64,000 nucleotides of DNA from Actinomycetota bacterium. GTDB taxonomy: Bacteria; Actinomycetota; Acidimicrobiia; Acidimicrobiales; Ilumatobacteraceae. Where the stretch lies: positions 256,659 through 320,658 of the forward strand of contig JAUSLV010000011.1 in NCBI GenBank assembly GCA_030645495.1. The letters run 5' to 3'. How positions within the stretch are numbered: the first letter of the stretch is position 1; every line of letters begins with the position of its first letter. Below, piece by piece: positions 1-64,000 of this stretch. The notes beneath the pieces are model-generated. The model saw nothing but the letters and a program-made list of their open reading frames with translations. It ran no database searches and was not told where the DNA came from. The position numbers and the translations under genes were made by a program.

Positions 1-1
1 C

Positions 2-274
2 TTCGTGGTGAAATACTTCGACGGTAATGGCGACGCGACGTTCGACGCCGACAGCGGCGTGAACCACGAGCGCACCGAGGTGCGCAACGAACAGGGCGAA
101 CCCAAGCAGGTCGACCTGTGGACCGGGTGCTACACCCCGCGTGAGCTGCGGGTGTTGTGCCGCAACGCGGGGCTGACGGTCGACTCGATCTCCAGCGTCG
201 AACCGGGGGCCTACGGCAGGGAAACGCCCACCGTGGAATCACCTGAATTCCTGGTGCTGGCGCACCGTCACTAG
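2..274 (+). CDS. 3' end of a gene that starts upstream of the window (C-terminal fragment, function unknown)
   Basis: The open frame runs from the window edge to a stop at 274. Only 89 aa are visible and no motif is recognised. Confidence 0.4.
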   Translation, partial: FVVKYFDGNGDATFDADSGVNHERTEVRNEQGEPKQVDLWTGCYTPRELRVLCRNAGLTVDSISSVEPGAYGRETPTVESPEFLVLAHRH

Positions 275-360
275 TGCCAACGGCCCAGGTGGGCTGCTAT
301 CGTGCCGGGGTCCGGAATCCGCCGGGCTCTTCTGTGTTGTTGTTCGAAAGCGATCGTCCC

Positions 361-1683
361 TTGTCCGATACCACTACCACCTCATCCTCGACCGAGTCCA
401 CCTGGGGCACGTTCGACGACGAGGGCAACTACACCCCCCGCCAGATCGTCGCCGACGACCTTGGCATGTCCTTCGCCGAAGCCATCTCCGGCACGATGGT
501 CGACGTCGAAGACGGTCAGCTCGTCAACGGCACGGTCGTCAAGGTCGACAAGGACGAAGTGCTGCTCGACATCGGCTACAAGAGCGAGGGCGTCATCCCC
601 GCTCGCGAGCTCAGCATCCGCAACGACGTGGATCCCGCCGACATCGTGTCGCTGGGCGACAAGGTCGAAGCCCTCGTCCTCACCAAGGAGGACAAGGAAG
701 GCCGCCTGGTGCTGTCCAAGAAGCGCGCTCAGTACGAGCGCGCGTGGGGCACCATCGAAAAGATCAAGGAAGCCGACGGCACCGTCGAGGGTCCGGTCAT
801 CGAGGTCGTCAAGGGCGGTCTCATCGTCGACATCGGCTTGCGTGGCTTCCTGCCCGCATCGCTGGTCGAGCTGCGCCGTGTGCGCGATCTCCTCCCGTAC
901 GTCGGCAAGACCGTGCAGGCCAAGATCATCGAGCTCGACAAGAACCGCAACAACGTTGTGCTCAGCCGCCGCGCCTTCCTGGAAGAGACGCAGAAGGAAA
1001 GCCGCGACAGCTTCCTCACCAACCTCAAGCCGGGCGAGATCCGCGAGGGTGTTGTCAGCAGCGTCGTGTCGTTCGGTGCGTTCGTCGACCTCGGCGGTAT
1101 GGACGGCCTGATCCACGTCAGCGAGCTGTCGTGGAAGCATGTCGATCACCCGGGTGCTGTGGTCGCCGTGGGCGACAAGGTCACGGTGCAGGTGCTCGAT
1201 GTCGACTTCGATCGCGAGCGCATCAGCCTGTCGCTGAAGGCCACCCAGCAGGATCCGTGGCAAGAGTTCGCCTCCACCCACGAGGTCGGCCAGCTGGTCT
1301 ACGGCCGTGTCACCAAGCTCGTGCCGTTCGGCGGTTTCGTGCAGGTGGGCGACGGCATCGAGGGTTTGGTGCACATCTCCGAGATGTCCACCCACCACGT
1401 GGATGCTCCCGAGCAGGTTGTCACCCCGGGCGAAGAGCTGTGGGTCAAGATCATCGATCTCGACCTGGCCCGTCGCCGCATCAGCCTCTCGATCAAGCAG
1501 GCCGCCGAGGGCGGCGAGCTGGCCGAGGAGTACCGCCAGCACTTCGAGATCGACGAGCACGGCAACTGGGCTGCCGGCCAGGACGACGCCGAGCGCGAAG
1601 CCGCGTGGGCCGAGTACTACGAGGCCAACCCCGACGAGGCGCCGGGCGCGCAGGGTGGTCCCGAGGCTCCGGCCGAAGGCTGA
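361..1683 (+). CDS. rpsA: 30S ribosomal protein S1
   Basis: Repeated S1 domains are present, with the typical actinobacterial S1 N-terminus and an acidic C-terminal tail. The start is uncertain: the ORF opens at 274 and a TTG at 361 is chosen. Confidence 0.9.
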
Positions 1684-1814
1684 TCGACCACTGAGTCACC
1701 CGCCGGGCCACGTGTTCGGCACCGCACATCGAAAGAGGGGTACGGCGGGCGGCCGTGCCCCTCTTCCGCGTCTGCAGCAGGTGCGCGACGGGCTGCGGCG
1801 CTACGGTGCCCTCC

Positions 1815-2468
1815 ATGATTCTGGTGGGGCTGACGGGCGGTATCGGGTCGGGCAAGTCGACGGTGAGTGCGGCCTTGGCCGAGCGCGGCGCGGTGATCAT
1901 CGACGCCGATGCGATCGGCCGCGAGCTGCAGCAACCGGGCCAGCCACTGCTGCGCACGCTGGCCGATCGGTTCGGCGAACAGATCATCACGGCCGATGGC
2001 GCGCTCGATCGGCCGGCGCTGGCAGCCATTGCCTTCGGCGACCCCGACGCGCTGAAGGACCTGAACGCGATCGTGCATCCCGTCATCGGTGCCGAGGTGG
2101 GGCGGCGCATCGTCGAGGCTGCGCACACCGAACAGGTGGTGGTGATGGACATTCCGCTGCTCACCGAGAACCCTCGTGAGGGCCTGCAGGGCATCATCGT
2201 GATCGACGTGCCGGAGGAGATCCAGGTGCATCGCCTGGTGACCTTCCGCGGGTTCACCGAGGCCGACGCCCGCGCCCGCATCGCTCAGCAGGCCAGCCGT
2301 GAAGCGCGGCTGGCCACTGCCACGTTCGTGATCGACAACAGCGGCGACCTCGCCGCGCTGGCGCCGCAGATCGAGGCGCTGTGGCAGTGGGTGACCGCCC
2401 TGCCGCAGCTGGCTGCGGGCGAAACCGGCCTGCGCGCCGACGGTGTGGGCGGCGGCGCTACCAGCTGA
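1815..2468 (+). CDS. coaE: dephospho-CoA kinase (kinase domain only, no C-terminal UPF0157 extension)
   Basis: The P-loop sequence MILVGLTGGIGSGKST starts at the internal ATG at 1815. The protein ends ...GVGGGATS* inside a 25-bp repeat. Confidence 0.9.
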   Translation: MILVGLTGGIGSGKSTVSAALAERGAVIIDADAIGRELQQPGQPLLRTLADRFGEQIITADGALDRPALAAIAFGDPDALKDLNAIVHPVIGAEVGRRIVEAAHTEQVVVMDIPLLTENPREGLQGIIVIDVPEEIQVHRLVTFRGFTEADARARIAQQASREARLATATFVIDNSGDLAALAPQIEALWQWVTALPQLAAGETGLRADGVGGGATS

Positions 2469-2475
2469 GCCGGGC
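2450..2475. repeat. Direct repeat copy 1 (GGCGGCGCTACCAGCTGAGCCGGGC), covering the last 6 codons, stop and 3' flank of coaE
   Basis: It is an exact 25-nt match to 3348..3373, read directly from the sequence. Coordinates are +/-1. Confidence 0.9.
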
Positions 2476-2516
2476 GACGAACGAAGCTGCGCGCACCCCT
2501 TCGGTACAGTGACGCT

Positions 2517-2786
2517 GTGACTCCCGCTCCCGCGTCTGCCATCCCGGCCGACACCACCGCTGAAGCGTGGCGGGCGCAGATGCGTGCCCTGGCGGCCATG
2601 ACCCCGGCACAGCGCCTGGCGATGTGGGAGCAGCTGAACGACCAGCTCGAACAGATGGAGGTGCACGCCGTCAGCCGCCAGCACCCCACCTTCAGCGAAC
2701 ACGAACTGCAGGTTGAACTCATTCGGCGTCGGCACGGCGAGGCCCTCACCCACGCGTGGCTCACCAACGCACCGCGGGTCACTTGA
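2517..2786 (+). CDS. small helical hypothetical protein (89 aa) with a C-terminal RRRHGEALTH (Rx6H, HEPN-like) motif; candidate partner or antitoxin of the downstream nucleotidyltransferase
   Basis: The ORF has a GTG start. Its stop overlaps the next gene's ATG (TGATG at 2784-2788), suggesting translational coupling. No confident family assignment is made. Confidence 0.55.
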   Translation: MTPAPASAIPADTTAEAWRAQMRALAAMTPAQRLAMWEQLNDQLEQMEVHAVSRQHPTFSEHELQVELIRRRHGEALTHAWLTNAPRVT

Positions 2787-3364
2787 TGGGCCTGGTCGCT
2801 GCTTTTCGCCACGTCGCAACTGCGCTCGAAGCAGCAGCAGTCGACTACGTGGTCGTCGGATCAGCAGCCGCAGCAGCCTGGGGTGTGATTCGCTCCACCC
2901 GAGACATCGATCTGGTGATGGTGGTGACGGAAGGTTCGGCCGCCGCGTTGTTGGAAGGTTTGATCGACGCCGACTTCTATGTCCCCGTCAACGCGGCCGC
3001 CGAAGCACTTGCCGGCGGAGGATCGTTCAATGTCCTGCACCCGGCCACGGGTGGGAAGGTCGACGTCTTCGTCTGCCCGGCGAACGACCAGTTCGAGGTC
3101 CAACGCATTGCGCGCCGGGTTCGGATGGAGGTGTTCGGCGTCGGCTCTTGGGTTGCGACACCAGAGGATGTGGTGTTGTCGAAACTCCGTTGGCGGCTCG
3201 AATCGCAATCCGACGTGCAATGGCGCGACTGCGTCGAGCTTGCTGCGGTGCACACCCTCGACCGCAGGCATCTTCGCGTGTGGGCCGAGCGCCTCGGGAT
3301 CACTCCCGACCTCGACGCGTTGCTCGATCAGGTCGACACCGCTGGTGGCGGCGCTACCAGCTGA
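2786..3364 (+). CDS. nucleotidyltransferase-fold protein (GrpB/UPF0157-like or MNT/MenT-like), 192 aa
   Basis: The sequence VVVGSAAAAAWGVIRSTRDIDLV fits the hG[GS]x9-13DhD nucleotidyltransferase motif. The C-terminal PEDVVLSKLRWRL resembles GrpB. The protein ends ...GGGATS* in the second copy of the repeat. Confidence 0.6.
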   Translation: MGLVAAFRHVATALEAAAVDYVVVGSAAAAAWGVIRSTRDIDLVMVVTEGSAAALLEGLIDADFYVPVNAAAEALAGGGSFNVLHPATGGKVDVFVCPANDQFEVQRIARRVRMEVFGVGSWVATPEDVVLSKLRWRLESQSDVQWRDCVELAAVHTLDRRHLRVWAERLGITPDLDALLDQVDTAGGGATS

Positions 3365-3373
3365 GCCGGGCCA
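3348..3373. repeat. Direct repeat copy 2 (GGCGGCGCTACCAGCTGAGCCGGGC)
   Basis: It is an exact 25-nt match to 2450..2475. It spans the 3' ends of the nucleotidyltransferase gene (+) and of the GNAT gene (-). Confidence 0.9.
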
Positions 3374-4367
3374 ACGCCTCGCCCTCCACCACGTCGCCGG
3401 TGGGCACGAACCCGAAGCGGAGGTAGAGGGGCCGCGGGCTGCCGACGTGTTCGCGGTACGACACGGTGAGGCTGCGAGCGCCGGCCGCCTGGGTGCGCTC
3501 GGCCACCAGTTGCAGTACCTGTGTGCCGATGCCGCGCCGTTGGTGCCGACGGTCGATGAGCAGGCGCCACAGATATGGCTCGTCGGTGAGGTCGTTGCGA
3601 TCCGCCAATTGCACGAAGCCCACCGGCTCGCCATCGGCCTCGATGCCGAGCGACTGCGACACGAATGGCAGGCCGCGTACCTGTAGTGGCACCGCTGCCT
3701 GGGCGAGCGATGCCTCCACCGGGCGCACGAACCGTTGTTGCGAGTGGTGTGTCGCCAATGCCAGGTACGCATCGATGTTGTCGCCATCGAGGGCGACCAA
3801 CCGAACACCGCTCGCCGGCGACAGGGTGCGCTCGCGCCATGCCGCGCGCTGCGGGGCGAGGAGCGAGTAGCGCAGGTCGTCGACCCAGTCGCCGCCGGAG
3901 ATGAACGCATCGTGCACCAGCGACTCGAACTGGAACCCCACCGACTCGACCACCCTCATCGACGCGACGTTGCGCGGGTCGAGCGACGCCTCGAACCGGT
4001 GCACGCCGTGTGCGCACAGCGCATCGACCACAGCGGCAACAGCCTCGCCGGCGAAGGCGTGGCCCTGATGGGCGCGAGCGATCGTGTACCCGACCGTCGC
4101 TGTGCGGCCGTCGACCGACAGGCCGACCGCGACGTCGCCCACCATCTGCCCTGCGTGGTCGACCGCCAACTGCACCCACACCCCTGGTGACGGACCATTG
4201 AGTGCCTCCTGGCTGGCGGCCAGCGCATCCCCGTGACCCTCGGTGTAGGGGAGCGGCCAGTCCTGGTAGTGAGCGACTTCTGTGTCGTTGCGGTAGCCGA
4301 CGAAGGCGGGCAGGTCGGCGGCGCGCAACATCCGCACCGTCAGCCTGGTCGTGTGCAGCGGGAGCAT
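3354..4367 (-). CDS. tandem-GNAT N-acetyltransferase (two GNAT domains)
   Basis: Two acetyl-CoA binding cores are present, including RRGIGTQV, plus a RimL-like N-terminal domain. The supplied ORF extends to 4793 but that part is antisense to uvrB. A start at 4367 or 4400 is chosen. Confidence 0.7.
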
Positions 4368-4393
4368 GACGCGACGATAGCGATGGCACGGCA

Positions 4394-4407
4394 CGAACAT
4401 CCGTTCG
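4394..4407. promoter_or_regulatory. candidate LexA/SOS box CGAACATCCGTTCG (GAAC-N4-GTTC palindrome) immediately upstream of uvrB
   Basis: It matches the actinobacterial SOS-box core TCGAAC-N4-GTTCGA. It lies in the divergent GNAT/uvrB intergenic region. Confidence 0.45.
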
Positions 4408-4415
4408 GCGCTATC

Positions 4416-6443
<2,028 letters not shown>

Positions 6444-6446
6444 GCG

Positions 6447-8114
6447 TCAGACCGCGTTGGCCAGCGGCGCCGACATCATCGGGCCCAGCGAGCCGGCCGG
6501 CTGGGGGACCGCAAACAGGTAGCCCTGGCCCAGCGTGCAGCCGATGCCCACCAGGTGCCCTCGCTGCATCTCGGTCTCGATGCCCTCGGCCACCACGGTG
6601 AGGTGGCCCTTCGTGGCCACTTCCACCATCGCCTGCACCACCGTGCTGGCGCGGTCACCAGCAACCACCTGGGCGGTGAATCGCCGGTTCAGCTTCACGC
6701 CATGGATCGGAAGCGCCGACAGCGTCTCCAGCGAGGCGAACCCCGAGCCGAAGTCGTCGAGCATCAGTTGCACGCCGAGCTCACTGACCTGTGCCAGTTC
6801 TTGGCGCAGTTGCACGGGCAGGTCGGACGCCTGGCGTTCGCTGATCTGCACCATCACGGACCCCGGCCGAATGTCGTGTTTGGCCAGACCTTCGACGATC
6901 GAGTCGAGCACGCTGGTCTCGACCTGTTTGTCGAACTCGAACGTCACGGCCAGCTGGAGCGAGGGGGAGATGTGGCGGAACTCACTGAGCACCGAGAGCC
7001 CGTCGTCGAGCATGCGAACGAACAGCGAACGCAGCAGTCCGGCTTCGCGCAGGGTCGGCAGGAACTCGTCGGGTCCGCGGACGCCTTCGTTGGTCTGCCA
7101 CCTGGCCAGCGCTTCGATCGCCATCACCTCGCCGGAGTGCAGGTTCACGATCGGTTGGAAGTAGGCCTTGATCTCGCCCGCTTCCATTGCATCGACGAGC
7201 GCTGCGGTGTCGGCGGATTTGGCCGTGTCGGTCTCCAGCGGGTGGCGAGTGCTGTCGATCGCGGCTTCTGCGGCGGCGAGTGCGCCACCGAGCCCGGTCT
7301 CGGGTCGGCGTCGGCCGACACCGGTGGCAACCGCCGTGCCCACCACGCCGACCCTGCCGAGTGCCTCGTGAATGCTGCGTGTGAGGCGCTCGGTCGCTTC
7401 TTCGTCGACGCCGATCAGGAGGGCGCCGAACCGATCGCCGGTGAGGCGTGCGGCGTAGTGCCGGCCGGTCAGTACGGCTCGTACTGCAGCGCCGGCGATA
7501 CGCAGTTCCTCGTCACCGGCCGAGTGGCCGTGGAGCTCGTTGTAGTGCTTCAGCTCGGTCAGCTCGATGACGATCACCGATGCCTGCTCGCCGAACTCGA
7601 GGCAGAAGTGGTCGTCGACGCGGACCCGACGCTCCCACCCTTGGCGAGTGCCGAGGCCGGTGAGCGGATCGGTCTCGCCGTCGGCGATCTCGTTGAACCG
7701 ATGCTGGTCGGCGAGGAGGATCTCCGTGTCGGCGAGGGCGCCCAGCAGACTGGCGAACACCTGCAGGGTGGGGGCGATGCTGGCGATGCTGGCCGCCCGC
7801 TCGCGCGGGTCGAATCCGACGAGCTCGCCGAACGGGCTGCCGTCGGGGCACCGCACCGGTGCGCACGCCCAGTGGTCGCTGCTGCGGCTGATCGGGGCGG
7901 GGAGTGTCTCGTGTACGTGAATCTCGCCACGTGGGTCGAACACCGCAAGGGTGTAACTGCCCTCCGCGTCGTACCGGCACAGTGCCCACGTTCCGAGATC
8001 GGAGTGCTCCGAGAGGTGTTGGAGTACGGCCTGCGTGGCGCGACCGAAGTTGCTGTCGGTGCTTGCGCCGATGCTCATGTACTTACTATCGGTGCCGATC
8101 ACGCCCAACTTCAA
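6447..8114 (-). CDS. signalling protein with sensor N-terminus, degenerate GGDEF (TGDRF) and intact EAL domain (likely c-di-GMP phosphodiesterase)
   Basis: [15 protein letters not shown] opens the GGDEF domain and [11 protein letters not shown] replaces RxGGDEF. The EAL domain shows YFQPIV, EALARW and DDFGSG motifs. Confidence 0.75.
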
Positions 8115-8158
8115 CTGAACTTGAAGATTTCCGCAGAGAGTGAAGACCCCACCGGGGG

Positions 8159-8171
8159 GAACACGTGTTCG
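8159..8171. promoter_or_regulatory. candidate LexA/SOS box GAACACGTGTTCG about 90 bp upstream of uvrA, in the divergent region shared with the GGDEF/EAL gene
   Basis: It is a perfect GAAC-N4-GTTC palindrome with a G on the 3' side. Confidence 0.4.
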
Positions 8172-8258
8172 TGCTGCGTGCTATCCTCTGGATCGTGGTG
8201 TCGCACACCCGGTTCGTTCCCAGCTTCGTCCGCCTCGTCGATCGGTAGCCTCCCGCCC

Positions 8259-11129
8259 ATGCCCCCTGCACCCGAAGCCAAGATCATCGTCAGGGGAGCG
8301 CGTGAGCACAACCTGAAGAACGTGAGCGTCGATCTGCCGCGCGACCGGCTGATCGTGTTCACCGGGCTCTCGGGGTCGGGGAAGAGCAGCCTGGCGTTCG
8401 ACACCATCTACGCCGAGGGTCAACGCCGCTACGTCGAATCCCTCAGCGCGTACGCCCGGCAGTTCCTCGGCCAGATGGACAAGCCCGATGTCGATGTGAT
8501 CGAGGGCCTCTCGCCGGCCATCTCCATCGACCAGAAGAGTGCCAGCCGCAACCCCCGCTCCACCGTCGGCACGATCACCGAGGTCTACGACTACCTGCGG
8601 CTGCTGTTCGCCCGCGTGGGCGTGCAGCATTGCCCCACCGACGGCACGCGCCTGCAGCGGCAAACGCCGTCGCAGATCGTCGATCGCATCTTATTGTTGC
8701 CCGATGGCACCCGCTTCCAAGTGTTGGCCCCCGTGGTGCGCGGGCGCAAGGGCGAGTACAGCACCCTGCTGGAAGACCTCGTGGCGCAGGGCTTCGTGCG
8801 CGCCCGTGTCGACGGCGAGGTGGTCGACATGGCCGAGTTCCTCAAGCGCGACGAGAAGCTGGCCCGTTACGAGCAGCACAAGATCGAGATCATCGTCGAT
8901 CGGCTGGTGCGTCGCGACGGCATCGAGCGGCGCCTCACCGACTCGCTGGAGACCGCCCTCAAGCTGGCCGACGGCGTTGCCGAGGTCGAGCTGGTTGCCC
9001 GCGACGATGCCGGTGTCGACACGGTGGAAGGCGAAACGCTCACGTTCAGCCAGCACCTCGCCTGCCCCAAGTGCGGCACCAGCTTCGACGAGCCGGCGCC
9101 GCGCAACTTTTCGTTCAACTCGCCCTACGGTGCGTGCGAGGCGTGCCTCGGCCTGGGCACCACGTTCGAGGTGGATCCCGAACTGCTGATCCCCGACCCC
9201 GACATGTCGATCAACGGCGGCGCCATTGCCCCATGGCGCACCAGCAACACGCAGTACTTCACGCGCATGCTCGAGGCAGTGGCGCACGAGTACGGGTTCG
9301 ATCTCGACAAGCCCTACCGCTCGCTCACCGCCAAGCAGCAGAAGATCGTGATGCACGGCGTCGATGGCAACCTGAAGGTGAAGTACAAGAACCGCTACGG
9401 CCGCGTGCGCGAGTACTCCACCGCGTACGAAGGCGTGGTGCCGTGGCTGAACCGTCGCCGCGAAGGTGCCGAGAGCGACTGGGCCCGCGAGCAGTACGAG
9501 GGCTACATGCGCGAGGTTCCGTGCCCGAAGTGCAACGGCGCGCGGCTCAAGCCCTCCACGCTGGCGGTCACCGTGAACGACAAGAACATCGCCGAGGTGT
9601 CCGAGATGTCGATCGGCGAGTCGTCGGCGTTCCTTGCCGGCCTCGAGCTGGGCGAGCGCGATCGGTTGATCGCCGAGCGCGTCACCAAGGAGATCAACGC
9701 CCGCCTCGGCTTCCTGCTCGATGTCGGGCTCGACTACCTGTCGCTCGCCCGTTCGGCGGGCACGTTGGCCGGCGGCGAGGCGCAACGCATTCGCCTTGCC
9801 AGCCAGATCGGCAGCGGCCTGGTGGGCACGCTCTACGTGCTCGACGAACCCTCGATCGGCCTGCACCAACGCGACAACCGGCGCCTCATCGACACGCTGC
9901 TGCGGCTGCGCGACCTGGGCAACACCGTGTTGGTGGTCGAGCACGACGAAGACACGATTCGCGAGGCCGACTGGCTGGTCGATATCGGGCCCGGCGCCGG
10001 CGAGCACGGTGGTGAGGTGGTGTACAGCGGCCCGGTGAAGGGCGTCCTGAAGGTGAAGGAATCGATCACCGGCCAGTACCTCAGCGGCAAGCGCAGTGTG
10101 CCCGTGCCGCAGCAGCGGCGCGAGCCCGGCCTGCAATGGCTGGAGATCAACGGCGCCCGCGAACACAACTTGCAGAACCTCAACGTGAGGCTGCCGCTCG
10201 GCTGTTTCGTCGCGATCACCGGGGTCAGTGGCAGCGGCAAGAGCACGTTGGTGCGCGACATCCTGCTGCCCGTGCTGATGCAGCGGATCTACAAGTCGAA
10301 GTCGGCGGCTGGCAAGCACAAGAACATCAAGGGCATCGAGTTCCTCGACAAGGTCATCGACATGGACCAGTCGCCCATCGGCCGCACACCGCGCAGCAAC
10401 CCGGCCACGTACATCGGGGTGTTCGACAACATCCGCAAGCTGTTCGCCACCACCGCCGAGGCCAAGGTGCGCGGCTACATGCCCGGCCGGTTCAGCTTCA
10501 ACGTGGCCGGTGGCCGCTGCGAGGCCTGCTCGGGCGACGGCACGATCAAGATCGAGATGCACTTCCTGCCCGATGTCTACGTGCCGTGCGAGGTGTGCAA
10601 GGGCGCGCGCTACAACCGCGACACGCTCGATATCCAGTTCAAGGGCAAGAACATCGCCGAGGTGCTCGACATGCCGGTGGCCGAGGCCGTCGACTTCTTC
10701 AGCAACCAACCGGCCATCCACCGCCACATGCAGACGCTGATGGACGTGGGGCTGGGCTATGTGCGCCTCGGCCAATCGGCGCCCACGTTGTCGGGTGGCG
10801 AGGCACAGCGCGTGAAGCTGTCCAGCGAGTTGGCCAAGCGCAACACCGGCCACACCATCTACCTGCTCGACGAGCCCACCACCGGTCTGCACTTCGAAGA
10901 CGTGCGCCGCCTGCTCACCGTGCTGTCGCGGCTGGTCGACCAGGGCAACACCGTGCTCGTCATCGAGCACAATCTCGACGTGATCAAGACCGCCGACTGG
11001 GTGGTCGACCTCGGCCCCGAGGGCGGCAGCGGCGGCGGGTTGGTGATCGCCGAAGGCAGCCCCGAGGCCGTGGCCAAGGTTGCCGCCAGCCACACCGGAA
11101 GGTTCCTACGGCCGCTGCTCGAAGGTTGA
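8259..11129 (+). CDS. uvrA: excinuclease ABC subunit A
   Basis: The N-terminus [22 protein letters not shown] is typical, and two ABC ATPase modules and zinc-finger CxxC pairs are present. The supplied ORF from 6555 is an upstream antisense extension. Confidence 0.93.
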
Positions 11130-11160
11130 CGCTCGGCTGGCTTCCGTCTACCTTGGTGGC

Positions 11161-11361
11161 ATGGTTACGAAGACGGCGCTCAACATCGACAAGGAGAAGG
11201 TGCGGCGCGCCGCTGAGGTGCTGGGCACCAAGGGCACCACTGCCACCATCGACGCGGCCCTCACCGAGATCATCGTCCGCGAGGGTCGTGCCCGGTTGCT
11301 CGACCGCATGCGCACGCTCACCGACGAAGAGGCCGGCGCCATCCTCCACAGCTGGGACTGA
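11161..11361 (+). CDS. vapB: type II antitoxin VapB-like
   Basis: This 66-aa protein begins MVTKTALNIDKEK. Its stop and the vapC start overlap (TGATG). Confidence 0.65.
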   Translation: MVTKTALNIDKEKVRRAAEVLGTKGTTATIDAALTEIIVREGRARLLDRMRTLTDEEAGAILHSWD

Positions 11362-11774
11362 TGGCCACCCACCTGATCGACAAGTCGGCGTGGGTGCGGC
11401 TGCGTCATCCCGAGGTGCTGCACCGGCACAGCGAAGCGCTGCTCGCGGGGCGGATCGCGAGTTCAGGAGTGCTGATGCTGGAGGTGTTGGTGTCGGCACG
11501 TTCCGCTGCCGACTTCGATGATGTTCGTCTCAACCTGTCGCTGATGCCGCGCGTGGCGGTCACGGAAGCGCTCATCGATCGTGCGCTCGACGTGCAAGGG
11601 CTGATGGTGCGTGCCGGGACACATCGCGCCGCGTCCCCGGCCGACCTGGTGCTGGCCGCGTGCGCCGAGGCGAACGGCCTGACAGTGCTGCACTACGACA
11701 AGGACTTCGACCTGATCGCGGAAGTGACGGGGCAGCCCACCGAGTGGATCGCTCCGCAAGGCTCGCTCGCGTGA
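11361..11774 (+). CDS. vapC: PIN-domain ribonuclease toxin VapC
   Basis: A PIN fold is indicated by HLIDKS and DLVLAACAEANGLTVLHYDKDF. It lies immediately after the small antitoxin gene. Confidence 0.7.
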   Translation: MATHLIDKSAWVRLRHPEVLHRHSEALLAGRIASSGVLMLEVLVSARSAADFDDVRLNLSLMPRVAVTEALIDRALDVQGLMVRAGTHRAASPADLVLAACAEANGLTVLHYDKDFDLIAEVTGQPTEWIAPQGSLA

Positions 11775-13048
11775 GCTCCGCGCAGGTGGCCCCCGGGCCC
11801 GAACGCGAAGCGCTGCAGCGGCGCACGCTGAACACGTTGCGCATGGCGCAGGTGCCCGGCCAGGCATCGGTGGCCGGCGTGGTGGCCGTGGTGGCGCTGC
11901 TGGGCAAAGAGCTGCTGGATGGCAGCGACCGGTTGGCGGGCACCGGCAGCGCGGCGTTCACGTTGGGTTCAGCGCTCATGGCCGTGCCGCTGGCGGCGTT
12001 CATGCGCCGTCGCGGGCGGCGCCCGGGCCTGATGCTGGCGTTCGGTCTCGGGTCGTTCGGCGCGGCGATCGCCGGCACGGGCGGCGAGATCGGGGTGTTC
12101 GCCGTGTTCGTGGTGGGCATGGCCATCTACGGCGGCGCGCAAGCGGCCACACTGCAGGGTCGCTACGTGGCCGCCGATCTGGCCGAACCCGCGCACCGCG
12201 CGAAGGCGATCGCCGCGGTGGTGTGGGTGGGCACGCTCGGTGCCGTGTTCGGCCCGCTGCTCACCCCGTGGGAGAAGCGCCTCGGTCGCGCGATGGGCCT
12301 CAACCCGCTGGTGGGTCCGTTCCTGTGCGCGTCGTTGATGTCGTTGATCGCGATGACGGTCATCTGGGTACGGCTGCGCCCGGATCCGCTGGCGGTCACT
12401 GGCGAACTCGATCCGCACGCGGAACGCATTCACCCGTTGCAGCAGGTGAAGGTGTCGGTGGCGGTGATCCGCGGCAGCGGCCTCGCCACGCTGGGCCTCA
12501 CCGCGATGGTGATCTCGCAGGTGGCGATGGTGGCGGTCATGACGATGACGCCGCCGCACATGAAGGACCATGCGCAGGGCGACCTCAGCGCCTACGTGAT
12601 CGCCGTGCACATCGTCGGTATGTATGCCTTCGCGCCGTTCGTCGGTCGGTTCGTCGAGCGCTTCGGCCAGGTGCGCTCGGTGATGATCGGCGCTGTCGTG
12701 CTGGCCGCGGGCACGGTCGTGACAGTGGTTGCCGGCTACGTGCCCGCACTGATCTTCTTCGGCTTGTTCCTGTTGGGGGTCGGCTGGAACATCGGTCTCA
12801 TCGCCGGTAGCAGCATCCTCACCAACGCGGTGCCGTCGCATGCGCGCGTCGAGGTGCAGGGCACGGCCGACCTGGCGATGAGCTTCTGCGGCGGCGTCGC
12901 CGCGTTCAGCTCGGGCTTCATCAAGCAGGAGTGGGGCTACCACATGCTGGCGAATACGGCCACGCTGCTGGCCGGTGTGCTGTTGGTGACCGCGTACACG
13001 CGGTCACTGCGGCTCAGCGCCCGCGCAGCTTCTTCGACAGGTCGTTGA
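11771..13048 (+). CDS. MFS transporter
   Basis: About 12 predicted TM segments and MFS-like loops are present. A GTG start overlaps the vapC stop (GTGA); the start is uncertain. Confidence 0.7.
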   Translation: MSSAQVAPGPEREALQRRTLNTLRMAQVPGQASVAGVVAVVALLGKELLDGSDRLAGTGSAAFTLGSALMAVPLAAFMRRRGRRPGLMLAFGLGSFGAAIAGTGGEIGVFAVFVVGMAIYGGAQAATLQGRYVAADLAEPAHRAKAIAAVVWVGTLGAVFGPLLTPWEKRLGRAMGLNPLVGPFLCASLMSLIAMTVIWVRLRPDPLAVTGELDPHAERIHPLQQVKVSVAVIRGSGLATLGLTAMVISQVAMVAVMTMTPPHMKDHAQGDLSAYVIAVHIVGMYAFAPFVGRFVERFGQVRSVMIGAVVLAAGTVVTVVAGYVPALIFFGLFLLGVGWNIGLIAGSSILTNAVPSHARVEVQGTADLAMSFCGGVAAFSSGFIKQEWGYHMLANTATLLAGVLLVTAYTRSLRLSARAASSTGR

Positions 13049-13790
13049 GCCTGGCCTTCTCTGCCTTCGACAGCGAGTCGATGCCATTGGCGCTGATCTT
13101 GTCGAGCAGTAGGTCGAGTTCGGTCTGGTCGGACGCGCTGTGCGCCGGCTCGGGGGCCCACGGCCCGCTGACCACGGTGGGGCCACCGAGCTTGCCTTTG
13201 CGCTTGGGAGCCTTGGTGCCTCTGGGTCGCTTGCCCAGCACCTGCGGGATGAACTGCAAGTGCGACAGCAGGCCGCACTGCCTCGCTCCGAACAACCCGA
13301 TCGTGATCACCGCGAGTTCGAGCACCAGCGGCTCGTAGGCGCGATCGCCGAGGTAACGCAGCGCGTCGATGCCCACGTAGATCGCGGCGATCACCCAGGC
13401 GGGGATACCGAAGAAGAACATCGCCGTCGGGTTGTCGAGCGCGAAGATCACTAGCAGCGCGATGCCCAGCGTGCCCAGGCCGTAGGCCGCGTACTGCACG
13501 TCGAACTGGATGATCGTGACGAGCGCGGCCGGCAGGATCGTCATCGCGGCGAGCAGCCAGGTGAACCGTGTGCGGCCGACGTTGTCCTCGATGCGGTGGC
13601 CGACGAACCAGAAGAACGCGAGCGTGAGCACCACCCACAGCCCCTGCTGGTCGAGTGGGTTGGCGATCGGCCATGTGGCCAGGCGCCAGACATCGCCGTC
13701 GCGCACGAGCGAGCCGGCGAACACCAGCTTGAAGAGCGACATCTTGTCGATCGCGTACCAGAAGATCGACAGGATGCCGAGTCCCACCAT
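13014..13790 (-). CDS. polytopic membrane protein with a basic/helical C-terminal tail (family unknown)
   Basis: Six or seven hydrophobic segments are predicted, with a K/R-rich cytoplasmic tail. The supplied 932-aa ORF is mostly antisense to uvrC, so only the 3' ~259 codons are kept. Confidence 0.5.
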   Translation of the reverse strand: MVGLGILSIFWYAIDKMSLFKLVFAGSLVRDGDVWRLATWPIANPLDQQGLWVVLTLAFFWFVGHRIEDNVGRTRFTWLLAAMTILPAALVTIIQFDVQYAAYGLGTLGIALLVIFALDNPTAMFFFGIPAWVIAAIYVGIDALRYLGDRAYEPLVLELAVITIGLFGARQCGLLSHLQFIPQVLGKRPRGTKAPKRKGKLGGPTVVSGPWAPEPAHSASDQTELDLLLDKISANGIDSLSKAEKARLNDLSKKLRGR

Positions 13791-13934
13791 CAGGGCGGTG
13801 GTGGTGACATCGATCGAACCGACGCGGAACCAGCCGTCGCGGCTGGGTCGTTCGGGCAGGGAGAACTGATAGCGGCCGGGCACGAGAAGGAACCCTACCC
13901 GCGCCGCCGCACCGGCGACCGTAGAGTCACACGC

Positions 13935-15824
13935 ATGGTTGCCCGGCCCCCCACAGGAACGATTCCCGAGACCCCGGGCTCGTACCAGTTCAAGGACAAA
14001 GACGGCCGCGTCATCTATGTCGGCAAGGCGTCCAGCCTGCGCCAGCGTCTTTCCAACTACTTCCAGGACCCGCGCAACCTGCACCCGCGCACGGCGCAGA
14101 TGGTGGCCACCGCCACCTCCGTCGAGTGGATCGAGGTGCGCAACGAAGTCGAAGCGCTGATGCTGGAGTACAGCCTCATCAAGCAGCATCGGCCGCGCTT
14201 CAACGTGCGCCTGCGCGACGACAAGAGCTATCCGTTCCTGGCGATCACCGTCGACGAGCAGTTCCCGCGAGCGATGGTGATGCGCGGCCGCAAGCGCAAG
14301 GGCACCCGCTACTTCGGCCCCTACGCGCACGCCTACGCGATCCGCGACACGCTCGACCTGTTGGTGCGCAGCTTCCCCGTACGCACGTGCAGCCCGGGCA
14401 AGTTCAACGAACACCACCGACTCGGCCGGCCGTGCCTGTTGTTCCACATCGAGAAGTGCAGCGGGCCGTGTGTGGGCGAGATCGAAGAGATGCCGTACCG
14501 GCAGTTGGTGCAGGAGATGTGCGACTTCCTCGACGGAGACACCGACGAGATCGTGCAGCGGCTGGAGGCGCAGATGGCGGGCGCGGCCAAGGCGTTGGAA
14601 TACGAGCGCGCCGCTCGTGTGCGCGATCGGTTGCTGGCGGTGCGCAAGGCGATCGAGAAGCAGCAGATGGTGGGCGAGCGCAGCGAAGACATCGACATCA
14701 TCGGCATCGCCGACGACGAGTTGGAAGCAGCGGTGCAAGTGTTCTTCGTGCGCAAGGGCCGGGTGGTGGGCCGCAAGGGGTTCGTGCTCGACAAGGTGGA
14801 AGAGCTGACCGAGGGCGGGCTGGTGGACCGCATTCTCGAATCGTTGTACGGCGACGACCCGCCGGCCGGGGTGCCCAAGCAGGTGCTGGTGCCGGTGGAA
14901 CCCGATGACTCGGCCACCTACGAGGAGTGGCTCACGCACCTGCGCGGCAGCAAGGTGCAGATCCGCGTGCCCCAGCGCGGCGACAAGCGCGAGCTGCACG
15001 AGACGGTCACGCGCAACGCGAAGGAAGAGTTCATGCGCCATCGCCTGCGGCGCGCGGGCGACCACAACGCTCGCAGCCGCGCGCTCACCGAACTGCAGGA
15101 TCTGTTGTCGCTGCCCGAGGCGCCGTTGCGCATCGAGTGCTACGACATGGCGCACTTGCAGGGCACCGACTACGTGGGCTCGATGGTGGTGCTGGAAGAC
15201 GGCCTGCCGAACAAGCGCGAGTACCGCCGCTTCAAGGTGAAGGACGTGGCGGGCAACGACGACTATGCGGCGATGGAGGAGGTACTCACGCGCCGGCTGG
15301 AGGCGTACCTGCACGAGCGTGACCAGCCGCTGGACGACGACCTCGTGGATGGTCAGGCAGGCAAGCGGCCGAAGAAATTCGCCTACCCGCCGCAGTTGTT
15401 GCTGGTGGATGGCGGCAAGGGGCAGTTGGCGGTCGCCGACCGCGTGGTGCGCAAGCTGGGACTGCAGGACGAGATCCCCATCGCCTCGCTGGCCAAGCGG
15501 TTCGAGGAAGTGTTCCTGCCGGGCAAGAGCATCCCCGTGGAGGTGCCTCGCGGAAGTGATGCGTTGTTCATGCTGCAGCGCATCCGTGACGAAGCGCACC
15601 GCTTCGCCAACACGTTCCACCGCGAGCTGCGCGGCAAGCGGATGACCGCCAGCTCGCTCGACGGCATCGCCGGCCTCGGCGACGCGCGCAAGAAGAAGCT
15701 GACGCAGGTGATGGGTGGCGTCAACGCGGTGAAGAAGGCCTCGCTGGAAGAGCTGCAAGCGTTGTCGTTCCTGCCCGACGCCGTTGCCGAAGCGATCCAC
15801 GCCAAGTTCCACCCCCCGGCGTGA
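13935..15824 (+). CDS. uvrC: excinuclease ABC subunit C
   Basis: The N-terminus carries the GIY-YIG domain (PGSYQFKDKDGRVIYVGKA). The UvrBC-interaction domain, the RNaseH-like endonuclease domain and a C-terminal HhH are present. Confidence 0.92.
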   Translation: MVARPPTGTIPETPGSYQFKDKDGRVIYVGKASSLRQRLSNYFQDPRNLHPRTAQMVATATSVEWIEVRNEVEALMLEYSLIKQHRPRFNVRLRDDKSYPFLAITVDEQFPRAMVMRGRKRKGTRYFGPYAHAYAIRDTLDLLVRSFPVRTCSPGKFNEHHRLGRPCLLFHIEKCSGPCVGEIEEMPYRQLVQEMCDFLDGDTDEIVQRLEAQMAGAAKALEYERAARVRDRLLAVRKAIEKQQMVGERSEDIDIIGIADDELEAAVQVFFVRKGRVVGRKGFVLDKVEELTEGGLVDRILESLYGDDPPAGVPKQVLVPVEPDDSATYEEWLTHLRGSKVQIRVPQRGDKRELHETVTRNAKEEFMRHRLRRAGDHNARSRALTELQDLLSLPEAPLRIECYDMAHLQGTDYVGSMVVLEDGLPNKREYRRFKVKDVAGNDDYAAMEEVLTRRLEAYLHERDQPLDDDLVDGQAGKRPKKFAYPPQLLLVDGGKGQLAVADRVVRKLGLQDEIPIASLAKRFEEVFLPGKSIPVEVPRGSDALFMLQRIRDEAHRFANTFHRELRGKRMTASSLDGIAGLGDARKKKLTQVMGGVNAVKKASLEELQALSFLPDAVAEAIHAKFHPPA

Positions 15825-15827
15825 GGC

Positions 15828-16202
15828 TCACCAGGCGATCGGGTCATCGTCGTCGGGGCGGGCGAGCGTGCCGGCTCGGTACCGCTGCGCCAACAGCTCG
15901 CCCTCGCGGAACTGGCGCTCGGCCCGGTTGCGGCGCACCTGGTGCGGGGGCGGCAGCGGCGGTGCGGCCGGGAACTTCTGACGGGCACCCTGGCGGGTGA
16001 GGCCGAGGTTGCGGCCGATGCGACCCCAGTCGAACCCGTCGCGCCGGGCCAGCGCAACCGCCCGCTGCATCAGCCAGTCGGTCTCCTCGACGAGGTGTCG
16101 AGCAGCCAGCAGCGCCTGGCGCGGGTCGTCGCCCAGCGCCCGATCGATCATCGCGACCAACTCGTCGCGAACGGTGCGAGCAGCCATGGTCGGCTCCTTC
16201 AC
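15828..16202 (-). CDS. hypothetical protein, possible HTH DNA-binding protein
   Basis: GFDWGRIGRNLGLTRQGARQKF resembles a helix-turn-helix. No family is assigned. Confidence 0.4.
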   Translation of the reverse strand: MKEPTMAARTVRDELVAMIDRALGDDPRQALLAARHLVEETDWLMQRAVALARRDGFDWGRIGRNLGLTRQGARQKFPAAPPLPPPHQVRRNRAERQFREGELLAQRYRAGTLARPDDDDPIAW

Positions 16203-16376
16203 GGTAGATGTCGTGAGGTGGGGGAAGCCGTGGTGGCGAACCTACCGGCCGGCCGGCCGAAGCCGTCGCTCGCGCCGGCACCCACTTCGTTTTCCGCAAC
16301 GACAATTGCCGTTACCGGCGCGGCAACCGTGGTTTCCGCTGGCGAAAACGGAACACCCCGGGGCGGGGAGCCGGGG

Positions 16377-17285
16377 CTACATCAGCTGGCTGAAGACCTG
16401 GTCGTGCAGCGCGGCGAGCGCGTCGGCGCGCTCGGCGGCGGTGGCACCGAGCGTGAAGTCGGGGATCGCGAACTCGTGCACGCCGAGGTCGGCGTAGGCG
16501 CCGAGCAGTTGCACCAGCTCGTCGGCCGAACCGATCAACGCGCGCCCGCTCGCGGCGAAGGGTGCGTGCGCCTCGCGCTCGGCGGGCGTGTTCACCAGAA
16601 ACACCAGCGCCTGTGAGGAGCGTCGCAGCGACTCGGGGTCGCGGCCGACCGATTCACAGGCGGCGAGGAACGCCTCGGTGCGCTGGCCGACGGTGGTGGG
16701 GTCGCCCCACGTGTTCCACTCGTCGGCGAAGCGGGCTGTGAGCCGCAGCATGCGCGGACTGCCCGTGCCCACCAACAACGGCAGTGCGCCCACCGGCTTG
16801 GGTGCGAACGGCGCATCGGTGAGCGTGTAGTACTGGCCGGCGAACGACACGGACTCCTCGCGCAGCAGACGGTGAACGATCTCGATCGCCTCGGCGAAGC
16901 GGCTGACGCGCGGCCCAGGCGCGGGCAGTTCGAACCCGTACGCGGCGTGTTCGTTCTCCTGCCAGCCTGCGCCCAGCCCCAACACGGCACGCCCTCCGGA
17001 GATGTGCGAGACGGTGGTGGCCCGCTTGGCCAACAGCACCGGGTGATGGATCGTGACCGGCGAGACCATCGACACCAACCGCACGCGTGGCACCAGCGCA
17101 GCGATCGCCGACAGCACCGTCCAGCACTCCAGCGTGTCGCCCGGGTCGGGCGTGCCGTCGGGGCGGTTGGGCATGAGATGGTCGGCGAACCAGAACGAGT
17201 GGTAGCCGTGCTGCTCGGCGAAGCGGGCGAGCGTGAGCGTCTCGTCCCACGAGCGGTCGAACGAGGGCCACAGGGAGAACTGCAT
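16377..17285 (-). CDS. LLM-class (luciferase-like) F420-dependent oxidoreductase
   Basis: Luciferase-like TIM-barrel signature motifs are present (FWFADHL, LGLGAGW). The protein is 302 aa. Confidence 0.8.
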   Translation of the reverse strand: MQFSLWPSFDRSWDETLTLARFAEQHGYHSFWFADHLMPNRPDGTPDPGDTLECWTVLSAIAALVPRVRLVSMVSPVTIHHPVLLAKRATTVSHISGGRAVLGLGAGWQENEHAAYGFELPAPGPRVSRFAEAIEIVHRLLREESVSFAGQYYTLTDAPFAPKPVGALPLLVGTGSPRMLRLTARFADEWNTWGDPTTVGQRTEAFLAACESVGRDPESLRRSSQALVFLVNTPAEREAHAPFAASGRALIGSADELVQLLGAYADLGVHEFAIPDFTLGATAAERADALAALHDQVFSQLM

Positions 17286-17321
17286 GGCCGCACTCTACGA
17301 TGCCGCCTTACGCTTGTGGGC

Positions 17322-18041
17322 GTGAGCGACAATCTCTGGGAGACCCACGCCGAATGGTGGATCGACGGCTTCACCGCCGGCGCCGACCCCGAGTACGAGG
17401 AGCAGATCCTGCCGCTGGCGGCGCGCGAACTGCAGGGCGCGCAGCGGGTGCTCGACGTGGGCTGCGGCGACGGCCAGGTGAGTCGTCTGGCCGCCAAGCT
17501 GGGCGCGCAGGTCGTGGGCATCGACCCCACGTGGAACTGCGTCAGCGTGGCCAACCAGCGCGGCGGGGGAGTGTTCGCCCGCGCCGGCGCCGCGCAACTG
17601 CCGTTCGCCGATGCCAGCTTCGACGCGGTGGTCGCGTGCCTGGTGTTCGAGCACATCCGCGACGTTGACTCGGCGATCGCCGAGGTGGCCCGCGTGCTGC
17701 AGCCCGGTGGTCGGTTCTGCTTTTTCCTCAACCACCCGCTGCTGCAAACGCCGAACAGCGGTTGGATCGATGATCAGTTCCTCGACCCGCCCGAGCAGTA
17801 CTGGCGCATCGGCCCGTACCTCATCGAGGACGAGACGATCGAGGAGGTGGAGAAGGACGTGTTCATCCCCTTCATCCACCGCCCGCTCAGCCGCTATGTG
17901 AACACGCTGTCCGATCACGGACTGCTGCTGGAACGGATGGAAGAGCCCGCGCCACCGGCCGGGTTCCTCGCCAAGGCCGAGGAGTACGTTGCCGCGTCCA
18001 CGATCCCGCGTCTGCTGTATCTCCGCACGCGCAAGGTGTAG
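17322..18041 (+). CDS. class I SAM-dependent methyltransferase
   Basis: VLDVGCGDG (motif I) and a Methyltransf_11-like core are present. A GTG start is chosen inside the longer supplied ORF. Confidence 0.75.
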   Translation: MSDNLWETHAEWWIDGFTAGADPEYEEQILPLAARELQGAQRVLDVGCGDGQVSRLAAKLGAQVVGIDPTWNCVSVANQRGGGVFARAGAAQLPFADASFDAVVACLVFEHIRDVDSAIAEVARVLQPGGRFCFFLNHPLLQTPNSGWIDDQFLDPPEQYWRIGPYLIEDETIEEVEKDVFIPFIHRPLSRYVNTLSDHGLLLERMEEPAPPAGFLAKAEEYVAASTIPRLLYLRTRKV

Positions 18042-18059
18042 GGCCTACGATCGGGAGCG

Positions 18060-18908
18060 ATGGCCGACATCCTCCTCATCACCGGCATGTCCGGCGCCGG
18101 GCGCTCCGGTGCCGCGGCAGTGTTGGAAGATCTCGGCTGGTACGTGATCGACAACTTGCCCACCAGCCTCGTCGACACGATCGTCGCGTTGGTCAGCAAG
18201 CCCGGCAGCGACATCGAGCGGTTGGCGTTGGTGGCCGGCCGCCAGCACGTGGAGGTGCTGCCGAAGGTGGCCCAGCTGCGCTCGGAGGGCCACCGCGTGC
18301 GGCTGCTGTTCCTCGATGCCAGCACCACCGCGTTGGTGAAGCGCTACGACGCCACCCGCCGCAAGCACCCGCTCGACGGCGAGGCACCTGGCCTGGTGGA
18401 GGCGATCGAGCTGGAGCGCGAACACCTCGAGCCGGTGCGCAGTGCTGCCGACCTGGTGATCGACACCACCGAGCTGAACGTGCACCAGCTGAAGGCTAAG
18501 CTGCTGGCGGCGTTCGAAGAAGCCGATGCCGGCCAGCGCGTGCAGATCGCGGTGGAGAGCTTCGGGTTCAAGCACGGCCTGCCGATCGACGCCGACATCG
18601 TGATGGATGTGCGTTTCCTGCCCAACCCGCACTGGGAAGAAGCGCTGCGGCCGCTCACCGGGCACGACCCGTCGGTGCGCGACTTCGTGCTCGAACGGGC
18701 GCAGGCCAACGACTTCCTCGATCGCTTCGCCGAGCTGATCCTGTCGCTGCTGCCGGCCTACGAGCAGGAGGGCAAGAGCTACCTCACGATCGCGATCGGC
18801 TGCACCGGTGGCCGCCATCGCAGCGTGGCGATCACCGAAGAGATCGCCCGGCGCGTGCGCGAGCACGGCTACGCGGTTCGCGTGGGCCATCGCGATCTCA
18901 GTCGCTGA
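18060..18908 (+). CDS. rapZ: RNase adapter / nucleotide-binding protein RapZ (YvcJ family)
   Basis: The Walker A sequence ITGMSGAGRS and a conserved C-terminal domain are present. It lies downstream of uvrC as in other actinobacteria. Confidence 0.88.
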   Translation: MADILLITGMSGAGRSGAAAVLEDLGWYVIDNLPTSLVDTIVALVSKPGSDIERLALVAGRQHVEVLPKVAQLRSEGHRVRLLFLDASTTALVKRYDATRRKHPLDGEAPGLVEAIELEREHLEPVRSAADLVIDTTELNVHQLKAKLLAAFEEADAGQRVQIAVESFGFKHGLPIDADIVMDVRFLPNPHWEEALRPLTGHDPSVRDFVLERAQANDFLDRFAELILSLLPAYEQEGKSYLTIAIGCTGGRHRSVAITEEIARRVREHGYAVRVGHRDLSR

Positions 18909-20018
<1,110 letters not shown>

Positions 20019-20021
20019 GCC

Positions 20022-21137
20022 ATGAGCCGCATCCCCACACTCGCCGACCTCGGCGACGTGCGCGGGAAGCGGGTGTTGGTGCGAACCGACTTCAACGTCC
20101 CGATGGACGGTGGTGTCATCACCGACGACTTCCGCATCCGCGCCGCGCTGCCCACGATCAACTGGCTCACCGAACGCGGTGCAACGGTCGTCACGGCCTC
20201 GCACCTCGGCCGCCCCAAGGGGCAGCCCAACCCGAAGTACTCGATGGACGCGGTGCGGGCTCGCCTGGCCGAGCTCGCACCGGGTGTCGAACTGCTCGAG
20301 AACCTGCGTTTCGACGCGGGTGAAGAAGGCAACGACCCGGCGTTCGTCGCGAAGATCACCGAGGGCATCGACCTGTACGTCGACGACGCGTTCGGTGCGT
20401 GCCATCGCGCGCACGCCAGCATCGTCGGCCCGCCCAAGGCCTTGCCGTCGGCGATGGGTCTGCTGTTGCAGAAGGAGGTCGAGGTGCTCCTCGGTCTGCG
20501 CAACGACCCCAAGCACCCGTTCGTGGCGGTGCTGGGCGGCAGCAAGATCTCCGACAAGCTCGGGGTCGTCGAGGCACTGCTGAAGGTGGTCGATTCGCTC
20601 GTGGTGGGCGGGGCGATGTGCTTCACGTTCCTGTCCGCGCAGGGTTACCCGATCGGCGACTCGCTGTTCGAGCCCGACCAGGTGGCAACGTGCAAGCGCC
20701 TGCTCGCGCAGGCCAAGGCCGGCGGCAAGACCATCCACCTCCCCGAGGATCTCGTGGGCGTGGATGCGAAGGGCCAGTTCGCCACGTTCGGCCGTTCGCT
20801 GCCCGATGGCGCCAAGGGTTTCGACATCGGCCCCGGTACCGCCGCGGCGTTCAGCGACGTGATCATGGATGCGCGCACCGTGTTCTGGAACGGCCCGATG
20901 GGCATGTTCGAGGATCCGCGCTTCGAAGCGGGCACGCGCACCGTCGCGCAGGCGATGGCCGACACCAAGGCGTTCACGGTGGTGGGCGGCGGCGACAGCG
21001 CGGCTGCGCTCGCGCAATTCGGCCTCGACGACGAGGTGTCGCACGTCAGCACCGGCGGCGGCGCGTCGCTGGAACTTCTCGAGCTGGGCGACCTGCCTGG
21101 CCTCGCAGCCCTCCGGGGCGCACCCAACGCAAAGTGA
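20022..21137 (+). CDS. pgk: phosphoglycerate kinase
   Basis: The N-terminus has the RVLVRTDFNVP motif. It is adjacent to gap and tpiA. Confidence 0.93.
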   Translation: MSRIPTLADLGDVRGKRVLVRTDFNVPMDGGVITDDFRIRAALPTINWLTERGATVVTASHLGRPKGQPNPKYSMDAVRARLAELAPGVELLENLRFDAGEEGNDPAFVAKITEGIDLYVDDAFGACHRAHASIVGPPKALPSAMGLLLQKEVEVLLGLRNDPKHPFVAVLGGSKISDKLGVVEALLKVVDSLVVGGAMCFTFLSAQGYPIGDSLFEPDQVATCKRLLAQAKAGGKTIHLPEDLVGVDAKGQFATFGRSLPDGAKGFDIGPGTAAAFSDVIMDARTVFWNGPMGMFEDPRFEAGTRTVAQAMADTKAFTVVGGGDSAAALAQFGLDDEVSHVSTGGGASLELLELGDLPGLAALRGAPNAK

Positions 21138-21143
21138 GCAACC

Positions 21144-21914
21144 ATGTCGCGTAAGCCCCTCATCTCCGGCAACTGGAAGATGAACCACAACCACTTCGAA
21201 GCCATCCAGACGGTGCAGAAGCTGGCCTACCTGGTGGGCAAGGACGAGCTGGAGGCGGCCGATGTCAGCATCCACCCGCCGTTCACCGACATCCGCAGCG
21301 TGCAGACCGTGATCGACAGCGACAAGCTGGGTTACGCCCTCGGCGCGCAGCACTGCCACTGGGAAGACAAGGGGGCCTTCACCGGCGAGGTGTCGCCGGT
21401 GTTCCTGCAGAAGCTGGGCGTGCAGTACGTGATCTGCGGGCACAGCGAGCGGCGCGAGATCTTCTGCGAGACCGACGAGATGGTGAACAAGAAGGTCGCC
21501 TCGATCCTTGCGCACGGCATGACGCCGATCATGTGCTGCGGCGAGACGCTCGAAGAGCGTGAGGCGGGCAACACCGAGGCCAAGGTGGTGGGCCAGGTGA
21601 AGGCCGGGCTGGCCGGGCGCAGCGCGCAGCAGATCGGTTCGCTCGTCATTGCCTACGAGCCGATCTGGGCGATCGGCACCGGTCGCACCGCAACCAGCGA
21701 TGATGCCCAGCAGGTGTGTGCCGCAATCCGTGTGTGTGTGGCCGAGATCGCGGGTGAAGTTGCCGCGCAAGCCGTGCGCATCCAGTACGGCGGCAGCGTG
21801 AAGGGCGCCAACATCGGCGAACTGATCGCGATGCCCGACATCGACGGTGCGCTCGTTGGCGGCGCCAGCCTCGACGCCGACGAGTTCGCGCGCATCTGCA
21901 AACTGGGTCGCTGA
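21144..21914 (+). CDS. tpiA: triose-phosphate isomerase
   Basis: ISGNWKMN, the catalytic AYEPIWAIGTG loop and GGSV are present. Confidence 0.95.
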   Translation: MSRKPLISGNWKMNHNHFEAIQTVQKLAYLVGKDELEAADVSIHPPFTDIRSVQTVIDSDKLGYALGAQHCHWEDKGAFTGEVSPVFLQKLGVQYVICGHSERREIFCETDEMVNKKVASILAHGMTPIMCCGETLEEREAGNTEAKVVGQVKAGLAGRSAQQIGSLVIAYEPIWAIGTGRTATSDDAQQVCAAIRVCVAEIAGEVAAQAVRIQYGGSVKGANIGELIAMPDIDGALVGGASLDADEFARICKLGR

Positions 21915-22130
21915 CACCACCCAGCGAACCTCGGTGGTTGAACGTGCCAGAAACACTGTCGGAACGTTTGCTCCAGCGAATGAAATTTTGGGAACGCAGG
22001 AGCTACCCATCGGTAACGGGCCGTGCTACTGTGCCGCTGCCCGTACTGATCGGGGAGGACAGTTCGAGCGGTGTGTGGCCTCACAGCTGTGCATCAATAC
22101 CTCCCTCCGTTTCCATAGGAGGACCCCAAC

Positions 22131-23933
22131 GTGAGGACCACGAAGCGCGGCAAGTTCGCCGCCATCGCGGTCGGCCTGTCACTGATCGCCGCTACTGCTT
22201 GCAGCGACGACAAGGACAGTGGCTCGACCGACACCACCACCGCCGGTAGCACTGAGACCACCGCGGCACCCGCCAGCGGCGGCAGCGTTACCTACGCCGC
22301 CGAGCAGGAGTACACGTCGTACAACAACGCCACGGCCGACCAGGTGCTCTTCGCGAACACCTTGGTGCTGAACATGGTTCAGCCCGGCCCGTTCATCTCG
22401 ATGCCCGACCTCACTTTCCAGCTGTGGGAAGACATGATGGTTTCGGCCGAGGTCACCAGTGAAGACCCGCAGGTCGTCGAGTACGTCATCCAGCCCGCCG
22501 CGGTCTGGGAAGACGGCGAAGCGATCGACTGCGACGACTTCTACCTCGCGTGGATTTCCCAGAGCGGCAAGCTCAACCACGCCAACCCCGACTACACCGG
22601 CCCCGGCCAGGTTGATGCCGACGGCAACGAGGTCCCCGAGACCCTGCCCGACTTCAACGCCGCCGGCACCACCGGTATGGAAGACATCGAGTCGGTGGAG
22701 TGCAGTGACGACGGCAAGACCGTCACCACCACCTACGCCAACCTGTATGCCGACTGGAAGGGCCTCTTCGGCGCCCTCATCCCGGCCCACGTGGTCGAGG
22801 CCGAGAGCGGCGTTGCCGACATCACCGCCATTGATCCCGAGACGTCGTCCGACGACTCGGTCGCCGCTGGCGATGTGTGGAGCAACGGCTTCATCGGTTT
22901 CGACTCCGCGCTGGCACTGTCCGGCGCGTGGTACGACATCGATTCGTGGACTGAGGGTCAGAACCTGATCCTCAAGCGCAACGAGGCCTTCTACGGCACG
23001 CCGGGCAACCTTGACGAGATCGTGTTCCTCCTGGTGCCGGACGCCACTCAGCAGCCCGCCGCGCTGGAGAACGGTGACGTTCAGGTCATCTCGCCGCAGC
23101 CGAACGCCGACCTCGTCGCTCAGCTCGATGGCATCGCCGGTATCACCACCTCGATCGAGCAGGGTCTCACGTTCGAGCACTACGACTTCAACCAGGCGAA
23201 CAAGCACCTCGCGCTGCTCGAAGTCCGCCAGGCCCTGGCACTGTGCATCGACCGCGAAGAGATCGTCAGCACCCTGGTGCAGCCGATCAACCCCGACGCC
23301 ACCGTGCTGAACAGCCACATCTACGTGCCCTCCGCTGCCGACTACCAGGACAACAGCGATGGCCTCGTGCGTGATGTCGACGCAGCCAAGGCCCTCCTCG
23401 AGGGCGCCGGCTACACCTTGGGCAGCGACGGCGTGTACGTCGATGCCGATGGCGACCGTCTCAGCATCCGTCTGGGTCGCAAAGAGCCGAACCCGCGTCG
23501 TCAGAGCACCAACGAGCTGGCGGCCGAGCAGTGCAAGGAGGCCGGCATCGAGTTGACCGATGATGGCACGGAAGACTTCAACGCCGTCCGTCTGTCCGCC
23601 AGCGACTACGACATCGCACTGTTCGCGTGGGTCGCCACGCCGTTCCTGTCCTCCAACACCAGCCTCTACGTGCCCGGTGGCGGTCAGAACTGGAACGCCT
23701 ACGACAACCCCGACATCCAGGCGCTGTTCGACCAGGCCAATGCCGAGTTCGATGATGCTGTTCGCGCTGATCTCATGGATCAGATCGACCAGCTCCTGTG
23801 GGACGACATGGCAACGCTGCCGCTGTTCCAGTTCCAGGAAATGGTCGCCTACAGCGACACGGTGACCGGCGTGGTCTTCAACGGCCCGCTCGGTGTCACT
23901 TGGAACGCCAACGAATGGGCCCTCTCGGCCTGA
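22131..23933 (+). CDS. peptide ABC transporter substrate-binding lipoprotein (SBP family 5, OppA/DppA-like)
   Basis: A lipobox LIAATAC is present. The protein is 600 aa and is followed by two permeases and two ATPases. Confidence 0.85.
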   Translation: MRTTKRGKFAAIAVGLSLIAATACSDDKDSGSTDTTTAGSTETTAAPASGGSVTYAAEQEYTSYNNATADQVLFANTLVLNMVQPGPFISMPDLTFQLWEDMMVSAEVTSEDPQVVEYVIQPAAVWEDGEAIDCDDFYLAWISQSGKLNHANPDYTGPGQVDADGNEVPETLPDFNAAGTTGMEDIESVECSDDGKTVTTTYANLYADWKGLFGALIPAHVVEAESGVADITAIDPETSSDDSVAAGDVWSNGFIGFDSALALSGAWYDIDSWTEGQNLILKRNEAFYGTPGNLDEIVFLLVPDATQQPAALENGDVQVISPQPNADLVAQLDGIAGITTSIEQGLTFEHYDFNQANKHLALLEVRQALALCIDREEIVSTLVQPINPDATVLNSHIYVPSAADYQDNSDGLVRDVDAAKALLEGAGYTLGSDGVYVDADGDRLSIRLGRKEPNPRRQSTNELAAEQCKEAGIELTDDGTEDFNAVRLSASDYDIALFAWVATPFLSSNTSLYVPGGGQNWNAYDNPDIQALFDQANAEFDDAVRADLMDQIDQLLWDDMATLPLFQFQEMVAYSDTVTGVVFNGPLGVTWNANEWALSA

Positions 23934-24011
23934 TCGATCCGATCCAACGATGAGTGGGCCGGGCCTTTCGGGGCCCGGCCCACTCGCTATGGGAGAACCC
24001 GGTCGCAACCC

Positions 24012-25208
24012 ATGTTCCGTTTCATACTGCGTCGAATCCTCGTCGCAATTCCGCTGCTGTTCGCTTCGAGCATCGTCACGTTCCTGCTCGTCACGAACAT
24101 CGGCACCCCGAAGAAGATCGAGGATGCCATCGCGCGTCCCAACCATTCGCAGACCCAGATCAGCCAACTCCGTATCCAGTTCGGCATCGATAAGCAGCCA
24201 GTAGCGCGCTACGTCGACTGGTTCACGGGCTTCGTCAAGGGCGACTGGGGTCAGAACGCCACCAAGGCTGAGATCCGCCCCCTGATGTGGCAGCGCATCC
24301 AGGTGACGCTGCGGCTGCTGATCGCCGCGTCCATCATGTCCGTCATCCTCGGTGTTCTGGTGGGCATCATCGGCGCTATCCGCCAATACACCGCCTTCGA
24401 CTATTTCATGACGTTCTTCGCGTTCTTGTTCTTCTCGATCCCGGCAGCAGTGCTCGCCGGCTTCCTGAAGGAATGGGGTGCGATCAAGATGAATCCGTGG
24501 CTACGCAATCCCAGCATGTCCACCACGATCATGATCACCATCGCCGCCTTCGGGCTGGTGGCGGGCTACCTGATCATGCGCAACCGACTGAAGTACGAGC
24601 GCGTGCGACCGCGCAGCAAGTACATCACCGGTGCCGTTGCCGGCCTCGGCATCGGTCTGGGCGTGATCGTGGTGTTCAAGCTCGGCTGGGACGGCAATGT
24701 CTACCGAGTGCGCAACCCCAAGCCGCTGATTCCCACGGTGGGGCAAACCACGCCCGGTTTCGAGGGCGACTTCCTCGCCCGCATGCAGGACTACTTCTGG
24801 CACATGCTCCTGCCGTCGACGGCGCTGATCCTGATCGGCTTCGCCGGCTACAGCCGCTACATGCGTGCCTCCATGCTCGACGTGATGAGCAGCGACTACG
24901 TGCGCACCGCACGGGCCAAGGGCATCTCCGAGAAGCGGGTCACCGTGCTGCACGGTGTGCGCAACGCGCTCATCCCGCTGATCACGATCGTGGCGCTCGA
25001 CTTCGGTGCGCTGCTCAGCGGGGCGATCATCACCGAGACCATCTTCGGCTGGTCGGGCATGGGCCGCTTCTTCTCCGAGTCGCTCGCCGAGAAAGACCCG
25101 CGGTCGCTGCTCGCGTTTGTGATGGTGACCGCTGTGTCGGTGGTCCTGTTCAACTTGATCGCCGACATCATCTACGCCCAACTCGACCCGAGGATCCGAA
25201 TTGACTGA
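24012..25208 (+). CDS. peptide ABC transporter permease (DppB/OppB-like)
   Basis: It has six TM segments and a BPD-transp_1 EAA-like loop. Confidence 0.85.
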   Translation: MFRFILRRILVAIPLLFASSIVTFLLVTNIGTPKKIEDAIARPNHSQTQISQLRIQFGIDKQPVARYVDWFTGFVKGDWGQNATKAEIRPLMWQRIQVTLRLLIAASIMSVILGVLVGIIGAIRQYTAFDYFMTFFAFLFFSIPAAVLAGFLKEWGAIKMNPWLRNPSMSTTIMITIAAFGLVAGYLIMRNRLKYERVRPRSKYITGAVAGLGIGLGVIVVFKLGWDGNVYRVRNPKPLIPTVGQTTPGFEGDFLARMQDYFWHMLLPSTALILIGFAGYSRYMRASMLDVMSSDYVRTARAKGISEKRVTVLHGVRNALIPLITIVALDFGALLSGAIITETIFGWSGMGRFFSESLAEKDPRSLLAFVMVTAVSVVLFNLIADIIYAQLDPRIRID

Positions 25209-26112
25209 GCCCACCACCTCCGTCCCCGTCGTCGACGAGCGCGAGTTCTCGGTAGCCGCTCGGTCGCAGTGGAAGACCATCGTGCGCCGCTTCCTGCGGC
25301 ATCGCCCGGCGATGATCTCGCTGTTCGTGCTCACCTCGATCACGCTGTTCGTGTTCATCTTCCCGTACTTCTGGGAATGGCCGTTCACCAAGCGCGACAA
25401 GCTCAGCTTGTCGAAGTCCCCCTCCTGGGCACACCCGTTCGGCACCGACGGCCTTGGCAAGGACGTGATGGGTCGCGTGATGCGTGGTACCCAACGGTCG
25501 CTCGAGATCGCGATCATTGCCTCGTTCCTCATCACCACGATCGGTGTGTTCCTCGGCGCGATCGCCGGCTACTTCCGTGGCTGGATCGATGCGATCATCA
25601 TGCGCTTCACCGACCTGGTGCTCACGATCCCGCTGCTGATCATCGTGGCCGTCGTGTCCGTGGGGTACCCCGGGTCTCCGTGGTACACGATTCCCGTGAT
25701 CCTCGGCATCTTCGCCTGGACTGGCCTGGCGCGAATCGTGCGGGCCGAGTTCATGTCGTTGCGTGAGAAGGAGTTCGTGGAGGCCGCTCGTGCGGTCGGC
25801 GCTCGCGACCGCCGGATCATCTTCCGCCACATCCTGCCCAACATCGCCGGCCCGATCATCGTGGCAGCCACGCTGTCGATCGCCGGCACGATGATCACCG
25901 AGACGGCCCTCTCGTTCCTCGGACTTGGCGTGTTGCCGCCCGACGTGTCGCTGGGCCAGTTGATCCAGGAGAGCCTCACGGCGTTCAAGACGCGTCCGTG
26001 GCTGTTCTGGTTCCCGTCGGCGGCGATCGTGCTCATCTGTTTGTGCGTGAACTTCATCGGCGATGGGCTGCGCGACGCGTTCGACCCGAAGCAGAACCGG
26101 ATCAAGGCCTGA
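25201..26112 (+). CDS. peptide ABC transporter permease (DppC/OppC-like)
   Basis: A permease fold is predicted. It overlaps the upstream gene by 8 nt. Confidence 0.85.
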   Translation: MTEPTTSVPVVDEREFSVAARSQWKTIVRRFLRHRPAMISLFVLTSITLFVFIFPYFWEWPFTKRDKLSLSKSPSWAHPFGTDGLGKDVMGRVMRGTQRSLEIAIIASFLITTIGVFLGAIAGYFRGWIDAIIMRFTDLVLTIPLLIIVAVVSVGYPGSPWYTIPVILGIFAWTGLARIVRAEFMSLREKEFVEAARAVGARDRRIIFRHILPNIAGPIIVAATLSIAGTMITETALSFLGLGVLPPDVSLGQLIQESLTAFKTRPWLFWFPSAAIVLICLCVNFIGDGLRDAFDPKQNRIKA

Positions 26113-26115
26113 CCC

Positions 26116-27126
26116 ATGGCACTTCTCGAAGTCAACAATCTCAACGTGCGCTTCCCCACGGAAGACGGTGTGGTGCACGCTGTTCGCGACGTCTCGTTCT
26201 CCGTCGATCGCGGCGAAGTGCTGGGCATCGTGGGCGAGTCGGGTTCCGGCAAGTCGGTCACCAACTTGGCGATCATGGGCCTGTTGGCGCGCAGCACGCG
26301 CATCGACGGCTCGATCATGTACGACGGTTCCGAACTGGTGGGCCTACCGCGTAGCCAACAGACCAAGTTCCGGGGCAACGAGATCGGGATGATCTTCCAA
26401 GACCCGATGACCTCGCTGAACCCGGTGTACACCGTTGGCTGGCAGATCGCCGAGGCGTACCGGGCGCACAACAAGGTGAGCAAGCAGCAGGGCATCGCCC
26501 GTGCAGTCGAGCTGCTCGACCTGGTGGGCATTCCGCAGGCCGTGAAGCGGGTGCACAGCTACCCGCACGAGTTCTCCGGTGGTATGCGCCAGCGCGTGAT
26601 GATCGCGATGTCGATGGCCAACAACCCGCAGGTGCTGATCGCCGACGAACCCACCACGGCGCTCGACGTGACGGTGCAGGCGCAGATCCTCGAGACGCTG
26701 ATGGAGATCAAGGAGCGCACGAACATCGCGATCGTGTTGATCACTCACGACCTCGGCGTGGTCGCCGGTATGGCCGACCGAGTGATGGTGATGTACGCCG
26801 GGGCCGCCGTGGAGATCGCCCCCGTCGACGAGATCTACTACCGGCCGAAGATGCCGTACACGATCGGCCTGTTAGGGGCGATCCCCAGCGAGGCCAGCGA
26901 CGGAAAGAAGCTGCGCCAGATCAGAGGCACCACTCCTTCGCTGATCAACATGAAGCCCGGCTGCCCGTTCTCGCCGAGGTGTCCGTTGGTGCAGGATCGC
27001 TGCCTCACCCAGACCCCCACGCTGGAGGCGGTCGACAATCCTGCTCATCTGGCCGCATGCCACCGCCGCGCCGAGATCGAGTCGATCGACGTGCGCGCCC
27101 TGTTCGCCCCGGAGGTCGTGGCATGA
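26116..27126 (+). CDS. peptide ABC transporter ATP-binding protein (OppD/DppD-like)
   Basis: Walker A GESGSGKS, the LSGGMRQR signature and a C-terminal oligopeptide-transporter tail are present. Confidence 0.9.
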
Positions 27127-28130
27127 GCGAGCCGATTCTCGAAGTCACCAACCTGGTCAAGCGGTTCCCGATCAAGGGCGGCCTGTTGCGCCACACGGTT
27201 GCGGTCGTCGACGCAGTGTCGGGCGTGTCGTTCACCGTCAACAAGGGCGAGACGCTGGGCCTCGTGGGCGAGTCGGGTTGTGGCAAGTCCACGACGGCAC
27301 GCGCGATCCTGCGGCTGCACGAGCCCGATTCGGGCAGCGTGAAGTTCGAGGGCCGCGAGGTCACGACGCTCGGCAAGCAGCAGATGCGCCAGTTGCGTCG
27401 CGAGATGCAGATCGTGTTCCAAGATCCCTACGCCTCGTTGAACCCGCGTTGGCAGATCAACAACATCGTCGGCGAGCCGCTGGCGGTGCATGGCGTCGGC
27501 TCGAAGCAGCGCGTCGAGCGCGTGAGAGAGCTGCTGGCGCTGGTGGGCCTGAACCCCGAGCACGGCAACCGCTACCCGCACGAGTTCTCCGGTGGTCAGC
27601 GTCAGCGCATCGGCGTTGCCCGTGCACTTGCGCTCGATCCGAAGCTGATCGTGCTCGACGAGCCCGTGTCGGCGCTCGACGTGAGCGTGCAGGCCGGCGT
27701 GATCAACCTGCTGGAAGATCTCCAGAACCGCCTCGGCCTGTCGTACGTGTTCGTGGCCCACGACCTGTCGGTGGTGCGCCACATCAGCGACCGTGTGGCC
27801 GTGATGTACCTCGGCAAGATCGTCGAGATCGGTACCCGCGACGAGGTGTACCACCACGCGTCGCACCCGTACTCGCAGGCGCTGTTGTCGTCGGTGCCGG
27901 TGGCCGATCCGATCACCGAGCGGGCCCGCAACCGGGTGGTGCTCACCGGCGATGTTCCCAGCCCGATCAACCCGCCCTCAGGCTGCCGGTTCCGTACCCG
28001 CTGCCCGATCGCTCAGCAGATCTGCGCGGATGAGGAGCCTGAGCTGAAGGATCGTGGCCAGGGGCATCAGGTTGCCTGCCATTTCGCCAGCGAGGTGGCA
28101 GTCTCGCTCACCTCGACGGCCGCACTCTGA
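27123..28130 (+). CDS. peptide ABC transporter ATP-binding protein (OppF/DppF-like)
   Basis: Walker [10 protein letters not shown] and the signature FSGGQRQR are present. An ATGA start/stop overlap links it to the previous gene. Confidence 0.9.
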
Positions 28131-28155
28131 CCGTTCAGCGATAGGATCACTCCTC

Positions 28156-28395
28156 GTGCGCGATTTCGTCCTGTACTTCTCCGTGATCTTCAACGTCCTG
28201 TCCCTCGTGGGTATGGTCGCCGGTGTGCTCATGCACAGCGGCCGCGGCGGTGGCCTCAGCGACATGTTCGGTGGCGCCGGCTCCACTGCCCTGGGCAGCA
28301 CGGCGGCCGAGCGCAACCTCACCCGTATCACCACGGTGTTCGGGGTGCTGTGGATCGGCACGATCGTGGCGTTGAGTTTCCTGTTGGTGCGCTGA
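28156..28395 (+). CDS. secG: preprotein translocase subunit SecG
   Basis: Two TM segments flank the conserved LSDMFGGAGS loop. The protein is 79 aa from a GTG start. Confidence 0.8.
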   Translation: MRDFVLYFSVIFNVLSLVGMVAGVLMHSGRGGGLSDMFGGAGSTALGSTAAERNLTRITTVFGVLWIGTIVALSFLLVR

Positions 28396-28431
28396 GCACC
28401 CCCGGGTAAACTTCATGCCTCAACACACCAC

Positions 28432-28515
28432 GTCGAAGTGGCGGAATAGGCAGACGCGCTAGCTTGAGGGGCTAGTGAACTTAGGTTCGTGGGGGTTCAA
28501 GTCCCCCCTTCGACA
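28432..28515 (+). tRNA. tRNA-Leu (anticodon GAG), type II with long variable arm
   Basis: The acceptor stem pairs GTCGAAG with CTTCGAC. The D-arm is TGGCGGAATAGGCAGACGCG. The anticodon loop ttGAGgg sits on a CTAGC/GCTAG stem. A long variable arm and the T-arm GGGGGTTCAAGTCCCCC are present, with discriminator A and no encoded CCA. Confidence 0.9.
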
Positions 28516-28601
28516 CACTGTTTCTGCTGCGGCCGTCCTTCGGGGCGGCTGTTGCGGTTTTCGAGTGCGGGAGTTGACGGCGCCGGCCTGCGGTGGGCCG
28601 G

Positions 28602-28621
28602 GCCATTCCACGTCATTCAGA
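28602..28621. repeat. solo 20-nt copy (GCCATTCCACGTCATTCAGA) of one terminal repeat of the MITE-like element at 60387..60780
   Basis: It is an exact 20/20 match to 60395..60414. It lies about 90 bp downstream of tRNA-Leu. Confidence 0.8.
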
Positions 28622-28676
28622 CTTGGTCGGTCATAGAGCGAAAGGTCGCCGTTCCGAGACTCGCATGAACGTTGAC

Positions 28677-29351
28677 CTATGCGTCAAACCGACGCCAGTT
28701 CCCTTCCGAAACGACGTCGACAGCGCCGTCAACGATGCGGATGGCGGTCTCGTCGTCGGTCGCGTAGGCAGGGCAGTCGAGTTCGGCAGCCCATGTCTCC
28801 GCGTGAGCCAGCGTGTTCTCGGGGAGAGCCTCGTGGTCGAGGTGAGGGAAGATCGAGAAGTCGACCAGGCCGAGCGCCCGGTCGTCGCCGGCGGGCGGCC
28901 TCCACCCGACGAACTCCTTGCCAATGCGCGGTGTCATCACCATGCTGCCCGCGCTCATGCCGATCCACACCGTGTCGTCGAGCTGGGGCAGTAGGTCGGT
29001 CAGCCCGCACTCCCGCATCCAGTGGCACAGGTAGAGCGCGTCGCCGCCCGACACGAGCAGCACGTCGGCCTTGCGTACGAGGGGAACCCACTGTTCCTCG
29101 TCGATGCTGGGCAGCGCGGTCAACTCGATCAACCCCACCGACTTCCAGCCCAGTTCGACCATCGGCTGTTCGGATCGCCCGGCGACGAACTCCCACACGT
29201 TCTCGCCCGGCCCTGCATGGGGATGGCCGTACATCGCAGTAGGGATGCACAGTGCGGCGCACTCCTCGATGGGGCGGCCGAGCATGTCGAGCAGCGCGTC
29301 GTGGATCGTCGCGTTCCTGACGCCGGCCGAGGTGAGCAGCATGCGACGCAT
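28677..29351 (-). CDS. peptidase E / S51-family (type-1 glutamine-amidotransferase-like) dipeptidase
   Basis: VLLVSGGDALYL and IGMSAGSMV (the nucleophile Ser region) resemble dipeptidase E. Confidence 0.7.
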   Translation of the reverse strand: MRRMLLTSAGVRNATIHDALLDMLGRPIEECAALCIPTAMYGHPHAGPGENVWEFVAGRSEQPMVELGWKSVGLIELTALPSIDEEQWVPLVRKADVLLVSGGDALYLCHWMRECGLTDLLPQLDDTVWIGMSAGSMVMTPRIGKEFVGWRPPAGDDRALGLVDFSIFPHLDHEALPENTLAHAETWAAELDCPAYATDDETAIRIVDGAVDVVSEGNWRRFDA

Positions 29352-29386
29352 GTGCGCAGATTGCCCTGACTGAGCGCTGCGCGCAA

Positions 29387-30811
29387 GTGCCGGTTCTCAG
29401 GTGCGAACGTCCCCGTCGAGCCGCCAGCGTCCCGATTCCGGATCGGCAGAACCCCACGGTGCCGGACGGCGCGGGCAACAATGGGGCAGTGAGCGCGTCC
29501 ACCCCGAACGAGACGGTTGGATACGAGACGTTGCCCGACCGTCCACCGTTGGTGACGGCGCTGTTGGTGGTGGTGGTCATCGCCCTCTCCACCTCGGCTG
29601 CTCACTTGTTCCGTGAGTCGGCGTTCTGGGTGATGGAGCGCTTCGGTGAGTCGCACGACGCCACCGCAGCGGCGCGCCACCTGCCGGCGGTGGCCACGTT
29701 CGCCGTGGTGTTCGCCGCGGTGATGTTCGCCGCGTGGGTGGGCTGCAGCGCGGTGCGACGGTACCCGGGCCGGGCGGGCTTGGAGGCGATTGCCGCCACC
29801 GCAGCCGGGCAGGACCGCAACATCTCCACTCGCGCCACCGCGATGCGCACGCTGGGCACATGGGTGATGACCGTCGGGCTGGTGCCCATCGGGCGTGAGG
29901 CGGCGATCATCGAGACGGGCGGCGCGATCGGCTCGGGGCTCGCACGGCGGTTCCGCGGCCGAGGCGCAGCCATGGCGACGGCCGGCATCGCTGCCGCCTT
30001 CGCCACGGCATACCACGCGCCGCTCGCCGCCATCGTGTACGTGGAGGAGCACCTGCGCGTGCGTGGCAGCCGCCGCGCCACCGCGTTCACGGTCTGTGGC
30101 GCGGTGGGCGGCTTCTTGCTGGCCGTCACCGTGTTCGACACCCGCGCCGTGCTGCCCATCACGTACGCCGACTGGCGCGACCAACTGGCGGCAGGCGCGA
30201 TCGTCGTGGTTCCCGCGGCCCTCGCGGCGCGGCTGTTCCTGGAAGTGCGGTCGCGGCTCGCCGCGCTGCGGACCGGCCGAGTGATCACCACACGCTTCCG
30301 CCTGGTGACCGCGCTGGCGGGAGCGACACTGGCCGGGCTGATGGTGGCCTGCTGGCCGCGCAGCGCGGGCAACGGGATGGACGTGCTGCGCCACATCGCA
30401 CCGTCGACGCAGCTCGTGGGCGCGGTGGTGGTGGCGATGCTGGTGGCCAAGCTGGTCGGCACGTCGGCCGTCTTCGCGACGGGTGCGCCGGGCGGCGCGC
30501 TCACGCCCACGATCGTGATTGGTGCCGGCGGGGCGCTGGCGCTGGCGATGGCCGTATCGGCGCTCGGCTGGGGCACGCCTGACATCTGGACGATGGTGGT
30601 GCTCGCCGGCGCCGTGGCCGTTGCGGTGAGCCTGCGCGCACCGCTGACCGCAGTGGTGCTGCTGCCAGAGCTGACCGGCCGCTACTCGTTGGTGCCCGCC
30701 TGCGCGGTGGCGGTGGCGCTCGCGGTCGGCCTCGACCGCGTGATCGACCTGGGGCTGCGCAGCCGCCTACGCGGGGCTGCCGCCGGTGCCGTGTTCGACG
30801 AGGACGGCTGA
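29387..30811 (+). CDS. ClC-family voltage-gated chloride channel / H+-Cl- antiporter
   Basis: It is polytopic. GREAAIIETGGAIG resembles the GxEGP selectivity region, with GIAAAFATAYHAPLAAIVYVEE and LLPELTG also present. The start is uncertain. Confidence 0.7.
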   Translation: MPVLRCERPRRAASVPIPDRQNPTVPDGAGNNGAVSASTPNETVGYETLPDRPPLVTALLVVVVIALSTSAAHLFRESAFWVMERFGESHDATAAARHLPAVATFAVVFAAVMFAAWVGCSAVRRYPGRAGLEAIAATAAGQDRNISTRATAMRTLGTWVMTVGLVPIGREAAIIETGGAIGSGLARRFRGRGAAMATAGIAAAFATAYHAPLAAIVYVEEHLRVRGSRRATAFTVCGAVGGFLLAVTVFDTRAVLPITYADWRDQLAAGAIVVVPAALAARLFLEVRSRLAALRTGRVITTRFRLVTALAGATLAGLMVACWPRSAGNGMDVLRHIAPSTQLVGAVVVAMLVAKLVGTSAVFATGAPGGALTPTIVIGAGGALALAMAVSALGWGTPDIWTMVVLAGAVAVAVSLRAPLTAVVLLPELTGRYSLVPACAVAVALAVGLDRVIDLGLRSRLRGAAAGAVFDEDG

Positions 30812-30829
30812 GCCGATCCTCGGTTTTCC

Positions 30830-30858
30830 TTGACAGCTGCAGCGGTCAGGCGTAGAAC
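30830..30858 (+). promoter_or_regulatory. putative sigma-70-like promoter (TTGACA-17-TAGAAC) upstream of the flotillin gene
   Basis: The -35 TTGACA at 30830-30835 and a 17-nt spacer read directly. A strong Shine-Dalgarno AAAGGAGG follows at about 30945, 6 nt before the GTG start. Confidence 0.35.
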
Positions 30859-30961
30859 AAGTAGCAGACAGGTGCAATACAAGCCCACCTCGTCTGGAGC
30901 GCCGGGAAGTCTGGTCGGCACCAATAGTTTCACCCCCTTGTACCAAGAAAGGAGGTGGACG

Positions 30962-33040
30962 GTGCTCACCATTGGCATCGTTCTCCTTGTCGTCATCCTC
31001 ATCGCAACCCTCATCATCCTGAGGTCGTTGCACTCCATCGGCCCGAGTCAGATCGGGTTGGTCAACAAGCGCCTCGCACGCCGCAGCCTCGACGAGGGCA
31101 ACCCCGTCGCGCTGCACGGCGAGGCCGGCTATCAGGCCCGCCTGCTGATGCCTGGCCTGCGGTTCAAGCTGTGGCCCATCTACGCCGTCAGCAAGCACCC
31201 GTGGGTGCAGGTGCCCGCCGGCGAGATCGGCGTGGTGATCGCCCAAGTGGGCCAGGCCGTCAAGATCGGTGCGAAGAGCGCCGAGTACAAGCCCGAGTTC
31301 GGCAACTTCGCCAACCTGGCGGCGTTCCTCGAGCACGGCGGCCAGAAGGGTGTGCAGCGCCCCGTGCTGCAGCCCGGCACGCTCGTACCGATCCACCCTG
31401 CAGCCTTCTTGGTGATCACCGCCAGCCGTGTGTACGGCATGCCGGTGAGCACCGAGCTGCAGTACCTCAACCGCACTCGTGAGGGCCTCACCGCCGCAGC
31501 ATTCGGGCTGAACCCCGCGCAACTGTTGGTCACCGTCATCGGCCCTCGCGACCGCACCGACATGGTGGGCATCGTCACCACGCTGGAGGGCGAGCCGCTG
31601 CCCAGCGGCGACATCGCCAGCCGCCTCGGCGGGTTCACCGACGTGGTGGCGATGCAGGCCGCCAACGCAGCCGACGCCGAGATCGTGGACCTGCTGCTGG
31701 GCAGCAAGAACACGCTGCACAACAACTACCAGGACTTCCAGGCATTCCTGGCCCACGGCGGGCGCATCGGCTTGCAGCACGACACGCTGCTGTACGGTGC
31801 CTACCTGCTGAACCCGTTCCTCGTGAGCGTGGAGATGGTGCCGATGCTGGTGGTGCGCCAAGGCGAGGTGGCCGTGATGAAGGCCTTCGTGGGCCTGCCC
31901 ACACTCGACACCAGCGGCAAGGAGTTCAAGTTCGGCTCGATCGTGCAACCCGGTCGCCGCGGCATCTGGCAAGAGCCGCTGCGCACCGGCAAGTACGCGA
32001 TCAACCCGCGCATCTACGCCGCCGAGATCGTGCCCACCAGCATCCTCACCCTCAACTGGGCGACCGCCAGCAGCCAGGCGCACAACCTGGATGCCTCGCT
32101 CAGCCCGATCGAGGGCAAGAGCCGTGAGGGCTTCGTGTTCCACATCGACCTGCAGGTGCAGATCCATGTCAGCGACAGCAAGGCGCCGAAGGTGATCTCG
32201 ATGGTGGGCACGATGGCCAACCTGGTGAACGAGGTGCTGCAATCGGCGGTGGGCAACCACTTCCGCAACACGCTGCAGCGCCTGGAGGCCGTGCGCTTCA
32301 TCGAAACCCGCGACGAGGTGCAGAACGCGGCCCTCGAAGCCGTCACTCGCTACCTCGCCACGTACGACGTGGAGACCAAGGGCGTCTACATCCAGGACGT
32401 CGTGTTCCCGGTGGAGCTGGTGAAGGTGCTGACCGAGCGTGAGATCGCCAACCAGGAGAAGGCCACGTTCCACGAACAGCGCGAGGCACAACTCGCCCGC
32501 ATCGAAGTGGAGAAGGCTCGCGGCACGGCCGACATGCAGGGCCAGCTGGCCACCAGCCAGGTGAGCATCGAGATCAACCGCAACACCGCCGAAGCACGCG
32601 CCGAACAGGCTCGTGGCGAGGCCGCCTACGTGGAAACCACGGCTCGCGCCGAGGCCACGAAGGTGGAGGTCTTGGGCAAGGCCGACGCCAGCCGCATCGA
32701 AGTGGTGGGCCTGGCCGAAGCCAGCAAGGTGCAGAACGTTGGTGCCGCAGAAGCCAGCCGCGCGGAAGCGGTTGGTCTGGCCGAAGCGAAGGCTGCGGAG
32801 GCACTGGGCCTGGCCAGGGCGGAAGGCTTCGAAGCACAGAAGGAAGCACTTGGCTCGGCGGCCACCACGATCGTGGCGGCGATCAATGCCATCGCCGAGG
32901 GTGGCGTGAACATCATGCCTGAGGTGTTGGTGGCCGGAGGCGGCTCGCTCGACGGCCTGGCCGCGGCGTTGATCCGCAGGTTGGGTGTCGACACCGCGTC
33001 GCTGGATGCCACGCCCGTGGGTGCTGCACTCGACCGTTGA
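30962..33040 (+). CDS. flotillin-family (SPFH/band-7) membrane microdomain protein
   Basis: An N-terminal TM segment, an SPFH domain and a long Ala/Glu-rich coiled-coil flotillin repeat region (AEARAEQARGEAAY...) are present. A GTG start follows the strong ribosome-binding site. Confidence 0.8.
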   Translation: MLTIGIVLLVVILIATLIILRSLHSIGPSQIGLVNKRLARRSLDEGNPVALHGEAGYQARLLMPGLRFKLWPIYAVSKHPWVQVPAGEIGVVIAQVGQAVKIGAKSAEYKPEFGNFANLAAFLEHGGQKGVQRPVLQPGTLVPIHPAAFLVITASRVYGMPVSTELQYLNRTREGLTAAAFGLNPAQLLVTVIGPRDRTDMVGIVTTLEGEPLPSGDIASRLGGFTDVVAMQAANAADAEIVDLLLGSKNTLHNNYQDFQAFLAHGGRIGLQHDTLLYGAYLLNPFLVSVEMVPMLVVRQGEVAVMKAFVGLPTLDTSGKEFKFGSIVQPGRRGIWQEPLRTGKYAINPRIYAAEIVPTSILTLNWATASSQAHNLDASLSPIEGKSREGFVFHIDLQVQIHVSDSKAPKVISMVGTMANLVNEVLQSAVGNHFRNTLQRLEAVRFIETRDEVQNAALEAVTRYLATYDVETKGVYIQDVVFPVELVKVLTEREIANQEKATFHEQREAQLARIEVEKARGTADMQGQLATSQVSIEINRNTAEARAEQARGEAAYVETTARAEATKVEVLGKADASRIEVVGLAEASKVQNVGAAEASRAEAVGLAEAKAAEALGLARAEGFEAQKEALGSAATTIVAAINAIAEGGVNIMPEVLVAGGGSLDGLAAALIRRLGVDTASLDATPVGAALDR

Positions 33041-33103
33041 CGGGAGGGTTCGAGAATTGGCCACTGCGCCGGTCGCGAGGCCGGCGCAGTGGCGCGGCCC
33101 GGT

Positions 33104-33721
33104 TCACTCGTCGGGTAGCAGGGCCACCGGGCGATCGAGCGGCACAACATGCTGCACGTCGAACTGGTGGGCCTTGTTGGCCACCGGTTGGTCGTTGACC
33201 TTCAGCGTGGCCGTGACGATCGCTGCACCCGATTCGAGAGCAATCAGCTTCGCTTGTTCCACCACGGCGGCGACGCCCACCATGCGCACTGACAGCTCGA
33301 CCGTCAGGTGGATCGTCGCGACATCGGCGCCGTCGATGGCGACGGTGATCTGCGGCTGGTGCACGGAGGCGATCGTGTGGTCCGCCAGCGTCACGACCTC
33401 GCGCCCGGTTTGCTTGGTGCGCTGCGCGGCGGCGGTGAGCGCGTGGTGATGCTTCCAGGCCCGACCGACGACATCGGCGAAGGAGATCTCGAGCGCCTCG
33501 CCACAGGCGCGGTGAACCTCCTTGTCGGCCACTCGGCGCACGGCCGGCGGCATCGGCTCGAGCGCCGAACGCATCGAGAGGGCTGCGGCGGCCCCGGTGG
33601 CCGTGGAGGGTTGATCGGCGAGGAATGCCCGCACGGTGAGCGGGGCGCTGGGCGCAGACTGAGCGGCGGGCGGAGCCCACGACGACGCCTGCTGCACCGG
33701 AGCGGGGGGCGGCAGATTCAT
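33104..33721 (-). CDS. Asp23/Gls24-family (alkaline shock/envelope stress) protein with Pro/Ala-rich N-terminal extension
   Basis: ITVAIDGADVATIHLTVEL...VAAVVEQAKLIALESGAAIVTATLKVNDQPV fits the Asp23 pattern. The assignment is moderate. Confidence 0.5.
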   Translation of the reverse strand: MNLPPPAPVQQASSWAPPAAQSAPSAPLTVRAFLADQPSTATGAAAALSMRSALEPMPPAVRRVADKEVHRACGEALEISFADVVGRAWKHHHALTAAAQRTKQTGREVVTLADHTIASVHQPQITVAIDGADVATIHLTVELSVRMVGVAAVVEQAKLIALESGAAIVTATLKVNDQPVANKAHQFDVQHVVPLDRPVALLPDE

Positions 33722-34002
33722 GAGGGTGACTCCTGGATCGTGGGAGCGCCGGCTGGATCGGGGGTGAGCCGCACGCCGAGCGCCACCGAGCGCGGCGCAC
33801 CTGGCGCAGGGAGGTCGTGCAGTTGCACTGCCCCCGCATCGTGCGTGGGGTGCACAGCGACGCGGACGCGTGCCGCATGCATCTGTCGTGAGCGCACCAC
33901 GAGGGTCGCGACACCAACCACCCCGACCACGATCGCGATGATCCAGCCAGTGGAGAGACTGCTGGAATCGCCGCCCATCCCCTCGGCAAGGATCGTCGTC
34001 AT
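33718..34002 (-). CDS. small membrane protein (one TM), possible Asp23-anchoring partner
   Basis: This 94-aa ORF is ATGA-coupled to the Asp23-like gene and has the hydrophobic segment WIIAIVVGVVGVATLVV. Confidence 0.45.
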   Translation of the reverse strand: MTTILAEGMGGDSSSLSTGWIIAIVVGVVGVATLVVRSRQMHAARVRVAVHPTHDAGAVQLHDLPAPGAPRSVALGVRLTPDPAGAPTIQESPS

Positions 34003-34077
34003 CGGTCCAGTATCGCGCCACCCCAGGGAGGCCTGAACGGCGGTCGTGCGTGCGCCCAGCAGGGCGGCCGGCTCGCG

Positions 34078-34878
34078 TCACATCGGGTCCCACACGGCCG
34101 GGCGCTTCTCCATCAGGGCCGCCGCCGCCTCCGTCATGTTGTTGTTGAACCCGGCCATGATCTGGATCCGGTTCTCCAGTTCCTTCGCATGCCGCAAGCT
34201 GGGCGCGTCGAGCGCGGTGTTGAGCCCGATCTTGGTCTGCCACACGCCGAACGGGTTGTTGATCGCGATGCTGCGGGCCATGCGCAGCGCGGCCTCCAGC
34301 AGCTCGTCGGCCGGTACCACCTCGTGCACCAACTGGATGCGGAACGCCTCGGGGGCATCGATGATGCGGCCGCTGAGCATCATCTCGCGAGCCGCACCGG
34401 CACCGACGATCTTCGGCAACAAGTAGCTGGTGCCCATGTCCATCGACGACAGCCCGGCCTTGATGAACACCGAGCCGAAGCGGGCAGCCTCCGAGGCGAT
34501 GCGCACGTCGCAGTGCAACGCGAACGCCAGGCCGCCGCCGACCGCGACGCCATTGACCGCCGCCACCACCGGGATCGGCAGCTCGTAGAGACGCGAGTAC
34601 TGGTCGGTGAGCCGCACTTGCGAGTCGTACATCGCCTTGTACGCGGGGCCGTGTGAATCGGTCCACCGGGTGCCGCCCGGGCTGAGGTCGGCGCCGGCAC
34701 AGAAGCCGCGGCCGGCGCCCGTGAGGATCGCCACGCGGAACTCGTTGGTGCTCAGTCGATCGAGGGCCTCATCCATCCCGTCGATCAGCTCGCGGTTGAT
34801 CGCGTTCAAACGCTCCGGACGGTTGAGGGTGACGAGGGCGATGCCCTCCTCGATGGTGGAGAACTCGACGGCTGCCAT
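34078..34878 (-). CDS. enoyl-CoA hydratase/isomerase (crotonase family)
   Basis: The N-terminus is TLNRPERLNAI. The oxyanion-hole motif GAGRGFCAGADL and AVNGVAVGGG are present. Confidence 0.88.
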   Translation of the reverse strand: MAAVEFSTIEEGIALVTLNRPERLNAINRELIDGMDEALDRLSTNEFRVAILTGAGRGFCAGADLSPGGTRWTDSHGPAYKAMYDSQVRLTDQYSRLYELPIPVVAAVNGVAVGGGLAFALHCDVRIASEAARFGSVFIKAGLSSMDMGTSYLLPKIVGAGAAREMMLSGRIIDAPEAFRIQLVHEVVPADELLEAALRMARSIAINNPFGVWQTKIGLNTALDAPSLRHAKELENRIQIMAGFNNNMTEAAAALMEKRPAVWDPM

Positions 34879-34906
34879 GTCGCGAACGGTAGTTCGCGTC
34901 GGCAGA

Positions 34907-36067
34907 TCAGGGGCGCTCGTCCAACTGCTGTTGCAGCTGTCGGGGAAGCCGGTAGGCGCTCTCGCCGGGCACGAACTGCCGACGCGGCAGCTTGCCCTTG
35001 GTGAGGATGCCGACCGTGTCGTAGTCCTCGGAAGCGGCGAAGTGACGCTGCACCATGTCGGCGCCGCTGCTCTGGCCCCAGATGTTGATGTTGCCCAGCC
35101 ACGCCTGCGTGCCGTATGCGGGCCAGCGGACGAACTGCTGCCACGCCTCGTCACGGCCAGGCACACCCTGCGCTCCGGTGGCGAGGAGTGCCTGCCGGTA
35201 GTGCTCGACGAGGTCGCGATCAGCGCTGCGCCGTTCCTCCACCGTGAGCGAGCTGACGATGAAGTAGCTGACGTCGCGGAACGGAGTACCGCGGCGCACC
35301 AGTTGCCAATCCACCCAGATGCGCTGGCCGTCGGCGCGCAAGAAGCTGTTGCCCTGGTGCGCGTCGCCGTGCACCAGGCAGCGCGGCCCGGTCTGCCCGA
35401 CTTCCCACGCCGACAGCTCGTCGAGCGCATGGTGCATCAGCTCGGGGGTGTCGTACACCCAGCGCGGCACCACTGCCGAGTACGCCGAGTCGGAGAGGTT
35501 GAACTGGATGTAGTGCCAGTACTGGATCACCTGCTCGGTGTCGTTGCCTGTGCCCATCGAGTGCGGCAGCCAGTCGTAGGTGGTGAGGCGCTGGTCGTTC
35601 CACAGCAGGCCGTGCACGTGGGCGAGCGTCTCCAACCCCGCGGCGACGCCATCGATACCGAGCTGGTCGCTGCTCGCCCCGAACCGGCCGGGGGAGACGG
35701 CGAGGTCTTCCATCATCACGATGCCGTTGCCGCTGCCATCGGTGTCCCAGTCGGCGAAGTACGAGTGAGGGATCGGGCACTCGAGGCTGTCGCGCATGAG
35801 GCCGTAGAAGCGCGCCTCGCGTTCGGTGATCTCGCCGGTCTTCATGCCCGACCAGTTGGCCTTCAGGCACACCTGCTCGGGAATGCCGGCGGCGACGCCC
35901 ACGTCGTTGAGCTGCAGGCGCACGCGGAGCTTGGTGGTGTGGCTGTTCTTGCACTCGATCTCGTCGAATGCGTGCACCACGATGCCCGGCCACCGCTGCC
36001 CGAGCAGGCGCGTCAGCCAGTCGGGCGTCACCGCGTCGAGGCGGCGGGGGAGCGGCTCGGCGCCCAT
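34907..36067 (-). CDS. phosphotransferase-family (APH/CHK-like) kinase
   Basis: The Brenner motif HGDAHQGN and the DW catalytic region are present. The supplied ORF has an upstream antisense extension, and a start at MGAEPLP is chosen. Confidence 0.7.
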   Translation of the reverse strand: MGAEPLPRRLDAVTPDWLTRLLGQRWPGIVVHAFDEIECKNSHTTKLRVRLQLNDVGVAAGIPEQVCLKANWSGMKTGEITEREARFYGLMRDSLECPIPHSYFADWDTDGSGNGIVMMEDLAVSPGRFGASSDQLGIDGVAAGLETLAHVHGLLWNDQRLTTYDWLPHSMGTGNDTEQVIQYWHYIQFNLSDSAYSAVVPRWVYDTPELMHHALDELSAWEVGQTGPRCLVHGDAHQGNSFLRADGQRIWVDWQLVRRGTPFRDVSYFIVSSLTVEERRSADRDLVEHYRQALLATGAQGVPGRDEAWQQFVRWPAYGTQAWLGNINIWGQSSGADMVQRHFAASEDYDTVGILTKGKLPRRQFVPGESAYRLPRQLQQQLDERP

Positions 36068-36075
36068 CGGCCGGG

Positions 36076-36573
36076 TCAGTTCACGTCGAGCAGGTCGTGG
36101 CATGCGCCGTACGGCATCAGCCTGCGGAAGTCCTCCAGCCCCGGGTGCGGCGTCTGGTCGGCGTCGAGACCCTCGGTCTCCACCACGCCGGCCGCCGCCC
36201 GCGCCCATCCGGCGTAGTCGGCGAGCCGGGCGAGCGCACCCGCCCACTGGTCGGCCACCTGCTCGGGTGCCGGCGTCGCTGCCAGCTGGGCCACGAGTTG
36301 CTCCACCTGGTCGGCATGGCTGCGGTAGAAGCCGGCCAGCCGCTCGGGCGTTGCATCCTCATCCAGCGGCAACCAGCCGTCGGCGATGATCACGGCGGCG
36401 TCGTTGGCTGCGCCGCACACCGCTTCGAGCGCGATCCAGCGGTCCGCGTCGGGGTCGGTGATCCACGGAGCGATGCTGCTGGTGGTGGGCGGGTTGGCGC
36501 CCATCTCCGCCAAACGGCTGCAACCCGACACGGCGAGCCCCGCGGCAAGAACGATCGGCCAGACGCGTTGCAT
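36076..36573 (-). CDS. hypothetical lipoprotein
   Basis: A signal peptide carries the lipobox LAVSGC. No family is assigned. Confidence 0.55.
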   Translation of the reverse strand: MQRVWPIVLAAGLAVSGCSRLAEMGANPPTTSSIAPWITDPDADRWIALEAVCGAANDAAVIIADGWLPLDEDATPERLAGFYRSHADQVEQLVAQLAATPAPEQVADQWAGALARLADYAGWARAAAGVVETEGLDADQTPHPGLEDFRRLMPYGACHDLLDVN

Positions 36574-36682
36574 CCCGCCATCATGCCTCCACGGCGAGCC
36601 TTCATTCACGTTGGGCAGGTTCTCACCTGATTCACGGAGAGCTGCGCAGCGCGGTCGAGTGGGTCACGGATACGGTGACCAC

Positions 36683-36988
36683 ATGAGCGCTCACCTGTTC
36701 TCCGCAGTGCAACTCGTCTCCGATCGTGGCTGGGGGATGCACGACGGTGATCTTTCCGGTGATCGCCACTGGATCGGCGCCGTGATCATGGCGCTGGTCG
36801 TGGCCGGCGTGGTCGCCTTGGTGCTCTGGGCGCTTCGCCGGGGTCGTGGGCAGCAGGTTGCCGCCCCCGTCGCGACCACGGCCGCCGCACAAGCGATCCT
36901 CGCCGAGCGTCTGGCCCGTGGCGACGTGTCGCCCGACGACTACCGCTCGCTGCTCGCCGTGCTGCGCGAGCAGCACCCCACCACCTGA
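36683..36988 (+). CDS. SHOCT-domain membrane protein
   Basis: One TM segment is followed by the C-terminal SHOCT-like sequence AQAILAERLARGDVSPDDYRSLLAVL. Confidence 0.55.
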   Translation: MSAHLFSAVQLVSDRGWGMHDGDLSGDRHWIGAVIMALVVAGVVALVLWALRRGRGQQVAAPVATTAAAQAILAERLARGDVSPDDYRSLLAVLREQHPTT

Positions 36989-37023
36989 CATCGCTGTGTC
37001 GGCGACGTACGTAGGCTGAACCC

Positions 37024-37950
37024 ATGGCCGACACATGTCGCATCGGTGTGCAGCTGCCCGAGGTGGAGCGGCGCGTGTCATGGCCAGAACTGCTGGTGAT
37101 GGCCAAGACCGCCGAGGAAGTGGGGTTCGACTCGTTGTGGGTGGGCGACCACCTGCTGTACGACCTACCCGACGGCGTCACCCGTGGCCCGTGGGAAGTG
37201 TGGACCTCGCTCGCCGCGTTGGCTGCGGCAACGCAGCGGGTGGCGATCGGGCCGCTCGTCGCCTCGATCGGTTTCAGCAATCCGGCGATGCTGGCGAAGA
37301 AGGCGGCCACGGTCGATGCGATCTCCGGCGGTCGGCTGATCCTTGGCCTCGGGGCCGGATGGAACGAGCGCGAGTACCGCGCCTTCGGCCATCCGTTCGA
37401 CCACCGTGTGGCCCGCTTCGAAGAGTCGTTCGACCTGATCCGCCGATTGCTGAAGGGCGAGACTGTAGATCACCATGGCCGGTTCTACGACCTCGATCAG
37501 TGCCTCATCGACCCGCCGCCGGTGCGTGCGGGAGGGCCACCGCTGATGGTCGGCTCGATCGGGCCGAGGATGCTGGCGGCCACCCTGCCGTACGTGCGCG
37601 GCTGGAACGTGTGGTACACCCAGTTCGGCAACACCCCTGAAGGCCTGGCCAAGGTGGCCGCACCCGTGCGCGAGCAGTGCCTGGCGCTGGGTCGCGACCC
37701 GAGTGAGGTGTTGTGCACCGCGGCGGTGTACGTGCAGGCGCCGGGCGGTGGTGGCCGCCTGATGGGCGACCCCAACGTTGCCAGCGCCAAGCCGATCACC
37801 GGTTCGGTGCAACAAGTGGCCGAGCAACTCGCCGCGTTCGCCGCGGCGGGCGCTTCGCACCTGCAGCTGGTGGTCGACCCCATCACCCAGGAGAGCATCG
37901 AGTGGTTGGGCGCCGTGCTCGCCGTGCTCGACAACGCCCGCGTTCGCTGA
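37024..37950 (+). CDS. LLM-class F420-dependent oxidoreductase
   Basis: A luciferase-like fold is indicated by LWVGDHL and LGLGAGW. Confidence 0.8.
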
Positions 37951-37987
37951 AAGCTGGCTAATCTCGCCTCCCGTCGAAGGAGGAGCA

Positions 37988-39073
37988 ATGGCTCAGCAAG
38001 TACGTGGTGTGGTTGCCCGCAGCAAGGGCGCTCCGGTGACGATCGAGACCATCGTGATTCCCGATCCGGGCCCGGGCGAGGCCGTCGTGCAGGTGCAGGC
38101 CTGCGGCGTCTGCCACACCGATCTCCACTACCGCGAAGGTGGCATCAACGACGAGTTCCCGTTCCTGCTCGGCCACGAGGCCGCGGGTGTGGTCGAGTCC
38201 GTCGGCACCGGCGTCACCAACGTGCAGCCCGGCGACTTCGTGATCCTCAACTGGCGCGCCGTGTGCGGCACCTGCCGCAGCTGCCTCAAGGGCAAGCCGC
38301 ACCTGTGCTTCAGCACGTTCAACGCCACGCAGAAGATGACCCTCACCGACGGCACGGTGCTCTCACCCGCGCTCGGCATCGGGGCGTTCGTGGAGAAGAC
38401 GCTGGTCGCCGCCGGCCAGTGCACCAAGGTCGACCCCAACGTGCCCGCCGCCACCGCCGGCCTGCTGGGCTGCGGTGTGATGGCCGGCATCGGCGCTGCG
38501 ATCAACACGGGCAACGTCGGCCGTGGCGATTCAGTGGCGGTGTTCGGCTGCGGCGGCGTGGGCGATGCCGCCATCGCCGGCGCGCTGCTGGCGGGCGCCA
38601 CCACGATCGTCGCGGTCGACATCGACGATCGCAAGCTGGAGTGGGCGAAGGGCTTCGGCGCCACGCATACGTGCAACTCGGCGAAGGTCGACCCCGTGGA
38701 GTTCATCCGCTCGGTCACCGGTGGCAACGGTGCCGACGTGTGCATCGATGCGATCGGTCACCCGACGGTGTACAAGCAGGCGTTCGAGGCTCGCGATCTG
38801 GCGGGCACCGTCGTGCTCGTCGGCGTGCCCCGGCCGGACATGACGCTCGAGTTGCCCTTCATCGAGGTGTTCGGACGCGGCGGCTCGCTGAAGAGCAGCT
38901 GGTACGGCGACTGCCTGCCGTCGCGCGACTTCCCGATGTTGGTGCAGTTGCACCAACAGGGCCGCCTGCCACTCGACAAGTTCGTCAGCGAAACGATCTC
39001 GCTCGACGCCGTTGAAGAGGCGTTCCACAAGATGGAGCGCGGCGAAGTGCTGCGCTCTGTCGTGGTGCTCTGA
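37988..39073 (+). CDS. Zn-dependent class III alcohol dehydrogenase (S-(hydroxymethyl)mycothiol/formaldehyde dehydrogenase-like)
   Basis: The catalytic Zn motif CGVCHTDLH, the structural Zn cysteines CGTCRSC and a Rossmann GCGGVG are present. Confidence 0.88.
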
Positions 39074-39699
39074 TGGGTGTCGAGCTGGTCACCACCGACG
39101 GCATCTTCGCCCTCGACGGCGGCGAGTGGCAGGTCACCAACAACATCTGGATCGTGGGCGACGACCGCGAGGTCGTGGTGTTCGACGCTGCCCACGATGC
39201 CGCGCCCATCACTGCGGCGGTGAACGGCAGGCGGGTGAAGGCGATCGTGCTCACCCACGGCCACAACGACCACATCAACGCCGCCGTGCCACTGCGCGAC
39301 GCCGTGGATGCACCGATCCTGCTGCACCCGTCCGACCGGATGTTGTGGGACGTGGTGTGGCCCACGTTCGCCCCCGACGGCGAGGTCGTGCCGGGCAACG
39401 CGATCAAGATCGCCGGCCACGAACTTGGCGTGCTGCACACCCCCGGCCACTCACCCGGCTGCTGCTGCTTCCACGATGCCGCGTCGGGCGTGGTGTTCAG
39501 CGGCGACACGCTGTTCTGCGGCGGCCCCGGCGCAACGGGCCGCAGCTACAGCGACGAGCCCACCATCCTGCGCTCGATCCGCGACCGTCTGCTCGCGCTG
39601 CCCGACCACACGATCGTGCACACGGGCCACGGCGACAGCACCACGATCGGGGCGGAACGTGAGCGAGTACTCGCCCGAGCAGCCGAACTCGGCCTCTGA
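39073..39699 (+). CDS. MBL-fold metallo-hydrolase
   Basis: The motif THGHNDH is present. It is ATG/TGA-coupled to the ADH, as in the mycobacterial mscR-MBL pair. Confidence 0.85.
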   Translation: MGVELVTTDGIFALDGGEWQVTNNIWIVGDDREVVVFDAAHDAAPITAAVNGRRVKAIVLTHGHNDHINAAVPLRDAVDAPILLHPSDRMLWDVVWPTFAPDGEVVPGNAIKIAGHELGVLHTPGHSPGCCCFHDAASGVVFSGDTLFCGGPGATGRSYSDEPTILRSIRDRLLALPDHTIVHTGHGDSTTIGAERERVLARAAELGL

Positions 39700-41167
39700 C
39701 ACGTCGCCCACCGATCGTCGCTGGCGCCTCGGCCTTGCCGGGGTGGCGCTGCTGTCGGTGCTGCTGCGGCTGAGGTTCGTGTTCACCCCGATCACGTCCG
39801 ACGAGGGCGGTTACCTTGCCGTCGCCCGCGCATGGGGGCACGGCAAGGCGCTCTACACCGATGTGTGGGTCGACCGGCCGCAAGGCACGTTGTTGCTGTA
39901 CCGGCTGTGGGACACCGTCAGCGGCGGCGACGAAGACCATCTGCGGGTGATCGCTCTCGTGGTGGGCGCGGCCGCGGTGGTGGGCGTGGCCTCGCTGGTG
40001 GCCACGCTGTCGGGCCGTCGGTCACACGGCCTGGTGGCAGGCGCGCTGTGCGCACTGTTGTCGGCGGCGCCGATGGTGGAGGGGTACAGCGCGAACGGCG
40101 AACTGCTGGGCGGCGCGTTCAGCGTGCTCTGCATCGCGGTCGCGGTGCGAGTGCTGGTGGCCGGCGCCGACCGACGCTGGATGTTCGCCGCCGGCGCGCT
40201 GGGCATGGTGGGCTTTTCGATGAAGCAGGCCGGCATCGACGGGTTGGCCGCGCTGGGTATCTGGCTGACTGTGGTGTGGGTGTTCGCGTGGCGACCGAGA
40301 GCCGAGACGGTCGGCCTGCTGTGGCGGACTGTCGCCGGTGCGGGTGGAGTACTGGCGCTGCTGATGGCGCACGCGGCGACGCTCCGCTGGTCGGATTGGT
40401 GGTACGCGATGTTCGGCTATCGCCTCGAGCAACGCAGTGCACTCAAGGGTGCCAACTGGGATCGCTTCTGGCGAACGTGGGCCGACGCGAGGCCGCTGTT
40501 CCTGCCGATGCTGGTGGGTGCGCTGGTGTGTGCAGCGGTCGTGCTCGTGCGTCGCCAGTCGCTGCGCTTCGCGATCGAGAAGGCGCTGCTGCCGCTGTGG
40601 TTGCTGTGTGCGCTCGCCACGTTCATGTCGGGCGGCCAGTTCTTCCATCACTACTGGGTGACGCTCACGTTCCCCGTTGCTGCGCTGTGCGGCTTGGTGA
40701 TCGCCGCCGCGCCACGCGAGCTGAAGGCGGTGTCGCTGGCAGTGATCGCGGCCTTCTCGCTGTGGTCCTGGGGCGAGCTGGTGGTGCAGTCGCGCAGCGA
40801 GATCCCGGTGTCGATCAGCAACGAGACCCGGCCGCTGAAGGCCGAACACGTCGGGCATTGGCTGCGCCGCCACATGCAGAGCGGCGACACGCTGTACGCG
40901 ATGTGTGCCGCCGCGCACACCTACGCCCACGCGCATGCCGACCCGCCGTATCCGTACCTGTGGTTCGACGGTGTGCACCAGGCGCGGGGCTCGCAGGCAC
41001 GACTGGTGTCGCTGTTCACCGAGAATCCGCCCACGTGGGTGGCCGGCTTCGACGCGCCGAACGCGTGCAATCCCACCGGCGAGGTGGCCGAGGTGCTCGT
41101 CGCCCAGTACGAGCAGGTCGCCACCGTCGACGGCGTCCCGATCTATCGCTTGCTCGAACCAGGCTGA
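39659..41167 (+). CDS. GT39/ArnT-like (PMT-type) membrane glycosyltransferase
   Basis: It is polytopic with an N-terminal DEGGY-type loop (TSDEGGYLAVA). The GTG start overlaps the MBL gene by about 41 nt; the start is uncertain. Confidence 0.6.
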   Translation: MSEYSPEQPNSASDTSPTDRRWRLGLAGVALLSVLLRLRFVFTPITSDEGGYLAVARAWGHGKALYTDVWVDRPQGTLLLYRLWDTVSGGDEDHLRVIALVVGAAAVVGVASLVATLSGRRSHGLVAGALCALLSAAPMVEGYSANGELLGGAFSVLCIAVAVRVLVAGADRRWMFAAGALGMVGFSMKQAGIDGLAALGIWLTVVWVFAWRPRAETVGLLWRTVAGAGGVLALLMAHAATLRWSDWWYAMFGYRLEQRSALKGANWDRFWRTWADARPLFLPMLVGALVCAAVVLVRRQSLRFAIEKALLPLWLLCALATFMSGGQFFHHYWVTLTFPVAALCGLVIAAAPRELKAVSLAVIAAFSLWSWGELVVQSRSEIPVSISNETRPLKAEHVGHWLRRHMQSGDTLYAMCAAAHTYAHAHADPPYPYLWFDGVHQARGSQARLVSLFTENPPTWVAGFDAPNACNPTGEVAEVLVAQYEQVATVDGVPIYRLLEPG

Positions 41168-41168
41168 C

Positions 41169-42194
41169 TCAGGGCTTGGGCTTCTTCTTGGCGCGGCTAG
41201 GGGCCACGCGGCTGGGTTCGCCGGGCATCTTCGGGTAGACGGGCGGCCACGGCGCGTCCTCCAGCCCGGCCGCCTGGTCGCGGCGCACCATCTCCAGGAA
41301 CGGCTCGATGGATTGCGGATGGTCGTTCATCGTCGCCCAGGCATCGCCGTGCTGGGCCACCCATGCAGGCACGGTGGCGATCGTCATGTCGTGCGGGGCG
41401 AGCGTGGGCAGCAGTTCCCACGGGAAGGGGAACGACACAGGCGCGTGATCCAGCGCGCGCACGCTCCACGGTGCGAACACGGTCTTGTGCGGTGCGTTCT
41501 GGTTGAAGTCGATGAAGATGCGCGCGCCGCGCTCCTCCTTCCACCACGAGGCGGTGATCAGATCGGGCCTGCGCCGTTCGAGTTCACGGGCGAGGGCGAC
41601 CGCGGCGCTGCGCACCGCGATGCTGTCCTGCGTGGGCTGCAGGCGCACGTACACGTGCAGGCCGCGGTTGCCCGACGTCTTGATGAAGCCGGTGACCCCG
41701 ATGTCGTCGAGCAGTTGCTTGGTGACGTGCGCTGTCTCCTTGGCCATCTCGTAGTTCGTGCCCGGGCCCGGGTCGAGGTCGATGCGCAGTTCGTCGCAGT
41801 GCTCTTGATCGCTCGCCCGCACCGGCCACGAGTGGAACCCGAGGCACCCGATGTTCACCGCCCACACGAGGTGCGCGAGATCGGCGATCACGAGTGCGCG
41901 CGACGGTGTGCCGTTGGGAGTCTGCACGGTGGTGGTGTGCAGCCACTCGGGCGCGCCGTCGGGAATGCGCTTCTGGAAGAAGTTGCTGCCGTGCGCGCCG
42001 TTGGGGAAGCGTTGCAGGAGCACCGGCCGGTCGAACAATTGACGCATGACAGCGTCCTCGACCGACAGGTAGTAGCGCACGAGGTCGAGCTTCGTGTCGC
42101 CGCGCGTCTGGAAGAACACCTTGTCGGGGCTGGTGATGGTGACAGCGCGCCCCGCCACCTGCACCTCGACCGGCTCGCTCATGGTGGGGAACGC
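41169..42194 (-). CDS. LigD polymerase (primase-polymerase) domain protein, stand-alone non-homologous end-joining polymerase
   Basis: VQVAGRAVTITSPDKVFF and GFIKTSGNRGLHVYV are typical LigD polymerase-domain motifs. No ligase or nuclease domain is present. The 5' part of the supplied ORF is an antisense extension. Confidence 0.8.
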   Translation of the reverse strand, partial: AFPTMSEPVEVQVAGRAVTITSPDKVFFQTRGDTKLDLVRYYLSVEDAVMRQLFDRPVLLQRFPNGAHGSNFFQKRIPDGAPEWLHTTTVQTPNGTPSRALVIADLAHLVWAVNIGCLGFHSWPVRASDQEHCDELRIDLDPGPGTNYEMAKETAHVTKQLLDDIGVTGFIKTSGNRGLHVYVRLQPTQDSIAVRSAAVALARELERRRPDLITASWWKEERGARIFIDFNQNAPHKTVFAPWSVRALDHAPVSFPFPWELLPTLAPHDMTIATVPAWVAQHGDAWATMNDHPQSIEPFLEMVRRDQAAGLEDAPWPPVYPKMPGEPSRVAPSRAKKKPKP

Positions 42195-44046
42195 TAGTGC
42201 GGCTACCGTCGCAGCTGTGAGCGACCCGCCGAACACCACGAGCACCGACATCACCGCACCGATGCAGGGCACGATCGTGACGATCGACGTGAGCGTGGGC
42301 CAGCAGGTGCGCGCCGGCCAGCAGATGATGCTGATCGAGTCGATGAAGATGCACCACTCGATCGATGCCACCGCCGATGGAGTGGTCGGTGAGCTGCTGG
42401 TCGTGCCCGGCGACACGGTGTTCGAGCATGCGACGGTGGCTCGCGTCCGCCCAGGAGCGGTGACTGTCGCTGTGGTGGCCGAAGCGGCCGCCGAAGACCC
42501 GGCGCACATCCGCGCCGACCTGGCCGAGGCGATCGCTCGCCACGAGATCGGCCTCGACGCGGCCCGCCCCGACGCGGTCGCCAAGCGGCGCGCCACCAAC
42601 CGGCGCACGGCACGCGAGAACGTGGCCGACCTCGTGGATGCCGACTCGTTCGTGGAGTACGGCCCCGTGGTGATCGCCCCGCAGCGCCGCAGGCGCGACA
42701 TCGCCGACCTGATCGCCCGCACCCCGGCCGATGGCATGGTGGGCGGCATCGGCACCGTGGCCGGGCACAGCGTGGTGGCGATGAGCTACGACTACACCGT
42801 GCTGGCGGGCACGCAGGGCGGGCAGAACCACCGCAAGAAGGACCGCTTGTTCGAGCTGGCCGAGCACCTGCGCCTACCCGTGGTGTTCTTCACCGAAGGT
42901 GGGGGAGGGCGGCCCGGCGACACCGACACGATGGGGGTCAGCGGCCTCGACTGCTTGGCGTTCATGTACTTCGCCCAGCTGTCGGGCCTGGTGCCGCTGG
43001 TGGGCATCAACGCGGGTTACTGCTTCGCCGGCAACGCGGCGATCCTCGGGTGCTGCGACGTGGTGATCGCAACCGCCGACAGCAACATCGGCATGGGCGG
43101 CCCGGCGATGATCGAGGGCGGCGGCCTTGGTTTGTTCGAGCCCACCGAGATCGGCCCGATGCACGTGCAACGCGCCAACGGTGTGGTCGACATCGCGGTC
43201 GCCGACGAGGCCGAAGCGGTGGCTGCCGCCAAGCAGTACCTCGGCTACTTCACCGACCGCCAGCTGCCCGGTTGGGCTTGCGCCGACCAACGCGAGCTGC
43301 GCCACGTGATCCCCGAGGACCGCAAGCGCGCGTACGACGTTCACGCGGTGATCCAAGGGCTGTTCGACACGGGCAGTGTGCTGGAACTGCGCCGCGACTT
43401 CGGGCCGGGCATGGTGACCGCGCTCGCGCGAGTGGATGGTCGCGCTGTGGGAGTCGTGGCCAACAACCCCGGCCACCTTGCCGGCGCGATCGACAGCGAC
43501 GGCGCCGACAAGGCGGCGCGGTTCATACAACTGTGCGACGCGTTCGACATCCCGATCGTCACACTCGTGGACACGCCCGGGATGATGGTGGGCCCGGAGA
43601 TCGAGAAGACCGCGCTCGTGCGCCACTGCACGCGGCTGTTCGTCACCGGCGCCAACGTGAGCGTGCCGATCATCAGCATCGTGCTGCGCAAGAGCTACGG
43701 CCTGGGCGCGCAAGCGATGATGGGCGGTAGCACCAAGGCCCCGCTGGCGTGCGTGGCATGGCCCACCGGCGAGTTCGGTGGCATGGGCCTGGAGGGTGCG
43801 GTGCGCCTGGGCTATCGAAACGAACTGGCGGCGATCGCCGACCCCGACACGCGCGAGGCCACGTTCCAGCAGATGGTCGACAAGATGTACCAAGTGGGCA
43901 AGGCCGTCAACATCGCCAGCCACTACGAGATCGACGACGTGATCGACCCGGCCGACAGTCGCCGCTGGATCAGCGCGATCCTCGCCGCAGCGCCCACGCC
44001 CACGCCGCGCAGTGGCAAGAAGCGGGCGAACATCGACACCTGGTAG
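42181..44046 (+). CDS. biotinyl-domain / carboxyltransferase fusion protein (acyl-CoA carboxylase beta-like carboxyltransferase with N-terminal biotin carrier domain)
   Basis: The biotin attachment motif ESMKM sits in a lipoyl/biotinyl fold (residues about 55-125). It is followed by a carboxyltransferase N+C domain (GGGRPGDTD; SYGLGAQAMMGG). The start is uncertain, at 42181 or 42262. Confidence 0.7.
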   Translation: MVGNASAATVAAVSDPPNTTSTDITAPMQGTIVTIDVSVGQQVRAGQQMMLIESMKMHHSIDATADGVVGELLVVPGDTVFEHATVARVRPGAVTVAVVAEAAAEDPAHIRADLAEAIARHEIGLDAARPDAVAKRRATNRRTARENVADLVDADSFVEYGPVVIAPQRRRRDIADLIARTPADGMVGGIGTVAGHSVVAMSYDYTVLAGTQGGQNHRKKDRLFELAEHLRLPVVFFTEGGGGRPGDTDTMGVSGLDCLAFMYFAQLSGLVPLVGINAGYCFAGNAAILGCCDVVIATADSNIGMGGPAMIEGGGLGLFEPTEIGPMHVQRANGVVDIAVADEAEAVAAAKQYLGYFTDRQLPGWACADQRELRHVIPEDRKRAYDVHAVIQGLFDTGSVLELRRDFGPGMVTALARVDGRAVGVVANNPGHLAGAIDSDGADKAARFIQLCDAFDIPIVTLVDTPGMMVGPEIEKTALVRHCTRLFVTGANVSVPIISIVLRKSYGLGAQAMMGGSTKAPLACVAWPTGEFGGMGLEGAVRLGYRNELAAIADPDTREATFQQMVDKMYQVGKAVNIASHYEIDDVIDPADSRRWISAILAAAPTPTPRSGKKRANIDTW

Positions 44047-44055
44047 AACCAGGAG

Positions 44056-45159
44056 ATGCGCATCGACGAAGTCGAGCTGCGGCTCGTCCGCCTTCCGTAC
44101 CGCTCGCCGTTCAAGACCTCCTTCGCGGAGGAGCGCGAGAAGCACGCGGTGATCGTCACCGTGCGCTCGCAGGGTGTGGAGGGCTACGGCGAGGGCGTGA
44201 TGGACCCGTTCCCGCACTACCGCGAGGAGTGCATCGCCGGCGCATGGCACCTGCTGCGCAACGCGTTCGTCCCCGAGCTGGTCGCCAACGGGTGCGAACA
44301 CCCGTCGCAGCTTGTCGCCCGGTGGGCAGGCTGGCGTGGCAACCCGATGGCCAAGACCGCGCTCGAGCTTGCCGTGTGGGACTGCTACGCCCGCCAGCAG
44401 GGAGTGCCGCTGCGCACGCTGTTGGGCGGTACGCGCACCGAGATCCCGGTGGGCGCCAGCCTGGGCATGAACACCATCCCCGAGACGGTGGAGAACGTAC
44501 GCCGCCACGTGGAGCAGGGCTACCAGCGGATCAAGTTGAAGATCGAACCCGGATGGGACGTGCAGCTGCTGGCGGCCGTGCGCGCCGAGTTCCCCTTCAT
44601 CGAACTCACCGTCGATGCCAACTCGGCCTACACGCTGGCCGATATCGGCGTGCTTCGCGAGATCGACCAGTTCGGTCTGCACTACATCGAGCAGCCGCTG
44701 CACTGGGACGACATGGTCGAGCACGCCCACCTCGCCACCTTGCTGCACACCAACATCTGCCTCGATGAGACGCTCACCTCGCCGGCGCGGGTGAAGGCGG
44801 CACTCGATCTGGGCGCGTGCAGCGTGGTGAACGTGAAAGTCGGGCGCGTGGGCGGCCTGCAATCCGTACGCGAGATCCACGACATGTGCGTGGGTCTCGG
44901 TGTGCCGATGTGGTGCGGCGGCATGCTCGAGACCGGTATCGGCCGCGCGCACAACATCCACCTCGCCACGATGCCCGGGTTCGTTTACCCAGGCGACACC
45001 GCCTCGGCCAGCCGCACCTACGCCCGCGACATCGTCGAGCAGGCGCTGGAGGCGACACAGGGCATCATGCCGGTGCCGGAAGGGCCGGGCATCGGCGTCA
45101 CCCTCGATCGGCCGTTCTTGAACGAGGTGACCGAGCAGACCGAGGTCGTGCGCGCGTGA
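44056..45159 (+). CDS. enolase-superfamily enzyme (o-succinylbenzoate synthase / N-succinylamino-acid racemase-like)
   Basis: An MR/MLE fold is present. KLKIEPGWD carries the catalytic Lys and DANSAYT the metal-binding Asp. The C-terminal domain shows GGMLETGIGRA. Confidence 0.8.
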   Translation: MRIDEVELRLVRLPYRSPFKTSFAEEREKHAVIVTVRSQGVEGYGEGVMDPFPHYREECIAGAWHLLRNAFVPELVANGCEHPSQLVARWAGWRGNPMAKTALELAVWDCYARQQGVPLRTLLGGTRTEIPVGASLGMNTIPETVENVRRHVEQGYQRIKLKIEPGWDVQLLAAVRAEFPFIELTVDANSAYTLADIGVLREIDQFGLHYIEQPLHWDDMVEHAHLATLLHTNICLDETLTSPARVKAALDLGACSVVNVKVGRVGGLQSVREIHDMCVGLGVPMWCGGMLETGIGRAHNIHLATMPGFVYPGDTASASRTYARDIVEQALEATQGIMPVPEGPGIGVTLDRPFLNEVTEQTEVVRA

Positions 45160-45830
45160 CCGTGCACTTCCGCGTGCTGCGCACCGCCGACGAGTTGGCG
45201 GTGCTGCCGCCGTTCGAGCGTGCGATCTGGGGCGGCGACGACGACTGCGTGTCGGTGAACGTGCTGATGGCCTGCATCGAGGAAGGCGGGATGGCGATCG
45301 GCGCGTTCGTGGGCGCCCGCATCGTGGGGTCGGTGTTCGGCTTCCGCACGTTCGACCCGCGGGTGCTGCACTCGCACTACATGGCAGTGCACCCCGATCA
45401 TCGCCGCAATGGCCTGGGCGAGCAGCTGAAGCGGCAACAGGCCCAGTGGTGCCTGGCGAACGGCGTGACGGCGATGCGCTGGACGTTCGACCCGCTGCAG
45501 TTGGCCAACGCGCACCTCAACCTGAACAAGCTCGGCGCTGTTGGCATCAGCTACCACGTGAACCACTACGGCACGATGGGTGGCATCAACGGTGGGCTGC
45601 CCAGCGACCGGCTGACCGTGCAGTGGGAGCTGCACCTGCCGCGGCTGGAGCACTCCGAGACGTTCACGCTTACCGTGCCTCCGGTGACCCCCGAGCAGGT
45701 GGCCTCGGGCGCGCCCGAGGCGCTCGGTGCCCGGCTGGCGCTGCGTGACGCGATGGCGCCCCACCTGGCCGACGGCTGGTGGGTCACGGCCGTCGACCGC
45801 GTCGCCCGCACCTACACGTTGGTGCGCTGA
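45156..45830 (+). CDS. GNAT-family N-acyltransferase
   Basis: The motif-A-like sequence MAVHPDHRRNGLGEQL is present. The GTG start overlaps the stop of the enolase-superfamily gene (GTGA). Confidence 0.55.
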   Translation: MTVHFRVLRTADELAVLPPFERAIWGGDDDCVSVNVLMACIEEGGMAIGAFVGARIVGSVFGFRTFDPRVLHSHYMAVHPDHRRNGLGEQLKRQQAQWCLANGVTAMRWTFDPLQLANAHLNLNKLGAVGISYHVNHYGTMGGINGGLPSDRLTVQWELHLPRLEHSETFTLTVPPVTPEQVASGAPEALGARLALRDAMAPHLADGWWVTAVDRVARTYTLVR

Positions 45831-45849
45831 CCCCACCCACCACCCGTAG

Positions 45850-46596
45850 GTGGCAGACTCGGCACTCGTGACCACCGCAGAGCTGATCGTCGTCGGCGTT
45901 GCCGTGGGGGTGGCGGCGTTCGTGCAGGTGATCGCCGGCTTCGGGTTCGCGCTGCTATGCATGCCGATCATGACGCTGGCGATCCCGGTGGAGAAGGCGG
46001 TGGTGGTCAGCACGCTGCTCAGCACGGTCACCACGTCGTGGCAGTCGTGGTTCCTGCGCAAGGACGCCGACCCGCCGCTGGTGAAGCGCCTCACGATCAG
46101 CGCCTACGTGGGCATGCCGCTCGGGCTGGTGATCCTGGAGGTGGTCAGCGATGGGGCCCTGAAGGTCGTGCTCGGGGTGTCAGTGCTGCTGGCCACGTTC
46201 TTGTTGGCTCGCCGGCTCGACCTGCGCCACGTGGGCACTGGCCTCGACGTGGCCGCCGGGTTCCTGTCCGGTGTCTTGAACACCTCACTGTCCACGAACG
46301 GGCCGCCCTTGGTGTTCGACCTGCATGCTCGGCATCTCGACGCGGCTCGGTTCCGCGCCACCATCTCGGCCGTCTTCGCGCTGTGCAGCGTTGGTGCGCT
46401 CGCCCTGTTCATCGGCCGCGGCAAGGTGACCCCGGAAGGTGTGCACGCCGCCCTGATCGCGTTGCCCGCGTGGCTGGTGGGGCAGTCGATCGGCTGGCCG
46501 ATCCGCAAACACATGCACGGCGAGCGCTTCCGGGTGCTGGTGTTGTGTTTGTTGGCCGCGGCCGGCACCACCACCGTCGTGTTCGCACTGACGTGA
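45850..46596 (+). CDS. TauE/SafE-family sulfite/anion exporter
   Basis: Duplicated four-TM halves carry the repeated G-rich motif (GFGFALL). Confidence 0.75.
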   Translation: MADSALVTTAELIVVGVAVGVAAFVQVIAGFGFALLCMPIMTLAIPVEKAVVVSTLLSTVTTSWQSWFLRKDADPPLVKRLTISAYVGMPLGLVILEVVSDGALKVVLGVSVLLATFLLARRLDLRHVGTGLDVAAGFLSGVLNTSLSTNGPPLVFDLHARHLDAARFRATISAVFALCSVGALALFIGRGKVTPEGVHAALIALPAWLVGQSIGWPIRKHMHGERFRVLVLCLLAAAGTTTVVFALT

Positions 46597-46642
46597 TCCG
46601 GGGTGCGTTGCACCGGCGGAGCAACCCTCGTACGATCTCAAC

Positions 46643-47857
46643 GTGCGTATCACCGGCAGGCAGGCAGCGCGATCGCGCCGCACCGCATCGCTCGTGGCCC
46701 TGCTGGTGGCCGCGGCGGCATGTGGGGGCGTCGCCGCCGGCGACACCGGCGACGACGACACGATGGCCCTCACCGGCGAGCTGCCGGCCGTGGTGTCCAC
46801 CGTGCCTCCGTCCACCTTGCCGCCCACCACTACGATTCCGCCGGTGCGCACGATGAGCCTGGCGTTCTCTGGTGACGTGCTGATCCACACCCCGATCTGG
46901 GAAGAAGCCGAGCGGTACACGGGCGTGAAGGACAGCTACGACTTCTCCCCGATGTGGAACGACGTGCGGGGTTTGGTGTCCAGCGTCGACCTCGCGATCT
47001 GCCACCTGGAGGTGCCGATCGCACCTCCCGGGCAGGAGTTCCTGTCCTTCCCGCTGTATGCCTCGCCCAAGGAGCTGATCGCCGGCATCGCCTCGGCGGG
47101 TTACGACCGCTGCAGCATCGCCAGCAACCACGCGTACGACATGCGGGGCGAAGGAATCGACACCACGCTCGCGATGTTCGAGCAGTCGGGCATGGGGTGG
47201 GCGGGCACAGCCCGCAACCCGGCCGAGATCGAGCCGCGGGTGACCGAGGTGAAGGGCATCAAGGTCGCCCACCTCTCGTACACCTGGAGCCTCAACGGCC
47301 TGCGACTGCCTGCCGACGAGCCGTGGCGAGTCGCCTTGATCGACTCGGCCCGCATCATTGCCGACTGCAAGAAGGCCCGCGAGATGGGTGCCGAAGTCGT
47401 GATCGTCAGCATGCATTGGGGCACCGAACCGGTGGCCAACGTCACGCCGTACCAGAAGAAGATCGCCGAGGAGATCACCGCCAGCGGCGAGATCGACTTG
47501 ATCGTGGGCCACCACAGCCACGTGGTGCAGCCGATCCAGCAGGTGAATGGCGTCTGGACCGTGTTCGGCATGGGCAACAGCCTCAGCTCGCACCCGACGC
47601 GTGAGTTCTTCACCGATGCCTCGCAGGACGGCGTGGTGGTGGTGGTGAACCTCAGCGTCGCCGCCGATGGCACGGTCACGGTGGATGCCCCGATCGTGCA
47701 CCCCACGTGGGTCGACAAGCGCAACGGCTATGTCATCCGCGACGTGCTGCAGCAACTGGCCCGCACCGACCTCAGTTCGAGCCAGCGCACCACCTACGAG
47801 GCCTCGCTGAAGCGCACCACGAAGATGATGGGCGACTACATCTCGCCCACCGCCTGA
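46643..47857 (+). CDS. CapA-family (poly-gamma-glutamate biosynthesis/metallophosphatase-fold) lipoprotein
   Basis: The lipobox LLVAAAACGG is present. The CapA motifs GDVLIH, HLE and SNHAYD, plus GHHSH, are present. Confidence 0.75.
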   Translation: MRITGRQAARSRRTASLVALLVAAAACGGVAAGDTGDDDTMALTGELPAVVSTVPPSTLPPTTTIPPVRTMSLAFSGDVLIHTPIWEEAERYTGVKDSYDFSPMWNDVRGLVSSVDLAICHLEVPIAPPGQEFLSFPLYASPKELIAGIASAGYDRCSIASNHAYDMRGEGIDTTLAMFEQSGMGWAGTARNPAEIEPRVTEVKGIKVAHLSYTWSLNGLRLPADEPWRVALIDSARIIADCKKAREMGAEVVIVSMHWGTEPVANVTPYQKKIAEEITASGEIDLIVGHHSHVVQPIQQVNGVWTVFGMGNSLSSHPTREFFTDASQDGVVVVVNLSVAADGTVTVDAPIVHPTWVDKRNGYVIRDVLQQLARTDLSSSQRTTYEASLKRTTKMMGDYISPTA

Positions 47858-47858
47858 G

Positions 47859-50012
47859 TCAGCCGGTGCGGGCGGTGGCCCGTCGGTAGAGCGCGGTTGC
47901 CTCGACGAACGGCACCACCACCGCCTCGACGGCCGGGATGAGCCACTGCATGAACGTGTTGGTGAGGTGATCGCTGTCGCGGTACACGAGGATGTCGCCC
48001 ACCACCGCCGGGCAGGTACCACCTGCGCAGATCCACTTGAGTGGCTGGACGAGACTGACGCCGCTCGTGGCGGTGATCTCGCCGATGGCGCGGTCGACTG
48101 CCGAAGCGTTCAGCGGGTCTGACACGCCGGCGCACGCGGAGATGTCGTGCCGATGGTCGGCGACGCAGTCGGGCACGTTCTGCGGGGGGTTCGGGGTATC
48201 GCCGATGACCACCGGCTCGATCCCGTCGGCACGCAGCCCTGCCAGCAACTCGGGCAGGTGCGCCTGCCAGTCGTCCACCCCGATGTTCTCGCGGTCGTCG
48301 GCGCGGGTGAGCGCGTAGAACTGCGACACGAACACGACGTCGACGGACTGCTCGCGCAAGTAGGCGCGCACCGACTCGCGCCACGCGGCGCAGTGGGTGA
48401 ACACCGCGGCGGCGCCGTTGTTGTACACCTCGACGTCCAAGTACGGGCAGCCGCCCTGGGTCAGTGACAGCAGCCGCCAGTGGTGTGTCGTGGCGATCGC
48501 ATCGAGTGCGGTGAACCACTGCGCGGCGTGCGAGTCGCCCCACAGCGCGATGGTGATCTCGCCGTTCACGTCGCCGAACACGCAGGTGGGTGTCACCACC
48601 GAGTCGTAATACAGGTGGCAGCCGTTGCCGTAGATGATCCCGGTGTCGTTGTCGGCCGCCAGCAGGCCGGGGCGCAGGTTGTCGGGCACCACCTCGTTGG
48701 CGAGGGCGTCGACGACCGCTTGGATCGGTGGTGTGTCGTTCATCGAGATGGGTGCGGGCGCCACCGGCACGGTGGTGGTGGCCACGACTGTGGACTCGGC
48801 GGACGCGGGCACGGTCGTGGCGACCGACGAGGTAGTGGTGGTGATCGCGTCGGGCGCCGCGGCGACGACGCCGGTGGACAGATCGGGGTGGTAATTGTGC
48901 AGCACCACACCGGCCAGCAGGCTGACGGCCACCAGCGCGCCACCCATCGCCAGTGACGCACCGGTGCGGCGGGCGAGTGGCCGTGAGGAGCGGATGGGAT
49001 CCTCGATGAACCGGAACCCGAGTTCGGCGAGCGCGAACACGAGCGCCACCGCGGCCAGCGTCTCGCCGAACCGCAGCGTCCGTCGGAGATGCGCCTCGGC
49101 GATCACCAACACCGGCCAGTGCCACAGGTACAGCGAGTACGAGCGCGCGCCGAGGTACAGGAACGGCTCGTGCCGCAGCAGCAGCAGTGGCGACTTCAGG
49201 TTCTTGTTGCCGCCCACGAGCATGGCGCCAGTACCCAGAACGGGCAGCGCTGCCGCCCACCCGGGGAACTCGACCACCTCGCCGAACGTGACGACACTGA
49301 CCACCACTGCCGCCAACCCCGACCAGCCGATGATCGCCCGGTTGCGCTTCGTCCAGCGATCCGTGGTGGGTGCCAGCGCGGCCAGCAGCGCGCCGACCCC
49401 CAGCTCCCAGGCACGAGTATGCAGCCCGAAGTACGACCATGAGGGGTTCGCTGCGGTGAGCAGTCCGCTCGCCGCATACGACCCGATCACGATCGCCGCC
49501 ATGGCCCAGGTGACCCGCTGGCGCACGTTGCTGGCACCGATCGTGACCAGCGCGATCAGCGCCGGCCACACGAAGTAGAACTGCTCTTCCACCGCCAGCG
49601 ACCAATAGTGCCGCAGCGGCGACGGAGCGAGGTTGGCGGTGAGATAGTCGGTGCCGCGGTCGGCGAACAGGATGTTGGCACCGAAGAAGGCCGACGACAG
49701 CACCTCTTCCGCGAGATCTCTGATCCGGGTGGCCGACAGCCAGATCACACCGGCGAGCGAGGTGGCGACGATGACGGTGGCCGAGATCGGCAGCAGCCGG
49801 CGCGCCCTGCGAGCGTAGAACGCCTTGATCGAGACGCGTCCGGTGTTCTGCCGCTCTTCGATGAGCAACGTCGTGATCAGGTAGCCGGAGATGACGAAGA
49901 ACACGTCGACGCCAACGAAGCCGCCATCGATCCCGGGCACGCCGAAGTGGTACAGCAGCACGGCCACCACGGCAATCGCGCGTAGCCCCTCGATGTCCCG
50001 TCGGTACCGCAC
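47859..50012 (-). CDS. acyltransferase-3 (OafA/YrhL-like) membrane O-acyltransferase with C-terminal SGNH hydrolase domain
   Basis: The N-terminus carries the RAIAVVAVLLYHF motif, followed by about 10 TM segments. A C-terminal GDSH-type SGNH domain (LWGDSHAAQW) is present. Confidence 0.8.
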   Translation of the reverse strand: MRYRRDIEGLRAIAVVAVLLYHFGVPGIDGGFVGVDVFFVISGYLITTLLIEERQNTGRVSIKAFYARRARRLLPISATVIVATSLAGVIWLSATRIRDLAEEVLSSAFFGANILFADRGTDYLTANLAPSPLRHYWSLAVEEQFYFVWPALIALVTIGASNVRQRVTWAMAAIVIGSYAASGLLTAANPSWSYFGLHTRAWELGVGALLAALAPTTDRWTKRNRAIIGWSGLAAVVVSVVTFGEVVEFPGWAAALPVLGTGAMLVGGNKNLKSPLLLLRHEPFLYLGARSYSLYLWHWPVLVIAEAHLRRTLRFGETLAAVALVFALAELGFRFIEDPIRSSRPLARRTGASLAMGGALVAVSLLAGVVLHNYHPDLSTGVVAAAPDAITTTTSSVATTVPASAESTVVATTTVPVAPAPISMNDTPPIQAVVDALANEVVPDNLRPGLLAADNDTGIIYGNGCHLYYDSVVTPTCVFGDVNGEITIALWGDSHAAQWFTALDAIATTHHWRLLSLTQGGCPYLDVEVYNNGAAAVFTHCAAWRESVRAYLREQSVDVVFVSQFYALTRADDRENIGVDDWQAHLPELLAGLRADGIEPVVIGDTPNPPQNVPDCVADHRHDISACAGVSDPLNASAVDRAIGEITATSGVSLVQPLKWICAGGTCPAVVGDILVYRDSDHLTNTFMQWLIPAVEAVVVPFVEATALYRRATARTG

Positions 50013-50058
50013 CGCAGCAGGCTACCCGCGGGGTCGGTGGGCCTGCCTGCCGCCCGGC

Positions 50059-50775
50059 TCAGCTGCCGAACATCATCAACCACTGTTCCTTGGTGCGCGG
50101 CCGGAAGACGTAGTTGCTCTCACGGATCACGTCGATCGTGGCGCTGGACGGCTGGGAGTAGCGATGCCCGGGAAAGACCACAGTGCCGTCGGGCATGCCG
50201 GCCAGCGTCTGCAAGCTGTCGAACATCGCTTCGGGATCGCTGCCGGGGAAGTCGGTGCGGCCACAGCCGTCGAGGAACAGCGTGTCGCCGCTGACCAGCC
50301 GGCCGTCCACATGGAAGCACTGGCTGCCGGGCGTGTGCCCGGGCGTGTGCACCAGCGTGATCGAGATGTCGCCCACCTGCACGACGTCGCCACCCTCGTG
50401 CTGCACGAGGTCGCCCTCGGCGAGGCCGCTCGTCTTCAGCACCCAGGGGGTCTCGGTCTTCTGCACGTGCACCGGGCAACTGCAGCGTTCGAGCAGCGTG
50501 GCGACACCCTCCACCGGGTAGCCCATCATGTTGCCGCCGATGTGGTCGGCGTGGAAGTGCGTGGCCAGCACCCCGGTCACCTTCATCCCGTCGGCCTCCA
50601 CCAGGTCGAGCAGCTCGTTGACTGCGTAGGCAGGGTCGATCAGCACACACTCGCTGGTGGCCCGGTCGCCGATGGCGTAGGTGAAGTTCACCATCTGCTG
50701 CGCGATCGCGTTGGTGGTGGCGAAGTCGCGCCCCGAGAGCAGCTGGCGGAAGTAGAAGCGATCCGTACTCATGGG
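50059..50775 (-). CDS. MBL-fold metallo-hydrolase (glyoxalase II-like)
   Basis: THFHADH and HTPGHTPGS are present. The supplied ORF has a long antisense upstream extension. Confidence 0.8.
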   Translation of the reverse strand, partial: PMSTDRFYFRQLLSGRDFATTNAIAQQMVNFTYAIGDRATSECVLIDPAYAVNELLDLVEADGMKVTGVLATHFHADHIGGNMMGYPVEGVATLLERCSCPVHVQKTETPWVLKTSGLAEGDLVQHEGGDVVQVGDISITLVHTPGHTPGSQCFHVDGRLVSGDTLFLDGCGRTDFPGSDPEAMFDSLQTLAGMPDGTVVFPGHRYSQPSSATIDVIRESNYVFRPRTKEQWLMMFGS

Positions 50776-50860
50776 CCACACGCTATGCGGCCCGGCGCCC
50801 GCCTCGTAGGCTCTGGGCCATGTCTGGGGAGATCCGCCACGTCGAGGAGGTGCTCGCCGC

Positions 50861-52270
50861 ATGAGCGAGCAACTGCAGTCACTCACCGCCGGCGAACGGA
50901 TCGTGTTCGGCGGCGACCGGTTCACCACCGTCACCCCCGAGCTCGCCGAGGCCTTTCGCGCCGGCGACCGGCTCGTGGTGGTGCACGAGACCGGCGACCT
51001 GCTGCACCTGCCGGCGGCCGAGCACGCGATCGCCGCTGCCGCCGTGGGGCGCGCCACGGCCGCGTTCAGCGCGTTGTCGGCCGTGGCCGACGAGCAGATC
51101 TCCGACTTCTTCGAGCGCTTCGCCGCGCTGCTCGCCGACGACGACGTGTTCGCTGCCATCGCCGCTGCGAACGTTGCCGACGTGCAGCGGGCCAACGAAC
51201 GGGGGAGGGCCACCGGGCGGCTGACCCTCAGCCCGAAGATGCGAGCCGACATGATCGACGGTCTGCGCACGTGGCGCGACATCCCCACGCGGCGCAGCCA
51301 GCAGGTGGGTGAGGTGCTCCACGAGCAATGGACCGTGCAGCAGTGGCGCGACCCGCTCGGAGTGGTGGGGTTCGTGTTCGAGGGCCGGCCCAACGTGTTC
51401 GCCGATGCCACCGGCGTGCTGCGCACCGGCAACACGGTCGTGTTCCGGATCGGTAGCGACGCGCTCGCGACGGCGCGAGCGATCATGGCTGCGGCGGTGC
51501 AACCCGCACTGGCGGCCGCCGGCCTGCCCGATGGCGCCGTCGCGCTGGTGGACAGCGCGGCCCACGCTGCCGGGTGGGCACTGTTCGCCGACACCCGGCT
51601 CGGCCTGGCAGTTGCCCGCGGGTCGGGCGCGGCGGTCGCCCAACTGGGCGCGGTCGCCCGGCAGCACGGGGTGCCGGTGAGTCTGCACGGCACGGGTGGG
51701 GCGTGGTTGGTGGCCGGAGCCACTACCGACGCCGAGCGGTTCCGGCTGTCGGTGCTGCACTCGTTGGATCGCAAGGTGTGCAACACGGTGAACGTGGTGT
51801 GCGTGCCGCGCAGCCGCGAACACGATCTCGTGCCCGCCTTCCGAGCGGCCGCCGGCGAGGCGGCTGCCGCAAGGGGAGTGGTACCGATCATCCACGAACT
51901 TGCGCCGCACGACCCGCTGCTGGCGCACGAGTTCGAGTGGGACACCGTGCCCGAGGTGGCGCTGCTGATCGTGGATGACGTGGCCCACGCGGTGCAGCAG
52001 TGCAATGCATACAGCCCCCACTTCGTCGCGTCACTGCTGAGCGCCGACCCTGCCGAGCACGAATGGTTCTACCGCGCCGTCGACGCACCCTTCGTGGGTG
52101 ACGGCTTCACCCGCTGGGTCGATGGGCAGTTCGCCCTGCTACAGCCCGAGCTCGGCCTGTCGAACTGGCAGGCCGGTCGCCTGTTCGGTCGCGGCGGGGT
52201 GCTGTCGGGCGATTCGGTGTACACGGTGCGCCTGCGCGCGCGGGTCGCTGACCCAGGTCTGCATCGCTGA
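50861..52270 (+). CDS. aldehyde dehydrogenase-superfamily protein, divergent glutamate-5-semialdehyde dehydrogenase (ProA)-like
   Basis: VGFVFEGRPNV resembles the ProA IYESRPNV motif. The catalytic Cys region is VCNTVN. No proB is adjacent. Confidence 0.5.
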   Translation: MSEQLQSLTAGERIVFGGDRFTTVTPELAEAFRAGDRLVVVHETGDLLHLPAAEHAIAAAAVGRATAAFSALSAVADEQISDFFERFAALLADDDVFAAIAAANVADVQRANERGRATGRLTLSPKMRADMIDGLRTWRDIPTRRSQQVGEVLHEQWTVQQWRDPLGVVGFVFEGRPNVFADATGVLRTGNTVVFRIGSDALATARAIMAAAVQPALAAAGLPDGAVALVDSAAHAAGWALFADTRLGLAVARGSGAAVAQLGAVARQHGVPVSLHGTGGAWLVAGATTDAERFRLSVLHSLDRKVCNTVNVVCVPRSREHDLVPAFRAAAGEAAAARGVVPIIHELAPHDPLLAHEFEWDTVPEVALLIVDDVAHAVQQCNAYSPHFVASLLSADPAEHEWFYRAVDAPFVGDGFTRWVDGQFALLQPELGLSNWQAGRLFGRGGVLSGDSVYTVRLRARVADPGLHR

Positions 52271-52310
52271 CCGCGGTCCCCGCACGACATGCGCGAACTA
52301 TCGTGCAGCC

Positions 52311-53771
52311 GTGCTTCGTCGCTGTCTGCCACTGCTCGTGCTCTGTGGCCTGGCCGCCTGTTCCACCGATGCGGGCGTCACTGCGCGTCGGTCCGAGGCC
52401 GGCGTCGACCCCACCGACTCGCAGCCGGTGCCCACCCAACCCACGACGCCACAGACCGCTCCAATCGACGACCCCAACCGCGATGGCGTGGGCGATGTGC
52501 TCTTTCCCGAGCTCGGCAACCCAGGGATCGATGTCACCCACTACGGAGTCGCCATCGCCTACGACCCGGCCACCGACGTCATCGACGGAGCGGTGACCAT
52601 CGACCTCGAGCTCACCGAGGATCGCGACGCGATCACGCTCGACGCACAAGGACCAGAGGTGACGGAGGTCGTCGTGAACGGCACGACCACGACGTTCCTC
52701 ATGGATGACCCGGAACTGCGCATCGACCTCCCCGACAAGGGCCGCAGCGGCGACAGCCTGCAAGTGGTCGTTCGCTACGGGTTGCATCCGTATCCGCAGC
52801 CGTCGGCGATCGGGATGAACAACGGTTGGTACAACTCGCCGGGCGGCTCGTACGTGCTGAACGAGCCCGACGGGGCGCGCACCTGGTTGCCGTGCAACGA
52901 CCACCCCAGCGACAAGGCCGCCTACACGTTCACCATCACGGTGCCCGCGGGGCTGACCGCCGTGGCCAACGGTGCCTTGGGTGACCATCGCACCGAGGGC
53001 GACCACGAGGTGTGGGTGTGGGAAGAGACCCAGCCGATGGCGACGTACCTCATCCAGGTGCTGACGGGCGACTACGAGGTTGTGGAGGGCACCGGTCCTC
53101 ACGGTCTGGAACTGCTCAGCGTGGTGTTGCGCTCCGACCTGGCGGCGATGCAACCGGCGCTCGACACGATGAGCCCGCAGATCGAATTCTTCGAACAGTT
53201 CTTCGGCCCGTACCCGTTCGACCGGTACGGGATTGCGATGACCGACAGCTTCGGCGGGCTGGCCATGGAGACTCAGGGCCGGTCGTTGTTCAGCCGCGAC
53301 GACTTCGGCTTCGGCGTGCAGCAGATGCTGCTCTCGCACGAGTTGGCCCACCAGTGGTTCGGCGACGCGGTCACGCCGGCACGCTGGCAGGACATCTGGC
53401 TGAACGAGGCGTTCGCCACGTACGGCCACATGATGTGGCTCGAGCACATCGGTGAGCAGACGGTCGGTGCTGCCGCTGCGGAGGCGCTGATGTTCCGCTC
53501 GTTCGGTGCCACGGGCACCCCGGGTGCGGCCGAGATGTTCGGTTACAACTCGTACGAGGGCGGTGCGGTGGTACTGCACGCGTTGCGCCTGCAGATCGGC
53601 GATGACGCCTTCTTCACGCTGCTGCAGCGCTGGGTGGCCGAGAACAACGGTGCCTCACGAACCACACAGGACTTCATCGCGCTCGCCGAGGACGTGGCTG
53701 GTGAGCGGCTGAGCGCGTTCTTCGACGAGTGGCTGTTCGCCGGGCGGACGCCTACCCAGTTCCCCCGGTGA
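52311..53771 (+). CDS. M1-family zinc metallopeptidase lipoprotein (aminopeptidase N-like)
   Basis: The zinc motif HELAHQWFG and the third ligand WLNEAFATY are present. The lipobox LLVLCGLAACS is present. A GTG start is chosen. Confidence 0.8.
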   Translation: MLRRCLPLLVLCGLAACSTDAGVTARRSEAGVDPTDSQPVPTQPTTPQTAPIDDPNRDGVGDVLFPELGNPGIDVTHYGVAIAYDPATDVIDGAVTIDLELTEDRDAITLDAQGPEVTEVVVNGTTTTFLMDDPELRIDLPDKGRSGDSLQVVVRYGLHPYPQPSAIGMNNGWYNSPGGSYVLNEPDGARTWLPCNDHPSDKAAYTFTITVPAGLTAVANGALGDHRTEGDHEVWVWEETQPMATYLIQVLTGDYEVVEGTGPHGLELLSVVLRSDLAAMQPALDTMSPQIEFFEQFFGPYPFDRYGIAMTDSFGGLAMETQGRSLFSRDDFGFGVQQMLLSHELAHQWFGDAVTPARWQDIWLNEAFATYGHMMWLEHIGEQTVGAAAAEALMFRSFGATGTPGAAEMFGYNSYEGGAVVLHALRLQIGDDAFFTLLQRWVAENNGASRTTQDFIALAEDVAGERLSAFFDEWLFAGRTPTQFPR

Positions 53772-55143
53772 GCCGACCGAGCAGGTTCTCGCGCCAGCGC
53801 GAACGAGTACCGGTGCGCGCCTCGCGCCGGTCGGCGCCGAGGGGCAGCACCATCAGCGAGTTGATGCCCACGTAGCGGAACGGCTCGGGTTCCCACTTCC
53901 GCGAGCGGTGCCCCACCCACGGCATCGCGACGAGGTCGCTGTCGGTGCCCGTGATGAGATCGGCCAGCGTGCGGCCGGCGAGGTTGGTGGTGCCAACCCC
54001 GTCGCCGACGTAGTTGCCGGCGGCGGCCATCCCGGTGGTGGCGTCGTACGCGACGTGGCACCACCAGTCGCGGCCTGCTGCCACTGCTCCGCCCCAGCGG
54101 TGCGTGATGCGGGCGTCGCCGAGCGCGGGGAACAGTTCGCGCAGCGTGGCATGGATGGCCGCGTGCACCCGGTCGTTGCGGTCGAACGACGGTGACATGG
54201 CGCTGCCCCAGTGGTACCACGCACCTCGCCCGCCGAACGCCAAGCGGTCGTCGGCCGTGCGCTGGCCGTAGATCACCATGTGCCGCCCATCGGCGAACGT
54301 GGGGCGGTCGTGCAGGCCGGCCTCGTCCCAGAAGGTCGACGGCAGCGGCTCGGTGGCGATCATTAGCGAGTAGATCGGGGCGCTCGTGCGGCGCATGCCG
54401 GGCAGCGCCGACGTGAACGCCTCCGTCGCGCGCACCACCACTCGGGCCGTCACCGAACCCCCATCGGTGGTCACTCGGTGCGGGGCGATCTCGGTGGCGG
54501 CGGAGTGCTCGTGGATCGTGGCTCCGAGCGCTTCGACCACTCGCGCCAGCCCACGCACCAGCCGTGCGGGGTGGATCGCCGCGCAGTGCGGTGTGAACGC
54601 GCCGCCCACCACCTCGGTGGCCCCGCACAGCCGGCTCGCCTCGGCAGCGTCGACCATCCGATAGTCGTCATCGGTGAACCCGTACGAGTGCAGGTGGCGC
54701 ACGTGCTCGTGGGCCCGATCGAGCTGTGCAGCGTTGCGCTCCAGGGAGACGTAGCCGCCATGGGCGAAGCCACACTCGATGCCTTCGTGCGCCACCACGC
54801 GTGCGATCTCGTCGACCGTGGCGTGCATCGCCTGCTGCAGGCGGATCGCTGCCTCACGTGAGTGGCTGGCGCTCACCGCTTCGAGGCTCATCGGCAGCAG
54901 CGCCGAGCACCACCCGCCGTTGCGGCCGCTGGCGCCGAACCCCACGGCCTGCGCCTCGAGCAGCACCACCTTCAGCGCTGGATCGCGCTGCAGCAGGTAG
55001 TAGGCGGTCCACAACCCGGTGTAGCCGGCGCCCACGATCACCACGTCGGCACCGCAGTTGCCGTCCAGCGCCGGGCGAGAGGTGGTCCACTCGTTCGGGG
55101 GCATCGTGTCGTGCCACAGCGACAGCGTCGACAGGTCGTGCAT
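53752..55143 (-). CDS. FAD-dependent oxidoreductase (DAO/glycine oxidase-like)
   Basis: The N-terminal dinucleotide fold VVIVGAGYTGL is present. The protein is 463 aa. Confidence 0.75.
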   Translation of the reverse strand: MHDLSTLSLWHDTMPPNEWTTSRPALDGNCGADVVIVGAGYTGLWTAYYLLQRDPALKVVLLEAQAVGFGASGRNGGWCSALLPMSLEAVSASHSREAAIRLQQAMHATVDEIARVVAHEGIECGFAHGGYVSLERNAAQLDRAHEHVRHLHSYGFTDDDYRMVDAAEASRLCGATEVVGGAFTPHCAAIHPARLVRGLARVVEALGATIHEHSAATEIAPHRVTTDGGSVTARVVVRATEAFTSALPGMRRTSAPIYSLMIATEPLPSTFWDEAGLHDRPTFADGRHMVIYGQRTADDRLAFGGRGAWYHWGSAMSPSFDRNDRVHAAIHATLRELFPALGDARITHRWGGAVAAGRDWWCHVAYDATTGMAAAGNYVGDGVGTTNLAGRTLADLITGTDSDLVAMPWVGHRSRKWEPEPFRYVGINSLMVLPLGADRREARTGTRSRWRENLLGRLTGGTG

Positions 55144-55187
55144 GATCTCACCCTAGAGCCGCCATCGCGGCCCCTCCGCTGCGTAGC

Positions 55188-56042
55188 GTGGGCGCGATGT
55201 CGCTCACGCCGCCGGGTTGGTACCCCGATCCGTATGCAGGGCCCGGTGCCGTGCGGTACTGGACCGGCGCGGCCTGGACCGCACAGGTGGCCGTGCCCGC
55301 GGCGCTCGGCCCAGCGCCGCCGCGTGCCACTCCGCCCCACCCCACGCTGCCGCTGCCGGTGGCCGTGGGAGCGATCCTGTCGGTCGGCGTGCCACTGGTG
55401 TTCAGCCGCTACGTGCTGCGCGCCCTTGCCGACCAGAAGTGGCCGATCGCGGTCTACGTCGCGCTGCTCGCAGTGGTGGCCTACGGCCCGCCGTTGGTGT
55501 TCTGGCGCTACGCCAGCCGGCGTTGGGGCACCGGCAGCCCGCGCGCCGACGTGGGGCTCACCGGGCGCTGGGCGGATGCTGGCTGGGGGCCGCTGACCTG
55601 GCTGGCGTGCGTGGGCGCGCAACTACTGGTGGGCAGCATCGTGCTGGCCACCAAGATCCCGATCCAGAACAACACCGACCAGATCCGCGATGCACGCGAC
55701 AACCCTGGCTACGTGATCCCGATGCTGATCGTCGCCGTGATCGCCGCCCCGATCGTGGAGGAGATCGTGTTCCGCGGCCTCGTGCAGCGTGGCCTGCTGT
55801 CGGTGATGCACCCGGCGGTGGCGGTGGGCGTGCAGGCGGTGCTGTTCGGTGGCGCGCACTTCGACCCGGCGCGGGGTACCGGCAACATCGGGCTGGTGAT
55901 GGTGCTCAGCGGTGTGGGCGCCGTGCTGGGCGGGTCGTCGTACCTGTTGCGCCGCCTGGCGCCGAACATGATCGCCCACGCGATCATCAACAGCGTGGCG
56001 ATGGCGATCGTGCTGTCGGGCTGGACGCCCGGCAACAACTGA
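55188..56042 (+). CDS. CPBP-family intramembrane metalloprotease (CAAX protease-like) with N-terminal DUF2510-like PPGWYPDP module
   Basis: EEIVFRG and FGGAHF are the Abi/CPBP motifs. The N-terminus carries LTPPGWYPDPYAGPGAVRYWTGAAWT. Confidence 0.7.
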   Translation: MGAMSLTPPGWYPDPYAGPGAVRYWTGAAWTAQVAVPAALGPAPPRATPPHPTLPLPVAVGAILSVGVPLVFSRYVLRALADQKWPIAVYVALLAVVAYGPPLVFWRYASRRWGTGSPRADVGLTGRWADAGWGPLTWLACVGAQLLVGSIVLATKIPIQNNTDQIRDARDNPGYVIPMLIVAVIAAPIVEEIVFRGLVQRGLLSVMHPAVAVGVQAVLFGGAHFDPARGTGNIGLVMVLSGVGAVLGGSSYLLRRLAPNMIAHAIINSVAMAIVLSGWTPGNN

Positions 56043-56054
56043 GGGCGTGCCCGG

Positions 56055-56900
56055 TCAGGCCGCCAGCAGCACGTTGTCGATCAGCCTCACGTCGCCGAAC
56101 CACACGGCCGTGACCGCGACTGCCCGGTCAGCGATCGTGGTGAGTGGTTGCAGCGTGTCGGGGTGCACGATCTCCAGGTGCTCGAAGCGGGCGAGTGGCT
56201 CGGCGAGCACCACCGAGCGGGCGAGCGCTGTCAGCACGGTGGTGTCGTGCTCGCCGCCGGCCAGCGCGTCGGCGAGCGCCCGCAGTGACCGGGGCACACA
56301 GATGGCCGCGGCGCGCTGTTCGGCGGTCAACCGGCGATTGCGACTGGACAACGCCAGTCCGTCGGCCTCGCGGATGGTGGGAAGGCCGATGAGCTCGATC
56401 CCCATGTCGAGGTCGGCGGTCATCCTGCGGATGATCGCCAACTGCTGGAAGTCTTTCTGCCCGAACACGGCCACGTGCGGGCGGGCGGCGCCGAACAGCT
56501 TGGCGACCACCGTGGTGACACCGCGGAAGTGGCCTGGGCGCTGCGCCCCTTCCAGCACGTCGGCCAGTGCGCCGGGCTCGACGTGTGTCTCGAACCCGGT
56601 GGGATACATCGCGTCGGCAGCCGGCGCGTACACGGCATCGAGGCCGTGTGCACGGCACATTGCGAGGTCGTCGTCGATCGGCCGCGGGTAGGTGGTGAAG
56701 TCGTCTGGCCGGTTGAACTGCAGCGGGTTGACGAAGATCGACATCGCCACCACATCGGCGTGGCGGCGTGCCTCGGCGACGAGCGCGAGGTGTCCTTCGT
56801 GCAAGGCCCCCATGGTGGGTACCAGGCCCACGCGCCGGCCCGCCACGCGTTGCGCATCGCTCCACGCGGAGAAGGCAGCTGGCGTGGTGAAGACCTGCAT
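56055..56900 (-). CDS. panC: pantoate--beta-alanine ligase
   Basis: The HIGH-like motif GLVPTMGALHEGH and FVNPLQFN are present. Confidence 0.92.
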   Translation of the reverse strand: MQVFTTPAAFSAWSDAQRVAGRRVGLVPTMGALHEGHLALVAEARRHADVVAMSIFVNPLQFNRPDDFTTYPRPIDDDLAMCRAHGLDAVYAPAADAMYPTGFETHVEPGALADVLEGAQRPGHFRGVTTVVAKLFGAARPHVAVFGQKDFQQLAIIRRMTADLDMGIELIGLPTIREADGLALSSRNRRLTAEQRAAAICVPRSLRALADALAGGEHDTTVLTALARSVVLAEPLARFEHLEIVHPDTLQPLTTIADRAVAVTAVWFGDVRLIDNVLLAA

Positions 56901-57766
56901 CAGTGGAAGCTGTGCGCGTCGTCGGGCCAGATGCCCTCACGAACCTCACTGACGAACGCCTCGGTGGCCTGGATGGCCGCGTTGCGCAGGTCGGCGTATT
57001 GCTTGGTGAACTTCAGCGACAGTTCGCTGAGGCCCAACACGTCGTGCAACACCAGCACTTGCCCGTCGCAATCGGGCCCCGCTCCGATGCCGATGGTGGG
57101 GATCGAGAGCTTCTGCGTGATCTCCTTGGCGAGATCGCGCGGGATGCCTTCGATCACGACGGCGAACGCGCCCGCCTGCTCGACTGCATGCGCGTCTTCC
57201 AGCAAGCGCTCGCGACCGCCGGCCTCGAAGCCGCTCTTCTTCCCTTGTACCTTGTGCCCACCCATACGGTGGTAGCTCTGGGGGGTGAGGCCGATGTGGC
57301 CCACCACCGGGATGTCGACGCGGGTGATCGCCTGGATGGTGTCGGCCATCACCATGCCGCCCTCCAGCTTCACGCACTCGGCGCCTTCCTTCATCAGCCG
57401 GATCGAGCTCTCCACCGCCTGCTGCGGGCTGACCTGATAGCTGCCGAACGGCAGGTCGCCGACGATCATCGCCTTGGGTTGCGAGCGAGACACGAGGCGC
57501 ACGTGGTACGCCATCTCGTCGAGCTCGACCGGGATCGTGTTGGCGGTGCCCTGCACCACCATTCCCACGCTGTCGCCCACCAGGATCATGTCGACACCGG
57601 CGAGGTCGACGAGCCGCGCGAAGGTGGCGTCGTACGCAGTGATCATCGTGATCCGCTGCTCGAGCGCCTTCATGCGACCAAGGTCGGGAACAGTGACCTT
57701 GCCGCGCTCCCCGTGCGTCGTAGTGGTCATGAAGAGATTGCCTCCCTCGACCGGGGTGCCCATCAC
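56900..57766 (-). CDS. panB: 3-methyl-2-oxobutanoate hydroxymethyltransferase
   Basis: ITMITAYD and LVGDSVGMV are present. The gene abuts panC. Confidence 0.92.
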   Translation of the reverse strand: MMGTPVEGGNLFMTTTTHGERGKVTVPDLGRMKALEQRITMITAYDATFARLVDLAGVDMILVGDSVGMVVQGTANTIPVELDEMAYHVRLVSRSQPKAMIVGDLPFGSYQVSPQQAVESSIRLMKEGAECVKLEGGMVMADTIQAITRVDIPVVGHIGLTPQSYHRMGGHKVQGKKSGFEAGGRERLLEDAHAVEQAGAFAVVIEGIPRDLAKEITQKLSIPTIGIGAGPDCDGQVLVLHDVLGLSELSLKFTKQYADLRNAAIQATEAFVSEVREGIWPDDAHSFH

Positions 57767-57784
57767 CCCGACGCGATGCGAAAC

Positions 57785-58831
57785 CTAGTCAATCAGGGCG
57801 CGGTTGGGAAAGCGCGTGTACGCGCCCGGGCACAGGTCGCGGTAGGCCGGTGCCGTGCCACGGCGCACAGCCTCGACCACGGCATTCGTGCAGGCGGCAG
57901 CGAACGCCTCGGCGCCGGCCTCGAACACCGCGTTGAGCCAGTGCAGCCGCGCCCGAGTGGTCAACGCGGGGTCGGCCGGTGGCGGAGCCTGATCGCGGCC
58001 GGTCGCAACGCCGAACACGACATCGCCATCGAGCAGCGAATGCACCGGGCGGATGGCGCGGGCCATGCCGTCGTGAGCGACCGTGGCGAACCGCGAGCAT
58101 TGCGCCTTGGTGAGCGCAGCGGTGGTGGCGACGACACCGATCGTGGTGTTGAGCGCCGGCACGGTGCTGGCGAAGTGCTGGCGCAGGGCCGCACGCTGGT
58201 CGGCCGGAGGGTGGCGCAACCGTTCCGCGCCAGGCATCCAGGGCAGCCCGCTCTCGGGATCGATCACGCTGCCGGCAGAGTTCACCACCGCCAGCGCGCT
58301 CACCACCGTGCCACTCGGCAGCGTGACGCTGGCCGTGCCGATGCCACCCTGCAAGCCCTTCGAAAGCGTCCCCACGCCAGCGCCGATGGAGCCGTTCGCG
58401 AACGCTCGGCACCTGGCGGCAGCGGCCGCGCGGCGGCCGAACGACTCATCGGGGCGGTTGGCGAACGCTCCACCGCGACCGAGATCGAAGATCACTGCAC
58501 CGGGCACGATCGGCACCACCTCGCTCGGCTGTTGGCCGACGGGGAAGCCGATGCCCTTGGACTCGAGGAACGACATCACACCGCCGGCCGCGGCGAGGCC
58601 GAACGCGCTGCCGCCGGTGAGGCAGATCGCGTTGGCGAACGGGATGGTGGCGGTGGGGGAGAGCAGGTCGGTTTCGCGTGTGCCCGGACCGCCGCCGCGC
58701 ACGTCGACACCCGCCACGCAGCCATCGGGGAGCAACACCACCGTGGTGCCCGTGCACCAGCCGCGGCCGATCCGTTGGTGGTGGCCGACGGCCACACCCG
58801 GCACGTCGGTGAGGCAGCCGGATCGGTTCAT
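57785..58831 (-). CDS. P1/S58-family peptidase (DmpA/L-aminopeptidase D-Ala-esterase-amidase-like)
   Basis: An ArgJ/DmpA fold is present with the self-cleavage GS/T site (LTGGSAFGL). The start is chosen at MNRSGCLTD. Confidence 0.7.
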   Translation of the reverse strand: MNRSGCLTDVPGVAVGHHQRIGRGWCTGTTVVLLPDGCVAGVDVRGGGPGTRETDLLSPTATIPFANAICLTGGSAFGLAAAGGVMSFLESKGIGFPVGQQPSEVVPIVPGAVIFDLGRGGAFANRPDESFGRRAAAAARCRAFANGSIGAGVGTLSKGLQGGIGTASVTLPSGTVVSALAVVNSAGSVIDPESGLPWMPGAERLRHPPADQRAALRQHFASTVPALNTTIGVVATTAALTKAQCSRFATVAHDGMARAIRPVHSLLDGDVVFGVATGRDQAPPPADPALTTRARLHWLNAVFEAGAEAFAAACTNAVVEAVRRGTAPAYRDLCPGAYTRFPNRALID

Positions 58832-58844
58832 CGGCCGCCGCGGT

Positions 58845-59627
58845 TCAGGAAGCCGTGCTGTGCTCGGCAGCGGCCGCCTGCTGGTGCTGGTCGCTGCCAC
58901 CGCCGAACGTGCGCCACACGCCCACGCCGACGATGTACATCGGGCACACCACGATGAGGTACTGCGCAACCTCGTTGTGGTTCGGCAGGTCGGCGGTCAT
59001 CGCCAGCATGATCGCCAACCAGGCGATCGTGACGGTGACGGTGACCGGCCGGAACCGGCGCACCTGCATCGGGTGCAGGAACTTCCAGTTGGTGAGCTGC
59101 GTGAGCGCCAGCGCGACGCAGATGACGCCGGTGACCCACGGCTTGGAGTCCAACAGGAAGAGCGTGGGCACGATCATGTTCCACTCGCACGGGAAGCCGT
59201 TGAAGAAGTGGTCGTCGGTCATCTGGTCGGTGCGCGACATCCACAGCGCCGACATGAACAGCACGAATGCGCCGATCACCAGCGACCAGCCCTCGGGCAA
59301 CATGCCGAAGCGGTGCATGAACAGCACGGGGATGACGATGCACGTGACGAAGTCGATGATCAGGTCGAGGGTGTAGCCGTCGATGCGCGGCACGTGCGTG
59401 CTGACCGCCCAGGCGCGGGCGGCCGGCCCGTCGATGCCGTCGAGGATCATCGCCACGGCCAGCCAGAGGATGGCCTCCTTGGCATCGCCGTCGGCGACGG
59501 CGATCAGACCGAACATGCCGCACACGGCGCCGAGCGCGGTGAAACAGTGCACCAGGTAGCCCTTGAGCACCGGGTGGCTGAGTGTGGTGACCGGCTGGGA
59601 GGCCGAATCAGGGGTTGGGGTGGACAT
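58845..59627 (-). CDS. CDP-alcohol phosphatidyltransferase-family protein
   Basis: DGIDGPAARA is the DG(x)2AR...G...D motif. The protein is polytopic. Confidence 0.7.
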   Translation of the reverse strand: MSTPTPDSASQPVTTLSHPVLKGYLVHCFTALGAVCGMFGLIAVADGDAKEAILWLAVAMILDGIDGPAARAWAVSTHVPRIDGYTLDLIIDFVTCIVIPVLFMHRFGMLPEGWSLVIGAFVLFMSALWMSRTDQMTDDHFFNGFPCEWNMIVPTLFLLDSKPWVTGVICVALALTQLTNWKFLHPMQVRRFRPVTVTVTIAWLAIMLAMTADLPNHNEVAQYLIVVCPMYIVGVGVWRTFGGGSDQHQQAAAAEHSTAS

Positions 59628-59729
59628 ACCGTCGTGGCTCGTCTCGCTGGGGCCGCCCCGCCAGGCAGCCATTCGGCTCACATGCTAACGCCGACAGCGG
59701 ATAGCCGGGTGCAGGTAGGGTGGCCCACC

Positions 59730-60368
59730 ATGCGGCATCGAGCGCGGGCGGTGGCCTACCGAATCGGCGGCGAGTGGATCCGGCGCAGCTGGGGCTGGCT
59801 CGGCCGGGTGGCGGCGATCGGGGCCAACGACCGTGCCGGCCGGCGTTTCGGCCGCTTCGGGCAGGGCAGCATCATCTGCTTCCCGCACAACACGATCTTC
59901 AACGAGCGCTACATCCACATCGGGTCGGCCACGATGATCGGGCCCCACGCCACGCTGTCTGCAGGGATGATGCCCGGCCAGCAGTGTCTCTCCGACCCGG
60001 TCGTGCGCATCGGGGATCGATGCCTCATCGGCAAGGGCAGCGGCATCGTCGGCCACTTCAGTATCGACATCGGCGACGACGTCTGGACCGGCCACCACGT
60101 GTACATCACCGACCAGAACCATGGCTACGAGGACATCACCGTCCCGATCTCGCAGCAGACCCAACCCGAGCAGGCCGTCAGCATCGGCAACGGCTCGTGG
60201 CTGGGGTACGGCACGGTGGTGCTCCCCGGGGCGAAAATCGGCGAGCACGTCACGATCGGGGCCAACTCGGTGGTCACCGGCGAGATCCCCTCGTTCAGCG
60301 TCGCCGTCGGCGCGCCCGCGAAGGTGATCCGCCGGTACGTGGAGGGTGAAGGCTGGGTGCGGGCGTAA
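59730..60368 (+). CDS. hexapeptide-repeat (left-handed beta-helix) O-acetyltransferase
   Basis: Repeated [LIV]GxxxxI hexapeptides are present (IGDRCLIGKGSGIVG, IGNGSWLGYGTVV, IGEHVTIGANSVV). Confidence 0.75.
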   Translation: MRHRARAVAYRIGGEWIRRSWGWLGRVAAIGANDRAGRRFGRFGQGSIICFPHNTIFNERYIHIGSATMIGPHATLSAGMMPGQQCLSDPVVRIGDRCLIGKGSGIVGHFSIDIGDDVWTGHHVYITDQNHGYEDITVPISQQTQPEQAVSIGNGSWLGYGTVVLPGAKIGEHVTIGANSVVTGEIPSFSVAVGAPAKVIRRYVEGEGWVRA

Positions 60369-60386
60369 CGCGGCCGGCGCCGGCGC

Positions 60387-60780
60387 GTTGTGGCGCCATT
60401 CCACGTCATTCAGATTCCGCCGAGCCGGCCCAGGGCTTGTGGGGCTGGATCGCTCCGAAACCCGGGACAGGCCGAGAACGGCATCGACGCCGAGTGCCCT
60501 GCCGGTGCCGAGGCGCCAGCTGTGGTGCAGCGGCTCGACGAGGCCGCCTTCTCCATCCAGGACGGCGTCGACGAGGGGGCCCCATCATTTGACGACACAC
60601 AGCTGCGTTTCGGAAGGCGCGAGCTGCGGCCGCATGGGCGAGCCTGGAGATCGACGACTCGTTCAGTGGGTGTTCAGCGGCGGTCTCGAAGCAGTCCACT
60701 CGTTCGAGCACGGCGAGCTGGTGATCCTCGGCGCCTTGCGGCCATGACGTATCGAAATCTGAATGAGGTGAAATGGGGCC
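60387..60780. mobile_element. MITE-like non-autonomous element of about 394 bp with imperfect terminal inverted repeats of about 28 bp
   Basis: The left end GGCGCCATTCCACGTCATTCAGATTCCG (60391-60418) is the reverse complement of CGAAATCTGAATGAGGTGAAATGGGGCC (60753-60780) at 24 of 28 positions. The ORFs inside it are low-complexity and not credible. Confidence 0.6.
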
Positions 60781-60826
60781 ACCGGGTGCGGGCCGAGCGC
60801 TTCGCTGCCGACCCGCCGGACCGGGT

Positions 60827-61396
60827 CTAGTTGGGCTGCAAGTAGCGGCTGAGGTCGCCAGGAGGCGAGCACAGCGGCACTTCGTTGCCCTTCACCCCGG
60901 CGGTGAAGTCGGTGATCACGTTCGTGACCGGCCCGCCCCCCACCACCGTTTCCGAGTAGTCGATGTTGCGGCCCTCACGCAGGGCTGCGGTGTACTCGCG
61001 CCGATCAGCGATCACGATCCGGTAGTTCTCCTCGAACGTCGCCAGCCGCGTGCGGTCGTCGTCGTTGTCCACCGGGATGGCCACCAGGTCGGTGACCATC
61101 TGGTCGAGGATGTCGGTTGCCTGGTCGGCGAGATCGGCACGCTGCGCCATCTGCTCGGGGGTCGGCTCAGTGATGAAGCCCTGCTCGGTGTCGGCGAGGG
61201 CCACGACCGCGGCATCCGCGGCGGCACAGATCTTCAGTGCCTGTGGGCGCCAACTGGAGTCCTCGATGCGGTAGACGCCCTTGTCGTCGGACAGGAAGAT
61301 GGCGAAGATCCACATTGCGGCGACGGCGAGGCAACCAACCGCCAGCACGATCTTGACCCACAGCTTGCCCTTGGGCGCCTCGTCGGCGGCAGTCAC
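60827..61396 (-). CDS. membrane-anchored hypothetical protein (N-terminal TM, periplasmic domain)
   Basis: The GTG start overlaps the DoxX stop (GTGA). The supplied ORF is longer at the 5' end, but that part is Arg/His-rich antisense junk. Confidence 0.5.
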   Translation of the reverse strand: MTAADEAPKGKLWVKIVLAVGCLAVAAMWIFAIFLSDDKGVYRIEDSSWRPQALKICAAADAAVVALADTEQGFITEPTPEQMAQRADLADQATDILDQMVTDLVAIPVDNDDDRTRLATFEENYRIVIADRREYTAALREGRNIDYSETVVGGGPVTNVITDFTAGVKGNEVPLCSPPGDLSRYLQPN

Positions 61397-61929
61397 TCGG
61401 CCGCCTTCGTCGGGGGACGGTAGCTCGTTGCCAGCTGAGCGAGGCCGCCACCGATGCCGAGGCCGGCGGCGATGACCAGACCCCACCACTCCTTGAACTC
61501 GATGTCGAGCGCGTGGTCGAGCGACCACCGGCTGGTGGGCAGCGTGGCCACGACCAGGGCGACCACCAGGATCGACATGCAGTACTCCCAGCCTTGGTTG
61601 GGCTTGAAGACGAAGAAGCCCACCTTCCAGTGCTCGGTCCAGATGGCGACGAACATGATGCCGACGATGCCGGCCGCGGCCAGCGGGGTGAGGAGGCCGG
61701 CGGCGAACATCAGGCCGGCGCCGACCTCGGTGGTGGCCGCGATCCGGGCCTGCCACTTCGGCCACTTCATCCCCATCGATCCGAACCAGCGAGCGGTGCC
61801 GGCGAGGCGCCCGCCGCCGAAGAACTTGTTGTAGCCGTGTGCGGCGAGGAACACGCCGAACACGACTCGAAGCGCAAGGACTGCGATGTCGTACTGCTGC
61901 ATGGGCGAAAGGCTACGGCGGTGACGCCT
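61393..61929 (-). CDS. DoxX-family membrane protein
   Basis: Four TM segments and DoxX-like VFGVFLAAHGYNKF are present. The supplied ORF extends 5' in antisense to the ABC gene. Confidence 0.75.
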   Translation of the reverse strand, partial: RRHRRSLSPMQQYDIAVLALRVVFGVFLAAHGYNKFFGGGRLAGTARWFGSMGMKWPKWQARIAATTEVGAGLMFAAGLLTPLAAAGIVGIMFVAIWTEHWKVGFFVFKPNQGWEYCMSILVVALVVATLPTSRWSLDHALDIEFKEWWGLVIAAGLGIGGGLAQLATSYRPPTKAAE

Positions 61930-61983
61930 GACCCGCATATTTCGTGGTCGCACGGCGCCTTCCTGCTGGTAGAACACGAGCGC

Positions 61984-63762
61984 ATGGGGGACGGAACGAT
62001 CATTCCAGAGGCAGGCGGTCGCCTGCGGCAGGCGTTCCGGCTGGTGCGCGCGCTGGTGCGGCACCAGAAGCGCACGTTCTTCACCGCCGTCAGCGGCGCG
62101 GCGGTGTTCGCGGCATGTACCGTCCTGTCGGCGGTCGTGGTGCGGATGATCACCGACGAGGTGATCGATCCCCGCTTCCGTCAGGGGTCGGTCGCGGCTT
62201 CCAAGGTGCTGATCGTGCTCGGCGCGTTGATCCTGTTGGGGTTCGTGCGCGCCGCCGGCGTCGTGGTGCGTCGCACGTGGGCCTGGCGCACGATGTGGCG
62301 GGTGGTCGACTCGCTGTCCGGCGAGGTCGTCGACCAACTGGCACAGCAACCAGTGCCGTGGCACCGCACGCAGAGCACCGGCGACCTGATCACCCGGGCC
62401 GGCGTCGACGCCGAAGCGGCGACGGCCGTGCTGTCGCCTCTGCCGTTCGCGTCCGGCGTGGTCGTGCTCGTTGGGCTGTCCAGCGTGCTGCTCTTGGTCA
62501 CCGACCTGTGGCTCGGCCTCGCCGCCGTTGCGGTGTTCCCCGTGGTGATCATCGTCACCCTGCGCTACCAGAAGCGGGTCGACTCGTTCTACGACGCAGC
62601 CCAGAACGAACTCGGCCGGCTCAGTGCTGCTGTGCACGAGAGCTTCGACGGGGTGTCCGTGGTGAAGTCGTTCGGGGCTGAGGGTCGCGAAACCGAACGT
62701 CTGGCCGTGATCGCCAGCCGGCTCCGTGAGGCACGGCTCAGCGCCGTCCGTCTTCGCAGCACGTTCGAGGCGCTGCTCGACGGCCTGCCGACCGTGGTGA
62801 ACATCCTGCTGCTCGTGGGCGGGGCCTACCGGGTGCGCTCGGGGGCGATGACCGTGGGCGAATTGACCAGCTTCATCTACCTGTTCACGCTGTTGGTCTT
62901 CCCCCTGCGGATCATCGGCTATGCGCTGTCCGAGGTGCCGCACTCACTCGCCGGCTGGAACCGCATCCGCTCGCTGCTCGACCAGCCGGTTGCCCCCGAC
63001 CCGTCGCTCACGCTGGCGCGCAGCCCGGATCGCAGCGTCGTGCTGAACGACGTGCACTTCAGTCACGATGGCGAGCGTGAGGTGCTCACCGGCGTGAACG
63101 CCCACATCGAGGGGGGTTGCACCACCGCCGTCGTCGGGGCCACCGGCAGCGGCAAGACCACGCTGCTGCACATCATCGCCGGCCTCATGCCCGTCGGGGC
63201 TGGGTCCGTAGCGGTACCCGACGGTGGCGTGCGGCTGGTGTTCCAGGAGCCGTTCCTCCTCGCCGGTTCTGTGCGCGAGAACGTGGCGCTCGGCGCCGAC
63301 ATCGGCACCGATGCGATCGAAGCCGCGCTCGCGGTCGCCGAGGCGAGTTTCGTGCACGACCTGCCCGACGGACTGAACACCGAGGTCGGTGAACGTGGGG
63401 TGGGGCTGTCGGGCGGCCAACGCCAACGGCTCGCGCTCGCTCGGGCGCTGGTGCGCCAACCGGCGGTGCTGTTGCTCGACGACACGACGTCGTCACTCGA
63501 CCCCACCACTGAGGCCAAGGTGTTGGCCAACCTGAAGTCCGTGCTGGTGCGCACCACCGTCATCGCTGTCGCCAGCCGTCCCTCCACCATCGCACTAGCC
63601 GACGACGTGTTGTTCCTCGACGAGGGCAGGGTGGTGGCCCACGGACGCCACGACGAGCTGCTCTCCACCGTGCCGGCCTACCGTCGGTTGATCGAGGCGT
63701 TCGAGCACGACCGTGCCGCGCTCGATGCGGCGGCGGCGACGCCGGTGGGGGTCGAGCCATGA
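61984..63762 (+). CDS. ABC exporter, fused permease/ATP-binding protein (CydD/MsbA-type)
   Basis: Six TM segments are followed by a nucleotide-binding domain with GATGSGKTT, LSGGQRQR and LLLDD. An internal ATG start at 61984 is chosen. Confidence 0.85.
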   Translation: MGDGTIIPEAGGRLRQAFRLVRALVRHQKRTFFTAVSGAAVFAACTVLSAVVVRMITDEVIDPRFRQGSVAASKVLIVLGALILLGFVRAAGVVVRRTWAWRTMWRVVDSLSGEVVDQLAQQPVPWHRTQSTGDLITRAGVDAEAATAVLSPLPFASGVVVLVGLSSVLLLVTDLWLGLAAVAVFPVVIIVTLRYQKRVDSFYDAAQNELGRLSAAVHESFDGVSVVKSFGAEGRETERLAVIASRLREARLSAVRLRSTFEALLDGLPTVVNILLLVGGAYRVRSGAMTVGELTSFIYLFTLLVFPLRIIGYALSEVPHSLAGWNRIRSLLDQPVAPDPSLTLARSPDRSVVLNDVHFSHDGEREVLTGVNAHIEGGCTTAVVGATGSGKTTLLHIIAGLMPVGAGSVAVPDGGVRLVFQEPFLLAGSVRENVALGADIGTDAIEAALAVAEASFVHDLPDGLNTEVGERGVGLSGGQRQRLALARALVRQPAVLLLDDTTSSLDPTTEAKVLANLKSVLVRTTVIAVASRPSTIALADDVLFLDEGRVVAHGRHDELLSTVPAYRRLIEAFEHDRAALDAAAATPVGVEP

Positions 63763-64000
63763 GCGAGCCCATCAGCCGCTGGACCGCGGTCGAGACGATC
63801 GGCCGTGGTGTGCGCGCCGCTCCGGCACTGCGCACCGGCTTCGCGCTCACCCTCTGGCTGGCGCTGGTGGGTGCCGGCGGCCGCGTGGTCATCCCAGTCC
63901 TGGTGCAACAGGCAATCGACCGCGGCTTCACCGAGTCGGGTGTGAAGGTCGGCATCATCACCGTGATGGCCATCGTCGCGGTCGTGCTCGTGTCAGTGGC
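63759..64000 (+). CDS. ABC exporter permease/ATPase partner (5' fragment, continues beyond window)
   Basis: An ATGA overlap links it to the upstream gene. The N-terminal TM region is MSEPISRWTAVETIG... Confidence 0.7.
   Translation, partial: MSEPISRWTAVETIGRGVRAAPALRTGFALTLWLALVGAGGRVVIPVLVQQAIDRGFTESGVKVGIITVMAIVAVVLVSV

Follow-up and report, generated by a model that had tools for sequence, protein, structure and literature searches.

In the 64,000-nucleotide stretch of DNA analysed here (hereafter designated the window), an 871-bp cassette of two genes lies between coaE and a convergent GNAT gene. The cassette was probably inserted at an 11-nt overlap of the 3' ends of these two genes, in an old and likely recombinase-independent event by which at least 25 nt of the target were duplicated. 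Positions 274–6443 of the window hold rpsA, coaE, the cassette, the GNAT gene, and uvrB only, with the following features.

1815–2468, + strand: coaE, encoding dephospho-CoA kinase (PF01121, E = 5e-55)
2451–2475 (28 nt from 2448, with one mismatch), + strand: repeat copy 1, comprising the native coaE tail and stop codon and then a 7-nt remnant
2476–2516, + strand: left end of the insert, comprising 13 nt (2476–2488), a putative promoter region (2489–2510), and 6 nt before the GTG start codon
2517–2786, + strand: small gene for a putative antitoxin related to MenA1/Rv0078B (89 residues from GTG at 2517)
2786–3364, + strand: nucleotidyltransferase gene for a putative MenT1-like toxin (192 residues; PF19502, DUF6036, E = 1.9e-6)
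3347–3371 (28 nt from 3344), + strand: repeat copy 2, coding on the + strand for the toxin tail GGATS with its stop codon and on the − strand for the GNAT end ARLSW, likewise with its stop codon
3354–4367, − strand: gene for a two-domain GNAT N-acetyltransferase (PF13302 and PF00583), convergent with coaE and the toxin gene
4368–4418, no strand assigned: GNAT–uvrB intergenic region, with a LexA-type box CGAACATCCGTTCG at 4394–4407

The exact 25-mer GGCGGCGCTACCAGCTGAGCCGGGC is present twice on the + strand of the 64-kb window (2451–2475 and 3347–3371), with the 871-bp insert (2476–3346) between the copies; when up to three mismatches were allowed, no further copy was found in the window (0 expected from 100 shuffles). 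The 25-bp direct repeat described in the original prediction as bracketing a two-gene cassette is thus real, its coordinates having been off by 1–2 nt, and with two copies only in the 64-kb window it is not a dispersed repeat. It lengthens to 28 nt (2448–2475 and 3344–3371) with a single synonymous mismatch, GGC versus GGT. Copy 1 contains the last six codons of coaE (GGC GGC GCT ACC AGC TGA), the translation of which ends in ...ADGVGGGATS, and copy 2 contains the last five codons and the stop codon of the nucleotidyltransferase gene, so that the claimed in-frame C-terminus common to CoaE and the 192-residue protein was borne out by the translations. Copy 2 also overlaps the 3' end of the convergent GNAT gene, as had been stated; it codes on both strands, for the end of the nucleotidyltransferase (+) and for that of the GNAT protein (−; ...ARLSW), and includes the GNAT stop codon. 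From the position of this stop codon inside copy 2, it follows that the 25-mer consists of 7 nt, an 11-nt overlap of the coaE/GNAT type, and another 7 nt. The minus strand of copy 1 is a copy of the same GNAT end, ARLSW with its stop codon. An independent assembly (L001, from Logan SRR13727526) has an arrangement identical to that of the window, and five contigs of a diverged sister lineage, hereafter R1, obtained from separate samples (L002–L005 and L007), have the same structure, which rules out an assembly artefact. A dif/Xer-like site (28 bp) was rejected on inspection of the sequence, which is GC-rich and the arms of which are not inverted repeats.

Direct coaE–GNAT junctions free of the cassette were found in L006, L008–L018, L108, and L111–L115. 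In L006, coaE (protein end ...ADGV) stops with TGA, followed by TCGC and then by CTA, the GNAT stop codon, and uvrB comes directly after GNAT; the same coaE–GNAT junction is present in L008–L017, L018, and L108. In L111–L115, the ends of coaE and GNAT share 11 nt, and the junction contains a single 18-nt core, CTACCAGCTGAGCC(G/T)GGC, which in L111 is identical to the window at 18 of 18 positions despite a GNAT identity of only 44%. Each cassette-free locus has a single copy of the 18-nt core, and the window has two. Over the whole 25-mer, L111 and L115 are identical at 21 of the 25 positions, and none of the cassette-free relatives provided a present-day empty allele with the 25-mer in full. 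The nearest of them (L006, L108, L018, and L009) have a truncated coaE tail, with TGATCGC, TAG, or similar replacing GGCGGCG, and the ancestral target was therefore reconstructed from more distant genomes. Of the empty site that had been anticipated, the direct meeting of coaE with the GNAT 3' end over one 18-nt core was found, whereas an allele with the full 25-mer was not. These empty sites support an insertion relative to related genomes, with the repeat as a duplication of the target.

The GNAT orthologues adjoin coaE in relatives, and a scan of metagenomes with the GNAT protein as the query gave one relevant locus only, which was already in our locus set. With at least five arrangements among relatives, the rpsA–coaE–GNAT–uvrB locus is a hot spot rather than the otherwise conserved rpsA–coaE–uvrB backbone that had been assumed.

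The GGATS tail is native to coaE. Distant relatives without the cassette also have a coaE tail of ...DGVGG(G)ATS, and many CoaE homologues (70–74% identity) end in ...DGVGGDRPTS, ...DGVGGGATT, or ...KDTATS, while homologues of the toxin end in ...VDEAVG, ...VDEALG, or ...VDAALG, without GATS. The opposite origin, namely that GGCGGCG is toxin-gene sequence copied into coaE, was rejected, since the long ...DGVGG..TS tail is native in coaE homologues.

The insertion is old, preceding the split from the sister lineage R1, which is diverged by about 20–27% in protein. R1 matches the window at the left junction, in the promoter region, and at the right junction, with a repeat of 28 nt containing one mismatch; its cassette proteins are 73–80% identical to those of the window, and the identity at four-fold sites is 0.44–0.63. 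With the same cassette at the same junction in R1 and with synonymous sites near saturation, the description of the event as recent does not hold. Since the event is old, the perfect repeat reflects constraint from dual coding, copy 2 coding on both strands and copy 1 coding for the coaE tail, and probably also gene conversion. As a sign of concerted evolution, the two tails contain three Gly residues each in the window and two each in R1; in R1, copy 1 has changed in its non-coding right part, which in the window is still identical to copy 2. On this evidence, which comes from two lineages only (the window and R1), short-tract gene conversion between the repeat copies probably contributes to their identity.

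Pfam and a check for inverted repeats at the insert ends revealed neither a transposase or integrase nor terminal inverted repeats in the insert; the only Pfam family found in it is DUF6036, the small ORF matching no family above the threshold. In composition, which had been proposed as a comparison with the flanks, the cassette has a lower GC3 (0.73–0.81) than the neighbouring genes (0.85–0.92). A conserved putative promoter region, GCGCGCACCCCTTCGGTACAGT, lies at 2489–2510 and includes a −10-like TACAGT at 2505–2510; a motif of the GCGCGCACCCCTTCGGTACAGT type is also present upstream of the small gene in R1, L018, L009, and L116. A generic scan of positions 1650–4500 for sigma-70 promoters and terminators found nothing, and the cassette promoter is hence assigned from conservation only. 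The 13 nt at the left junction, GACGAACGAAGCT, are loosely like an SOS-box half, CACGAACG, located 3' of the cassette in L018, and could equally be leftover GNAT codons (compare GGGCGACGGCC in L018). If GACGAACGAAGCT were a fragment of the uvrB SOS box, it would hint at a circular intermediate.

For the small gene, the GTG start codon at 2517 is favoured over a shorter call of 68 residues because of the conserved N-terminus (P10, D12, T13, and W18). In each of the 63 fetched loci, the window included, in which both genes were detected, it immediately precedes the nucleotidyltransferase gene. Matches to PF18993 were obtained for 14 of 26 members of the small-protein family (best E = 5.5e-5), the window's own protein being below the threshold (E = 0.16); a search of the PDB with the small-protein profile gave no match to MenA1, only spurious matches to designed TIM barrels. 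The nucleotidyltransferase gene starts within the stop codon of the small gene (TGATG). The AF2 model of its 192-residue product (pLDDT, 94.9) has its best PDB fold match in 8an5_A, the MenAT1 complex (E = 5e-8; TM, 0.70), and the top matches, 8an5_A and 8an4 (MenT1), at TM values of 0.68–0.70 point to a MenT nucleotidyltransferase fold. Moreover, the family profile matches MenT1 (8AN4) with E = 3e-5. An alignment of 34 sequences has an invariant T38, D42, K133, and D148 and a nearly invariant D40; in the profile alignment, the TRDID motif aligns with TRDVD of MenT1 and K133 with K137, the catalytic residues of MenT1 being T39, D41, K137, and D152 (PMC10435456). The profile alignment stops at MenT1 residue 143, and D148 is therefore matched with D152 from its position only. 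The Pfam assignment is to PF19502 (DUF6036) only and not to DUF1814 (AbiEii), for which PADLOC gave a match of E = 0.011. These results suggest that the insert encodes an antitoxin-like small protein and a MenT1-like toxin resembling MenA1 and MenT1 of M. tuberculosis, and from these likenesses we infer a toxin–antitoxin function of the cassette.

The event may be reconstructed as follows. In an ancestor from an Ilumatobacteraceae-like lineage, coaE and GNAT would have been convergent and overlapped by 11 nt at their 3' ends, and a cassette made up of its own promoter, the antitoxin-like gene, and the MenT1-like toxin gene would have entered exactly at this overlap. At least 25 nt spanning the overlap would have been duplicated, with one copy placed on either side of the insert; both neighbours would have stayed intact because of this duplication, the coaE end being kept in copy 1 and the GNAT end in copy 2. 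The toxin gene, with a native end of about ...VDTAGG, would have lost its own stop codon, so as to read five codons into the duplicated coaE tail and use the duplicated coaE stop codon, which would explain why two unrelated proteins end in GGATS. As regards the molecular mechanism, which we infer, the insert encodes no recombinase, and the most likely one is a recombinase-independent insertion with long target duplication, such as microhomology-guided template switching or illegitimate recombination; an imperfect GGYGGC match at the right junction fits microhomology or illegitimate recombination. An insertion of this type is tidy, not unprecedented.

Local relocation of the cassette is possible but rather unlikely as an alternative. 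The cassette would first have stood between GNAT and uvrB, as in L018, and then moved by about 1 kb to the coaE/GNAT junction via a duplicated or circular intermediate, with loss of the old copy, the repeat being the footprint of an intra-locus transposition. The gene order in L018 (rpsA, coaE, convergent GNAT, small gene, nucleotidyltransferase gene, uvrB), together with the small gene alone at the GNAT–uvrB position in L008–L017, speaks for such a move, as do the tree of small proteins, which groups the window and R1 with L008/L009 and L018 (65–69% identity, at most 53% elsewhere), the promoter motif common to the window and L018, and the loose likeness of the left-junction 13 nt to the L018 SOS-box half. 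However, the GNAT–uvrB spacer of the window is near-identical to that of the cassette-free L006 and therefore bears no scar of a former cassette, and closer relatives lack the cassette on both sides of GNAT. Furthermore, the toxin is as close to those of cassettes at unrelated loci, which are among its closest homologues (L116, 65%; L020, 60%), as to that of L018 (62%), the promoter motif is found in L116 too, and residual GNAT codons would account for the left junction equally well. The position of the cassette across GNAT in L018 had also prompted us to consider a swap of adjacent segments, by a tandem duplication and two deletions or by movement of GNAT; movement of GNAT was rejected, as the GNAT–uvrB junction of the window is of the unscarred, cassette-free type.

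We regard a two-step origin as improbable, in which a tandem duplication of about 25–35 nt separated the coaE and GNAT ends and was followed by arrival of the cassette, whatever the mechanism, in the 14 dispensable nt that then lay between their stop codons. Tandem duplications of short length are frequent, the coaE 3' ends of this clade visibly undergo repeat expansion (tails of the KDGVDKDGVDK... type), and landing between the copies would be neutral; against this, the insert would have to sit exactly at the junction of the copies, a chance of roughly 1 in 14, an unfilled tandem duplication is seen in none of the fetched loci, and the loss of the toxin-gene stop codon fits a single joint event better. 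Still less probable is a recent classical mobile element, for which the 25-mer would be a target-site duplication made by a transposase or the att core of an integrase, as the original prediction had offered. A long exact direct repeat around a discrete segment, the existence of empty sites, and the location of some family members at the 3' ends of tRNAs, the end of the tRNA being duplicated as in islands that carry an integrase, are in its favour. Against it are the lack of transposase, integrase, and terminal inverted repeats in the insert, a repeat of 25–28 nt, far above the usual length of transposon duplications, and the sharing of the insertion by a lineage with near-saturated synonymous sites; the repeats that flank the family elsewhere have unrelated sequences, and a common att is thus lacking. 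The other origin put forward, the split of an ancestral coaE–UPF0157 fusion with re-use of its terminal codons, is hardly conceivable. Some actinobacterial CoaE proteins do bear a C-terminal UPF0157 domain, and the two genes have a C-terminus in common; yet the 192-residue protein matches DUF6036 and MenT1, with no Pfam match to UPF0157/GrpB, its gene is always behind its own small partner gene at many unrelated loci, and none of the 120 CoaE homologues listed (199–262 residues) is long enough for an extra C-terminal domain. The ...GG..ATS tail, native to coaE in many relatives, also tells against a split. Collectively, insertion of the cassette into the coaE/GNAT overlap, with duplication of the target, is the reading that we prefer.

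In GTDB species genomes, at least 367 relatives of the cassette family were found in numerous contexts, and one MAG has two copies. Flanking repeats with nothing but the two genes between them are 38 nt in L044, 64 nt (imperfect) in L029, and 20 nt in L042, the latter two being at the 3' end of tRNA-Ala, whereas cross-locus controls reached a maximum score of 14. At least two family copies besides that of the window have long flanking repeats, one located at the 3' end of a tRNA and the other at a hairpin separating convergent genes. More than 50 of the 57 testable family loci have no flanking repeat, and a long duplication is accordingly not a demonstrated general property of the family. We give only a small chance to the wider reading that MenA1/MenT1-like cassettes of Acidimicrobiia are self-contained mobile units with recombinase-independent entry, as has been proposed for restriction–modification systems, the repeats of which are homogenised by gene conversion and thus stay competent for excision over very long times. 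Such units may have entered repeatedly at the 3' ends of genes and tRNAs with long target duplications of variable length; the window would then be one documented case beside L044 (38 bp) and L029/L042 (20–64 bp, tRNA-Ala).

Little is yet understood of how chromosomal toxin–antitoxin modules move and reach fixation (PMC2654758). The locus offers a clean before-and-after view of a cassette consisting solely of a promoter and the antitoxin-like and toxin genes entering an overlap of convergent stop codons, and it would extend insertion with long target duplication, documented so far for restriction–modification systems, to a MenT-like toxin–antitoxin family. It also illustrates that a perfect long repeat need not signal a recent event. 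For annotation, the locus explains both the C-terminus shared by two unrelated proteins and the too-short call (68 residues) of the small gene.

Among known phenomena, the closest is the insertion with long target duplication known for restriction–modification gene complexes (Nobusato et al. 2000, Gene 259:99; Furuta, Abe and Kobayashi 2010, NAR 38:2428, PMC2853133). In both cases, a small module of the addiction type, absent in relatives that keep both flanks, is surrounded by a direct duplication of a unique target that is far longer than a transposon duplication, without a mobility gene inside, and an overlap of the repeat with the end of an adjacent gene or with a tRNA 3' end is also on record for restriction–modification insertions (PMC2853133). 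Following the definition of the Kobayashi group, the cassette is absent in relatives, a single-copy empty site exists, and genes of mobile elements and inverted repeats are lacking, but the duplication, at 25 nt if exact and 28 nt if one mismatch is allowed, is below their operational cut-off of >30 bp (PMC2853133), although it may have been longer at first. The present case further differs in that the cargo is a putative toxin–antitoxin pair, two convergent stop codons overlap at the target, the duplicated stop codon serves the inserted toxin gene, and the event is ancient with the repeat kept identical. Duplications made by IS elements and transposons likewise flank the inserted segment as direct repeats of the target, but are usually <10 bp (PMC2853133, Figure 1 legend) as compared with 25–28 bp here, and the present insert lacks a transposase and terminal inverted repeats. 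Integrase islands at tRNA genes resemble the cassette in that the repeat (attL/attR) gives the interrupted gene or genes back a complete 3' end, and some members of the cassette family are indeed flanked by a duplicated tRNA-Ala 3' end; in contrast to such islands, however, there is no integrase in or beside the insert of the window, the target is not a tRNA, and the repeat sequence of the family varies from site to site without a conserved att core. With respect to its cargo, the nearest counterpart is MenA1–MenT1 (Rv0078B–Rv0078A), a toxin–antitoxin system of Mycobacterium tuberculosis (Xu et al. 2023, PMC10435456; Cai et al. 2020, PMC7450476). The identity to MenT1 is only about 19%, the Pfam family is DUF6036 rather than DUF1814, and the small protein of the window falls below the threshold of the antitoxin family. 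Nevertheless, in both systems the gene for a small protein lies upstream of one for a nucleotidyltransferase of about 190 residues; MenT1 is the best match in both the sequence-profile and fold searches, the small-protein family gives weak matches to PF18993, and equivalents of the catalytic residues T39, D41, and K137, and probably of D152, are conserved.

A search of the whole window found the 25-mer GGCGGCGCTACCAGCTGAGCCGGGC in exactly two copies, at 2451–2475 and 3347–3371, and no third copy at up to three mismatches, none being expected by chance. Both copies read GGATS and then a stop on the + strand, bearing out the original prediction of a repeat that gives two genes a common C-terminus; lengthened to 28 nt, the repeat carries one mismatch (GGC versus GGT), which is synonymous. 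Within the 25-mer, 7 nt on either side frame the 11 nt over which two convergent stop regions overlap; the features of the locus are as follows.

1815–2468, + strand: coaE, C-terminus ...ADGVGGGATS*, closed by copy 1
2476–3346: insert, the 871-nt segment bounded by the two repeat copies
2476–2488: left end of the insert, 13 nt GACGAACGAAGCT, between copy 1 and the promoter-like stretch of the cassette
2517–2786: small gene (putative antitoxin), 89 aa from GTG 2517
2786–3364, + strand: 192-aa nucleotidyltransferase gene (putative toxin), ending in copy 2 with GGATS*
3354–4367, − strand: convergent N-acetyltransferase (GNAT) gene, ...ARLSW*, its last five codons and stop inside copy 2

The locus is identical in an independent assembly (L001), and the same structure occurs in a diverged lineage on five contigs from separate samples; the repeat arrangement is not an assembly artefact.

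The MAG is assigned to Actinomycetota and its relatives are annotated as Ilumatobacteraceae. The relative L006, whose GNAT is 78% identical, has a coaE ending in ...ADGV*, with 4 nt between it and the GNAT stop; uvrB comes after GNAT, across a spacer nearly identical to that of the window. In L008–L017, L018 and L108 coaE converges straight on GNAT, and in L111–L115 the two genes overlap by 11 nt, coaE ending ...DGVGGDRPTS* or ...KDTATS*. The 18-mer CTACCAGCTGAGCC(G/T)GGC is present as a single copy in L111–L115; that of L111 matches the window at 18/18 positions, while the GNAT proteins are just 44% identical. Thus, the predicted empty-site architecture exists, coaE meeting GNAT without an intervening cassette in L006, L008–L018, L108 and L111–L115.

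The locus is variable among relatives (L108–L115, the contig of the coaE homologue P0247, and L117). A two-component system (GAF histidine kinase and GerE-type response regulator), absent from the window, lies upstream of coaE in relatives, in L114 and L115 between rpsA and coaE, and some relatives without GNAT have uvrB directly after coaE. A LexA/Cheo-type box CGAACATCCGTTCG at 4394–4407, 11 nt 5′ of the uvrB start, is conserved in L006, L009, L018, L108, L111 and L115.

Judged from the many coaE homologues at 70–74% identity that end alike (...DGVGGGATT, ...DGVGGDRPTS, ...GATS or ...TATS), the GGATS tail is native to coaE; its terminal xCT ACC AGC TGA is the antisense of GNAT ...SW*. Toxin homologues end ...VDEAVG*, ...VDEALG* or ...VDAALG*, and the window toxin fits this pattern with ...VDTAGG and then runs on into GATS*. 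The native stop codon of the toxin gene was thus lost at the junction, and the gene borrows the duplicated coaE tail instead. The imperfect GGT GGC / GGC GGC match there is a possible microhomology. The alternative origin first proposed, a split coaE–UPF0157 fusion, fails on the coaE-native tail and on the DUF6036/MenT1-like match of the 192-aa protein. In many Ilumatobacteraceae (P0294–P0322), coaE C-termini hold a variable count of KDGVD pentapeptide repeats (...KDGVDKDGVDKDGVDKDGAAPTA), which points to tandem-repeat expansion at the coaE 3′ end.

The 192-aa protein matches Pfam DUF6036, and a profile of 34 homologues matches Mycobacterium tuberculosis MenT1 (8AN4; E = 3e-5). The best PDB match of its AlphaFold model (pLDDT 94.9, GGATS tail at low confidence) is 8an5_A, a chain of the MenAT1 complex (E = 5e-8, TM 0.70). 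The 34-homologue alignment shows no variation at T38, D42, K133 and D148 and hardly any at D40; T38, D40 and K133 align with the MenT1 catalytic residues T39, D41 and K137, and D152, past the end of the profile alignment, is the probable counterpart of D148. In the small-protein family, 14 of 26 members match PF18993 ('Rv0078B-related antitoxin') at sub-threshold to weak levels (best E = 5.5e-5), the window's own protein at a sub-threshold E = 0.16. On the DUF6036 assignment, the MenT1 profile and fold matches, the catalytic residues and the weak PF18993 family matches, we read the gene pair as a distant MenA1/MenT1-like putative toxin–antitoxin module, whose predicted function rests on these likenesses.

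The conserved promoter-like stretch GCGCGCACCCCTTCGGTACAGT follows the first 13 nt of the insert, and the ATG of the 192-aa gene overlaps the small-gene stop (TGATG). A −10-like TACAGT 6 nt upstream of GTG 2517 and the family-wide conserved N-terminus AIPADT..W support this start (89 aa), and the transcript is probably leaderless; gene callers start at an internal ATG, giving 68 aa (L001 1041–1247).

The insertion had been taken for a recent event. However, the sister lineage R1 (L002–L005, L007) shares with the window the cassette, its position and its left-junction and promoter sequence, and yet is only 80% (toxin), 73% (small protein) and 77% (GNAT) identical to the window, with 44–63% of four-fold sites identical; by this divergence, the insertion is older than the deep window/R1 split. 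Both tails have two Gly in R1 (DGVGGATS) versus three in the window. The right, non-coding portion of copy 1, which in the window still matches copy 2 exactly, has diverged in R1 (GCCGTC against CCTGGC). Since synonymous sites are near saturation, the perfect 25-mer needs constraint: both strands of copy 2 are coding, and copy 1 encodes the end of coaE. A probable further contribution is gene conversion between the copies, as comparison of the two lineages suggests. Between GNAT and uvrB, R1 (L007 1–425) also has an extra ORF and a hairpin, neither found in the window; in L108, too, a hairpin occupies this position.

The cassette family, abundant in Acidimicrobiia, has 367 relatives in GTDB species genomes, with the small gene upstream of the nucleotidyltransferase gene at 63/63 loci where both were detected. 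L018 carries the same pair on the far side of GNAT, just before uvrB (3729–4567), inserted cleanly with ...CACGG on one side and the SOS box CACGAAC on the other and without a long duplication. In L008–L017 (e.g., L009 825–1124) a 99-aa small-gene homologue with a different C-terminus stands between GNAT and uvrB, the toxin gene being absent, and looks like an orphan antitoxin remnant. These occupants of the GNAT–uvrB site, and a small-protein tree placing the window and R1 with the L018 and L008–L017 proteins, hint that the cassette moved within the locus, from that site to the coaE/GNAT junction; however, the window GNAT–uvrB spacer bears no scar, and the window toxin is equally close to cassettes at the unrelated loci L116 and L020. 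The left-end 13 nt resemble the left half of the uvrB SOS box 3′ of the L018 cassette, and also the GNAT codons after the repeat in cassette-free relatives.

Flanking repeats scoring far over the maximum of cross-locus controls (14), and enclosing just the two genes, were found at these loci, and none at >50 other cassette loci.

L044, 3645–3682 and 4543–4580: 38-nt exact direct repeat, itself a GC-rich hairpin; the site is between convergent genes, with a thiolase upstream
L029, 3539–3602 and 4585–4648: 64 nt, imperfect, 3′ end of tRNA-Ala(GGC)
L042, 3588–3607 and 4633–4652: 20 nt, 3′ end of tRNA-Ala(GGC)

L073, related to L044, has its cassette at the same site without hairpins. In sponge-associated Acidimicrobiia (L029, L042, L036, L031, L035, L062) the cassette adjoins tRNA genes, one in L062 adjoining tRNA-Arg, and near-identical cassettes occupy different sites, tRNA-Leu among them. 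Those at tRNA-Ala(GGC) have the duplicated tRNA 3′ end on their flanks and a possible inverted motif, GGGAACTTCTGGGAA, near both ends.

Pfam scanning and inspection of the insert ends revealed no transposase, integrase or terminal inverted repeat in the insert; the toxin gene (2786–3364) has a GC3 of 0.73 and the small gene one of 0.81, compared with 0.85–0.92 in rpsA, coaE, GNAT, uvrB and uvrA. Repeat sequences that vary from site to site argue against a common att site, and their length against a classical transposase. Of the original prediction, insertion with target duplication and the empty site stand, whereas recency, the transposon or att-site mechanism and the coaE fusion fall away. 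We favour entry by a recombinase-independent, microhomology-guided event, which could be template switching or illegitimate recombination, and there is a modest chance that the locus points to a general insertion mode of the MenAT1-like toxin–antitoxin family. Among known patterns the best fit is 'insertion with long target duplication', reported for restriction-modification modules, whose repeats likewise overlap gene 3′ ends or tRNAs (PMC2853133). The locus, with its distant MenAT1-like module, is a further instance of this known kind of rearrangement, and is more a neat textbook-style case than a surprise.

Follow-up and report, generated by a model that had tools for sequence, protein, structure and literature searches.

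A probable MenAT1-like toxin-antitoxin cassette with a clear insertion scar at the coaE/GNAT junction

We describe here two overlapping genes, encoding an 89-aa helical protein and a nucleotidyltransferase (NTase), that probably make up a compact toxin-antitoxin cassette of the MenAT1 kind, inserted at the junction of coaE and a GNAT acetyltransferase gene. The cassette comprises positions 2476-3343 plus one copy of a direct repeat, ~0.87 kb altogether, of the window, by which we mean the whole 64-kb stretch of DNA that was analysed. It is a new member of a kind already known, with an unusually clear insertion scar; its toxicity, its tRNA target and the mechanism of its insertion are inferred. 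A sequence-only reading of this DNA had put forward three alternatives for the pair, of which the MenA/MenT-type module has held up, whereas the inverted HEPN/MNT module and the fissioned C-terminal domain of CoaE have not.

Results

The coordinates of the locus are collected in Table 1. Both ORFs lie where the sequence-only reading had placed them, the stop codon of the small gene and the start codon of the NTase gene sharing one base (T-G-A-T-G). In the NTase frame the ORF at its longest begins with a GTG at 2756, but homologues begin at the ATG at 2786. As annotated publicly, the NTase of the source MAG is shortened to 149 aa and has lost its catalytic motif; the full-length call is an annotation fix for that MAG. 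As judged from sequence, both ORFs are real, far beyond chance, and dN/dS values against a 78%-identical orthologue (small ORF 0.22, N-terminal 21 codons of the small ORF 0.12, NTase 0.10) indicate that both are under purifying selection. The neighbours of the cassette are housekeeping genes (rpsA, coaE, uvrB, and uvrA), with no defence island.

Table 1. Coordinates of the cassette, its repeats and its flanking genes in the window.
Feature	Position	Strand	Remarks
coaE (dephospho-CoA kinase; upstream flank of insertion)	1812..2468	+	Pfam PF01121, E 4e-55
Left direct-repeat copy GGCGGCGGCGCTACCAGCTGAGCCGGGC	2448..2475	.	28 nt, 27/28 identity, spacing 896 nt
Cassette 5′ region CCCCTTCGGTACAGT	2482..2516	+	Conserved at three genomic sites: window/L083, L087, L003
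Small-protein ORF	2517-2786	+	89 aa; GTG start 2517, TGA stop 2784-2786
NTase ORF (DUF6036, putative MenT1-like toxin)	2786-3364	+	192 aa; ATG 2786, TGA 3362-3364
Right direct-repeat copy	3344..3371	.	NTase tail and stop TGA 3362-3364; GNAT stop CTA 3354-3356
Two-domain GNAT acetyltransferase (downstream flank)	3354..4367	-	Pfam Acetyltransf_3 and Acetyltransf_1

The unit of 896 bp is bracketed in the window by a 28-nt repeat in which the converging 3′ ends of coaE and the GNAT gene are present a second time. The left copy contains the last 7 codons and the stop of coaE and, on the opposite strand, a duplicate of the GNAT 3′ end that no longer functions, the genuine 3′ end of the convergent GNAT gene being held in the right copy. 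An exact 25-mer of the repeat occurs at just two places within the window, and the repeat aligns to the single-copy coaE/GNAT junction of a syntenic relative, L003, in which coaE and the GNAT gene meet at an empty junction. The coaE of the window is a short form that lacks an extra C-terminal domain (the PF01121 match spans residues 4-180 of 218) and shows 77% identity to that of L003; the GNAT gene, which runs convergently to both coaE and the cassette, is 68% identical to its L003 counterpart across 341 aa. The 479-aa GNAT ORF as listed is over-extended, and we estimate M143 to be the likely start. The same insertion is present in L083-L086 and L093, with a repeat of ~36 nt. Taken together, this arrangement argues for horizontal insertion of the cassette at the convergent junction. 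With at least 28 nt of target duplicated (~36 nt in L083), both host genes kept their native ends, and the NTase gene adjoins coaE because of an insertion with target duplication. The C-terminal tail of the NTase, roughly GGGATS, comes from the duplicated 3′ end of coaE, so the direct repeat explains why the CoaE and NTase C-termini have this sequence in common. It is an unusually clean insertion of a toxin-antitoxin-type cassette between two convergent, overlapping housekeeping genes, in which the 28-nt scar preserved both host gene ends and gave the incoming toxin gene its stop codon. GC content does not discriminate here, since that of rpsA and uvrB (63-65%) equals that of the cassette (63-65%); coaE and the GNAT gene are at 68-72%. 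A metagenome scan with a 21-mer core of the repeat detected no empty-site alleles and returned a further filled site (L093) along with two matches due to chance.

In its 5′ region the cassette probably has a promoter for leaderless transcription. The -10 hexamer there, TACAGT (2505-2510), is preceded by CGG and separated by 6 nt from the GTG start, and a TANNNT box at this distance suggests a leaderless transcript, which would begin at G2517. Of 25 actinobacterial cassettes, 21 have a TANNNT that ends 6-8 nt ahead of the start codon; the background is 1%. Both the mycobacterial -10 consensus and a leaderless bias of toxin-antitoxin operons have been described (PMC3898074).

For the NTase, 328 homologues were found by word search, 9,692 cluster representatives match at E<=0.001, and genome matches number at least 561. 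The protein belongs to Pfam DUF6036 (PF19502; residues 17-146, E 2.7e-6, 27.7 bits vs. a gathering threshold of 23.6), an annotation that is also precomputed on many of its homologues; NCBIfam gave nothing useful for either protein. When a family profile of 38 homologues was compared with the PDB, MenT1 (8an4_A) was the top match (E 1.2e-5, positions 6-142). Foldseek searches of the PDB with an AlphaFold model (pLDDT 93.5, pTM 0.89, residues 189-192 below 50) gave MenT1 structures at ranks 1-5 (8an4, 8an5, 8rr5), aligned over the full length (~200 columns) with E 8.5e-8 and TM 0.68-0.69. On the strength of the model, the NTase has the MenT1 fold, consisting of an NTase core and a C-terminal four-helix bundle. 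The active site agrees as well: R36-x-T38-R39-D40-x-D42 is aligned with R37-F-T39-R40-D41-V-D43 of MenT1 and, in the profile alignment, K133 with K137, while D148 is paired with D152 from its motif position and not from a printed alignment. Across the 38 homologues, T38, D42, K133, and D148 do not vary and D40 is conserved in at least 90%; 75 of 78 loci, from different phyla, have R-x-T-x-D-x-D. The signature noted earlier as GS-x11-DID is actually G25-S26-x13-D40-I41-D42, and the GrpB-like C-terminal helix reported with it gave no GrpB signal in Pfam (E<=1) or in the top 50 Foldseek matches to the PDB. In MenT1, the substitutions D41A, K137A, and D152A abolished toxicity (PMC10435456). T39 is the phospho-acceptor (PMC10435456, PMC11375011), and the T39A mutant is still toxic (PMC10435456); the invariance of T38 would therefore fit a regulatory role for this threonine.

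No match of the NTase to Pfam AbiEii (PF08843) was found at E<=1, and PADLOC AbiEii gave a weak one (E 0.011). A 140-residue fragment of MenT1, on the other hand, matched PF08843 at E 2.6e-7 and did not match PF19502. DUF6036 and AbiEii PF08843 are sister families, ~20% identical, and with the window NTase in one and the MenT1 fragment in the other, the substrate could differ. Our literature search found no mention of DUF6036, and a tie between this large uncharacterised family and the tRNA-modifying MenT1 toxins provides a functional hypothesis for it.

The small protein is predicted to consist of four helices, and its family has two conserved motifs, P-x-D-T-(S/T) at residues 10-14 and (G/A)(V/I)RRRHP(E/D)(Y/F) at residues 51-59. 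PF18993, the Rv0078B/MenA1-related antitoxin family, was matched by 16 of 51 family members (best E 1.2e-9) and is found on most of the 120 profile matches listed as well as on P0121, a 78%-identical orthologue; the window protein itself scores 12.4 bits, under the threshold of 27.1. Single-sequence and profile comparisons with the PDB returned mostly spurious additive matches to designed or TPR repeat proteins; the MenA1 chain 8an5_C was a weak match (E 0.049; Foldseek rank 6). Because its family overlaps PF18993, we regard the protein as a putative antitoxin of the MenA1/PF18993 family, with an extra conserved N-terminal segment (P-x-D-T-S and a helix at 15-27) that aligns ahead of the MenA1 start. 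No HEPN match was found in Pfam, nor an HTH or AbiEi match in Pfam or PADLOC. The string RRRHGEALTH, previously likened to a HEPN motif, is indeed present, but its HEPN-like histidines are unconserved, His being found at H73 in 9 of 51 and at H79 in 2 of 51 family members.

The two proteins are always together and sometimes fused, as far as the homologous loci indicate. A homologue of the small protein is encoded directly upstream and on the same strand in 76/76 NTase loci with enough upstream sequence, from many phyla. Of 80 genome loci, just one (L003) has coaE near. Natural fusions, with the small-protein domain N-terminal, account for 20 of 149 NTase cluster representatives; P0277 is one of the fusions, and another, P0291, matches both PF18993 and PF19502. 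In L087-L092 the NTase gene has lost the part for the catalytic N-terminus, is frameshifted, and adjoins a gene for a transposase-type HTH protein, while the small gene beside it is intact, a pattern suggestive of toxin-like decay. The MenT1 study listed only 21 MenA1 homologues (PMC10435456); our data suggest that the family is much wider, partnering such NTases across many phyla, with some members fused.

Discussion

The system to which the pair is most readily compared is MenA1-MenT1 of Mycobacterium tuberculosis (Rv0078B-Rv0078A; PDB 8AN4, 8AN5, 8RR5), which has the same gene order, a small helical antitoxin followed by an NTase of ~190 aa. The likeness extends to the bi-lobed fold, with a beta-sheet NTase core and a four-helix bundle (here predicted), to the seven aligned active-site residues, to a partner family overlapping PF18993, which is named after Rv0078B, and to the partner proteins themselves, neither of which has a recognisable DNA-binding domain. 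There are also differences. Identity to MenT1 is only ~20%, the window NTase is a DUF6036 and not an AbiEii protein, and the MenT1 residues that contact MenA1 (F28, E35, and F38) are A27, V34, and S37 in the window NTase, so that the binding geometry may differ. MenA1 has 68 aa and lacks the additional N-terminal segment of the 89-aa window protein. Finally, the window family is centred on Acidimicrobiia, includes many non-actinobacterial phyla, and contains fused forms.

If homology with MenT1 and MenA1 is a guide (PMC10435456, PMC11375011), the free NTase would add nucleotides to the 3′ acceptor ends of tRNA and thereby block aminoacylation and translation. The small protein would neutralise the NTase by direct binding, as MenA1 does, and would probably also promote an inactivating auto-phosphorylation of the invariant active-site T38. 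The stoichiometry of MenAT1 is 1:2. For the cell, the cassette may serve in addiction, in a response to stress, or in defence against phages.

Other explanations of the pair deserve consideration. It could consist of an enzyme that is not toxic and a subunit that regulates it or serves as its adaptor, in which case the NTase would modify a small molecule, as do antibiotic-type ANT/Lnu enzymes, or another protein, and the small protein would tune or target the NTase. The fold does not reveal the substrate, ANT(2'')-Ia, LnuA, and other minimal NTases are among the fold matches (E 1.9e-4 to 4e-3), one fusion protein has a weak Aminoglyc_resit match, and fusions in this proportion would sooner be expected of an enzyme and its regulator than of a classical toxin-antitoxin pair. 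Nonetheless, MenT1 is clearly the best match by sequence profile and fold alike, the partner family overlaps that of the MenA1 antitoxin, and the invariant threonine corresponds to the phospho-acceptor of MenT1. The order of the genes with the small one first, their overlapping codons, the leaderless promoter, the patchy and mobile distribution, and the lineage that retains the small gene alone while the NTase decays likewise speak for a toxin and its antitoxin, and we consider a non-toxic enzyme unlikely. A role as an AbiE-type abortive-infection or anti-phage module, with the NTase released on infection, concerns function and would be compatible with a toxin-antitoxin mechanism. MenT toxins are assigned to the AbiEii/DUF1814 superfamily (PMC7450476), the cassette is horizontally mobile, and the weak PADLOC match points in the same direction. 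AbiEi/AbiEii of Streptococcus agalactiae and MenT3/MenT4 (DUF1814) have the Pol-beta-type NTase superfamily in common with the window NTase, together with the arrangement of four motifs (G[SG]-x9-13-D-x-D, the third acidic residue, K-L, and R-D-x-x-[DE]). Those toxins are larger, however (~290 aa), MenT3 (6j7q) matched the NTase model at Foldseek rank 17 with TM 0.40, and the AbiEi wHTH and MenA3 kinase-like antitoxins are unrelated to the window small protein. With no AbiEi-type wHTH antitoxin but an 89-aa helical protein devoid of an HTH match, with neighbours that are housekeeping and not defence genes, with zero matches in 50,697 phage records, and with Pfam AbiEii unmatched, such a role seems quite improbable.

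The remaining two readings fare worse. In an inverted HEPN/MNT (type VII) module, the small protein would act as the toxin, a HEPN RNase, with the NTase as its AMPylating antitoxin, and the window pair does resemble MNT/HEPN systems in being a two-gene module with a minimal nucleotidyltransferase and in having R-x(4-6)-H strings near the C-terminus of the small protein. Yet any Rx4-6H occurs in the last 35 residues of only 13 of 51 family members, the four-helix protein has no HEPN match in Pfam, and the NTase has an additional helical domain at its C-terminus, in which the K and D motifs known from MenT/AbiEii toxins are found, which leaves this reading unsupported and very hard to credit. 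A detached C-terminal GrpB/UPF0157 domain of CoaE, with the small ORF as a linker remnant, is refuted. Its only support is the place of the NTase gene immediately 3′ of coaE, reminiscent of the GrpB/UPF0157 domain, likewise an NTase-fold protein, fused to mycobacterial CoaE, and the common GGGATS, which the direct repeat explains. Pfam PF04229 is unmatched at E<=1, and the top 50 fold matches include no GrpB structure. The small ORF is present in every locus scored and under purifying selection, the pair is at the coaE 3′ end only in the window's own lineage (L083-L086 and L093), and in L003 the short coaE directly abuts the GNAT gene, with the pair beyond it.

The MenAT1-like cassette is patchily distributed, and related copies occupy different sites: between the GNAT gene and uvrB in L003 (beyond the GNAT gene and not at the 3′ end of coaE), following an amidohydrolase gene in L087, and between aminotransferase and ferrochelatase genes in L001. 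Flanking repeats are also seen elsewhere, of 38 nt in L023, 43 nt in L075, 19 nt in L045, 34 nt in L072, and ~100 nt in L055, and those of L012 and L021 (20-64 nt) include the 3′ end of tRNA-Ala. No clear target duplication was detected at the insertion site of L003, and no tRNA duplication downstream of the cassettes that follow a tRNA gene in L014, L016, and L036. On plasmids, there were only six distant matches (34-37% identity), in cyanobacteria and Herpetosiphon, all of which lack the first 32 residues. It is conceivable, if rather doubtful, that the DUF6036/PF18993 pair is a minimal mobile unit of ~0.9-1.0 kb, from promoter to stop codon, that inserts time and again at terminators, at tRNA genes, and where genes end, with duplication of 19-100 bp of target, and yet encodes no recombinase. 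Classical transposases do not leave target-site duplications of such length and variability, and a literature search for toxin-antitoxin cassettes flanked by long direct repeats found nothing relevant. If the idea were true, toxin-antitoxin cassettes would either be mobilised in trans or insert by a route not described so far; excised circles might undergo Campbell-type integration via short homology, or actinobacterial NHEJ might fill in widely staggered breaks. No second copy of the cassette was found within the 64-kb window: a weak tblastn match at 52076-52273 (-) lies antisense to a long ORF at 50861-52270 (+) and was accordingly treated as spurious. By eye, that ORF resembles a proA-type reductase.

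The nucleotidyltransferase and its partner

The 89-aa and 192-aa ORFs between coaE and the GNAT gene (cassette coordinates in the table) probably constitute a toxin-antitoxin system of MenAT1 type, judging by homology with that of Mycobacterium tuberculosis. The putative toxin, a nucleotidyltransferase (NTase), scored over threshold for Pfam DUF6036 (PF19502). Its homologues number in the hundreds at a length of about 185–203 aa, and when all 1.84 billion cluster representatives were scanned, 9,692 relatives reached E ≤ 0.001, 3,476 of them E ≤ 1e-10. Conserved motifs in an alignment of 38 homologues were VVGS-x(5)-WG-x2-R-x-T-R-D-[IV]-D, GGKVD-F, EDVVLSKL-WR, and QWRDC-E, and the profile of this alignment identified M. 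tuberculosis MenT1 (PDB chain 8an4_A) as the best solved relative by sequence (E 1.2e-5). The AlphaFold model of the NTase was confident (pLDDT 93.5, pTM 0.89), with disorder limited to residues 189–192, and the top five Foldseek matches in the PDB were all MenT1 chains, aligned at full length (E 8.5e-8, TM 0.68–0.69) and ranked above ANT(2'')-Ia, JHP933, TM1012, and LnuA.

The alignments equate R36, T38, R39, D40, and D42 of the NTase with MenT1 R37, T39, R40, D41, and D43, and K133 with K137; D148 was assigned to D152 from motif position. MenT1 toxicity is lost in the D41A, K137A, and D152A mutants (PMC10435456), and T39 is the residue auto-phosphorylated upon MenA1 binding (PMC11375011). 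The R-x-T-x-D-x-D motif occurs in 75 of 78 related loci, across phyla, and was not among the patterns used to collect them; the K-L and QWRDC motifs did serve as search patterns, so their conservation across loci is partly circular. A 99%-identical NTase from an "Actinomycetota bacterium" MAG (P0001, window 2915–3364) is publicly annotated as 149 aa from V44, without the GS...DxD catalytic motif, and another collection entry (P0122) has the small ORF called from an internal ATG as 68 aa. Cyanobacterial and Herpetosiphon plasmids (CP000876.1, NZ_CP040298.1, NZ_LR882935.1, and others) carry distant NTase relatives of 34–37% identity, with matches spanning only residues about 33–182; in Herpetosiphon, the matched stretch overlaps with an annotated DUF433, a hint that the partner protein there may differ.

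By word-based search, the small protein, the putative antitoxin, has just four close homologues. A similar ORF lies directly 5' of nearly every related NTase locus, and an HMM of the small protein, built from 51 loci, matched in 76 of 76 loci having enough upstream sequence, the remaining 25 being an independent test and four further loci that end at contig edges being excluded. Pfam PF18993 ("Rv0078B-related antitoxin," after MenA1, Rv0078B) was matched by 16 of 51 family members (best E 1.2e-9) and is annotated on most of the 120 listed profile-search matches; the window protein itself scored below threshold (E 0.16). Its four-helix model is confident (pLDDT 89.9), and the family has two conserved motifs, P-x-D-T-(S/T) at the N-terminus and (G/A)(V/I)RRRHP(E/D)(Y/F). 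The D-T of the former (residues 10–14; window 2517–2560) is nearly invariant, and this segment precedes the part aligning to MenA1 and the PF18993 model. Relative to the 78%-identical L083 orthologue, the NTase has a dN/dS of 0.10 and the small ORF one of 0.22; the 21 N-terminal codons of the latter give 0.12, in support of its start at GTG 2517. Among the 149 best NTase cluster representatives, 20 join an N-terminal small-protein domain and the NTase in a single polypeptide. Such fused forms of 240–300 aa include P0277, P0291, P0292, P0304, P0305, P0324, P0370, and P0385, among others, and P0291 matches both PF18993 and PF19502.

Insertion between coaE and the GNAT gene

The cassette sits in a conserved actinobacterial gene order, as seen from the window ORFs and Pfam, and is flanked by a 28-nt direct repeat (27/28 identical; 25 nt exact) with a spacing of 896 nt and only two copies in the 64-kb window. 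In the closest syntenic genome found, an Ilumatobacteraceae MAG (L003; rpsA 96.5%, coaE 77%, GNAT 68%, and uvrB 95% identical), coaE directly abuts the GNAT gene in a single-copy, empty junction. Aligned with the window, this junction matches the left flank as far as the repeat and the right flank from there on. By this sequence comparison, the cassette inserted where the convergent coaE and GNAT genes overlapped. The insertion duplicated the overlapping 3' ends, so that both genes kept their own ends, and the NTase runs into the duplicated coaE tail, hence its GGGATS ending and disordered final four residues. The same insertion occurs in L083–L086 and L093, where the repeat measures about 36 nt, and is therefore older than their divergence from the window, the NTase there being 78% identical.

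Coordinates of features in the window and in related loci
Sequence	Feature	Position	Remarks
Window	rpsA	274–1683	
Window	coaE	1812–2468	Short form; Pfam match is CoaE only
Window	Left repeat copy	2448–2475	Contains coaE final codons and stop
Window	CGG-TACAGT	2502–2510	
Window	Small ORF	2517–2786 (+)	GTG 2517 to TGA 2784–2786
Window	NTase ORF	2786–3364 (+)	ATG 2786; TGA 3362–3364
Window	Right repeat copy	3344–3371	Contains NTase stop; other strand, GNAT stop and final codons
Window	GNAT gene, two-domain	3354–4367 (−)	Convergent with cassette; stop CTA 3354–3356, after ...ARLSW
Window	GNAT/uvrB spacer	about 4367–4416	Empty of cassette
Window	Palindrome	4394–4407	
Window	uvrB, then uvrA farther along		Beyond GNAT gene
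L003	coaE/GNAT junction	4640–4680	
L003	Cassette	5729–6567	Between GNAT start and uvrB
L003	Palindrome	about 6585–6598	
L055	Flanking repeat	3890/5093	About 100 nt
L012	Flanking repeat	5539/6585	64 nt, degenerate; includes tRNA-Ala gene 3' end
L075	Flanking repeat	5420/6657	43 nt
L023	Flanking repeat	5645/6543	38 nt exact; terminator-like hairpin inside
L072	Flanking repeat	5677/6596	34 nt
Window	Flanking repeat	2448/3344	25–28 nt
L021	Flanking repeat	5588/6633	20 nt; includes tRNA-Ala gene 3' end
L045	Flanking repeat	5670/6565	19 nt
L012, L021	tRNA-Ala GGC	6632–6706	
L014, L016	tRNA-Leu AAG	about 5522–5608	
L036	tRNA-Arg TCT	5712–5787	

Related cassettes occupy other sites. That of L003 (62–69% identical) fills the GNAT/uvrB spacer, which holds no cassette in the window. 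Within 2 kb, therefore, each of the two genomes provides the empty counterpart of the other's filled site; the L003 insertion site itself showed no clear target duplication. In L001 the cassette has an aminotransferase gene on one side and a ferrochelatase gene on the other, and in L087–L092 (1146–1560 in L087) it follows an amidohydrolase gene. In the latter loci the small gene (78% identical) is intact. Their NTase has lost residues about 12–79, including the catalytic motif, and carries a frameshift, and after it comes a gene encoding a transposase-type HTH protein; the putative toxin thus looks decayed and the putative antitoxin retained.

Local alignment of upstream against downstream flanks gave significant direct repeats at 8 of 64 loci (seven plus the window) from several phyla. 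Because their sequence varies by site, the repeats are target-derived, and both their length and their variability exceed what duplications by a classical transposase would show. The cassette itself contains no recombinase gene. Three different tRNA genes adjoin the cassette at 5 of 60 loci scanned, and nearly identical cassettes lie beside different tRNA genes in L012/L021 and L014/L016.

Assignment and proposed mechanism

The sequence-only reading had proposed a MenA/MenT-type module, and this is supported by MenT1 being the best match of the NTase by profile and fold and by the overlap of the partner family with PF18993. The TGATG overlap of the two ORFs is likewise present; the NTase signature, described as GS-x11-DID, is actually G25-S26-x13-D40-I41-D42. 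Two other readings had been raised. The end of the small protein had been likened to a HEPN Rx4-6H motif, and a HEPN-type protein is very unlikely, as the supposed HEPN histidines are His in just 9/51 and 2/51 family sequences. The NTase might instead have been a C-terminal (GrpB) domain split from CoaE; this is ruled out, since the NTase had no GrpB match in the Pfam search and coaE of L003 abuts the GNAT gene without a cassette.

If the pair works as MenAT1 does, the NTase, when free, would lengthen the 3' acceptor ends of tRNAs and thereby block translation, and the small protein would bind and neutralize it, probably in part through auto-phosphorylation of T38. The specific tRNA target is less certain than the assignment to the MenAT1 kind. 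A MenT1 T39A mutant remains toxic (PMC10435456), and the invariance of T38 despite this fits a regulatory role for the residue. The pair differs from MenAT1 in several respects. A MenT1 fragment of 140 residues, taken from the printed alignment, belongs to Pfam AbiEii and not, like the NTase, to DUF6036; the two are sister families rather than a single one. In addition, the MenT1 residues contacting the antitoxin are not conserved in the window NTase, the small protein is longer than MenA1 and has an extra conserved N-terminal segment, and fused forms exist. The cassette provides a functional hypothesis for DUF6036, its relatives make the reach of the MenA1 family much wider, and its insertion scar is unusually legible.

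Probable promoter and upstream elements

Cassettes from three different sites share the conserved sequence CCCCTTCGGTACAGT directly 5' of the start codon, and of 25 actinobacterial cassettes, 21 have a TANNNT that ends 6–8 nt ahead of this codon, vs. a 1% background. TANNNT predominates among the −10 motifs of M. tuberculosis, often with CGN ahead, and in that species 32 of the 37 toxin-antitoxin gene pairs for which a primary TSS has been mapped are leaderless (PMC3898074). Since the −10-like CGG-TACAGT of the window is 6 nt from GTG, the cassette transcript is likely leaderless.

Just 5' of uvrB, the window carries the palindrome CGAACATCCGTTCG (GAAC-N4-GTTC), with the counterpart CGAACGTCTGTTCG in L003. 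It resembles a LexA (Cheo-box-type) operator, such as an SOS gene would be expected to carry, and is a candidate for one.

Follow-up and report, generated by a model that had tools for sequence, protein, structure and literature searches.

A conserved LexA-type operator candidate precedes a probably leaderless uvrB gene in an Ilumatobacteraceae-like genome

INTRODUCTION

Which regulator governs the excision repair gene uvrB in the Acidimicrobiia, and at which codon does its coding sequence begin? Both questions are raised by a short palindrome located between uvrB and a divergent acetyltransferase gene. A preliminary description of this DNA had recognized its GAAC-N4-GTTC core as LexA-type, and the published record agrees: the motif is that of LexA in the Firmicutes and Actinobacteria, described as monophyletic for both (PMC4951493). 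The uvrA and uvrB genes are early LexA-controlled genes in Escherichia coli (PMC8607333), and LexA and RecA genes have been reported in marine Acidimicrobiales genomes (PMC10205998). Our literature search found no description of a LexA regulon for the Acidimicrobiia.

RESULTS

The excision repair locus and its neighborhood

The window (the whole 64-kb stretch of DNA that was analyzed) has a G+C content of 67.7% and is part of an Ilumatobacteraceae-like acidimicrobial genome. The nearest species-level genomes are metagenome-assembled genomes (MAGs) of Ilumatobacteraceae and other Acidimicrobiia, with UvrB proteins at most 84% identical among the matches listed in the UvrB scan. A protein search returned many UvrB sequences 90–98% identical to the window's, and the loci of these close relatives were then taken from their contig DNA. 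We compared eight lineages with UvrB 84–98% identical: the window itself, L161 (98% UvrB identity to the window), L162/163 (97%), L164 (95%), L165-167 (93%), L168-171/173 (92%), L172 (92%) and L001 (84%). The predicted uvrB product carries the UvrB_inter, Helicase_C, UvrB and UVR domains of Pfam. The features discussed below are collected in Table 1.

Table 1. Genes and predicted regulatory elements around uvrB and uvrA, in window coordinates
Feature	Coordinates	Strand	Evidence
Tandem-GNAT acetyltransferase gene, 337 aa, ATG 4367	3354..4367	-	Pfam Acetyltransf_3 and Acetyltransf_1
Predicted -10 hexamer TATCGT of the leaderless GNAT promoter, 6 nt before ATG 4367	4374..4379	-	
Predicted LexA (SOS) box of uvrB, palindrome CGAAC-ATCC-GTTCG	4394..4407	.	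Sequence, shuffle statistics, conservation in eight lineages
Predicted -10 hexamer TATCAT of the uvrB promoter	4412..4417	+	Relatives' TAGCAT, TAGGCT, TATGAT, TAGGAT; TANNNT enrichment
uvrB CDS, probable GTG start, 672 aa	4425..6443	+	Pfam domains, identical NCBI protein, comparative start analysis
Second predicted operator, GGAAC-ACGT-GTTCG, 5′ of uvrA	8158..8171	.	Conserved in relatives
Predicted -10 hexamer TATCCT of the distal, box-associated uvrA promoter, 10 nt after the box	8182..8187	+	
Putative leaderless upstream ORF, GTG start, 17 codons; TAG 10 nt before the uvrA ATG	8195..8248	+	
TAGCCT hexamer, 7 nt before the uvrA ATG	8246..8251	+	Also in L162
uvrA CDS, 956 aa	8259..11129	+	Pfam UvrA_DNA-bind, UvrA_inter, ABC_tran

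The coaE, uvrB, uvrA and uvrC genes are adjacent in most relatives. In the window and several close relatives, the tandem-GNAT gene separates coaE from uvrB and a GGDEF-EAL gene separates uvrB from uvrA, both on the opposite strand. The surroundings of uvrB (window 2517-3364 and 6447-8114, compared with L161-L173) are fluid even among genomes whose UvrB proteins are 92–98% identical. A DUF6036 nucleotidyltransferase-like gene with a small upstream ORF lies between coaE and the GNAT gene in the window only, L162/163 have neither the GNAT nor the GGDEF-EAL gene, and L164 carries a SurE gene in place of the latter. Directly 3′ of uvrA, at 11161-11774, a 66-aa ORF and an overlapping PIN-domain gene look like a VapBC-type toxin–antitoxin pair, which also occurs in L161, L164 and L168. 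In L165, the stretch that separates the ends of uvrB and the GGDEF-EAL gene contains a long-range inverted repeat: CGAACTCAAGTTCT (8046-8059) and, about 160 nt away, its reverse complement AGAACTTGAGTTCG (8209-8222).

Searches for the SOS regulators themselves gave few matches. Tblastn with LexA and RecA found neither lexA nor recA in the 64-kb window, and across the window plus the first 160 loci its sole match was a LexA in L143, 64% identical to that of E. coli. The M. tuberculosis LexA, used as a protein query, matched Mycobacterium only, and a LexA profile (13 deep-branching, high-GC representatives) matched Actinomadura, Gordonia and Frankiales; neither search returned an acidimicrobial LexA. 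A Pfam scan of 30 window proteins found no SOS-type gene beyond uvrA, uvrB and uvrC.

A rare palindrome with fixed arms and a free spacer

The palindrome upstream of uvrB reads CGAACATCCGTTCG, within the surrounding sequence GGCACGAACATCCGTTCGGCGCTATCATGGCGGGCGTGCCC. It matches all 10 specified positions of CGAAC-N4-GTTCG and 10 of the 12 specified in the mycobacterial 16-mer TCGAAC-N4-GTTCGA, the shortfall arising because its outermost bases are A and G. Such sites exceed the chance expectation. The window holds two perfect CGAAC-N4-GTTCG 14-mers where 0.07 are expected, and none of 100 shuffles contained two or more; the shorter GAAC-N4-GTTC occurs five times, compared to 0.83 expected from shuffles. 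Three of these five matches lie in promoter-like intergenic DNA, upstream of uvrB (4395), uvrA (8159) and an enoyl-CoA hydratase gene (34884). The remaining two lie inside genes: the match at 28477 is within the tRNA-Leu(GAG) gene (28432-28516) and is unrelated to regulation, and the match at 49014 is within an acyltransferase gene.

Both arms of the uvrB box are kept in all eight lineages, and in seven of them the CGAAC and GTTCG arms are perfect; the eighth, L001, has CGAACAGGTGTTCC and retains the GAAC/GTTC core. An alignment of seven sequences has ACGAAC and GTTC as its invariant block, and L172, checked separately from that alignment, has perfect arms. The 4-bp spacer varies freely, with seven variants observed (ATCC, ATTC, GTCT, GTGC, ACCC, ATGC and AGGT), and the flank 5′ of the box is unrelated across lineages, the upstream gene being GNAT, coaE or a hypothetical gene. 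Fixed arms around a free spacer are what one would expect if a dimeric DNA-binding protein recognized two half-sites and not the bases between them. From these comparisons of sequence, we conclude that the uvrB palindrome is a real, conserved operator. Its range is bounded: no uvrB-upstream box with at least 9 of 10 matches was found in L081 (84% identity), L002 (80%) or distant Acidimicrobiia (65–75%). A GAAC-N4-GTTC box also precedes uvrB in the Thermoleophilia MAG L035 and in Firmicutes loci.

The uvrB promoter and start codon

We then consider what the operator would control. A TANNNT hexamer stands 6–8 nt before the start codon in 12 of 58 predicted window genes (three of the 12 starts having been set by hand), compared to zero to two genes at the other offsets between 0 and 39. 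This peak indicates that leaderless mRNAs seem common here, accounting for about a fifth of the window's genes; uvrB, the GNAT gene, uvrA, uvrC and rapZ are among those with a leaderless appearance. More distant uvrB orthologues follow the same pattern: in 11 of 15 of them, a TANNNT ends 6–8 nt ahead of the earliest plausible start codon. A sigma-70 consensus scan of 4200-4600 found no promoter, although such a scan is uninformative for actinobacterial promoters.

The uvrB reading frame offers in-frame ATGs at 4383 and 4416-4418 and an in-frame GTG at 4425, and only the GTG has a TANNNT 6–8 nt upstream (TATCAT-N7-GTG). In all eight lineages, the box is followed after 4–18 nt by a TANNNT hexamer, then by six or seven nucleotides and the start codon. 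The window reads box-N4-TATCAT-N7-GTG; L161 and L162 read box-N4-TAGCAT-N7-GTG, L164 box-N4-TAGCAT-N7-ATG, L168 box-N4-TAGGCT-N7-GTG (a hexamer without an ATG), L165 box-N18-TAGCAT-N7-GTG (its GTG being the sole in-frame start after a stop), L172 box-N6-TATGAT-N7-GTG and L001 box-N4-TAGGAT-N6-ATG. The box thus abuts the predicted RNA polymerase site, 4 nt before the -10 hexamer and 6–18 nt before it in two relatives. A UvrB beginning at 4425 has an N-terminus that parallels the MPPFRLVSDF, MPAFEVVSPF and VPPFRVVSDF of other Acidimicrobiia, and the NCBI protein P0121, named UvrB and 100% identical to the window's, is annotated with 672 aa, which corresponds to a start at 4425. Based on the hexamer spacing and the relatives' layouts, we assign the start to 4425, which puts the box at about -31 to -18 of the predicted transcription start. 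The predicted uvrB promoter is leaderless, and the gene probably starts at this GTG.

The preliminary description had placed the uvrB start at ATG 4416. In such an architecture, the uvrB mRNA would have a leader transcribed from a promoter further 5′, and the box would act as a roadblock or as part of the 5′ UTR. The measurements of the preliminary description were correct; the palindrome does end 8 nt before that ATG (the eight bases being 4408-4415), and 4383 was rightly rejected. The ATG at 4416 is in frame and has equivalents in L161, L162 and L164, from which the gene callers derived products of 675–680 aa. However, this ATG is itself part of the TANNNT hexamer, and no ATG exists at its position in L165 (TAGCATC) or L168 (TAGGCT), where the equivalent GTG is used, and in L165 this GTG is preceded by no other in-frame start. 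Between ATG and GTG lie two or three codons that are not conserved (AG, AD, VA). A -10 hexamer at leaderless distance is present for the candidate 4425 only, the consensus scan gave no promoter further upstream, the entire gap between the uvrB and GNAT genes is just 57 nt, and the annotated length of the identical protein matches the GTG. We therefore regard a start at 4416 as unlikely and continue with the leaderless GTG.

The divergent GNAT gene

The GNAT gene appears to have a leaderless promoter of its own, whose hexamer has the counterparts TAGCGT, TACGTT and TACTGT in L161, L165 and L168, respectively, and TAGATT in L172. In the window, the uvrB box occupies -27 to -40 of this promoter, so that a dimer on the box might also obstruct GNAT transcription. 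Measured from the GNAT start, the first base of the box lies at 21 nt in L172, 27 nt in the window, 56 nt in L165, 125 nt in L161 and 277 nt in L168, and L162 keeps the box even though its GNAT gene is absent. The geometry of the box is fixed with respect to uvrB and not to GNAT; consequently, the operator belongs to uvrB. The earlier suggestion that LexA controls the acetyltransferase is thus only partly sustained: the box lies near the GNAT promoter in the window and L172, but the spacing drifts over 56–277 nt in three other lineages and a fourth has no GNAT gene at all. Co-repression of GNAT is sterically plausible in the window genome and, as far as the comparison of genomes indicates, would be at most a local by-product and not a conserved feature.

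A second box upstream of uvrA

The operator candidate upstream of uvrA, GGAACACGTGTTCG, has the counterparts GGAACAGGTGTTCG in L161, L165 and L168 and GGAACACACGTTCG in L172. In the lineages checked, it is followed after 9–11 nt by a hexamer (TAGCGT, TAACGT or TAGGCT in relatives), and 6–7 nt past this distal -10 hexamer an upstream ORF opens at a GTG. We compared this region in four lineages (window 8158-8261, L161 9758-9862, L165 9958-10080 and L168 9725-9847): the upstream ORF has 17 or 24 codons, its peptide is not conserved, and its stop is always the TAG of a conserved GGTAGCCTC, 10 nt ahead of the uvrA ATG. Translational coupling or tandem promoters could account for this layout. The TAGCCT hexamer directly before uvrA is possibly a second, proximal leaderless promoter. 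In L162, where uvrA lies directly 3′ of uvrB, no box precedes uvrA. In two distant Acidimicrobiia, L005 and L006, the boxes CGAACAACTGTTCG and TGAACATACGTTCG each stand 22 nt before the TAGAGT-N6-GTG of a leaderless uvrA. The uvrC promoter reads TAGAGT-N7-ATG, and no GAAC-N4-GTTC box was found upstream of it.

The site upstream of an enoyl-CoA hydratase gene

Besides the uvrB box, the window contains a single perfect CGAAC-N4-GTTCG, which belongs to a 16-bp palindrome, GCGAACGGTAGTTCGC (34882-34897). This site stands 3 nt 5′ of an enoyl-CoA hydratase gene (ECH_1; ATG 34878, minus strand). Read on that strand, the spacer together with the right arm gives TACCGT, which precedes the ATG by 7 nt. 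Either LexA has a target here that is not a repair gene, or another regulator uses the site.

DISCUSSION

Which protein reads the palindrome?

With boxes at uvrB and uvrA, none at uvrC, and a motif that is the published one for LexA, repression by LexA is the best reading of these data. We infer LexA as the binder from the identity of the motif and from the genes that carry it, and we consider it probable, on this sequence evidence, that LexA represses uvrB and uvrA through the GAAC-N4-GTTC boxes. The proposal of the preliminary description, a LexA-type operator of uvrB, is supported by the conserved arms and the twin site at uvrA. Three observations count against LexA: the box is missing 5′ of uvrB in L081, L002 and the more distant Acidimicrobiia, its outermost bases deviate from the mycobacterial 16-mer, and the window's other perfect site fronts an enoyl-CoA hydratase gene and no classical SOS gene.

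The last of these observations would suit a dimeric regulator other than LexA that binds the palindrome and controls uvrB and uvrA in this clade, and palindromes with GAAC/GTTC arms are indeed used by other regulators, at different spacings. Here, however, the published LexA motif of this phylum has precisely this half-site and this 4-bp spacing, the targets are two classical SOS excision repair genes with uvrC spared, and the motif recurs before uvrA in distant Acidimicrobiia and before uvrB in L035 and Firmicutes loci; another regulator is an improbable binder. The palindrome might instead function through a hairpin in RNA or DNA, for example in attenuation or termination, since a 5-bp stem with a 4-nt loop can form inside a larger fold of -15.9 kcal/mol. 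This fold is no better than that of shuffled sequences (z = -1.17; 29 of 200 shuffles were at least as stable), there is no T-run and a terminator scan was negative, the box lies outside both mRNAs given the inferred start sites, and its arms are conserved in sequence with no compensatory changes. We rejected the regulatory RNA hairpin or terminator on its z-score and the absence of a terminator, and the probability left to any hairpin function is very small. Smaller still, and close to nil, is the probability that the palindrome is a functionless chance match. Short GC-rich palindromes do arise randomly, and two of the window's matches lie in a tRNA gene and a coding region, but perfect 14-mers are expected at far below one per window, the arms persist in eight lineages while the surrounding non-coding bases all change, and a second copy is present at uvrA.

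Proposed mechanism and its implications

LexA repression of uvrB would operate as follows. The sequence at 4394-4407 would be a Gram-positive-type LexA repressor operator, positioned between the -35 region and the -10 hexamer TATCAT of a promoter that would yield a leaderless mRNA starting at or beside GTG 4425. A bound LexA dimer would keep RNA polymerase off the uvrB promoter. Once DNA is damaged, LexA, stimulated by RecA, would cleave itself; the promoter would then be released and the level of UvrB would rise. The box at 8158-8171 would act likewise on the distal uvrA promoter, while uvrC, without a box, would not be subject to this control.

The mechanism itself is not new, and the uvrB operator would be a further case of an ordinary LexA box. 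Our more tentative proposal is that LexA, and not the PafBC of Actinomycetes, governs excision repair in this Ilumatobacteraceae clade, with a regulon that has been locally rebuilt to include the GNAT tie and the uvrA box and upstream ORF; taken as a whole, we hold this to be possible but doubtful. If true, uvrA, having been split from uvrB by the GGDEF-EAL gene, has its own box and an upstream ORF that possibly hands ribosomes to uvrA. Likewise, one operator between back-to-back leaderless promoters, with start codons 58 bp apart, would tie the GNAT gene to the SOS response in the window and L172. The analysis offers an initial look, by comparison alone, at how the SOS response may be controlled in the Acidimicrobiia, an abundant and little cultured class. 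Its practical value lies in a start codon for uvrB that is corrected, in all probability, to the leaderless GTG 4425, and in a seed motif for the Acidimicrobiia SOS regulon.

Comparison with known systems

The closest counterparts of the uvrB box are the Cheo box of Bacillus subtilis (CGAAC-N4-GTTCG) and the SOS box of mycobacteria (TCGAAC-N4-GTTCGA), with which it shares the half-sites, the free 4-bp spacer and the palindromic symmetry. Like the LexA operators of Firmicutes and Actinobacteria, it is situated on the promoter of a DNA repair gene, and the uvrBA operon of B. subtilis is a classical LexA target. It differs from the mycobacterial box in having A and G, instead of T and A, as its outermost bases, and from the known LexA operators in being a candidate site with an acidimicrobial, Ilumatobacteraceae-like host. 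The SOS system of E. coli has the same regulon logic, with operators at uvrA and uvrB and none at uvrC, but its box is CTGT-N8-ACAG, not GAAC-N4-GTTC, and the window's promoters are predicted to be of the leaderless actinobacterial type.

The contrast is larger with the better-studied Actinomycetes. In Mycobacterium and other Actinomycetes, uvrB and most DNA damage genes are driven by PafBC/RecA-NDp promoters of the form TGTC[AG]GTG-N8-TANNNT; in M. smegmatis, uvrB expression depends on PafBC and falls in a pafBC mutant (PMC5656591). We found this PafBC-type motif before uvrB in 15 scanned loci, the named ones being Actinomycetes-class genomes, at 58–133 nt before the start of the UvrB alignment (L009, L011, L014, L016, L018, L020, L021, L023, L029, L094 and others). 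Within 200 nt 5′ of uvrB, it was found neither in the window nor in its close relatives nor in any Acidimicrobiia locus scanned; the Acidimicrobiia uvrB loci scanned carry a LexA-type box or neither motif. The two elements are alike in placing a damage-responsive element, predicted in our case, directly 5′ of the TANNNT hexamer of uvrB, and they differ in that PafBC is an activator with a different motif, whereas the LexA-type box is a predicted repressor site. Excision repair in this clade would thus be organized as in E. coli and Bacillus, under LexA, and not as in the Actinomycetes, under PafBC. As judged by these motifs, uvrB is wired differently within a single phylum, with a PafBC-type promoter in Actinomycetes and a LexA-type box in the clade described here.

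Follow-up and report, generated by a model that had tools for sequence, protein, structure and literature searches.

A predicted LexA-type SOS operator of uvrA in the divergent gap between uvrA and a GGDEF/EAL gene in an Acidimicrobiia lineage

The window analysed here (the whole stretch of DNA, 64 kb in length, with a G+C content of 68%) carries uvrB and uvrA on the plus strand and, between them on the opposite strand, a GGDEF/EAL gene that is convergent with uvrB and divergent from uvrA (Table 1). The gap between the start codons of uvrA (ATG 8259, +) and the GGDEF/EAL gene (ATG 8078, -) is 180 nt, and the GAAC-N4-GTTC palindrome that a preliminary description of this DNA had reported in the gap is indeed located there. 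With its flanks the palindrome reads GGGAACACGTGTTCGT, and the 13-mer named in that description, GAACACGTGTTCG, covers 8159-8171. Its distance to uvrA, given before as about 90 bp, is 88 nt when measured from the end of the box to ATG 8259.

Table 1. Coordinates of the genes, predicted promoters and palindromic sites in the window
Feature	Position	Strand	Description
LexA-type SOS box (predicted)	8159-8170	.	GAACACGTGTTC; perfect 12-bp palindrome; best PWM match in the window
uvrA	8259-11129	+	956 aa; Pfam UvrA_DNA-bind, UvrA_inter, ABC_tran
Predicted distal uvrA promoter, P1	8179-8187	+	Extended -10 TGC-TATCCT (TGCTATCCT); TGnTAnnnT kept near the box
Predicted proximal leaderless uvrA promoter, P2	8246-8251	+	-10 TAGCCT, 7 nt before ATG 8259; without LexA box
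P1 transcript leader with candidate leaderless uORF	8195-8248	+	Starts with GTG, ends at TAG; 17 codons, in a frame other than that of uvrA
GGDEF/EAL gene	6447-8078	-	543 aa; N-terminal sensor-like domain, degenerate GGDEF and EAL (Pfam)
Predicted leaderless GGDEF/EAL promoter	8085-8114	-	-35-like TTGAAG (8114-8109), 18-nt spacer, -10-like GATAGT (8090-8085)
Sister SOS box of uvrB (predicted)	4395-4406	.	GAACATCCGTTC; second-best PWM match; conserved in relatives
uvrB	4425-6443	+	Leaderless, GTG 4425; box, 5 nt, -10 TATCAT (4412-4417), 7 nt, GTG
Exact site	28477		'Box' GAACTTAGGTTC inside tRNA-Leu(GAG), 28432-28516
Exact site	34884		28-nt gap between a kinase-like (EcKL/APH) gene and an enoyl-CoA hydratase gene; PWM 12.9 bits
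Exact site	49014		Inside a gene

ATG 8078 is almost certainly the true start of the GGDEF/EAL gene. From there the gene encodes 543 aa, a sequence identical to that of a MAG protein annotated at NCBI (P0001), and the orthologues obtained by word-indexed protein search and contig look-ups (45-85% identity) measure 536-612 aa, mostly 540-546 aa, when they span the full query. TTG 8114, the mechanical ORF start to which the preliminary description had counted its distance of about 45 bp between box and c-di-GMP gene, is the beginning of a conserved -35-like TTGAAG; with the start at ATG 8078 and not at TTG 8114, the box therefore lies 80 nt from the gene. The predicted promoter of the gene is leaderless, with 6 nt between GATAGT and ATG 8078. 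Its elements, CCGATA(g/c)n-N6-start and the plus-strand (A)CTTCA(A/G/C)C, are kept in L161, L163, L164, L171, L174 and L176 and at the EAL gene of L002. Upstream of this promoter, a back-to-back CTTCAA-N6-TTGAAG (8109-8126) and AGAGAGTGA (8134-8143) are conserved, and the pattern (A)CTTCAnC...CTTGA(A/C) recurs in all orthologues, including that of L174, which has no uvrA beside it; the region may serve the GGDEF/EAL gene as an activator or operator site.

The encoded protein has a degenerate GGDEF motif (TGDRF). When its EAL domain was aligned to RocR (3sy8), three residues were found to be replaced (N233 by T, E265 by Q and D318 by N, RocR numbering), and E175, R179, E268, D295, D296, K316, E352 and Q372 were found to be kept. 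T at N233 and Q at E265 occur only in P0001 and P0002, and N at D318 occurs also in P0003-P0005; N233 and E265 are retained in the more distant GGDEF/EAL orthologues. The conserved catalytic and metal residues of RocR, according to Rao et al. 2008, reportedly are E175, N233, E265, D295, D296, K316 and E352, and the RocR mutagenesis literature is said to have found these EAL residues essential. The three active-site changes, together with the degenerate GGDEF, thus make an active phosphodiesterase doubtful in this lineage, and the window protein probably binds or senses c-di-GMP instead of hydrolysing it.

The palindrome belongs to the GAAC-N4-GTTC class, as does the LexA motif of Streptomyces venezuelae, tCGAAC-N4-GNNCGa, for which a ChIP-seq peak and an SOS box have been found at uvrA (PMC9380542). 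When compared with (t)CGAAC-N4-GTTCG(a), GGGAACACGTGTTCGT matches all 8 core positions and 9 of the 12 specified consensus positions, and it departs from TCGAAC/GTTCGA in its 5' flank, which is GG and not TC/CG. The consensus derived from uvrA-upstream boxes, cGAAC(A/G)nn(T/C)GTTCg, is the published actinobacterial LexA motif. We then compared the abundance of exact sites with expectation: the window contains 5 against 0.83 expected. Apart from the uvrA box, these are the site upstream of uvrB, one in a tRNA-Leu gene, one that is intragenic and a low-scoring intergenic one (Table 1), and three of the five are probably chance occurrences. At the intergenic site, GCGAACGGTAGTTCGC (34882-34897) forms a near-perfect 16-bp palindrome 5 nt upstream of the enoyl-CoA hydratase ATG (34878); it is probably due to chance, because its PWM score is not above shuffles.

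To score the sites, a symmetrised position weight matrix (PWM) was built from 15 boxes that precede uvrA in other Acidimicrobiia and Nocardioides, all from loci outside the GGDEF/EAL-uvrA clade. In the scan of the 64 kb, which the preliminary description had suggested, the uvrA box ranked first (18.6 bits) and the uvrB box second (18.1 bits); the window-wide maximum over 200 shuffles had a mean of 12.8 bits and a 95th percentile of 17.3 bits. A repeat search of the intergenic region added nothing. Across 80 species-level actinobacterial loci, with the upstream region defined as the 350 nt before uvrA, the upstream regions (26.9 kb in total) contained 16 exact boxes and the other 762 kb contained 10, an enrichment of about 45-fold across the 80 genomes (Poisson P ~2e-21). 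The uvrA loci with an exact box comprise 11 further Acidimicrobiia, 4 labelled Nocardioides/Marmoricola and 1 Streptomyces.

An exact-sequence look-up of the window UvrA returned no record; its closest relatives are encoded by Acidimicrobiia MAGs labelled Acidimicrobiaceae, Ilumatobacter or Ilumatobacteraceae, with at most 86% identity. The uvrB / GGDEF-EAL (opposite strand) / uvrA block is kept in L161 (73%), L164/L165 (56%), L171/L172 (55%), L173 (50%), L176 (46%) and L177 (45%), and the gap between uvrA and the GGDEF/EAL gene is also covered by the short contigs L163 and L167-L170. In a metagenome scan with the GGDEF/EAL protein, relatives reached at most 36% identity (38% over one short fragment), and none was adjacent to uvrA. 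In an alignment of 8 orthologous intergenic regions, GAAC...TGTTCGT is invariant, while mean column identity is only 51%; L177 has the box in addition to these 8 lineages, so the LexA-type core near uvrA assigned before is conserved in orthologous uvrA upstream regions. The central 4 nt of the box vary (ACGT, AGGT or GTCT, and GTGT in L177). The variable centre between invariant GAAC/GTTC arms with a 3' CGT therefore matches the pattern of LexA half-sites and not a CACGTG site. Two relatives, L001 and L176, have uvrA without the box, so the site is dispensable in some lineages. For L001, the gene upstream of uvrA was considered as a GGDEF/EAL orthologue and discarded, tblastn giving it no support.

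Taken together, the match to the LexA motif, the statistical excess and the conservation suggest that the palindrome is most likely an actinobacterial/Gram-positive-type LexA SOS operator that belongs to uvrA. No lexA was detected by tblastn with an E. coli LexA query in the window or in any fetched locus, and it is from literature on the order that the repressor is expected in this genome: LexA and RecA have been reported for marine Acidimicrobiales genomes (PMC10205998).

The position of the box relative to uvrA-directed promoter elements was compared across relatives. A TGnTAnnnT facing uvrA lies 6-12 nt downstream of the box in 9/9 lineages; in the window, the extended -10 begins 9 nt and its hexamer 11 nt after the box, and the centre of the box is at about -30 relative to the predicted P1 transcription start site (TSS), 8195. 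The hexamer itself varies (TATCCT, TAGCGT, TATCGT, TACGGT, TAGACT, TAACGT and TAGATT). In L164 and L173 just 6-7 nt separate this box-adjacent -10 from the uvrA ATG, and uvrA is predicted to have one leaderless promoter there, whose spacer/-35 region holds the operator. The window clade and L177 have an additional 64-85 nt in between, and in them a second -10 (TAGCCT; TAACCT in L177) is located 7 nt before the ATG. TAGCCT-N7-ATG is kept in the window clade and in relatives without box or leader (L001, L002, L004, L173 and L176), and this proximal -10 is the sole promoter-like element in the box-free relatives L001, L004 and L176. L014, L016 and L177 also have such a tandem, with the box promoter distal and a leaderless promoter proximal to uvrA; in the first two it appears independently. 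Generic sigma-70 promoter and terminator scans of 7950-8400 and 6200-6800 returned nothing and are uninformative for -35-poor actinobacterial promoters.

From this -10 geometry we read the window as having two predicted uvrA promoters, P1 (start at ~8195) and P2 (start at 8259). This reading fits the promoter data of mycobacteria, in which (T)ANNNT is located at -6 to -13, 24% of transcripts are leaderless, the leaderless set is enriched in DNA-metabolism genes, and 14% of leaderless genes have an additional leadered transcript (PMC6448022). The box would overlap the core promoter of the predicted P1 only and is 75 nt from the proximal -10 TAGCCT, and repression therefore hinges on the predicted distal promoter being real. 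We infer from the motif and from this geometry that LexA is the binding protein and that it acts as a repressor: a LexA dimer on the box would cover the -35/spacer region of P1, and after DNA damage RecA-stimulated LexA cleavage would release P1, giving a transcript from ~8195. P2, which the box does not overlap, would yield a leaderless uvrA mRNA. Since P2 is clear of the box, UvrA is proposed to be made at a basal level with an SOS-inducible increment. The operator thus most likely renders one of two uvrA promoters DNA-damage-inducible, which would be an ordinary arrangement. In L002 (3714-4000), L003 and L171/L172, UvrA carries a Lys/Pro/Thr-rich N-terminal extension of 20-100 aa that begins directly after the box promoter.

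Parts of the predicted operator and promoter layout have counterparts in known systems. The predicted operator resembles the uvrA SOS box of S. venezuelae (PMC9380542) in its half-sites, its 4-nt spacer, its target uvrA and its position in the promoter region, and in not being the box closest to consensus, which fits a high basal level. It differs in belonging to an uncultured, Ilumatobacteraceae-like lineage of Acidimicrobiia, in its 5' flank GG, and in lying at a predicted extended -10 promoter that is distal to a second, leaderless one. The E. coli SOS box in the uvrA-ssb gap overlaps the -35 of uvrA, at a distance of 170 nt from ssb (Brandsma et al. 1983; review in PMC9505508). Here, too, one box lies in a divergent gap, on a predicted uvrA promoter and far from the other coding region, and the neighbour has its own box-independent promoter or promoters; however, the E. 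coli motif is of the CTG-N10-CAG class, the neighbour here is a GGDEF/EAL gene, and whereas ssb has a distal LexA-sensitive promoter, the GGDEF/EAL gene has no visible box-adjacent one. For E. coli uvrB, Sancar et al. 1982 (Cell) are said to have described a lexA-repressed and a lexA-independent promoter. The layout predicted here is likewise that of a nucleotide excision repair (NER) gene with tandem promoters and a LexA site on one only, which would give basal plus inducible expression; unlike in E. coli, the gene concerned is uvrA, the promoter next to the gene would be leaderless, and a start codon, possibly that of a uORF, would open the transcript from the distal one.

The possibility raised in the preliminary description, a DNA-damage-regulated c-di-GMP phosphodiesterase, would require the single LexA site to act as a shared divergent operator with control over the GGDEF/EAL gene too, so that DNA damage is linked to c-di-GMP signalling. 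The uvrB / GGDEF-EAL / uvrA arrangement, kept down to 45% protein identity, favours it, as does the compact gap of L173 and L177, in which the box is just 38 nt from the GGDEF/EAL start and beside its -35 region. There is precedent in the common SOS box of E. coli uvrA and ssb (PMC9505508), and in silico prediction has placed LexA sites at a c-di-GMP-degrading gene of Dinoroseobacter shibae (PMC6473078). The geometry of the window argues otherwise. The box centre is ~86 nt upstream of the GGDEF/EAL start codon, which is also the inferred TSS; on the minus strand between box and GATAGT there is no TAnnnT and no TA dinucleotide, leaving GATAGT as the sole -10-like element facing the gene. The distance from box to GGDEF/EAL start drifts from 38 nt (L173, L177) through ~80 nt (window clade) to 91-105 nt (L164, L171), and is ~132 nt at the EAL gene of L002, whereas that from box to uvrA -10 stays within the range given above. 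In L174/L175 the orthologue is convergent with uvrB, has no uvrA upstream and keeps its promoter elements without an N4 box. Given the spacing fixed to the uvrA -10 and the box-free L174/L175, the box tracks uvrA, though not in every lineage: L176 has uvrA divergent from the GGDEF/EAL gene yet lacks the box. The degenerate GGDEF and the three missing EAL active-site residues count further against a regulated phosphodiesterase. Shared control is accordingly unlikely in our estimate, and only in the compact L173 and L177 could one site plausibly touch both promoters; the other option that the preliminary description had left, a box serving uvrA only, is favoured by the box-to-uvrA -10 geometry.

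Two further explanations concern the regulator itself. The palindrome might be bound by another dimeric helix-turn-helix regulator as a CACGTG-centred inverted repeat, with which the departing flanks and the failure of tblastn to find lexA would agree; however, invariance is limited to the GAAC/GTTC arms and the 3' CGT, with a varying centre, and the motif also precedes uvrB, and uvrA in distant Actinobacteria, both of them classical SOS genes. We consider such a regulator very unlikely. It is more improbable still that the palindrome is a chance or non-regulatory structure and that any damage induction of uvrA proceeds through the LexA-independent PafBC / RecA-NDp route, an alternative actinobacterial response to damage. 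About one GAAC-N4-GTTC per 64 kb is expected, and the probable chance sites named above show that exact matches do occur; chance is nevertheless excluded for the uvrA box by the conservation and the enrichment statistics. As for PafBC, the mycobacterial RecA-NDp motif is tTGTCRgtg-8 nt-TAnnnT (PMC5656591), a RecA-NDp-like TGTCACAC-N8-TAnnnT precedes uvrB in other Acidimicrobiia, and the window has GGTGTCGCAC at 8197-8206. This candidate was rejected, since TAnnnT is not found at 8 nt: the hexamer 8 nt after TGTCGCAC (8199-8206) is CGTTCC, and TAGCCT is 39 nt away. The motif is thus not in functional register at uvrA, nor is it at uvrB of the window. The preferred reading remains a LexA operator of uvrA.

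In four Acidimicrobiia loci (L010, L011, L013 and L020), TGT(C/T)nCAn-N8-TAnnnT, a motif similar to the mycobacterial RecA-NDp/PafBC promoter, precedes a leaderless uvrB that lacks a LexA box. This suggests that the regulator has changed from lineage to lineage. The uvrB and uvrA genes are directly adjacent only in L011 and L020, with a gap of ~300 nt in L013 and ~950 nt in L010; upstream of its own uvrA, L010 carries an exact LexA box, and L013 one with a single mismatch.

The uvrB gene of the window, 3.8 kb upstream of uvrA, has its own box over a leaderless promoter, so both NER genes are proposed to be co-induced. This form of the uvrB box is kept in six relatives (L161, L164, L171, L174, L176 and L177). 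The box is located in a 57-nt divergent gap (4368-4424) that faces a tandem-GNAT acetyltransferase gene (3354-4367, -), and it is 15 nt from a -10-like TATCGT (4374-4379, -), itself 6 nt before the GNAT gene ATG 4367. The GNAT-uvrB divergence is kept in L161, L164, L171 and L174. An ORF at 3328-4389 (-) was also considered as the gene divergent from uvrB and discarded, as it had no Pfam match; the real gene is 3354-4367 (-). This layout makes the uvrB box a more promising candidate than that of uvrA for an SOS operator serving two genes.

At their other ends, uvrB (stop ending at 6443) and the GGDEF/EAL gene (stop 6447-6449) converge with a 3-nt gap, which is 18-190 nt in relatives. With the stop codons 3 nt apart and no terminator-like hairpin found between the two genes, a route by uvrB read-through is open, and such read-through would be antisense to the GGDEF/EAL mRNA. 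A bolder reading of the locus would take the uvrB / GGDEF-EAL / uvrA block, which is kept across Ilumatobacteraceae-like genomes, as a functional unit in which DNA damage also alters expression of a c-di-GMP sensor/effector gene, or would invoke a LexA-controlled uORF. The former could come about directly, through a shared LexA box in the compact L173 and L177 (38 nt); indirectly in the window lineage, through divergent transcription from a derepressed uvrA P1; or through SOS-induced uvrB read-through into the convergent GGDEF/EAL gene. We regard this reading as unlikely, and the link from SOS to c-di-GMP, which would be the interesting part, is unsupported at this locus.

The uORF in question is a candidate in the leader of the predicted P1 transcript. 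Its GTG is 7 nt after the P1 -10, and it stops at the TAG of the P2 -10 TAGCCT, which leaves 10 nt to the uvrA ATG; uvrA is not preceded by a Shine-Dalgarno sequence. A start codon 6-7 nt past the P1 -10 and a stop at TA(G/A) of the P2 -10 are shared by the window, L161, L163, L168, L171 and L177, with an addition of 21 nt (7 codons) in L171 and the form ATG...TAA in L177, while the peptide is poorly conserved. This arrangement speculatively hints at translational coupling to uvrA, and we do not present it as a finding; if true, a leaderless uORF under LexA control, with its stop codon within the -10 of the promoter that follows, would couple uvrA translation on the long transcript. The P1 start codon of L014 and L016 shares the reading frame of uvrA, and the two in-frame leaderless uvrA starts would yield a long and a short UvrA. 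A riboswitch or attenuator in the 64-nt leader was also considered and dropped: Rfam reported no family in 7900-8500, and folding of the leader RNA gave no more structure than shuffles (z = +1.1).

Our search of the literature found no described SOS regulon for this Acidimicrobiia lineage. On comparative evidence only, the predicted operator carries the classical LexA-uvrA/uvrB circuit over to an uncultured freshwater/soil lineage, and is thus a new lineage for a classical SOS operator, known biology with some promoter-architecture detail. Within the class, the detail points to turnover: the box is on a single leaderless uvrA promoter, or a box-free second promoter has been added, or the box has been dropped, and some relatives with adjacent uvrB-uvrA have a PafBC-like motif before uvrB instead. 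The result is of use for annotating SOS regulons in MAGs and leaves knowledge of the SOS response itself unchanged. Directly downstream of uvrA (11047-11774), a small ORF and a PIN-domain gene form a VapBC-like toxin-antitoxin pair, followed by an MFS transporter gene, and the order uvrA / VapBC-like pair / MFS transporter gene is also found in L161 and L176.
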